A stretch of 64,000 nucleotides of DNA from Mustelus asterias (lineage: Eukaryota), in NCBI RefSeq assembly GCF_964213995.1, contig NC_135804.1, forward strand, positions 89,280,001 to 89,344,000, read 5' to 3'. Below the pieces are notes generated by a model. That model made no database searches. It had not been told where the DNA came from and worked only from the letters and a program-made list of their open reading frames with translations. Below are positions 1 through 64,000 of the stretch, in pieces; the stretch's first letter is position 1; each line of letters starts with the position of its first letter. Position numbers and translations under genes: made by a program.

Positions 1-23449: not shown

Positions 23450-23614
23450 CTCACCTACACTGATGCCACGCAAAACAAAGGAACACTGTCCATATTTGGG
23501 AGCGTTGGAGAAAACGGCCGTGCCATGACCCTTGACTACCTGTGGTCACTGCACGCTGTACCAGGTGTCAGACATGGTACCAGAGTGGCTGATGGTGCAC
23601 CAGACTTTTCATAA
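23450..23614 (+). CDS. GRIA3: GRIA3 terminal exon, long C-terminal tail reading frame (GluA2L/GluA4-like, 54 aa)
   Basis: Polypyrimidine tract ctctttcttttcccttctttgtaacacag| then [54 protein letters not shown]. Contains the [12 protein letters not shown] signature of long AMPAR tails and is in frame with the donor at 10908. Confidence 0.8.
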   Translation, partial: [54 protein letters not shown]

Positions 23615-24810
23615 AAAACTGAATACTCCTTCAGTGCCTTATGGAACATAATGGAGAATCACAACAATGCAACTCATCATTCTGAATCACAATAAGAGTC
23701 TAGCTTGCTTGAAAATACAGGACAGAGTTTTAAAAAAAAGAATCAAGCTTCTCTGTGAAATTATATACTGGAATAAAATCAATTTAGTTCAGCAAAAAGC
23801 CATCATTTGATAACACCACTACTGCAGAGAAAAGGTTTCATGTATAAAACGTCTGAACAATAACATTGGAATTTATTACTTTGAGTGCCAGTGCAGTCTC
23901 CTTGTACCAAATAAATGAAAATTTGGAAAAGCACTCAAAAGAAATATGCAATATAAAATGTCTGAAAACAGTTCCTTGAACGACTGATTGACTCATAATA
24001 AATAATGGCAATTTTAAAAATTAGATATTCCTCGCAAAATACAGAGGCAAAATTCTTACATGATATCTTTTCTGTGAGAGAAAACAAACATAATTGTAAG
24101 TTTTTTAAAAATAAAATCCAGGCTGTTCAGTAAAGTACCTACATACTAATTACCTCTGTTAATATTACAAGATGGGGATTCAGTGGGTTAACATCCAATG
24201 TGTGAGGAAGCAAAGGAGGTGCTGTCAAGGTGTCAAAAAGAATGTGAACAATCATGTACAATGAAATGGCCTACTTTTATATCGGAGCAAACGTGTTTAA
24301 CCTATTCCTCTCTGAATACGTTCAAGTGTCTGATCACTGAGAAGATTTAATCTGAATCGAGAATGACCTGATCAGTTGAGAAAGGGTTAATCAGTGCTCC
24401 ACAAATAAAGTATCTATAGGAAAAAAAATGATTTTTTTAAAGGATTATATGAACAGAACCAATGTAGATTTATCAACTTGTGTCAGTTTTCAAGAGTGAT
24501 CGACTTCACAGAGGTGAAGGATTTGAGTTCTTTTCATTCTTTTTAAACTTGCATGTAAGACAATGATTGCCTACACTTCCCGCTATTAACTTCAAGCTAT
24601 AGAAGTTAAGCTGTAGTCACTTAAAGATTTCCTTTTGTTAAAACTGCACATCAGCAAACACAGAAATGTTAACAAAACAAGCAAAATAGCAAATATTTAA
24701 AGCATAAAGATGCATGAGTGGACATCATTTACTGAGTCTCAGTAATGAGGTGTTGTAAAAGAAAGGAATTTTAATACATTTTGTAAATAAACTGTATAGA
24801 AAAAAGGAGT
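23615..24810 (+). other. GRIA3 3' UTR (putative)
   Basis: Unique AT-rich, repeat-free sequence after the terminal-exon ORF, with several AATAAA hexamers (23772, 23910, 24786 and others). Confidence 0.65.
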
Positions 24811-24895
24811 CTGCAAATGTCTGACCAAATCACAGTGTACGCCTCTGTATTTTTTTCTTAATAGCTTTTATGGTCGGGTGGTTTTTTATTTTTTT
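24786..24895 (+). terminator. Probable distal polyadenylation signal with downstream U/GU-rich element
   Basis: AATAAA at 24786-24791, followed by U- and GU-rich tracts at about 24845-24895; repeat sequence begins about 200 nt later. Confidence 0.55.
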
Positions 24896-25402
24896 GAAGC
24901 AGTAAGGCCTGACACTTCTGTGTTTTTGCCCTTTACCAGTGTGTAATCAACTGTGGTTACAAGAAGCTCCCTCCATCAGTTGCACTTAATACTGCAAAAC
25001 TGCCTGGCTTCCTTTATCACAATGTCATCACAATGTGGGTGTCTGATACTGGTGTCAGGATATAGGAGCTCATAAGATGAGCAGGGGAGGCAATGGCCCA
25101 GTGGTATTATTGCTAGACTATTGATCCAGAAACTCAGTTCATGTTATGGGGACCCGGGTTCGATAACATGAACCTGGGTTAACAGATGGGGGAATTTGAA
25201 TTCAATAAAAAAATCTGGAATTAAGAGTCTACTGGTGACCATGAAATTATTGTCGACTATTGTCAGAAAAACCCATCTGTTTCACTATTGGCCTTTCGGG
25301 AAGGAAATCTGCCGCCCTTGCCTGGTCTGGCATACATGTGAACACAGTAAGAAGTCTCACAACACCAGGTTAAAGTCCAACAGGTTTATTTGGTAGCAAA
25401 AG

Positions 25403-25439
25403 TCACAAGCTTTTGGAGTGCTGCTCCTTCATCAGGTGA
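25403..25439 (-). ncRNA. Minimal hammerhead ribozyme, probably inactive
   Basis: Reverse complement UCAC CUGAUGA A GGAGCAGCACUCC AAAA GCUU GUGA; the GAAA box is mutated to AAAA. Confidence 0.7.
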
Positions 25440-25653
25440 GTGGGATTTCAGTTCACAAACAGGGCATATAAAGACACAAACTCAATTTACAAAATAATGG
25501 TTGGAATGCGAGTCTTTACAGGTAATCAAGTCTTAAAGGTACAGCCAATGTGAGTGGAGAGAGGGTTAAGCACAGGTTAAAGCGATGTGTATTGTCTCCA
25601 GCCAGGACAGTTAGTGAGATTTTGCAAGCCCAGACAAGTTGTGGGGGTTACAG

Positions 25654-28020
25654 CTAGTGTGACATGAACCCAAGATCCCGGTTAAGGCCGTTCTCATGTG
25701 TGCGGAACTTGGCTATCAGTCTCTGCTCAGCGATTCTGCGTTGTCGTGTGTCGTGAAGGCCACCTTGGAAAACGCTTACCCGAAGATCAGAGGCTGAATG
25801 CCCGTGACCGCTGAAGTGTTCCCCAGCAGGAAGAGAACACTCTTGCCTGGTGATTGTCGAGCGGTGTTCATCCATTGTCGTAGCATCTGCATGGTCTCCC
25901 CGATGTACCATGCCTCGGGCCATCCTTTCCTGCAGCGTATCAGGTAGACAATGTTGGCTGAGTTGCAAGTGTATGTACCGTGTACCTGGTGGATGGTGTT
26001 CTCACGTGAGATAATGGCATCCATGTCGATGATCCGGCACGTCTTGCAGAGGTTGCTGTGGCAGGGTTGTGTGGTGTCGTGGTCACTGTTCTCCTGAAGG
26101 CTGGGTAGTTTGCTGCGGACAATGGTCTGTTTGAGGTTGTGCAGTTGTTTGAAGGCAAGAAGTGGGGGTGTGGGGATGGCCTTGGCGAGATGTTCGTCTC
26201 CATCGATGACATGTTGAAGGCTCTGGAGAAGATGTCGTAGCTTCTCCGCTCCGGGGAGGTACTGGACGACGAAGGGTACTCTGTCTGCCATTTTCCGTGT
26301 TTGTCTTCTGAGGAGGTTGGTGCGGGTTTTTCGCTGTGGCGCGTTGGAACTGTCGATCGATGAGTCGAGCGCCATATACTGTTCTTATGAGGGCATCTTT
26401 CAGCGTCTGGAGGTGTCCGTTGCGATCCTCCTCATCTGAGCAGGTCCTGTGTATACGGAGGGCTTGTCCGTAGGGGATGGCTTCTTTAACGTGTTTCGGG
26501 TGGAAGCTGGAGAAGTGGAGCATCGTGAGGTTATCCGTGGGCTTGCGGTACAGTGAAGTGCTGAGGTGACCGTCCCTGATGGAGATGTGTGTGTCCAAGA
26601 ATGCAACCAATTCCGGAGAGTAGTCCATGGTGAGTCTGATGGTGGGATGAAACATGTTGATGTCATCATATAGTTGTTTCAGTGATTGTTCACCATAAGT
26701 CCAAAGGAAGAAAATGCCATTGATGCATCCAGTGCACAGCATCAGCCGAAGGTCCTGTGCGGCGAAGAGGCCCCGCCCGAACCCGTGCACGAAGATGCCG
26801 GCACATTGAGGTGCGAACTTGGTCCCCATGGCTGCCCCGCGTATCCGGACGAAGAACCGGCAGCTGAAGGTAAAGACACCGCGGTCCAGAATGAAGCGGA
26901 TGAGCCGCAAAACTGCATCCGGAGACCGGCAGCCGCCGGCGCCGAGCACTGAGGCAGCCGCAGCAACGCCATCGTCGCGGGGGATGCCAGTGCAGAGTGC
27001 TGAGACACCCACCACAATGAGGAGTGCTCCCGGCCCAACCGCTCCATGTGCGCTGGGGCTCTGCAGGAAGTCCGCAGCACCGCGACAAAAGCCGGGGGCC
27101 CCCCGCACAATGGGCCCCAGGATGCCCCCGACGCAGCCGGCGAGGCTCCCGCACAGGGTTCCACCGCCCAACACGAAAGGACAGCCGGGCGTGTCTGCCC
27201 CATGCATCTTTGGGAGGCAGCAGAGATCCCCAACGCAGGGAGTACATGGGACGAGAGCACGGAGGGTGCTCAGAAGGTCCGGATCAAATGTCCCGACCAG
27301 TCTGCTGAGCCGACAGGCGCGCTCCCCGGTCAGATTCGCGGGCAACTGTTTGTAGTGTTCCCCGTTGTTCAGCCGTCGGCACACGTCCCCGCAGCAATCT
27401 GTTCTGTTCAGTATGGCGATGGCCCCTCCTTCGTCTGCTGGTTTGATGACAATGTTGCGGTTGGTCTTGAGAGCGCGGATGGCGTTGCGTTGTGCTTGGG
27501 TGATGTTCGGGGCTGTCTTGTGAGTGCGGCTGATGAATCTGGCATTGACACACCTCCTGACGGCTTGGGCATACATGTCAAGTCGAGGGCAGCGGCCTTC
27601 TGGAGGAGTCCAATTCAGTTGCTGCAGTGCAGATCTCTCTGTCGGCTGTTCTGGTTCATTGGCTGTCTCATTGTGTTCGTTGTTGGCCTCTTGGGGTTTG
27701 TGGAAGAACTCCCGCAGCCTCATTCACCTGATGAATTCCTCTGTGTCCGCTGAGAGACAGATGGGATCTATTTTGGTGGTGGGGCAGAAATTGAGCCCTC
27801 GGCTGAGAACTTTGATTTCATCTGGTTGAAGTGTGTAGTCCGACAAGTTGACAATGGACTTCCCTGCAGTGGTACTGTTTTCTCCTGTGGTACCGGGGGA
27901 GTCTTGGTTGCTGCTGGTCGTGATGCCGAGTTTCTCAAGTTTCCTGTTCTTGGTGTGCATGTAGATGGCATAGTTCCTTTGGCCTGTCTGCTTGGCAGAG
28001 TTTCTCAGCTGGTCTGCGTC
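25654..28020 (-). pseudogene. Disrupted Penelope RT/GIY-YIG polyprotein
   Basis: Split over ORFs 27724-27960, 26083-27723, 25776-26375 and 25654-25968 by a stop and frameshifts. The catalytic YIDD position reads CING. Confidence 0.88.
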
Positions 28021-28400
28021 CTGAGCGCAATTTGGAGGGCATTCGGCCTCTGATCTTCGGGTAAGCGTTCGCCAAGGTGACCTTCACGACACACGACAAC
28101 GCAGAGTCACTGAGCAGAGACTGATCGCCAAGTTCCAAACACATGAAGACGGCCTTAACCAGGATCTTGGGTTCATGTCACACTACCTGTAACGCCCACG
28201 ACTTGTCTGGGCTTGCAAAATCTCACTAACTGTCCTGGCTGGAGACAATACACATCTCTTTAACCTGTGCTTAACCCTCTCTCCACTCACATTGTCTGTA
28301 CCTTTAAGACTTGATTACTTGTAAAGACTCGCATTCCAACCATTATTTTGTAAATTGAGTTTGTGTCTTTATATGCCCTGTTTGTGAACTGAAATCCCAC

Positions 28401-28437
28401 TCACCTGACGAAGGGGCAGCGCTCCGAAAGCTAGTGT
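28401..28437 (+). ncRNA. Minimal type I hammerhead ribozyme (Penelope terminal repeat), core intact
   Basis: CAC CUGACGA A GGGGC-agc-GCUCC GAAA GCU A GUG: stem I CAC/GUG, 5-bp stem II, palindromic AGCU stem III, cleavage triplet CUA. Confidence 0.8.
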
Positions 28438-29564
28438 GGCTTTTGCTACCAAATAAACCTGTTGGACTTTAACCTGGTGTTGTGAGACTTCTTACTGTGT
28501 TTACCCCAGTCCAACGCCGGCATCTCCACATCATGTCTACATGTGAATCCAGAGCCACAGCAATGTGGTTGACTCTCGACTGCCCTTGGGCAACTAGGTG
28601 GCCAGGTCCCACAAATGAATAAAGAACATAAATCCAGGGAGCAGGTCCTGGTATTTGCATCTGCATTCAAACATATTCTATTCAGAATTTAAAAGAATAG
28701 TTTCAACCTGTAATGTCAACATAAAAACGATTGACCTGATCTGCCTCAGCCCGGAAAAATGTGCCTCACTGTGCATGAAATGGAGACTGGTAATAAATGT
28801 CTTGCCAATTTGGGTGAAATTTCACTGAACATTATGCATGTCACAAATACTTTCAGGTGCAGTAATACACAGCTGGATTTTCACCACAGAGACAGACAGT
28901 TGGGTCTGCCTTTAGGTCAGAAAGCTGCCTCCAGTGAGAAACTGATTAAAGATAAGATTTTCGATACGATTTTCGAGGAAGTGGTTGAGCTCTTAATTGG
29001 TTCGGAGGCAGGTTCCCTACGCACTCCAAGTCGGGGAGGTGGCGGAAGAGACAGAAATGGGGATGGTTCAGATGAAGTGTGGGATTCGTTCAGACACCCC
29101 ATAGCAGCTTTCACTGAGGCTGAGGGAGTGATCCACAGCTGGTGCCAAAGCCTTCCGCAGTACCATAGGGAAATGAAATGCCACAGGAGATCTGGAAGCC
29201 TGGCACCAAGGCCAGGACAAACCCCCGCCAATCTGGATCCAATACTGGAGGCCTTGAGGGAGAGGAAGGCATTCACCTCATCATGTGGCAGGAGTACGTC
29301 CCTGTTCAGCATCATCCCCCTCCTGCCTCCTCTTCCTCCTCCTCTCTCACCTTCTGCCCCTGTTCAATGCATTCCAGGGCCTCATTGTACTCAAGGTCCA
29401 CCCTCAGGAAGGCCATGTTATGGAGAGCATAGCAGACCACCACAATGAGTGAGAGAGCCTTGCAGAAAGGTATTGGGAATCACCAAACTGGTCCAGTCAC
29501 TAGAAATGATTCTTCAGAAGCCTGAAGGCCGATGAATGGTTTTGCAACTGAGCGGGTGACTCTG

Positions 29565-30064
29565 GTTCATCAACTTTTACAGATGCTCCATAGAAAGCAT
29601 TCTTCCTGGCTGTATCACAGCTTTGGATGGCTCCTGCTCTGGCCAAAACTGCAAGAAACTACAAAAGGTCCTGAATATACCCCAATCCATCACGCAAACC
29701 AGCCTCCCATCCATTGTCTCTGTCTAAACTTCCCGCTGCCTCGGCAAAGAAGCCAGCAAAATTAAGGACCACACGCACCCCAGACATTCTTTCTTCCACC
29801 GTCTTCCGCCAGGAAAAGAATACACAAGTCTGAGGTCATGTACCAACCGACTCAAGAACAGCTTTTCCCCTGCTGCTGTCAGACTTTTGAATGAACCTAC
29901 CTTGCATTAAGTTGATCTTTCTCTATACCCTAGCTATAACTGTAACACTACATTCTGCACTCACTTGTTTCCTTCTCTGTGAACAGTATGCTTTGTATAG
30001 CGCGCAAGAAACAATACTTTTCACTGGACACTAATACATGTGACAATAAAAAATCAAATCAAAA
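29565..30064 (+). mobile_element. Rex1/Babar-type 3' fragment
   Basis: Closely matches the reverse complement of about 50070-50570. Confidence 0.85.
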
Positions 30065-30359
30065 ATCCTACAGATGGTTCCCTATCCCTTATCCTTTAGG
30101 ATCCATTCCACACTTTAGGACTTGGAGTGAGGCAGCTTTGACTGGCAGAGGAGGAGGAAAGTGTTATGACTGCTGCCAGGAAAGCGACGGCACATTTAGT
30201 GGAAGCTTTTGTTGTGATCACAGAGCAGTTGAACATAGAGAGAGTGGAAAACCTTTCTGTTCATGGATCTCACTGGGTAGTCCCTAGATGCAATGAAAGC
30301 CACAATGATGCATTACATCAGAGAAGTGGTGGAAAGAATGAATGTAGAAGGGATATCAA

Positions 30360-31305
30360 TCAAGCAGACTACTTTGTCCTAGATGGTGTCAAGATTCTTG
30401 AGTGTTGTTGGAGTTGCACTCATCCAGGCAAGTGGAGAGTATTCCAATATACTCCTGACTTGTACATGGTGGATAGGCATTGGGGAGTCAGCCCAAACCT
30501 GGATGTTGTCCATGTCTTGTTGCATTTGGATATGAACTGCTTTAGTATCTGAGAAATCACGAATGGTGCTGAACATCCCAACTTCTGACATTATGATGGA
30601 AGGAAGGTCATTGATGAAGCAGCTGAAGATGGTTGGGCCAAGGACACTACCCTGAGGAACTCTTCCATTGAAAGCCGGCAACTGAGATGATTGACCTCCA
30701 ACAACCACAACTTGTGACAGGCATGATTCTAACCAGTGGACAGCTCTCTCCCTAATTTCCATTGACCCCGGTTTTGATAGGGATCTTTAATGCAATACGC
30801 GGTCAAATGCTGCTTTGATGTCAAGGGCAGTCACTCTCACCTGACCTCTGGAGTTCAGCTCTTTTGTTCACATTTGAAACAAGGCTGTAATTCGGCGAAG
30901 AGCTGAGTGACTCTGGCAGAACACAGACTGAGCATCCGTGAGCAGGTTATTGCTGAGTATGTTCTCCTTGATAGCACTGTTAATAACCCCTTCCATCACT
31001 TTACTGATGACCGAGTGTAGACTCACGGGACGGTAACTGATTGGGTTAGATTAGTCCTGTTTCATGTGTACAGGACATGCCTGGAAAATTTGCAGCATTG
31101 CCGGGTAGATGCCAGAGTTGTAGCTGTACTGGAACAGCTACTGAGTTAGGGGCGCAACAAGTTCTGGAGCACAGTCTTCAGTACTATTGCCTGAATATTG
31201 TCAGGACCCATGGCTTTTGCAGTATCCAGTGCCTTCAGCCATTTTTTGATATCATGTGAAATGAATCGAATTGAATGAAGACTGATATCTGTTATTCTGG
31301 GGACC
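30360..31305 (-). mobile_element. CR1/L2-group LINE family B RT fragment
   Basis: [36 protein letters not shown]. Confidence 0.85.
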
Positions 31306-32964
31306 TCCAGAGGAAGTGCTCTGATCTACAATGTGACTAGCTCTTAAAATACCCTCCAAAATGGCCCAGCGAGCCACTCAGTTCAAGGGCAATTAGCGAT
31401 AGGCAACAAATGCTGGCCCAGCCAGTGATACGCACATCCCATAAATGAATAATTTTAAGCCACAGATTGACTACATTTTGTTCTGATTCTGTTTACAACC
31501 TAACCCTTCATTGACATAGCATCTAGATAACTCTCAAACAAAGGCCGGATTTTTACTTTGGAGCGACTGAGGGGTGGACATTGGGAAGGTCTGTTGGCCT
31601 CAGGTGGGATTTCACGGTTTTGGGATGAGTGAGGCCATAAAATCCTGCCCAAAATCCCTGAATGATAGCAATCCCTCTCAAAGCTAAAAATAATAAGTGT
31701 GTTCCAGTGAATAAATGCACAGTCCTTTCATAACTCAGAACAAGATTCAAATCCATTACACACTGCTGGGGTGAAAAGTTCCAATTTAGCTGCAGGGATT
31801 GAAAGCGAAAAGGGTCTCATTAACCTCAATCCATTTCTAATGAGGGTGAATCTACAGAACAGGTATCCATAGTGGACATTAATTAGGATCATATATTAAT
31901 CTCATTCAAAGGGCTGCACAATGAGTGTTCTAATGAAAGTGGGACTAAGAAACACTGTTAATGCAGAGGCAAATGACCCTATTCCTGCACCCAACTAATC
32001 TTGCAGATAGTGAATACTGGTCACTCACACCTTCCCACAGCACTAACATCTCTTATTTACAATATGGAAAATCACCAATAAGTATGATTAAGACTTTTAC
32101 GACAATTTAACAAATGTTGCAAATGAAGAAATATTAAGCTTCACTGTGTTTTTCTTTTATCTTGTTTTATCGATACCATCACAAATAGGCAATATGTATA
32201 TGAATTGAATGGTACAAGATGGAGAATGTATTTTCACAGCATTCATAGATTCAGTGGCGATGAGCAGTCTCGTAATCTGTAGCTAACCGGTTATAGCTAA
32301 TGGAATGATAAACACTGTCCTTAGATAAAGTACGATGTATGAAATATTTATTGTGTGCAGACACAAACACAGCTTTATTCTGACTCAGGCTGTGGCAGCA
32401 TCACAGTTCCACACATTTATAAGGCTTAATTCTGCTGTCCCGAGGAGCAGCCTTTGTACTGGGAATCTTAGTTGTCACATCAATCTCAAATTAAATCAGT
32501 TAATATTTTGAAACACAAGTTGAATTGGTGAAAATCTGATATAAGCAAATTTGCGCTAGATTTGCCACGTCACTTTTGTTCTCAGGTGGAATTTAATCCA
32601 AGCTACAGGGGTCTCACTCGCCAGCTGGAGAACTGGCGAGAGCCCCATGTCATGTCCTTCAGGGAAGGCTCACCACATTAAGTGAGAGTCAGGCACTTAA
32701 GTGTCCAGCGGTGGGAGGGCACAGATACCACTCCTCCACCCCGCGCCCCTGGAATGCCACCAGCAAGAGGCCAGCAGCTACTCATCAGCATCAACAGCAA
32801 TGGGGGAGCAGTGCTAGCTGCAGAAATACACCCAATCCAGGCCTGGAATCAATGAGGGAACCAGACCACAGGCAAATGTATAATGACTGAATGCCAATGT
32901 CATATGCTCGGGATACATCTAAAGTGACTCAAATCAACCAGTTCTGAGTTAATAAGGAAACATA

Positions 32965-33636
32965 GGGTGGAATTCTGGGACTAAGTCCTGTGGTAGGGGC
33001 GAGGAATGTGGAGTGGTCCCTGTAGCAGAGGCTGACAGGAAACCGCATCATATCTTCCAGCCCCAACCTCATTAATTATGCACCTGGGGATTTAGCGCCA
33101 TTTCCACGCTGGGGCGGGCGGAAGTTCCGCCATCGTAGCTGGGTGCCATATTGGAAAGTCACCCAACATCGCTGACCCGGGTTGAAGAAAGAAGATGGAC
33201 TCCCTGACAAAGGATGGATCTCCTGGAATACGCCGAATCTGGAAGATGGATCTCCTTGAAAATACTGAATGATCTACCTGTAGATGCTCCCCATCCCCCC
33301 TTCTGTACTGTTCTGGGGTCCAGGGTGGTCTCCATCCTGAGCTCCAGAGGCAGCCCAGGCATTTTTCAAGTAAGTCCTGACTTCCACATGCCACATTGTT
33401 CCACACGTGTTCCCGTTGACGATATGGAGAATCAGGTGTGGGCAGAAGATTCCGGTCAGGCCTCAATCTGCATCCCATTAGCGTGTAAATTAGTTTCACG
33501 CTGGTCACCAGCGGGTTTGCTGATCCACCATGTCGGGCACCAGCAGAAGATCTCACAGGGGATAAAATCAATCATTGGACTCCCATCGAATAATCCGTGC
33601 CCTGCCTGCCATTGAACCCATGGGAGAATTCCACCC
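32965..33636. mobile_element. Harbinger-type MITE, same family as 12355-13131
   Basis: GGGTGGAATTCT...AGAATTCCACCC termini; shared internal blocks. Confidence 0.75.
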
Positions 33637-33829
33637 ACAAGTGGTGAATCTTGATCCTAAGGCAGTTATCCTTATGTTAATGACATATTTGTATCGGTTT
33701 CCTATGTTCCATTGTGCCTTCACTATGGAGCATCTTGCAGTTGAGAACAACTGTGACTGGGATGTTGGAATTTGGCATTTACGAAAAGGGGGAACAAACA
33801 CCTGCAGAAATATTGAGACTGTTACAGAA

Positions 33830-34488
33830 AATATTTTTCAGCTGGCGTTTGCAACGGGCGAAAATGACGACACCGGTGGAAAATCCCATGAGACCGCAGG
33901 AACGAGAATCTCACCGGTGAAATCCTATCCTCCCATTTTCCCCTCCCCTCTCCAGTGACGCAATATATTTAAATACATTAAAGGACTTCCCCACCATATG
34001 TTCCCTCCCGCCTCTTCCCCCAACCCCCGCGCTCCCCGGTAGAGAATTCCTCGCTCTCTGATGTGATCGCTCTTGTTGGCGATGTTTACACCTTCTGCAA
34101 AAGGTGTAACTGTCAAGGAAAACCCTACCTGGGGTGCAGAGGTCAGTACAGCAGCCGGGGTGGGGGGTAGGGGGGGTTATACCCAGGCAATGCCCTGGCA
34201 ACCCTGATGTTCGTTGGGGAGGGCGAGGAGGTTGCCCTGATGCTTGTGAGGGGTCCTCCATGTCCGTGGGGTGATGGGGTTGTGGTGCGGGGGATGGGTG
34301 GGGTGGTTTCTTTCAAACGCTGATCAGGGTTCCCTTTAAAGATCTCTGTTGCCAGTCTGATGGCACAAACCACGCTCCCAGATTTTATGTGCACAGAGTG
34401 CCAGAGAATCTGGAAAGAAAATTTGGCTGGTCAGCTGGAGAGCTGCACGCCAGTTTTCTTGCTGACTAATTATGGGAAGATTTCGCCC
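33830..34488. mobile_element. Degenerate GC-rich MITE-like element
   Basis: Ends GGGAAGATTTCGCCC; shares blocks with 42840-43913. Confidence 0.55.
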
Positions 34489-34554
34489 TGTGCAACTATT
34501 TATTTTTGCATCTGTTAAAAAGAGAAATGGTTGAAATTATACTGAGAAGACATA

Positions 34555-35310
34555 ACCAGGCTGACTTTCCCAGTATGGATTCTGTGGGGCAATCAGGAAT
34601 CCACTTGATCCCATCAGGCTGACCCTTGCACATTTTTGACACTTGGGCCACAAATACATTTCATTGCTAGGTTATCCACTTCATTCCAGCAGTAATGGGC
34701 AGCACACCTGAAAGGCATGATTCCTGGTGAGCTTAAATCCATTTAGGGTGAATTAAAACCAGATGTAATTCTGCTCAGAGAGCGACATCTGCACTCCCAG
34801 ATATCTCAGGCAGCCGGAGCTGGATTCTTTGACCCAGGAGTGGATCAAGTAAGGGCATTTAGGTCCTCTTTACCTCAGACGACTGTAAGATTCGCATACC
34901 AATGCTGCAGAAGGCCTAGAAGGACTTGGCAAACAAGTTTAGTGTCTGGCTATTATTTAGACCTCTTCTCATTCAGACGGCATGGCAACCTGATGCTGCA
35001 TTATGCTGCCAATCATCTGCTACTCCCTAGCCATCACATACCATGCCAACCAACCCTATCCCTCTCCAGGTTTTCTAGATTCATCTGAAGGCCTGGAGCC
35101 TGCAGAGCAATACGCATAGGAAGAAGCATTGGCATTCTTTCATTCATTCCTCTCAAGCACCAAGACAGAAATTGGCACTCTGTTGGGATAAATAAAAAGT
35201 TACACAGTTCTGCACAAACACACCACAGAAGGAAGGAACTAATAGAGCAAACAGTCCAGGAGACAGCTCAGATCCTGGCTTCGATGAAGAAGAAACACTG
35301 AAGAAGAAAG
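34555..35310 (+). pseudogene. Possible highly degenerate Harbinger transposase catalytic-domain remnant
   Basis: Ordered remnants ADFP / GAI / PERHDS / WLL / IGRSIGIL / VLH plus an acidic tail, in mixed frames. Confidence 0.4.
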
Positions 35311-35802
35311 AAATGGCCAAGTTGAGAAAACTATTCTGCACAAGAGGAGCTGCAGTGGTTGTTGGACAGTTGACAATTCATGTCTGAGAATATGGAAGAG
35401 TCTACTTCCAGCTGGCATTGCATTCTGGCCCAAGACATTAGCAACCTGCAATGTACCATGGAGTGTGTGACTATCCCTATGGGTGCTGTGGCTAGGCCCT
35501 CATACTAAATTTCTGCATCGCCAGCTCTTGCAGTATTGATTATATTTCAAATTGCTGCCATTCAAGGTATTGAGTTTCCCTCAATTTGAAATGGTGTGCG
35601 AACCATAGACTTCTAGCAGTGAAACATCAGTCCAAACATTTTAACACCAGGATCTCAGCAGTAACTCAATTAACAGAAATCATCCCATTCCAGGACTATC
35701 GACCCATGATTTTAGTTTTTGATATCTATGGGCTTGGTCTACAACTGCTCCAGCCATAGCTATATCTTTGAATATCATCAGTACAGACAATTTATATTTT
35801 AT

Positions 35803-37012
35803 TATTCATTCAAGGGATGTGGGCTTCACTGCCCTTCAAAAGGTGGTGGTAAGCTGCCTTCTTGATCCGCTGCAGTCCATGTGGGGTATGTAGACCCACA
35901 GTGCTGTGGTGGGGTTAGGATTTTGACCCAGTGACAGAAAGGAACGGTAATATAGCTCCAAGTCAGGATGGGGCGCGGATGGTGGTGTTCCCATATATCT
36001 GCTGCCTTTCTCCTTCTAGATTGAAGTGGTCGTGGACTGTCTAAGAAGCATTGGTGAGCTCCTGTGGTGCATTTTGTAAATGGTACACACTGCTGTTACA
36101 ATGCATCGGTGGTGGAAGAAGTGAATGTTTTTTGTGGATGAGATGCCAATCAAGCGGGTTGTTTTGTCCTGGATGGTGTCAAGCTTCCTGAGTGCTGTTG
36201 GAGCTGCACTCATCCAGGCAAGTTGAGAATATTCCATCACACTCCTGACTTGTGCCTTGTATATGTGGACAGGCTTTGGGGAAATCAGGAGGTGAGTTAT
36301 GCACCGCAAGACTCTTAGCTTCGGACCTGCTCTTGTAGCCATTGTATTTCTGTGGCTAGTCCAATTCAGTTTCTGGTCAATGGTAACTCTGATAGTGAGG
36401 AATTCTGTGATGGTAATAACATTGAATGTCAAGGGATGAGGGTTAGATTCTCTTTTGTTGGTCGTGACCATTGCCTGGCACTTGTGTGGTGCAAATGTTA
36501 CTTGAAACTGGTCAGCCCAAGCCTGGATATTCTCCAGGTCTTGTTGCATTTGGACACAGGTCTACTTCAGTCTTGAATGGTGCTGAACATTGCAGCAAAC
36601 ATCCCGACTTCTGACCTTATGATGGAAGGGAGGTCATTGATGAAGCAGCTGAAGATGGTTGGGCCTAGGACACTACCCTCTGCAGTGATGTCCTGAAGTT
36701 GTGATAACTAAGCTCCAACAACCACTACCACCTTCCATTGTGCTCAGTATGACTCCAACCGGTGGATAGTTTTCCCCGAGTTTTGATAGGACTCCTTGAT
36801 GCCATACTCGGTCAAATGCAGCCTTGATGTCAAGAGTAGTCACTCTCACCTGACTTCTGGCGTTCAACTCTTTTATCTATGTTTGAACCAAGGCTGTAAT
36901 GAGGTCAAATGCTGAGTGGCCCTGGTGGAACCCAAACTGAGCATCAGTGAGCAGGTTATTGCTAAGCAAGTGCCGCTTGATAGCACTGTTGATGACCCCT
37001 TCCATCACTTTA
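35803..37012 (-). mobile_element. CR1/L2-group LINE family B RT/3' fragment
   Basis: LDIKAAFDRVWHQG, YKAQVRSVMEYSQLAWM. Confidence 0.85.
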
Positions 37013-37317
37013 CAGTCAGTCTGCTAGTCTTTACTGTTAGAGAGTTATTACAAGAACTACCACGAAAGGCATCAAGACAACTATCTTAAGAGCTCTTAAC
37101 AATTTGCAGTCATATATCTCAGGCACATTCTCTTCCCTTCACCATTACACACACACTTCCACTTCCTGAATTCACAAGTCATATTTTGTTTTCTGAAAGT
37201 GGTAGTTAATACTAAAATTAATGCCCGAAGAATGATATTAAAGAAAGGGCAGGGACTGCCTAACAGTGAATTTGGAACCAGTTTAAATACTTCACGTAAT
37301 TTCCATAACTTCCCCTG

Positions 37318-37593
37318 AGTGGTTAGCACTGCTGCCTCACAACGCCGAGGGGCCCGGGTTCGATTCTCGGCTTGGGTGCGGGGTCTGCGCATTCTCCCCG
37401 TGTCTGCATGGGTTTCCTCCAGGTGCTCCCGTTTCCTCCCACAGTCCGAAGGACGTACTGGTTTAGTGCATTAGCCATGCTAAATTCTCCCTCAGTGTAC
37501 CCGAACAGCCGTTAGAGAGTGGCGACAAGGGGATTTTCACAGTAACTTCATTGCAGTGTTAATGTAAGCCTACTTGTGACACTAATAAATAAA
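37318..37593 (+). mobile_element. V-SINE, same subfamily as 13947
   Basis: Same head, core and tail. Confidence 0.9.
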
Positions 37594-38787
37594 CTTTAAA
37601 AACTTTGATAGTGGATCTCTGCAATTCTGATGACAGAACTCCAGCTATGAACAACAGAATGGAAAATTTCAAGCTTTGAACTGATAAAATAGGTCATGAT
37701 CAGAATTGCTTTTGGTTCCCCATTACCACTGGAAATCCAGTTCAACCATTTTAATATTACAATATTTCTTTGTTTTTAGGAAGCCACTTGTACTGTAGAT
37801 TTAGTATCATTGCCTTTTGTGTTTAAGTTTTAAATCTTTTGTCCTATACTTATTAACAGATTTGATGAGTCTAATTCATATCTATGTGGATGATGAAGAA
37901 CTGTATTGATTTTGAACTTGAACCAAGATCCTCTCAGTCATGTGAAAAACTTGTTAAGCGAGTTACTATCTATTCAATTTTTAAAAAATTATTTTGCAGA
38001 CATCCACAGGTAAAATTAGTGAATTACCCAGGACATGAACAAATTAATCAGGCTCAGCCAAGCATAGAAACAATGCTCCTATGAGATCCCGCATCACTGC
38101 AGACTGACCTCATTTCCACAGTACACTCAATACAAGGACAAACTCATTATAAATTACACTTCATAGGAGGTTTGCATTTTATCAGAAGCCCTTCATTCCA
38201 GCTTTGAGATTCACTGCTTAAACATGAAGCAATAAAATTCAGCCTCACTGTTGTTTTCTCATAGCTGCTGCAATGGCTGTCGAGGGGTTTAATCTCTTTT
38301 AGGCTAAGGCCTGGAAATCTGTCTGTAGTTTGCCTTTCTATCGCAGGTCAGAAGTTCTTCATCCACCATATTGGTAAATATATCCAGGGCCCGCACCTGA
38401 AGCAGGTGTGATACCCTCTTCATATGCAAATGTAGGCCTCACGCCTCGCTGCTTGAGGTTCCATGCTTAAAACTAAGTTGCCTGATAGCAGTTGGCATCA
38501 TACTCACTGTATTCAAGAAAACCAGTCCTACCTTTTGCCCAAATAGGAGTGTTTAAAGGGGCAATTGCAAACAAAGTGCTCAAAAGAATCTGCCTGAAAA
38601 TGGAATCAAGAGGTGCAGGTGTACTCCTCCAAGCTCATCCCTAATATCCCAAGTTGTAGCCCGTTATTCCTCACTGACTCCTTCCCATTCCATCCTCAAT
38701 GGCCTGCACCGACAGGCGGAGTTAGGCATTATGTGAATAATGCATATAATAATCCTCAGCTGCATGAAAACCCTCTCGTGAAACTAG

Positions 38788-39877
38788 GGCTGCGATTCTC
38801 CCAAAAGTGCTGAATTGGTGGGAAAACTGTTCTAGATCCCGACTGTTTTGTCAGTTCAGCTTCTCATCTGAATCTGCCCACTCTGTGCACTGCAGAGTTC
38901 ACAATCGTGAATCTCATTTAAAATCCAGGCGGGGGGGGCCTATTCGTGCCGGAGTCTGACAGTTCTGGAACTCTGCACATGCGCAGTGATCCCCATCTGT
39001 CAGTCTCCCCATTTGCTGGCCAGCTCGATCACTGGCCTGCCCTGCCCACCGCAGTTCTGCCCCTCCAGCCCCCCACCCCTTAGCCCAATCGCAGCCCCCA
39101 CAGCAATTCCTGGCCCAGCCCTGAACCGCCCCCACCGTCCCGGAGCGCCCCGATGCACAGCCCACCCCGCCTCCAGTGGTGATCCCCCCACCCTCCTCAC
39201 CCTGGCAGACCCCCCCCCCCGCTGACCCCCCCCGGGTCAGACCCCCCAAGAGGCACGCCCCCCCCCCCCAATTGCTGCCCTCCCTCCGTCCCAGACAGAT
39301 CCTGTCTGCAAAGTGGCAGTGGAAACCCCCACGCCCACCAATTTCCCCAGTCTCTGCCCACAATAGACTCTGCCCCCTTGGCACTGCCCAATGTCTGGTG
39401 GGCAGTGCCAAGGTTCCCCTTAGGCATGGGCACTTTGCTCCTTGGACAGTGCCGGGGGGCACAGGCTGGCATTGCCAGGGTGCCCATGCCCAGGGGTCAC
39501 CACCCCCACCGCCCGACCCCTTGGGGGGGCCCCCTTTCATTCCAGCGGGGTGTCCCGCTACTTCCCCGAATGTGGGGAGCTAGTCTGAACCCTGCCAGAA
39601 TGAAGTACTCTTGGCAGGGTGGAAGATTCGATTGGGACCTGAAAGTTCCCAACAATTAACTGATAAACATATTTAAAATACAGTTTAAAAAGATTCAAAT
39701 TACTTACCTGCCTTCCTGCCAGTCTCCAGTCTGGTCTGACCGGCTACTGTTCACCAGCTCTGGGAGATGTGCATGCATTCCCGGCACATGCGTAAATCCC
39801 GGTTCAAGGCCGGCGACGCGCATCTTCCACCGCTACCCGCCAGAAAAGTTGCGGGTGGCAATGGGAAAACCGCGGCC
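38788..39877 (+). mobile_element. GC-rich ~1.1-kb Harbinger-type MITE, TAG TSD
   Basis: GGCTGCGATTCTCCC...GGGAAAACCGCGGCC flanked by TAG/TAG; homologous to 46774-47870. Confidence 0.75.
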
Positions 39878-41130
39878 TAGGTTTCTCTAACCTCCAGAGA
39901 AAACATTTTGTTGTCGAAACCACATGTTATCAAGTTGTATATTACTTGCTTTACAATGGAAATAAACAATTCTGACTCAAATAAGTGTTAATAATCTTTT
40001 TATAAGGACTCTGCTTCACTTCAGAAAGGGCTTCAATGTAACGCCAGAGACGAATAGAAGAAAAACTGAAAGTAAAGGCTCCGTAACTATATCGGTGAAG
40101 CATTTGCAAACACATAGATGAATTAATAGCACATATAGAAATTAATGGATTTAGTTTACAGCGATTACACATATTCATATTTAGTTGCAAAATGACCAAG
40201 TTTAGGAACTAGCCTTGGTAATAAAGAGGTGGGATAAAAGCAGTAGGTAAAACAGTGGGTGAAGCTAAGAAACAACAAGAGGCAATAAAACGCTGGTGGG
40301 AGGTTTTATAGCCCCCCCCCCCCCCCCCCCCGACCAGCCCTCGTGTAGAAGAGTGTGTACATTGGTACAAACCCAGTTGGTGTAAATACTAACAGGAAGA
40401 TCCCAGAATGGAACTCTGGCTCCATTCGTGACATTTAGTATGTTTTTAGATAATGTAGATGAACAGCATCACAGGACTGCCGGTTACCTTTTAACAACAA
40501 AATGAATTAAAACTTTGACTATAATAATTATCTTCATAAATGCACACAGATTTCAAGGATAGCATAGGTTACACAATGCATCTTATGTTATAACGTTCTT
40601 GATAAACACGCAGTCCATGTAATCCAACAGGCTAACTGTAGTCAGACAACACTCCTACTCTGGAACCCAACAGATCTTCTGTGGATATCTCCTCAACTCA
40701 CACCAGATGATTATTACATCGTGACCCAACCAATCTCCCTGGACTCCAGCTTCCACATGAGTGTTTCCAAACTCCACTCTCGAACAGATATGCCTTAGAA
40801 TATTCTTTCAAACAATGCTTTCCCTCAGCTGCTCCCAGCAATGATCCACTTCCAGGTTTTCCAACTCTTCTTTCAGTGTTCCTTTGTCTTACATTGTCAT
40901 GTGCAGCTTCCACACAATCTCTCAGATTCAGCTACCAATGGCTTTGCAATTACTTCAAAGACTGTAGTAAAATATCACAAACCTTTGGATCACATCAGAT
41001 ATTTCTGGCTTCTTTCCAGCCAACTTTACCAGGTCTCACTCCTTTCAGCTCTGTCTTAACTTTAATGAACAATTCCAGTTTCTGTTTGTTCTTTTGACTT
41101 CAAAACTTCCGGAATGCATCTTTCATGCAT

Positions 41131-41444
41131 TGAGGGCACAGCCTCAAAATAAGGGGGGGCCGGTTCAGAACAGAGTTGAGGGGGAACTTCTTCTCTCAGA
41201 GGGTAGTGAATCTCTGGAATTCTCTGCCCATTGAAGTGGTGGAGGCTTCCTCGTTGAATATGTCAAAATCACGGGTAGATAGTTTTCTGATCGATAAGGG
41301 AATTAGGGGATATGGGGAGCAGGCGGGTAAGTGGAACTGATTCGCTTCAGATTAGCCATGATCTTGTTGAATGGCGGGGCAGGCTCGAAGGGCCAGATGG
41401 CCTACTCCTGCTCCTATTTCTTATGTTCTTATGTTCTTATGTTC
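41131..41444 (+). mobile_element. Short young CR1 3' end
   Basis: Near identical to the 3' end of 56907-58060; (ttatgttc)n tail. Confidence 0.9.
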
Positions 41445-42839
41445 ATTCCCTGGTTTCCAGAACTAACTGCTCTTCAGTTTTCTCTGAGATTTGCCTTTCT
41501 TCCCATTACTCCATTGTTTTACTTCTGCCTCTGGCAGAGCTGAGAGCGATGTTGTCTCTCCAGTTGCTAAGCTCTTGCTGCTGTAGGTTCGATTAAAAAC
41601 AACTCAAAAGGTCTTCTCCCTGACTGTGACCCCTGGTTGCTGAGCAACATCTCATTCTTTCTTCAAGTTCTTCTTTACTTTAGACATCATAAACTTTCTC
41701 TCAGCACAATAGAAACACAGTCTGAACTGAAACCAAAAAATTCCATACATGCAAACACCTTGGTCTAACATGAATCTAACTGGAGTTTTAACTTTTGTTA
41801 CACATAAACATTAAATTATACTCACTTAAATCTATACCTTATTTCTATTATTTAACAATACAAATATAGATCACTTAAAATTACCTCTGCTTACTGAAAA
41901 CATCAGGAAGTTAGGGATGAATTTACCAAGGATGAGGCAGTAATCATGAGGGACTTTAATCTGGGCAAACCAGAATTGCCTTAATTGTATGGAGAATAAG
42001 TTCATGGGATATTTACAAGGTAAGTATCTATGTTAGTATGCCAAGGAACCAAATAGCAAATTGTTCATTTAGATCTTGTATTGTTCAATGAGAAAGGGTG
42101 AATTAATAACCCTATAGTAAATGAGCCTTTGGGGAATAATGATCATATGTTAGCATTCATTTTGAGAGTGATTTAGTTAGGTCCAAAATTAAACTCTTAA
42201 TCTAAACAAAGCAAACCTGAAAGGTATGAGGAGAAAGTTGACTAAAATAGATTGGAACACTCAATTGAAAGATACGGCAGTAGATAAACAAAGCAACAAA
42301 TTAAATAACTAACACATAATTTGCAACAAATATACATTCCCTTAAAGAATAAATTCCCCACAGGACAAGGGATTCAAATGTAGCGCAAAGGACAGGTTAT
42401 TACCAGATTAAAAGAGAAGACTTGTAATGTTGTTAAAAAGAGTTGTAAACTGGGTAACTGGGAGAATTTTACGTGAAGAGAATATGAAAGTTAGCTAGAG
42501 GTGTAAAACAGACTGTAAATGTTACAATAGGTAAGTGAAAAGGAAAGAGTTAGCAAAAGTAAGTGTGGGTTTCTCAGAGGAAGTGACAGAAGAAATTATA
42601 GTAAGGGAATTGCAGTCACTAAATGATACATTTCATTTCTAGATGGTAGAGAACACAAAGAAAATCTGGAAATAATGTGGAACGGATGGTCTAGTGAGAA
42701 TGAATAACTTAACAAAATTGGTATTAATATTAGTAATAAAATAGTACAAGATAAATTGATGGGAGCAAAGGTCAACAGGTCCCCTGGACATGCTTGTCCA
42801 TATCTATGATTCTGAAAGAGGCAGCTACCAAAAGATAAT

Positions 42840-43913
42840 GGGGGCAATTCTCCCATCCTGCTGCGCTGCGTTTTTAGCGCAGATGGCTGGGAGACTCAGA
42901 GGCCATTTTGTGGGCTCCCCACTGGGCGCCATGCCTTCCACGAGTCTCCGGCAGCCAGATTTCTGGCACCATCAGCTCCGTGCCAGAAATCGGCGCGGAG
43001 CTGAATAAATTGTGGAAATTAGAATTTTAATATATTTTAAATATCATTAGTGGGCCCGGGGCTGAAATCTCTAAGCCCGCAAGCCTCTCCTCCCACCACC
43101 AGGACTATTTCACTCCAGCAAGATTTAGTACAGCTCTCCACTTGCGGGGAGCTTGCGGCTTGACCCCACTGAAGTGAAGAGGGGGCAATCTAGGCCCCAC
43201 AGAGGGTCGGGTACCGGGGAGGTGCCCCCTGTGAATTGCCCCCTTGGCAGTGCCAGCCTGGGGCCCCTGGCACTGCCCAAGGGGCAAAGTGCCAATGCCC
43301 AGGGCATCTTGGGAATGCCCATCGGGCATGGGCAGTGCCAAGGAGATGGGGCCTAATAAGGATGGGGCCTGATGGGGGAAAGACCTCTGGCAGCGATCTT
43401 TTGAGGGTGGGGGTGGGGGGGTTCCCTCTGCCACTGCATTTGGGCTGAATAACAGAGGGTGGGAGGCCTGACCAGATGGTGGGGGGAGGTGGGGGGTTCG
43501 GGGCTGGGGGTGAGGGGAGGCAGAGATTGAGGCAGGTGGAGGGTGTTGGGTCCAGGCAGGCCCATGCATGGTTGGATGGGGCAACAATCTGGCCGTGGTG
43601 GGGTCGCACTGCCGGCAATGAGGGGTTGCGGGGCTGGCCAGCAATCGGAAGGCCGGCAGTGCAGGCTATTGTTCATGCACTAATCTCGGCACTGACAGAT
43701 CGGTGCAGTGGCCCACTCAGTACTATGCTGCTGATCTCTCCAGCAGGAATAGGCCTCGCCCCTGGATTTTCAACTGGATTTACACTGGTGCACTCTGCAG
43801 TGCACAGAGTGTGGGAAATTCATTTTGAAAATCCCACTGAAAAAAACCAGTGGGATTCACTCCGGTTTCACGCAAATTCGACACTTAGAATTTATTTGGG
43901 GTAATTCCCCCCC
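42840..43913 (-). mobile_element. GC-rich ~1.1-kb Harbinger-type MITE (related family, opposite orientation)
   Basis: GGGGCAATTCTCCC...GGGGTAATTCCCCCC; interrupts the old CR1. Confidence 0.7.
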
Positions 43914-44037
43914 AGTGATTGCATCGGTTTTGATCTTCCAGGATTCCTTAGATCTTAGAACAGTTCCCATGGATTGGAAGGTGGAAATTGAAATCCAACT
44001 ATTCAATTAAGGATGGAAGGCGAAAACAAGAAATAAT

Positions 44038-44163
44038 GGGCATGATTTTCCGGCCACGCTCACCCCAAGGCTGGAAAACCCACCCAAGGTCAAGGGACCT
44101 TTGCATGGTCTGTGTCCTGCCTGCTATGATTCCCTTGGCAGGTGGGATGGGAAAATTCCATCC
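44038..44163. mobile_element. Short MITE, AAT TSD
   Basis: GGGCATGATTTTCC...GGAAAATTCCATCC flanked by AAT/AAT; relatives at about 14385-14500 and 31543-31650. Confidence 0.7.
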
Positions 44164-44528
44164 AATATTTCAGTTACATTTGCAGGGAAAATTAAAAAAT
44201 CTATTGTTAGGGACTGGGAAAAACATAACACAATTAGACAGAGTTACAGACGTACAAAGGGGCAATCATGCTTCTGTTAAGCTTTTTTAATGTTATATCA
44301 AATAGGGTACACAGGGGAAGGCATTGAGATTTTCAAAAGGCATTCATTAAGGTATAACACTCAAAGTATCACACAAAATTAGGATTCCTAGGACTAGGAT
44401 AATAAATGATCATGAATTGACAGCAAGCAGAGAGCAGGAATAGATGGGTCATTTTCAAGTTGCCAGGTTGTAACCAGTGAAATAGTACAAGGATAGATGC
44501 ATGAGCCTCAGCTATTTATAATCTATTT

Positions 44529-44718
44529 GGGCCGGGATTTTCCGGTCTTCTATGGTGGGTTTTCCTGTGGCAAATGCAGAAAAGCCATCGGCTGCCAGCA
44601 GGATCTTCCAGGCCCACCAGAGTCAAGGGCTTTTGCCTTTTGCAGGACCCCACCATAGGGGTAAACTTTGGTGGGACTAGAAGATCCCATCGGCAGAAAG
44701 GGTGGGAAAATTCTGCCC
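44529..44718. mobile_element. Short MITE
   Basis: GGGCCGGGATTTTCC...GGAAAATTCTGCCC; relative at 22240-23160, split by a CR1. Confidence 0.7.
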
Positions 44719-45029
44719 TTAAATGAAGGGACTGGCGTAATGTATCCAGGTTTACTGGTGATACAAAGTTAGATTGGGAAAAAGCTATTGGGTGCAAAGC
44801 AGGTACAAAGGGAAACAGACATGTTCAATAAGTGGACAAGAACATGGCAAATGCAAGGACTTGTAAAGTTTCACACCTTGGAAGGTAAAATAGAAGAGCA
44901 GTATCATTGTTAAATGGTGAAAAATTGGGAAATATTGCTGCTCAGTGGGAATTTGGTGTCCTTGTGCACAAACCAGAAAGCTACAGGAACAATTGGGAAA
45001 ATAAATGGCATGTTAGCAGGTCCTCAGGT

Positions 45030-45200
45030 AAGCTTGCAGACTCAGAGCCGGCAGGAATGTCTACCAGTGGTTGTGAAGGAGACAGTGGCCATGAACCTTT
45101 TCAGGTCGGCTCCTTCCAGACTGTAGCAGTAGAACATTTCCAAAATCTCTCACTTCACCATTCACTGCAGTTTAAGGGAGGTGACTGCCGCTGTCCTTGA
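45030..45200 (+). pseudogene. PIF/Harbinger (HARBI1-like) transposase N-terminal remnant
   Basis: Across frameshifts reads LPVVVKETVAMNLF / GSFQ / ISHFTIHCSLREVTAA, matching the LPVxVKVTxALNFFASGSFQ...ISQ...H.CI..VT.AL pattern. Confidence 0.6.
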
Positions 45201-45467
45201 ATGTCATTTCTGTAATCATGCCTGCTCCCCCACCAGTTTTGTGTTGCTAATGATTTGCTCCACTTTGTCCAGCAAGAAAGAAGAAAGTGCGCCAATGAGT
45301 GTGACATACTGTGTTTGGGTGTTAGTAAAATAGTTAACATTTTGAAATGAGCATCTTGGTGCAGGAGATAAATGGGGAGAAGTCCTCTGTCTAGAGGGAC
45401 AGGAGGTCCTCCAGACAGACACTGACAAGGCAGTGGGAGTATGGGCTACTTTATCTTGAGTAACTGT

Positions 45468-45771
45468 TCATAGAATCATAGAATCCCTACAGGCAGAAGG
45501 AGGCTATTCGGCCCATTGAGTCTGCAACAACCACAATCCCATCCAGGCCCTATTCCCGTAACCCCACATATTTACCGTTACTCCCCTGACTACTAGGGTC
45601 AATTTAGCGTGGCCAATCAACCTAACCCACACATCTTTGGACTGTGGAAGGAAACTGGCGCACCACGCAGACACAGGGAGAACGTGCAAACTCCACACAG
45701 ACAGTGACCCGAGCAGGAATTGAACCCAGGTCCTTGGCGCTATGAGGCAGCAGTGCTAACCACTTTGCCAC
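45468..45771 (-). mobile_element. V-SINE with CR1-type tail (HE1-like)
   Basis: Same head and core but ends gggccgaatagcctccttctg...gattctatgattctatga. Confidence 0.9.
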
Positions 45772-46773
45772 AGTTGTCTGACTTGACTTGGTTGCTTCAA
45801 ACTAGTTTATTAACATTATGTACAAGATAGATTACAGAATGGATATACCTCCCTTCATCATGATACATACTTTTCCTTTAAGAGAAATCCAGGCTTTTGT
45901 TAATTAATGCAGGCTAGCTTAAAATGGTGCTAGCCTTGTATGAACCTGTGTGCCTGAGCAAGGTGTGAAGCCACTCCGCAACACATTTAACGTTGGGCCG
46001 CATCACAGTGAATGGGCATGGACAGGCAGGGAAGGCATGGGCATAATGAGGCACATGGGAGGATTGGAAGGGTAAATTGCATCTATTTCAATGCAAGGAG
46101 CCTGTCTGGCAAGGCAGATGAACATAGAGCATTAATCAACGCGTGGAAATATAATATTGTTGCAATCACTGAGACATGTTTGAAAGAAGCACAGGGCTCA
46201 GCGTTCCAGGGTACAGAAATTTCAGGCATGAAGGGGGGATAGAAGAGAGGAGGGGGAATTCCATCATTGATAACAGAGACCATCACTGCAGAATGAGGGA
46301 GGATGTCTCAGAAACCTCTTCAATTGAAGCCAAATGGGTAGAGCTTAGAAATAATAAGGGATGATCACTTTGCTGGGATTGTACCAAGGTCTCCCAACAG
46401 TCAGAGGGAGATAGAGGAGCAAATGTGTCGGCAAGTCACTGAGACATGAGAGGAATAGGGTTATAGTAGTAGGGGATTTCAACTTTGCCAATATTAACTA
46501 GAATCGCTTTAGTGTGGAAGGATTAGATGGGGTGGAATTTTTAAAGTGCATCTAGGAGAGCTTTTTGTGCTGGTACATGGATAGTCCGACCATGGATGGG
46601 ACAGTGTTAAACCTAGTCCGAGGGAATGAAGCGGCAAGTGATCGAAGTGTCAGTAAGGGAGCATTTTGGGGATTTTCCAGCTGCACTCACCCCAAGGCAG
46701 GAAAATCCCACTGCATAACTCTGTAAGTTTCAAAGTCATTATGGAAAGGGATAAGGATAGTCCAGAAATCAAG

Positions 46774-47870
46774 GGGGCAATTCTCCCAAAAGTGCTGAAT
46801 TGGTGGGAAAACTGTTCTAGATCACAACAGTTTTTTCAAGGCAACTTCACATTCGAATCTCCCCACTCTGTGCAATGCAGAGGTCACAATCATGAATATC
46901 ATTATAAAACCCGGGAGGCGAGGACTATTCGCGCCGGAGTCTGACAGCTCCAGAACTCTGTGCATGCGCAGTGGTCCCGACCTGGCAGTCTCCCTGTTTG
47001 CTTACCAGCTCAATCGCTGGCCAGCCCGGGACCCCCACAGTGCTGCCCCCACAGCCCGATTGCGACCCCTACGACAATTCCCGGGCCAGCCCTGACAACG
47101 CCCGCTCCGGAGCATCCTGATGTCCAGCCCACCTCCCCCCCACCACCCCAGCAGTGGCGATTCCCCCTACACCCCTCACCCCAGCAAACCCCACCTACTG
47201 ACTCCCTCTGGGTCAGACCCCCTGGGAGGCACCCCCGGCAGACTACCACCCACCCCCAGCCCGCCCCAATCGCTGCCCTCCCTCTAGCCCAGATTGATCC
47301 CCATGCAGCGGGACTCCCCCCCCCGCCACCCCATCAATCGCCCCCAGACCCCGCCCACAATGGGCCCTGCCCTTTTGGCACCGCCTGATGCCCAGTGGGC
47401 TGTGCCAAAGTGCCCCCTATGCATGGGCACTTTGCCCCTTGGGCAGTGCTAGAGGGCACAGGCTGGCACTGCCAGGGTGCTAATGCCCGGGGGGACCACC
47501 CCCCGTCACTCGACCCCCTTGGGGGGGGGCCCCGATTCCTCCCCCTCCTTCACTCTGGCGGGGTCTCCTGCTCGTTCCCCAAACGTGGGGAGCTACTCTA
47601 AACCCCGCCAGAATGAAGTACTCCTGGCGGGGTATTTCAGGTATTTTAATCACATCTAAAATACATTTAAAATATATGTTAAACATATTCAAATGGCTTA
47701 CCTCACATCCCGCCAGATTTCTGCGCATTCCCGGTGGCGCCATTTTCTTCCGGTTGGGAGATGCGCACGGGTCATAAAAGCTCGCGGGGAACTCGCGAAA
47801 TGGCCGACATGTGCATCTCCCGACCGACCTACCAGAAAAGTTGCGGGTCGCAATGGGAGAATCGGGCCCC
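46774..47870 (+). mobile_element. GC-rich ~1.1-kb Harbinger-type MITE
   Basis: GGGGCAATTCTCCC...GGGAGAATCGGGCCCC; interrupts the CR1; homologous to 38788-39877. Confidence 0.75.
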
Positions 47871-49200
47871 AAATGTCTGAAGTGGGGGAAGGCCTATTTC
47901 AATATCATTAGACAAGATCTGGTAAACAGAGCAGCTACTTGCAGGTAATCTACATTTGGAAAGTGGGAGCCTTTTAAAGGTAAAATAGTGAGAGTTCAGG
48001 GCCAACATGTTCCTCTAAGAGCGAAGGGCAAGGGTGGCAAATCCAGGGAAACCTGGATGTCAAGGAATATTGAGGATCTGATAAGAAAGGAAGCATATGG
48101 TAGGAATAGAACACTAAAACTGGGGGATGCCCTTCAGGAGCAGAGAGAGTGTAGGGGGAGTGCTTAAAAATAAATCAGGAGGACTTAGAGGGGGCCACAA
48201 GATATTATTGGCAGATAAGAGTAAGGAAATCCCCAAGGAATTTTATAAGTGTATTAAGAGCAAGAGGACAAACAGGAGAAGAATGAGGCCCATTAGAGAC
48301 CAAAGACGCAATCTATGCATGGAGGCAGAGGAGGTGGACGAAATCTTAAATGAATATTTTTCATCTGTATTCACTAAGGAGAAAGACGTTGTAGTTGGAG
48401 ATTTCAGTTGGGACGGTGAAGTTCTGGAGCATTTTAAGATTAATAAGGAGGAGCTATTAGATGTTTTGGCAGACATAAAGGTGCATAAATCCCCAGGGCC
48501 TGATGAGATGTATCCCAGGCTACTATGGGAGGCAAGAGAGGAGATTGCAGGGACCTTGAAAGAGATATTTAAATCTTCGCTGGCCACAGGTGAAGTGCTA
48601 GATGACTGAAGGATGGCTAATGTGGTTTAATCAAGAAGGGTAGCAGAATAAGCCAGGTAATTACAGGCCAGTTAGTCTAATGTCAGTGACAGGGAAATTA
48701 ATGGAAAAATTCTGAGGGACATGATTAATCAACACTTAGAAAGGCAGGGATTCATCAGAGATAATCAGCATGGATTTGCTCCTCTCTAATTGAGTTTTGG
48801 TAAGTAAATATATTGATGAGGGTAGCGCAGTTGATGTGGTTTACATGGACTTCAGTAAGGCCTTTGACCAAGTCCCATATGGAAGGCTGGTCCAAAAGTT
48901 TAGAGCCCAAGGAATCCAAGGCAAGTTGGCAAATTGGATCCAAAGTTGGCTTGTTAGTAGGAGGCAAAGGGTGATGGTGGAGGGCTGCTTTCATGATTGA
49001 AAGCGTGTGACCAGCGGTGTACCACAGGGATTGGTGCTGGGACCCTTGCAGTTTGTTATATACATGAACAAATTAGATGTGAATGTAGAAGGTATAATGG
49101 GTAAGTTTGCAGATGACACACAAATTGGTGATGTTGTTGATAGTGAGGAGGATAGTCTCAGACTACAGACTGATATTGATCAGCTGGCAAGTTGGGCAGA

Positions 49201-49261
49201 TGTGGAGATGCCGGCGTTGGACTGGGGTAAATACAGTAAGAGTTTTAACAACACCAGGTTA
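49201..49261 (-). mobile_element. 61-nt Penelope 3'-end insertion with 12-bp TSD inside a CR1
   Basis: tgtggagatgccggcgttggactgggg...caccaggtta flanked by AAGTTGGGCAGA at 49189-49200 and 49262-49273. Confidence 0.85.
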
Positions 49262-50063
49262 AAGTTGGGCAGAGCCATGGCAGGTGGAATTTAACCCTGA
49301 TAAGTGTGAAGTAATGCATTTTGGGAGGATATACACAATGTACGGTAGGTTCCTAGGGAGCATTGAGGAACAAAGGGACTTTGGTGTACAAGTCTATAGA
49401 TCCCTGAAGGTGTTAGCACAGGTCGATAGTGTGGTGAAGAAAGCAAATTAAATGCTTGCCTTATTAGCTGATACATGGAATATAGGAGCAGGGAGGTCTT
49501 ATTACAACTTTATCAAACATTGGTTATACCACAGATGGAGTACTGTGTGCAGTTCTGGTCGCCACACTATTGGAAAGATGTGATTCCACTGGAGACTGTG
49601 CAGGGGAAATTCACCAGAATGTTGCCCGGGATGAAGAGTTTCAGCTATGAGCAGAGGCTGGATAGGCTGAGTTTGTTTTCCCTGGAGCAGAGGAGGCTGA
49701 GGGGGAATCTGATGGAGGTGTACAAAATTATGAGAGGCATAAATAGGATAGAGCGTAAGAATATTTTTCTCGTGGCAGAGGTGTCTGAGACCAGAGGGCA
49801 TAGGTTTAAGGCGAGGAGTAAGTGGTTTAGAGGGGATCTGAGGAAATATTTTTTCACCCAGAGGGTGGTGGAAATGTGGAACGCACTGCCTGAGAGGATA
49901 GTCGGGTAAGGTACTCTGGCAACTTTTAAGAAGCATTTGGACAAGGACTTAAATCGCCAAGGCATAGTAGGCTCTGTCCAAATGCTGGTAAATGGGATTA
50001 GTATAGATTGGTATTTGATGGTCAGCATAGACAGAGTGGGCCGAAAGGCCTGTTTCTGTGCTG

Positions 50064-51585
50064 ATTTTTTTTTGATTTGATTTATTATTGTCACATGTAT
50101 TAACATACAGTGAAAAGTATTGTTTCTTGTGCACTATACAGACAAAACATATCGTTCATACAGAAGGAAAGGAGAGAGTGCAGAGTGTATTGTTACAGTC
50201 ATAGCTAGGGTGTAGAGAAAGATCAACTTAATGCAAGGTAAGTCCATGCAAAAGTCTGACAGCAGCAGAGAAGAAGCTGTTCTTGAGTCGGTCGGTACAT
50301 GACCTCAGAATTTGTATTTTTTTCCCGAAGGAAGAAGGTGGAAGAGAGAATATCCGGGGTGCGTGGGGTCCTTAATTATGCTGGCTACTTTGCCGAGGCA
50401 GCGGGAAGTGAAGACAGTCAATGGATGGAAGGCTGGTTTGCGTGATGGATTGGGCTACATTCACGACCTTTTGTAGTTCCTCGCAGTCTTGGGCAGAGCA
50501 GGAGCCATACCAAGCTGTGATACAACCAGAAAGAATGCTTTCTATGGTGCATCTTTAAAAGTTGGTGAGAGTCATAGCTGACATGCCAAATTTCCTTAGT
50601 CTTCTGAGAAAGTAGAGGCATTGGTGGGCTTTCTTAACTATAGTGTCAGCATGGGGGGGATCAGGACAGGTTGTTCGTGATCTGGACACCTAAAAACCTG
50701 AAGCTCTCGACCCTTTCTATTTCGTCCCCATTGATGTAGACAGGGGCATGTTCTCCTTTATGCTTCCTGAAGTCGATGACAACCTCCTTCGTTTTGTTGA
50801 CATTGAGGGACAGATTATTGTTGCCGCACCAGTTCACCAGATTCTCTATCTCATTCCTGTACTCTGTCCTGTCATTGTTTGAGGTCTGACCCACTACGGT
50901 GGTGTCGTCAACAAATTTGAAAATCGAATTGGCGGGGAATTTGGCTGCACAGTCATAGGTGTATAAGGAGTATAGTAGGGGGCTGAGAACACAGTCTTGT
51001 GGAGCACCAGTGTTGAGGATGATCATGGAGGAGGTGTTGTTGCCTATCCTTACTGATTGTGGTCTGTGAGTTCGGAAGTTCAGGATCCAGTCGCAGAGGG
51101 AGGTGCCGAGGCCCAGGCCATGGAGTTTGGAGATGAGTTTCGTGGGAATAATGGTGTTGAAGGCTGAGCTGTAGTCAATAAATAGGAGTCTGACATAGGT
51201 GTCCTTGATATCTAGGTGTTTCAGGGTTGAGTGCAGAGCCAGGGAAATGGTGTCTGCTGTGGACCAGTTGCGGCAGTAGGCAAACCGTAGCAGATCCAGG
51301 TAGTCCAGGAGGCTGGAATTGATTCGTGCCATGACTAACCTTTCGAAGCACTTCATAATGATGGATGTCAGAGCCACCGACCGATAGTCATTAAGGCACG
51401 CTGCTTGATTTTGCTTAGGTACCGCGGTGATGGTCGTCTCCTTGAAGCAGATAGGGACCTCAGATTGTTGTAAAGAGAGGTTGAAGATGTCTGTGAATAC
51501 CCCCACCAGCTGATCCACGCAGGATCCGAGTGCTCGTCCGGGTACCCCATCCGGGCCAGTCGTTTTCCGTGGGTTGACCTTCATG
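50064..51585 (-). mobile_element. Rex1/Babar-type non-LTR retrotransposon fragment
   Basis: [64 protein letters not shown]; (aaatc)n tail. Confidence 0.88.
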
Positions 51586-51712
51586 ACTATATGGGGTTAA
51601 TTGCACGACTCGATCCCCACATTCATTTCTGGCCTGATCAATTTTTCATCCTTTGTATCCTCCTCATTGCTTACCTTCCCACCTAGCTTTGTATCATCAA
51701 CAAATTTGGAGA

Positions 51713-54690
51713 TAGAACAAAGAACAATGCAGCACAGGAACAGGCCCTTCGGCCCTCCAAGCCTGTGCCGCTCACGTGCCCACTAGACCATTCTTTTGTA
51801 TCCCTCTATTCCCAGTCTGTTCATGTGGCTATCTAGATAAGTCTTAAACGATTCCAGTGTGTCCACCTCAATCACCTTGCTTGGCAGTGCATTCCAGGCC
51901 TCCACCACCCTCTGTGTAAAATACGTCCCCCTGACATCTGTGTTGAACCTTGCCCCCCTCACCTTGAACCCGTGACCCCTTGTGTTTGTCACCTCCGACC
52001 TGGGAAAAAGCTTCCCACTGTTCACTCTATCTATGCCCTTCATAATTTTATACACCTCTATTAGGTCGCCCCTCATCCTCCGTCTTTCCAGGGAGAACAA
52101 CCCCAGTTTACCCAATCTCTCCTCATAGCTAAGACCCTCCATACCAGGCAACATCCTGGTAAACCTTCTCTGTACTCTCTCCAAAGCCTCCACATCCTTC
52201 TGGTAGTGTGGCGACCAGAACTGGATGCAGTATTCCAAATGTGGCCTAACCATCGTTCTATACAGCTGCAACATCATATGCCAACTTTTATATTCGACGC
52301 CCCGTCCAATAAAGGCAAGCATGCCATATGCCTTCTTCACCACCCTCTCCACCTGTGCTGCCACCTTTAAGGATCTGTGGACTCGTACACCCAGGTCCCT
52401 CTGTGTGTCTATACTCCTGATGGTTCTGTCATTTATTGTATAGCTCCCCCTTACATTAGATCTACCGAAATGCATTACTTCGCATTTATCTGGATTAAAT
52501 TCCATCTGCCATTTCTCCGCCCAATGTTCCAGCCTATCTATATCCTGCTGTATTCTCTGACAATGTTCATCATTATCCTCAACTCCAGCAATCTTCGTGT
52601 CTTCCGCAAACTTACTGATCACACCAGTTACATCTTCCTCCAAATCATTTATATATATCACAAACAGCAGAGGTCCCAGAGCCCTGCAGAACACCACTAG
52701 TCACAGACCTCCAACCGGAAAAAGACCCCTCCACTGCTACCCTCTGTCTTCTATGGCTAAGCCAGTTCTCCACCCATCTAGCTAGCTCACCTTTTATCCC
52801 GTGAGATTTAACCTTTTGCACCAGCCTGCCATGAGGGACATTGTCAAACGCTTTACTAAAATCCATATAGACGACATCCACGGCCCTTCCCTTGTCAATC
52901 GTTTTTGTCACCTCCTCAAAAAACTCAACCAAATTTGTGAGGCGTGACCTCCCTCGTACAAAACCATGCTGTCTATCGCTAATGAGATTATTCAGTTCTA
53001 AATGCGCATATAACCTACCTCTAAGAATCTTCTCCAACAACTTCCCTACCACAGACGTCAAGGTCACCGACCTATAGTTACCCAGGTTATCCTTGCTACC
53101 CTTCTTAAATAACGGGACCACATTTGCTATCCTCCAATCCTCTGGGACCTCACGTGTGTCCAGTGAAGAGACAAAGATTTCTGTTAGAGGCCCAGCAATT
53201 GCATCTCTCGCCTCCGTGAGGAGTCTAGGATAGATGCCATCTGGCCCTGGGGATTTGTCTGTCTTAATGTTTCCTAAAAAACCTAACACTTCCTCCCTTG
53301 TAATTGAGATTTTTTCTAGCGGGTCAACACATCTCTCTGAGACACTACCAGTCAACATGTCCCTCTCCTTTGTGAATACTGATGCAAAGTATTCGTTTAG
53401 GATCTCACCTACTTCCTTTGGTTCTAAGCATAATTCCCCTCCTTTGTCCCTGAGAGGTCCGATGCTTTCCCTAACAACCCTCTTGTTCCTAACGTATGTA
53501 TAAAATGCCTTAGGATTCTCCTTAATCCTGTCTGCCAAGGACATTTCGTGACCCCTTTTTGCCCTTCTAAGTCCCTGTTTGAGTTATTTTCTACTTTCTC
53601 TGTACTCCTCCAGTGCTCCATCTGTTTTTAGCTGCCTGGACCTCATGTATGCCTCTTTTTTCTTTTTGATTAGACCCACAATTTCACTGGTTATCCACGG
53701 CTCTCGAATCCTACCTTTCCTATCCTTCCTCTTTACAGGCACATGCCTGAACTGCAGTCCTATCAACTGCTCCTTAAAAGACTCCCACATGCCAGATGTG
53801 GATTTACCCTCCCAATCAACAGCCACCAAATCCTGCCTAATCCGGCTGTAGTTAGCCTTCCCTCAATTCAGCACCTTACCCATAGGACAACACTCATCTT
53901 TTTCCATTACTAAAGTTTACAGAATTGTGGTCACTATTTGCCACATGTTCCCCTACTGAAACTTTGATGACCTGACCGGGCTCATTCCCCAGTACTAGGT
54001 CCAGTATAGCCCCCTCTCTAGTTGGACTGTCAACATATTGTTCCAAAGAACCTTCCTGTACGCATTTTATAAATTCTTCCCCGTCCAGGCCCCCGGCCCT
54101 AAGCGATTTCCAGTCTATGTGAGGGAAATTAAAATCTCCCACTACAACAACCCTATTTTTTCTGCACCTGTCCAGAATCTCCTTACATATCCGTTCCTCA
54201 ACTTCCTGTGGGCTGTTGGGAGGCCTGTATACCCCCAGCATAGTGACTGCGCCCTTCCTGTTTCTGAGCTCCACCCACAGTGACTCGTTACCTGACCCTT
54301 CCATATTGTCCACCCTCTGTACCACTGTAATATGCTCCCTAACCAGCATTGCTACTCCCCCACCTCTCCTCACCCCTCCTCTGTCTCGCCTAAAACACTT
54401 ATACCCCGGAATATTCAGCTGCCAGTCCTGTCCTTCTTTTAACCAAGTCTCCGTCACTGCAACCACATCCAAGTTCCGTGCAAGCATTAAGGCTCTAAGC
54501 TCGTCTGTCTTGCCCGTGACGCTCCTTGCATTGAAGTAGATGCACTCCAGACCTCCAGGCCCACTGAGGTCATCCTCCCCCAGAATGCCCTTCCTCTTAG
54601 ATAGCCTTGTCTTGGCCCCAACCTCGTCCCCAGCCTCTATGCTTATTGACCTATTGTTCTGATCCCCACCCCCCTGCCACATTAATTTAA
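51713..54690 (-). mobile_element. CR1 LINE, full-length ORF2 with few frameshifts
   Basis: ORFs 53894-54682 (APE), 53584-53829, 52645-53544 and 51783-52697 (RT). Confidence 0.96.
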
Positions 54691-55392
54691 ACTAAGATGT
54701 TACAATTGGTACCTTCATCTAAGCCATTGCCTTCCCAGACTGTCCACTCCATGATCATTTCATCCATTGTCCAAAACCACAAGATCTAAACTGTCTATTA
54801 ACCTCCCCTCTGGTGAATATTGTCAATTTTCAGTTGGACACAACACACTCTGAATAATCAGTCTGATTTCCAGCTGCCAGTGTGTCTGCTCCTCCTGACT
54901 GGAGACAAATGGTTCAAAATGACTTGCAAAAGAACAGAGACATGCTAAATGATAAAGTAATTAAACAGTAGCTAACAATGAACAAACATTATTAGCTGGA
55001 AGTTATACAAGGATTACGATTTAATCAACTTATATGTGTTTAATCACTTTCCACGTGACAGCAAGTAATTCATTCGCACATTACCGAAAATTTGTTCATT
55101 CCTTTTCCATACCTGATTTAGAATAGTTGCTTCTCATCTTACAGGAAACATTTTCCAGAATGATTCTTTAACAAGTAACTCATGACAAATATTATCAGAG
55201 AGCTGTGCAGTTATTCTATCATAGTTGACAAGGAATAAATTAAAAACTGTAATCATGACATTTGTTGAATTGGACTAAGTTGAGATGGTTGCTCTCTTGC
55301 CCCAGGCATTATGTCACAGAGTTACTGTCAGGTTCTCTCCCATAACACCAATGTATTTATTTTCCAAGAACTAAATTGTTGAGAATGCCGAC

Positions 55393-55650
55393 AGTGCAGA
55401 AAGAGGCTATTTGGCCCATCCAGCCTGCACTGACAACCAACCCACCCAGGCCCTATCCCCATAATCCCATGTATTTACCCTACTAATCCCCCTGACACTA
55501 AAGGACAAATTAGCATGGCCAATCAACCTAACCCCCGCATCTTTGGAGTGTGGGAGGAAATCGAAGCACCCGAAGGAAATCCAAGCAGACACGAGGAGAA
55601 CGTGCAAACTCCACGCTGATAGTCACCCGAATTGTACCCGGGTCCCTGAG
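55393..55650 (-). mobile_element. V-SINE with CR1-type tail (HE1-like)
   Basis: As 45468-45771, truncated. Confidence 0.85.
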
Positions 55651-56294
55651 GAATGAATCAGAGAAAGAACTATGGCTCAAGTCAGTGGTTCCAGGTTTGC
55701 CTTCCTCTCGCGTTGACAGACTCTGAAACACTATTCCCTCGGTCCCAAGTCAACCTTTCCCCCACCCGGCTATACCCTTGGATTCCTCCCATCTCGAATA
55801 ATGCCAGATCCCTGGACTCTCTATCTGCCACATCCTGGCCAAACACTGCCACTTCTCCCAAGCATCCCACCCCCATCATTGATCAGTTCTGTCGCATCAC
55901 TTGGGTTTCAACATGGTGCTCCAAAAACCCCGAACCACCCCTTAGTTTTGCCAGTCCCAAAGACATGTTCCTGGTGTGATGCTGAATTCCAGGCACCAAC
56001 TTGCAGCAACCTCCCTCTATCCTGCAGTGTATCTTAACTTAGTGAGAGACCAAAGTAAACATAATAATAGCATTCAAGGAAACTGATTTGCAGTTTAAAC
56101 AAAAAATAGACAGAAAAGAAAATCAATCATCTAAACATCAGCAAAAATCCCAGGACACCATTAAATGAAAATGCAATTTGACCTATTCAATCACTAAAAT
56201 TGTGGTGGTGAAAATATATTACGCATCACATTGAATAACAGAGCTTCGAATGGCAATTGATAGATAATATTCATGCTACATAGATGCCAGGTAA

Positions 56295-58932
56295 TGGACA
56301 CTGGGGAGGTGCCACCTGATTGGAAAACAGCTAATGTAACGCCACTGTTTAAAAAAGGAGGTAGACAAAAGGCAGGTAACTACAGGCCGGTTAGCTTAAC
56401 ATCCGTAGTTGGGAAAATGCTGGAATCTATCATTAAGGAAGAAATAGCAGGACACCTGGAAAAGAATGGTTCAATCAAGCAGACGCAGCATGGATTCATG
56501 AAGGGAAAGTCATGTTTGACTAATTTACTGGAATTATTTGAGGATATAACGAGTGCAGTTGACAGAGGGGAACCGGTGGATGTGCTGTATTTAGATTTCC
56601 AGAAGGCATTCGATAAGGTGCATCACAAAAGGTTGCTGCATAAGATAAAGGTACACAGAGTTGGGGGTAAAGTGTTAGCGTGGATTGAGGATTGGCTATC
56701 TAACAGAAAGCAGAGAGTCGGAATAAATGGGTGCTTTTCAGGTTGGCAATCAGTGACTAGTGGCGTGCCGCAGGGATCGGTGCTGGGGCCTCAACTATTT
56801 ACCATATACATAGGCGATCTGGAGGAGGGGACCGAGTGTAGGGTAACAAAGTTTGCGGATGACACAAAGATGAGTGGGAAAGCAAATTGCGTGGAGGACA
56901 CAGAGTGAAGAAGATTAGGGCACACGGAGTTGGGGGTAGTGTGTTAAAGTGGATTGGGGGCTGGCTATCCGACAGGAAGCAAAGAGTCGGAATAAATGGG
57001 TGTTTTTCCGGTTGGAGGAAGGTAACTAGTGGCGTGCCGCAGGGATCGGTACTCGGGCCGCAACTGTTTACCATTTATATAGATGATCTGGAGGAGGGGA
57101 CGGAGTGTAGGGTAACGAAGTTTGCAGACGACACAAAGATAAGTGGAAAAGTGAATCGTGTGGAGGACGGAGAAGATCTGCAGAGAGATTTGGACAGGCT
57201 GAGTGAGTGGGCGAGGATATGGCAAATGGAGTATAACGTTGAGAAATGCGAGGTTATACACTTTGGAGGAAATAATAACAAATGGGATTACTATCTCAAT
57301 GGAAACAAATTAAAACATGCTACCGTGCAAAGGGACCTGGGGGTCCTTGTGCATGAGACGCAAAAGCCCAGTCTGCAGGTACAACAGGTGATCAAGAAGG
57401 CAAATGGGATGTTGGCCTATATTGCGAAGGGGATAGAATATAAAAGCAGGGATGTCTTGATGCACCTGTACAGGGCATTGGTGAGGCCGCAGCTGGAATA
57501 CTGTGTGCAGTATTGGTCCCCTTATATGAGGAAGGATATATTGGCATTGGAGGGAGTGCAGAGAAGGTTCACCAGGTTGATACCGGAGATGAGGGGTTTG
57601 GATTATGAGGAGAGGCTGAGGAGATTGGGTTTGTACTCGTTGGAGTTTAGAAGGATGAGGGGGGATCTTATGGAGACTTATAAGATAATGCGGGGGCTGG
57701 ATAGGGTGGAGGCGGAGAGATTCTTTCCACTTAGTAAGGAAGTTAAAACTAGAGGACACAGCCTCAAAATAAAGGGGGGTCGGTTTAAGACAGAGTTGAG
57801 GAGGAACTTCTTCTCCCAGAGGGTGGTGAATCTCTGGAATTCTCTGCCCACTGAGGTGGTGGAGGCTACCTCGCTGAATATGTTTAAAGCGCGGATGGAT
57901 GGATTCCTGATCGGTAAGGGAATTAAGGGTTATGGGGATCAGGCGGGTAAGTGGTACTGATCCACGTCAGATCAGCCATGATCTTATTGAATGGCGGGGC
58001 AGGCTCGAGGGGCTAGATGGCCTACTCCTGCTCCTATTTCTTATGTTCTTATGTTCTTATGTCTGCAGAGAGATTTGGATAGGCTAAGTGAGTGGGCAAG
58101 GATCTGGCAGATGGAGTATAATGTTGGTAAGTGTGAGGTTATCCACTTTGGAAGGAATAATAGTCAAATGGACTATTATTTAAATGGTGAAAAATTACAA
58201 CATGCTACTGTGCAGAGGGACCTGGGGGTCCTTGTGCATGAATCACAAAAACTCAGTTTGCAGGTGCAGCAGGTAATCAAGAAGGGAAATGGAATGTTGG
58301 CCTTTATCGTGAGAGAGATGGAGTATAAAAGCAGGGAGGTCATGCTGCAACTGTACAGGGTACTGGTGAGGCCGCACCTAGAGTACTGTGTACAATTTTG
58401 GTCCCCTTATTTAAGAAAGGATATATTAGCTTTGGAGGGATTACAGAGAAGGTTCACCACATTGATTCCGGAGATGAGGGGGTTAGCTTATGAGGAGAGA
58501 TTGAGTAGACTGGGCCTGTATTCATTGGAGTTTAGAAGGTTGAGGGGAGATCTTATAGAGACATATAAGATAATGAAGGGGCTAGACAGGGTAGAAGCAG
58601 CGAGGTTATTTCCACTTACAATGGAAACAAGAACTAGGGGGCATAGCCTCAAAATATGGGGGAGTCAATTTAGAACAGAGTTGAGGAGGAACTTCTTCGC
58701 CCAGAGGGTAGTGAATCTTTGGAATTCTCTGCCCAATGAAGCAGTAGAGGCTACCTCGTTAAATGTGTTTAAGTCACAGATAGATTTTTAACTATTAAGG
58801 GAATTAAGGGTTATGGGGAGCGGGCGGGTAAGTGGAACTGAACCCACTACCAGATCAGCCATGATCTTATTGAATGGCGGAGCAGGCTTGAGGGGCTAGA
58901 TGGCCTACTCCTGCTCCTATTTCTTATGTTCT
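56295..58932 (+). mobile_element. CR1 LINE RT region (host of a nested CR1)
   Basis: ORFs 56273-56908 and 58061-58791 join as ...CVEDTE/(S)LQRDLDRL... Confidence 0.93.
56907..58060 (+). mobile_element. Young CR1 nested in a closely related CR1
   Basis: Uninterrupted RT C-terminal ORF to 57960, with its own 3' UTR and (ttatgttc)n tail ending at 58060. Confidence 0.93.
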
Positions 58933-60308
58933 TAATCTCCAAGAAGAAAAGGCCAAACCATTTTCTCTCAATCTTCAATGGTGTTATCATCAATGATGCC
59001 CCTGTTATCAATATCCTGAGGTACTGGGGGTTGGAGGAGTTGGTGGTGCCTCCTAACATTCCCTGCATAACTATTCTGCTAAGACAGTCAGAACCTTCAA
59101 AAGTCTCTGATCCAAATTGAAGTCTCGGAGGGTTCCAGACGCAGGGTAATTGCCCATTGGAAGTTTAAACTTCCTGGGGGATTCCTGTACAGTCCTAGGA
59201 AGGGAACTTCTGGGGGGCTCCCCCAGTGCATCGGGTACCTCGGGCATACAGCCCTCCAGGGGATGGAAGGTCAAGGCCCTGGTTTCAGCAATAATTCCAC
59301 CTGTTCTGCTGACAATTTCAATATCTGAACTTAATCCAAAATTCAGAAACTGAGCTAAGAAAAGGATTGTGAATTAAATCAGATTAGCAACACATCCGCG
59401 GGATTAAATGGATTCAGTAACATTAAGATTCAAGTGATCATTTTGTGCAGAAATTGTCAAGTTGCTTGTAAAGCGTTACTTGGATAATGTCAAGCCTTCT
59501 TGATTTGAAACTCTGTGGTAGCACCAAAGTAAGCAAGATTCAACATCGCACAGTCAACAAGCATCACAACACATATTGTAAAATTTTGCATCTTTACTCA
59601 GTGCCATCCGTTTCACTGTGCTTTTGGAGTTTCATTGTGGAAAGGTCAAAGTCTCTCAACAATTGGATAAATAAATGCACGCATTTGATTAACCCATGTC
59701 GAGACCTAAATTCACTTTATTCTGCGACTTGTTTTATCTCCTCCGCTTTTGAATGCAACTCACAATTTTCTTCAAAAAATTCAGAATAAAATAAGGATTT
59801 CATTCACAGAAATTGCATTAAAAATCACAAGAGCTATGTCCCTGCATCTTCACCATAAATGTCAGAAAATCGACTTTTGATTTGGATACTTTAATCGGTC
59901 TGCATTCCAACTGGTCGAATTTTTTTATGTCTGCTACAGTCAGGCAATGTAGTGCATTTGAACATAAACCAATGGAAATATTCCCTTATGTTTGAAAATG
60001 ATGGGAGCCTATATTGTACATATTTTAATTTCTAATCTTTTTCAATGTAATTTGGCAGGAAAATCTGCTCTGTATTTATACCCATCTGTTTTTCAACTTT
60101 ATACTCTTCAGAGAAAACATCAAAGCACAATGTGAAAAGAGGTGAACAGCCAAAATGTGGCTTTCAAATGGGAATTGGATAAGCACTGGAAGATAAATAA
60201 TTTGGTGGTCTACAGGGAAAGGATGGCAAGGGTGTGGGGAGGCGGGGGGTTGGGGGGGGGGGGTGGCGGGCGAGTCAGCTGAGTTTCTTGCAGAGAACTG
60301 GCATTGCC

Positions 60309-60604
60309 GGCACGGTGGCACAATGCTTAGCAGTGCTGCCTCACAGTGCCAGGGACCCAGGTTTGACTCCTGACTTGATTCACTGTCTACGCAGAGTTTG
60401 TACGTTCTCCCCATGTTTGCGTGGGTTTCCTCCAGGTGCTCCAGTTTCCTCCCACAGTCCAAAAGATGTGCTGGTTAGATGCATTGGCCATGCTAAATTC
60501 TCCCTCAGTGTACCCGAACAGGCGCCGGAGTGTGGCGACTAGGGGATTTTCACTAACTTCATTGCAGTGTTAATGTAAGCCTACTTGTTACACTAATAAA
60601 TAAA
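60309..60604 (+). mobile_element. V-SINE, same subfamily as 13947
   Basis: Same head, core and tail. Confidence 0.9.
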
Positions 60605-62172
60605 CTAAAACTGAACATGGTGGCCTCTTTCTCTGCTGTAACGTCCTAAATGATTCTACATGTGGGTTTCTTGCAGTGGGATATTTTCATTAGCGGTGTT
60701 TCAGGAAATTACAACAAACAGTCAGCCATATTTTTTATATTAACCTGAACATTTGAGTATCAGCAGACTATTCAGCCACAGAGAACATGACAGTAAAATG
60801 TCCCATCCTTAGCTGACTTCCAAAATCACGCATTTCCCAACAACTTAATTCCTGGCTGAAATTGAGCGGGGTGTGAGAGGGTGATCTAGGGAGTTGGTGG
60901 CAGGCTGGGAACATATGTATTTTAATTTAGTCATAAATGCGTTCCTGCCTGATTCTCGCCTGCCACTATTTCAACTGAGCCCTTTATTTTTTGGACAGCC
61001 AAGGTGCCTGTCTGCTTCAGACAGAAGCCTCATTAATATACAATGCCGTTAGGACTCTCAATGGTATTTTACTGTCTACCAAACTGTATGTTGCACTTTC
61101 ATTAATACCTGGAAAGGAAGAAGGGGTGGTCCTCCAAGGTAAGTCAAGAAGTGTCCTTAGTAAGGCCAGGAGGAGGGGGAGTGTGTCCTTCTGATCCTGT
61201 GCTGACCCGAGATACAATACCACACTCCCCACCACTTACCACCCACATAACAGTCTTAATGATTTCTCTTCAAGGCACCCACACTCCACTGCCTTCATTG
61301 CCCTCAGGGCACTTGAACTTTGACCTATCGAATGCCAGACTCTACCCTCTTTCTGTCCACTTCATTCAGACAGTTGGCTGGCAAGATGCAAATGGAGCCT
61401 GAGTTAAAATGTCCTAGACATCACATCAATTATGCTGGAAGGGTTTGATGCCTATTCTATATTCTGCCTGCCTGAAACTTGCTGTGCATGGTGCATTGAT
61501 CTTGTTTTATTTTCATCAAAAAGCCAGTTACTGAACAATAATGTCGGAATAAATGGGTCATTTTCAGCTTTGCAACAAATCTGAACAAGCTGGTCCAGCA
61601 AGCTGCTGAGTTAAACACTTTGTGACATCTTTGAACATGCATAGGGCAAAACAAATACAACCAAAGCGGTAAAAAAACAATCAAGGTGCAGTAGGTTTGG
61701 AAACCCCAAACATTTTAAGGAACACATAATCAGTATATCAAAAGCAGCTTTCCAAATCTTTCTCTTTCTCTACATTTAGTGCCTTCATTGCATCGTCTTT
61801 AGAATGGTACCACAGAGAAGGTGTTTACCTCCCAGTGGCTGCTGGAAATCCTGCTCGATCATTATCTTATAGGAGCTACAATTTCTGCAGGTCATTTGAA
61901 CAATCTCGGGGGGTGGGGGTGTGGATAGGGGGGATATGTTTGTGCATATGGGGGGATTTTCTCTTTATATTTTCTCCATCTCTCTCTCAGCCTAGATGAT
62001 GCCCATATTCTGCACCGTGGGTCACTGGACAATAGAGAAAAGCCAGAACTGTGTCTGATTTGGTCCTTTCTATGTAGTGCCTTACGCAACACCAGCAGAG
62101 GTTAGATAACTCAAACTGTTTCTCCCCTGAAGTTGAACACCATACTGGAGTCCAGCTGAGAACTGAAGAAAA

Positions 62173-62768
62173 TCATAGAAACATAGAAAATAGAAGCAGG
62201 AGTAGGCCATTTGGCCCTTCGAACCTGCTCCGCCATTGATTATGATCATGGCTGATCATCAAAATCAATATTCTGGTCCCCTCCTTCCTCCCAAATCCCT
62301 TGATTCCTTCAACCCCAAGAGCTATATCTAATTTCTTCTTGAAATCAGACAACGTTTTGGCCTCAACTACATTCTGTGATAGTGAGTTCCACACATTCAC
62401 CACCCTCTGGGTGAAGAAATTTCTCCTCACCTCAGTTCTAAAACGTTGACTCCTCATTCTCAAACTATGACCCCTAGTTCTGGACTCTCCCACCATTGGG
62501 AACATTCTTTATGAATCCACCCTGTCTAACCCTGTTAGAATTTTATAAGCTTCTATGAGATTCCCTCCCATTCTTCTAAACTCCAATGAATACAATCCTA
62601 ACCGACTTAATCTCTCCTCATATGATAGATCTGCCATCCCAGGAATCATCCTGGTGAACCTTTGCTGTACTCCCTCTATAACAAGGACATCCTTCCTCAG
62701 ATAAGGACACAAAAACTGCACACAATACTCCAGGTGTGGCCTCACCAACGCCCTATACAATTGCAGTA
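62173..62768 (-). mobile_element. 5'-truncated CR1 LINE
   Basis: YRALVRPHLEYCVQF, SRTRGHSL, NFFTQRVV; catagaaa tail. Confidence 0.93.
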
Positions 62769-64000
62769 AAAGACAGAAATGTGAATCTGAATGTCAGGAT
62801 CCAAACTCATGACCATCTGGTATTCAAAATTAAACATTAAAGGCTTTCAGCTACCTTTATTACTTCAGTTTTTTAAAAAGAAATAGATACATAGAACATT
62901 GGTTCTCTTATTAAATAATCTTTATGATCTTCTTTTCCTTAAATAAAAATATCATAATATTAGCATTGTCCATCATTATTGGCCCAGATATTTGGAGGGT
63001 ATACTTGATGAACTGTCAGCGTTCTCTATTATTCACCCTCTGAAATGGATCACAACTTCAGAACGTTAGGTATGCCGATATCAGCACTGAATTCCTGAAG
63101 TTGCTGCTAGCACTCGATCCCTCAGTGAGATTTACTTTGTGGTCAGCAACAAGCATCCTTGCTTTGCCTTGGAGCACAACCTCTGGGCCCAGGTTTTTTG
63201 ATGCTCGTACGTTCTTGTTATCTGCCACAAGTGCTGAAATTGCTGATTCTGTGGCCGGTATTTTCATGTTGTCTGAGCAGTTGGCGCCCGTCATCCAGAG
63301 AGTCAGCGGGGATCCGACAGGCCCCATGGCCATTTCACACTCAAATCAGCATTGATTAGCAGCAGAAGGGGTTTCTGTTCCACCTCGAAGAGCTATCGAC
63401 CAATCAGATTGGCCGACAGCTCTCCAAGCCCATCCAGACACAGGTGGCCAGAAGAGATGCCACAGTGCCACGCCTGAGATGAAGTCCCAGGAACTGCAGT
63501 AATGGTGAGTAGCAGGGTTCCCAAGTGGAGAGAGGGTAGGGCATACACTGGAGGGTTATTTTGCTGTTGAAGAGGTAGGTGGGAGGAGGTCAGGAGGGTC
63601 GGAGGTCTACGGTTCATGAGGGTAGGATGCCCCCCCAGTCTGAAGGGGGTCCTCTGATGGGACCTATCACATTCCCACTGAGATCGAGGTTGAGAACATT
63701 TTCTGTTTCAAACACTCAGTCATTGGGCACCCGCCAGCCTGAAAATTGAAGCTAGGCGGGAACAGGCCCTGAAGTGGCCAATAAGTGGCCACAAGGGTCT
63801 GAATTGGAGAACGCACGGGCTTCCCTTTGGAGGCCCTGCCTGCCGCACTGTAAAACCATGTCCGGGTCAGGATGGGCAAGATCCCTGGGATCCCAGAGTG
63901 AATCCCGTCCATGCTATTTTACACTGCAAATTCATGGTTTTGCTCTTGTCCTTTTGAAAATAATGAAGCCTTTTGAAGATGGAAAGTGTCCTGTGCTCCT

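What the first reader, a model, noticed from the sequence alone, without database searches (positions are those of the whole stretch)
26717..27432. Fossil A-to-I hyper-editing: ~715-nt block of sense-strand A-to-G hypermutation in a Penelope RT
Seen: + strand T (sense A) falls to 16/180 at 27061-27240 versus 54/180 at 27481-27660, with sharp boundaries and no frame disruption. Conserved PLE RT residues are replaced by A-to-G codons: PADK->PADE, LYxLPKIHK->LCCLPKMHG, DVSALYTSIP->GVSALCTGIP, GTAMG->GAAMG, YANIFM->CAGIFV, RYIDD->GCING (the D->N there is a separate G-to-A change). Only one Tyr is left in about 240 codons, while many Asp codons (5' G neighbour) survive (FDPD, DDG, PDA). The ancestral residues are my inference from PLE motifs. 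Known: ADAR hyper-edits long dsRNA, prefers 5' U/A and avoids 5' G, and inosine is copied as G by RT. Inference: the template RNA was hyper-edited before retrotransposition, a germline-fixed record of ADAR restricting a retroelement. The edited block is outside this copy's own inverted repeats, implying an antisense partner or a longer hairpin in the source transcript.
Basis: partly seen in the sequence, partly recalled or inferred. Interest (0 to 1): 0.85.

Follow-up and report, generated by a model that had tools for sequence, protein, structure and literature searches.

The report
ADAR-edited Penelope retrotransposon fossil
One broken Penelope-type jumping-gene copy in this animal genome has over half of its adenosines changed to guanosine in a 680-base block on one strand only, most likely because the RNA-editing enzyme ADAR attacked the element's RNA before it was copied into the germline; it is an old, rare event and does not show that editing stopped the element.

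Summary
Against the commonest letter per column in 84 family copies, 109 of 193 coding-strand A are G in 26717-27395, versus 14 of 578 outside; T>C is 4 of 133, A>C/A>T 5. Edit rates by 5' neighbour are U 18/20, A 35/42, C 41/80, G 15/46: ADAR's U>A>C>G order, at the 50-60% level of long dsRNA. Short-read contigs of three samples carry the block at near single-copy depth. CpGs created by the edits decayed like native ones (5/41 vs 17/130), and another organism's run likely holds the same block, so it is old and germline. The copy has a 10-bp target duplication. Palindromic family copies that could supply dsRNA over the RT region are common; the real source was not found. It is rare: 1 edited against 5,932 unedited matches at one site. 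'Restriction' is not shown: the RNA still inserted, and the copy is 5'-truncated anyway. Precedents: ADAR-edited proviruses; APOBEC-edited ERVs. The scan noted similar L1, LINE and ERV cases on other genomes; I found none for Penelope.

The parts
26717..27395 (-). A-to-G hyper-mutated block inside the RT coding region (one further A>G at 27432)
   Evidence: A>G 109/193 vs 14/578 outside; T>C 4/133; 5' context U 18/20, A 35/42, C 41/80, G 15/46; maximum-likelihood limits
25338..28034 (-). 5'-truncated Penelope-like copy (RT + Cys linker + GIY-YIG), broken by an in-frame stop near 27725, a 12-nt deletion at 27621 and frameshifts at 26326 and 25876
   Evidence: 87-89% to full-length family copies; 75% protein identity to intact L003 ORF; indels; ORF list; L003 ORF begins about 277 nt upstream of 28034
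27007..27009 (-). RT motif-A aspartate codon, now Gly by A>G at 27008
26716..26730 (-). RT motif C, family RYIDD read here as GCING; three A>G changes plus one G>A at a CpG
   Evidence: Pfam RVT_1 hits intact copies L003 and L009 (E 1e-9) but not this frame
28037..28537 (+). Inverted 5' pseudo-LTR: antisense copy of the element's 3' end plus a roughly 30-nt tail found at this end only; no edit cluster
   Evidence: inverted repeat I1; arms differ at 24 of 466 sites; A>G 1/112 in each arm, T>C 1-2/131
25338..25803 (-). 3' arm of the element's own inverted repeat; not edited
25333..25342 (+). Target-site duplication, left copy (10 bp; overlaps the element end by 5 nt)
28538..28547 (+). Target-site duplication, right copy (10 bp)
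28405..28429 (+). Hammerhead-like core in the pseudo-LTR (seen by eye; motif recalled)
   Evidence: sequence; no Rfam match at E<=1, so unconfirmed

Best explanation
This is a 5'-truncated Penelope-like retrotransposon copy with a 680-base, coding-strand-only A-to-G block, most likely left by ADAR hyper-editing of its RNA template before reverse transcription into the germline. Shown: the block, its strand, its neighbour preference, its presence in DNA data, its age, the target-site duplication, and the existence of palindromic family copies. Inferred steps: (1) a source locus with an antisense arm beside a near-full-length sense copy was transcribed, and the arm paired with the RT region over about 26717-27395; the upstream edge would be the arm's truncation point and the downstream edge the transcript's 5' end or an internal fragment end; (2) ADAR deaminated about 56-59% of the A in that duplex, near its known ceiling; (3) the element's RT copied I as G during target-primed insertion, using protein made from another RNA or made before editing, since two catalytic Asp codons are edited; (4) the inverted 5' arm was likely added at integration, because neither arm is edited; (5) the new CpGs were then likely methylated and decayed.
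For: Strand and type: A>G 109/193 vs T>C 4/133, A>C 2, A>T 3. 5' context U>A>C>G (chi2 p=1e-6; 4e-6), absent outside the block (p=0.86); 3' order G highest and U lowest, not significant (p=0.28). Both match hADAR1/2 (5' U>A>C>G; ADAR1 3' G>C~A>U; 50-60% of A in long dsRNA; PMC3113232, passages). The change is on the RNA strand; editing of the cDNA strand would read T>C. 10-bp target duplication. C>T at edit-made CpGs 5/41 vs non-CpG 13/673 (p=0.002) and native CpG 17/130 (p=1.0). Run X5 (organism B) has a 373-nt contig over 26878-27251 with 31 differences and 1 gap at depth 4.07, beside flank contigs at 3.8-3.9; unedited copies differ there by 77-92, simulated independently edited copies by at least 44 (0 of 10,000 at <=31). 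dsRNA source: 64 of 111 other loci carry an inverted family piece, 7 of 111 pairing within the block; L128 has a near-full-length sense copy head-to-head with an arm truncated at window-equivalent 27353, arms 99.9% identical over 2.1 kb; L122 similar at 27579. The genome has A_deamin (PF02137) matches on at least seven contigs.
Against: The actual source locus and partner strand were not found; L128 and L122 are only 87-89% identical to this copy and show the architecture, not the source. No RNA-level editing of this family was seen or testable. No second edited copy: 0 of 111 other loci (190 segments, 288 kb; some are duplicates of one another) had more than 5 A>G or 4 T>C in 25 sites; no other cluster in 565 kb all-against-all; two pattern searches found only this copy. 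The organism-B contig is more diverged (8.3%) than the flanks (1.9% and 4.5%), is not bridged to a flank, and I could not see its letters; high CpG density (8.8 vs 0.4-1.8 per 100 nt) may explain this. The A_deamin matches were not assigned to ADAR1, ADAR2, ADAD or ADAT1. ADAR1 did not detectably edit L1 RNA in one cell-culture study (PMC5224506, passages).
Confidence: 0.83

Rival explanations
1. ADAR made the edits, but only a patch of edited cDNA entered: either the RT switched between an unedited and an edited RNA during insertion, or an edited cDNA later converted this part of an existing copy.
For: Sharp edges. The nearest copies differ by region, though all lie within a few percent.
Against: Non-edit divergence is similar in block and flanks, apart from CpG decay; edit-made CpGs decayed as far as native ones, so no later date; no antisense RT piece lies in the 64-kb window and the element has no long internal self-complement.
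Confidence: 0.08
2. Adenines were deaminated in DNA after insertion (an R-loop with antisense RNA, or a TpA-type DNA hypermutator like that in scan note e1-9889545).
For: ADARs can edit DNA in DNA:RNA hybrids at mismatches in model substrates (PMC12925331, passage). 5'-T sites are the most edited.
Against: One strand only (T>C 4/133); CA and GA sites are edited at 51% and 33%, so not TpA-specific; the rest of the copy and 111 other loci are untouched.
Confidence: 0.04
3. A polymerase error burst: RT misinsertion under a skewed dNTP pool, or a Pol-eta-type repair patch (WA motif; both recalled, from no call).
For: 5' A/T enrichment also fits the recalled Pol eta motif; the change could arise during one copying event.
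Against: 109 transitions against 5 transversions at A; 56% density; graded C>G difference at the 5' side; abrupt start and stop in the middle of one copied strand.
Confidence: 0.03
4. Ordinary causes: a G-rich subfamily, GC-biased conversion, or an assembly or sequencing error.
For: None found.
Against: Other copies have A at these columns; best other match to the block is 79%; no T>C excess; short-read contigs of 3 samples agree.
Confidence: 0.01

Closest known systems
ADAR-type A-to-G hypermutation recorded in retroviral DNA: RAV-1 (Felder 1994) and avian leukosis virus (Hajjar and Linial 1995), known here only through reviews PMC8586724 and PMC12925331 (passages); BLV proviruses (PMC8025556, passages); HTLV-2 and STLV-3 in culture
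   Same: Clustered sense-strand A>G, nearly 50% of A in an inverted-repeat region, fixed in DNA by reverse transcription.
   Different: Those are exogenous retroviruses in somatic or cultured cells, in U3 or short windows (about 70 bp in BLV). This is a 680-nt block in the RT of a Penelope-like element, inherited in the germline and likely older than a species split.
APOBEC 'DNA editing' fossils in endogenous LTR retrotransposons (Knisbacher and Levanon, PMC4866542, passages; Zaranek 2010, PMC2873906, passages)
   Same: A strand-biased deamination cluster in a single germline retroelement copy, read against family members.
   Different: There G>A from cDNA deamination; here A>G from the RNA strand. 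That screen covered LTR elements only and selected for G-to-A over A-to-G, so it would not report this class.
Promiscuous ADAR editing of long dsRNA (Eggington 2011, PMC3113232, abstract and passages)
   Same: 5' U>A>C>G, weak 3' effect, 50-60% of A.
   Different: Seen here as a DNA fossil; no RNA was examined.
Canonical EN+ Penelope-like elements, Neptune/Nematis type (Craig 2021, PMC8557442, passages; Frangieh 2024, PMC11167929, parts 1-2 of 4)
   Same: Single ORF, RT then GIY-YIG, CX2-5CxxC linker, inverted 5'-truncated copy at the 5' end, 30-40-bp tail at one end.
   Different: No ADAR footprint is mentioned in the parts I read; the clade was not tested with a tree.

Membership tests
ADAR hyper-editing footprint | A>G excess on one (RNA) strand, transitions only | tested here: met
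   109/193 A>G, 4/133 T>C, 5 transversions at A
ADAR hyper-editing footprint | 5' neighbour U>A>C>G, weak 3' effect | tested here: met
   18/20, 35/42, 41/80, 15/46; chi2 p=1e-6, 3' p=0.28
ADAR hyper-editing footprint | About 50-60% of A in a bounded stretch | tested here: met
   56-59% in 26717-27395
ADAR hyper-editing footprint | An identified dsRNA partner for the edited stretch | tested here: inconclusive
   None in the window or within the element; suitable palindromes exist elsewhere in the family; source not found
ADAR hyper-editing footprint | Inosine or editing shown in the family's RNA; loss without ADAR | not testable with these tools
   Needs RNA reads of this organism and an ADAR knockout
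ADAR hyper-editing footprint | Host encodes ADAR | tested here: inconclusive
   32 PF02137 matches on several contigs, not assigned to ADAR versus ADAD or ADAT1
Retrotransposed germline insertion | Target-site duplication, 5' truncation, presence in genomic DNA | tested here: met
   10-bp duplication; truncation; contigs of 3 samples
Retrotransposed germline insertion | Fixed or shared across species | tested here: inconclusive
   Likely orthologous contig in X5, not bridged to a flank; zygosity unknown
EN+ Penelope-like element | Single ORF with RT followed by GIY-YIG endonuclease | tested here: met
   912-aa ORF in L003 with Pfam RVT_1; GIY-YIG-like motif read by eye in the C-terminus, no Pfam GIY-YIG hit
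EN+ Penelope-like element | Pseudo-LTRs, tandem and inverted partial copies, one-ended tail | tested here: met
EN+ Penelope-like element | Hammerhead ribozyme in the pseudo-LTR | tested here: inconclusive
   Core-like motif by eye at 28405-28429; no Rfam match
Neptune/Nematis clade | CX2-5CxxC linker between RT and endonuclease | tested here: met
   CX4CxxC in L003 and in the window (definition from PMC8557442)
Neptune/Nematis clade | RT phylogeny | not tested
   No reference Penelope-like proteins were at hand
APOBEC DNA-editing fossil | Sense-strand G>A clusters | tested here: not met
   G>A 7/125 inside, 25/414 outside

The most novel reading that the evidence does not exclude
ADAR-edited retroelement RNAs written back into the germline are an overlooked class of genomic fossil, the A-to-G counterpart of APOBEC-edited ERVs, now extending to Penelope-like elements. 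In this family about a tenth of RT-bearing copies sit in palindromes, yet only about 1 in 5,900 carries the scar. Hairpin RNAs would then be almost wholly kept out of retrotransposition, and this copy would be an escapee mobilised in trans, preserving ancient germline ADAR specificity.
Probability: 0.35. Interest if true: 0.78.

Novelty: new variant of a known kind. Interest (0 to 1): 0.62.

Why it matters
A review on retrotransposon restriction called a role for ADAR editing in mutating retrotransposons (there, Alu) logical but undetermined (PMC4982230, passage), and one cell study saw no editing of L1 RNA (PMC5224506). A clean, old germline fossil indicates that an ADAR-type enzyme does meet retroelement RNA in the germline and that such RNA can still insert. 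It gives a simple genome-wide screen, a way to read ADAR preferences in species without RNA data, and two tests of Penelope mechanics: mobilisation in trans, and whether inverted pseudo-LTRs are made at integration. Its weight is limited: it is one copy, and it shows contact, not defence.

Tried and rejected
Shared edits or re-amplification: the block as DNA query gave no other match above 79% (40 of 2,815 candidates scored); two 26-nt patterns from the block at <=3 mismatches matched only this copy (simulated sensitivity 0.79 and 0.41). Other edited copies: none in 111 loci (5 self loci and 5 duplicates dropped first, segments under 150 scored sites skipped) or in 565 kb all-against-all. These samples are top BLAST hits, biased toward well-preserved copies. 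A local partner: no other RT-region family piece in the window; no long self-complement in L003. Source locus: nine extended regions fetched; none is the source. Expression: no RNA holder listed, which is no evidence either way. Runs X9, X10 and X11 showed no listed contig across the block at 90% likeness; the table is cut, so this is no finding. Pfam found nothing useful on four window frames; PDB sequence search with L003 found nothing; Rfam found nothing. Literature: ten searches listed no report of a germline ADAR-type block in a Penelope-like or non-LTR element; (Penelope, ADAR, retrotransposon, hyper-edit) gave 0 papers. The library lacks most subscription papers; Carmi 2011 and Hajjar and Linial 1995 were not held, and no supplements were read, so earlier mentions may exist. 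PMC7186786 (passages) concerns selection on G alleles and does not bear on this.

Full report
Setting. The window lies at G000:C4:89280001-89344000 in a 3.68-Gb genome. The finding sits in a repeat on the minus strand, 28034 to 25338, preceded by an inverted copy of its own 3' end at 28037-28537 and flanked by a 10-bp target-site duplication at 25333-25342 and 28538-28547. Intact natural copies have one ORF of over 900 codons with a Pfam RVT_1 hit, a CX4CxxC linker and a GIY-YIG-like C-terminus read by eye. With the tandem and inverted partial copies and the one-ended tail, this fits an EN+ Penelope-like element of Neptune/Nematis type as defined in PMC8557442 (passages); I did not test the clade with a tree. 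This copy lacks about 277 nt at its 5' end, including the likely start codon, and has an in-frame stop, a 12-nt deletion and two frameshifts outside the block.

The observation. I used the commonest letter per column as a yardstick. With 84 copies and the maximum-likelihood block 26717-27395: A>G 109 of 193 inside, 14 of 578 outside; T>C 4 of 133; A>C 2; A>T 3; G>A 7 of 125. The closest relatives still have A at these sites. So this is not a subfamily trait or GC-biased conversion. The open frame is uninformative, since A>G makes no stops.

It is real DNA. Short-read contigs of four runs (3 samples, 1 study) cover the block with 0-2 differences; depth in X1 is 21.7 against flank contigs of 16.7 and 28.5, and in X2 38.1 against 21.6 and 16.8, while unedited parts of the element reach summed depths of 10^4-10^6. 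These are contigs, and one sample may be the assembly's source.

The signature. Edit rates by 5' neighbour are U 18/20, A 35/42, C 41/80, G 15/46; by 3' neighbour G 21/32, A 28/43, C 45/79, U 15/34. The 5' effect is strong (p=1e-6) and the 3' effect is not significant (p=0.28); there is no 5' effect outside the block (p=0.86). Human ADAR1 and ADAR2 both show 5' U>A>C>G, ADAR1 shows 3' G>C~A>U, and long dsRNA saturates at 50-60% of A (PMC3113232, passages). The block has 56-59%. The change is on the RNA strand; deamination of the cDNA strand would read T>C. The genome holds A_deamin matches on several contigs, not assigned to genes.

Age. C is T at 5 of 41 CpGs created by an edit, against 13 of 673 non-CpG C (p=0.002) and 17 of 130 native CpG (p=1.0): the edits appear as old as the copy. 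The two arms differ at 24 of 466 sites. Run X5 (organism B) has a 373-nt contig across 26878-27251 with 31 differences and one gap at depth 4.07, beside flank contigs at 3.91 and 3.8 that differ by 10 of 526 and 29 of 641. Unedited copies differ from the window there by 77-92, and simulated independently edited copies by at least 44 (0 of 10,000 at 31 or fewer). An orthologous edited block is the likeliest reading. Against it: the contig is not bridged to a flank, I could not see its letters, and 8.3% exceeds the flanks, though the stretch is far richer in CpG.

Where the dsRNA came from. This copy's own arms show no edit cluster, no other RT-region piece lies in the window, and an intact copy has no long self-complement. 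But 64 of 111 other loci carry an inverted family piece and 7 of 111 pair within the block's span, seen through flanks of only 1.5 kb. Among the first 100 exact matches listed, five head-to-head pairs lie within 2.5 kb (picked by eye; all five confirmed as inverted repeats). L128 has a near-full-length sense copy facing an arm truncated at window-equivalent 27353, arms 99.9% identical over 2.1 kb; L122 is similar at 27579. A transcript starting inside such an arm would pair over a bounded stretch of the RT, as seen. These loci are 87-89% identical to this copy and are not its source. That the inverted 5' arm was added at integration, and that the RT came from another RNA or was made before editing, are inferences.

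How common. A 26-nt stretch of intact copy L003 matches 5,932 places at up to 3 mismatches (arms and duplications included). The edited counterpart matches only this copy, with a simulated sensitivity of 0.79 for an independently edited copy; a second pattern (0.41) also found only this copy. No cluster above 5 of 25 A sites occurred in 190 segments of 111 other loci, against 20 of 25 here, nor in 565 kb compared all against all. The event is rare and was not re-amplified. Rarity fits either scarce substrate or strong exclusion of hairpin RNAs; my data cannot separate them.

Editing before retrotransposition is well supported. 'Restriction' is not shown: the edited RNA inserted, the copy was truncated anyway, and ADAR1 inhibition of L1 was reported as editing-independent with no editing detected in L1 RNA (PMC5224506, passages).

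What is known. ADAR-type A>G clusters fixed by reverse transcription are reported for RAV-1, avian leukosis virus, HTLV-2 and STLV-3 (reviews PMC8586724 and PMC12925331, passages; originals not seen) and in three BLV proviruses (PMC8025556, passages). Germline deamination fossils are known for APOBEC in LTR elements, from a screen that selected G-to-A over A-to-G (PMC4866542, passages). Ten searches listed no report of a germline ADAR block in a Penelope-like or non-LTR element; the library is incomplete. This scan noted similar cases on other genomes in two L1 copies, a LINE-borne hairpin and an ERV LTR (unchecked notes, not evidence), and none for Penelope.

Verdict. A real and clean footprint; ADAR hyper-editing of the template RNA 0.83, an edited-patch variant 0.08, other causes 0.08. 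A new variant of a known kind; interest 0.62.

Noticed in passing
L122-L125, L128-L131 (G000 C7, C1, C672, C26): Head-to-head palindromes of this family with arms of 0.6-2.2 kb, 93-99.9% identical, some with almost no spacer (L124, L130). They should form very long dsRNA if transcribed and are stable enough to persist in the assembly.
   Followed up: partly
L126 (G000:C14:4437000-4446999): Tandem array of at least three full-length family copies about 3 kb apart, with further partial copies at both edges.
   Followed up: no
L003, L004, L009, L018, L022, L024, L026, L029, L030: Several copies keep uninterrupted ORFs of over 900 codons, so the family was active recently or still is.
   Followed up: no
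L123 (G000:C1:47987500-47997499), about 5886-6640: One palindrome arm is interrupted by a roughly 750-bp insertion at window-equivalent 26685-26689, about 30 nt from the block's downstream edge; probably coincidence.
   Followed up: no
L070, L081-L085 (C351 and C6:39.1-39.95 Mb): Six near-identical copies with the same truncation and inverted arm, pointing to segmental duplication rather than new insertions.
   Followed up: no
window 25150-25342 and 28538-28700: The element appears to split a short high-copy repeat at the target duplication; it recalls a cartilaginous-fish SINE (from memory, untested). No second copy in the window.
   Followed up: partly
window 38780-39529 and 46765-47526: Two copies of a GC-rich (about 70%), T-poor repeat 8 kb apart; no one-type mismatch cluster was flagged there.
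   Followed up: partly
window 19393-20039: Inverted repeat with 98-nt arms, 99% complementary, 451 nt apart; possibly a young MITE.
   Followed up: no
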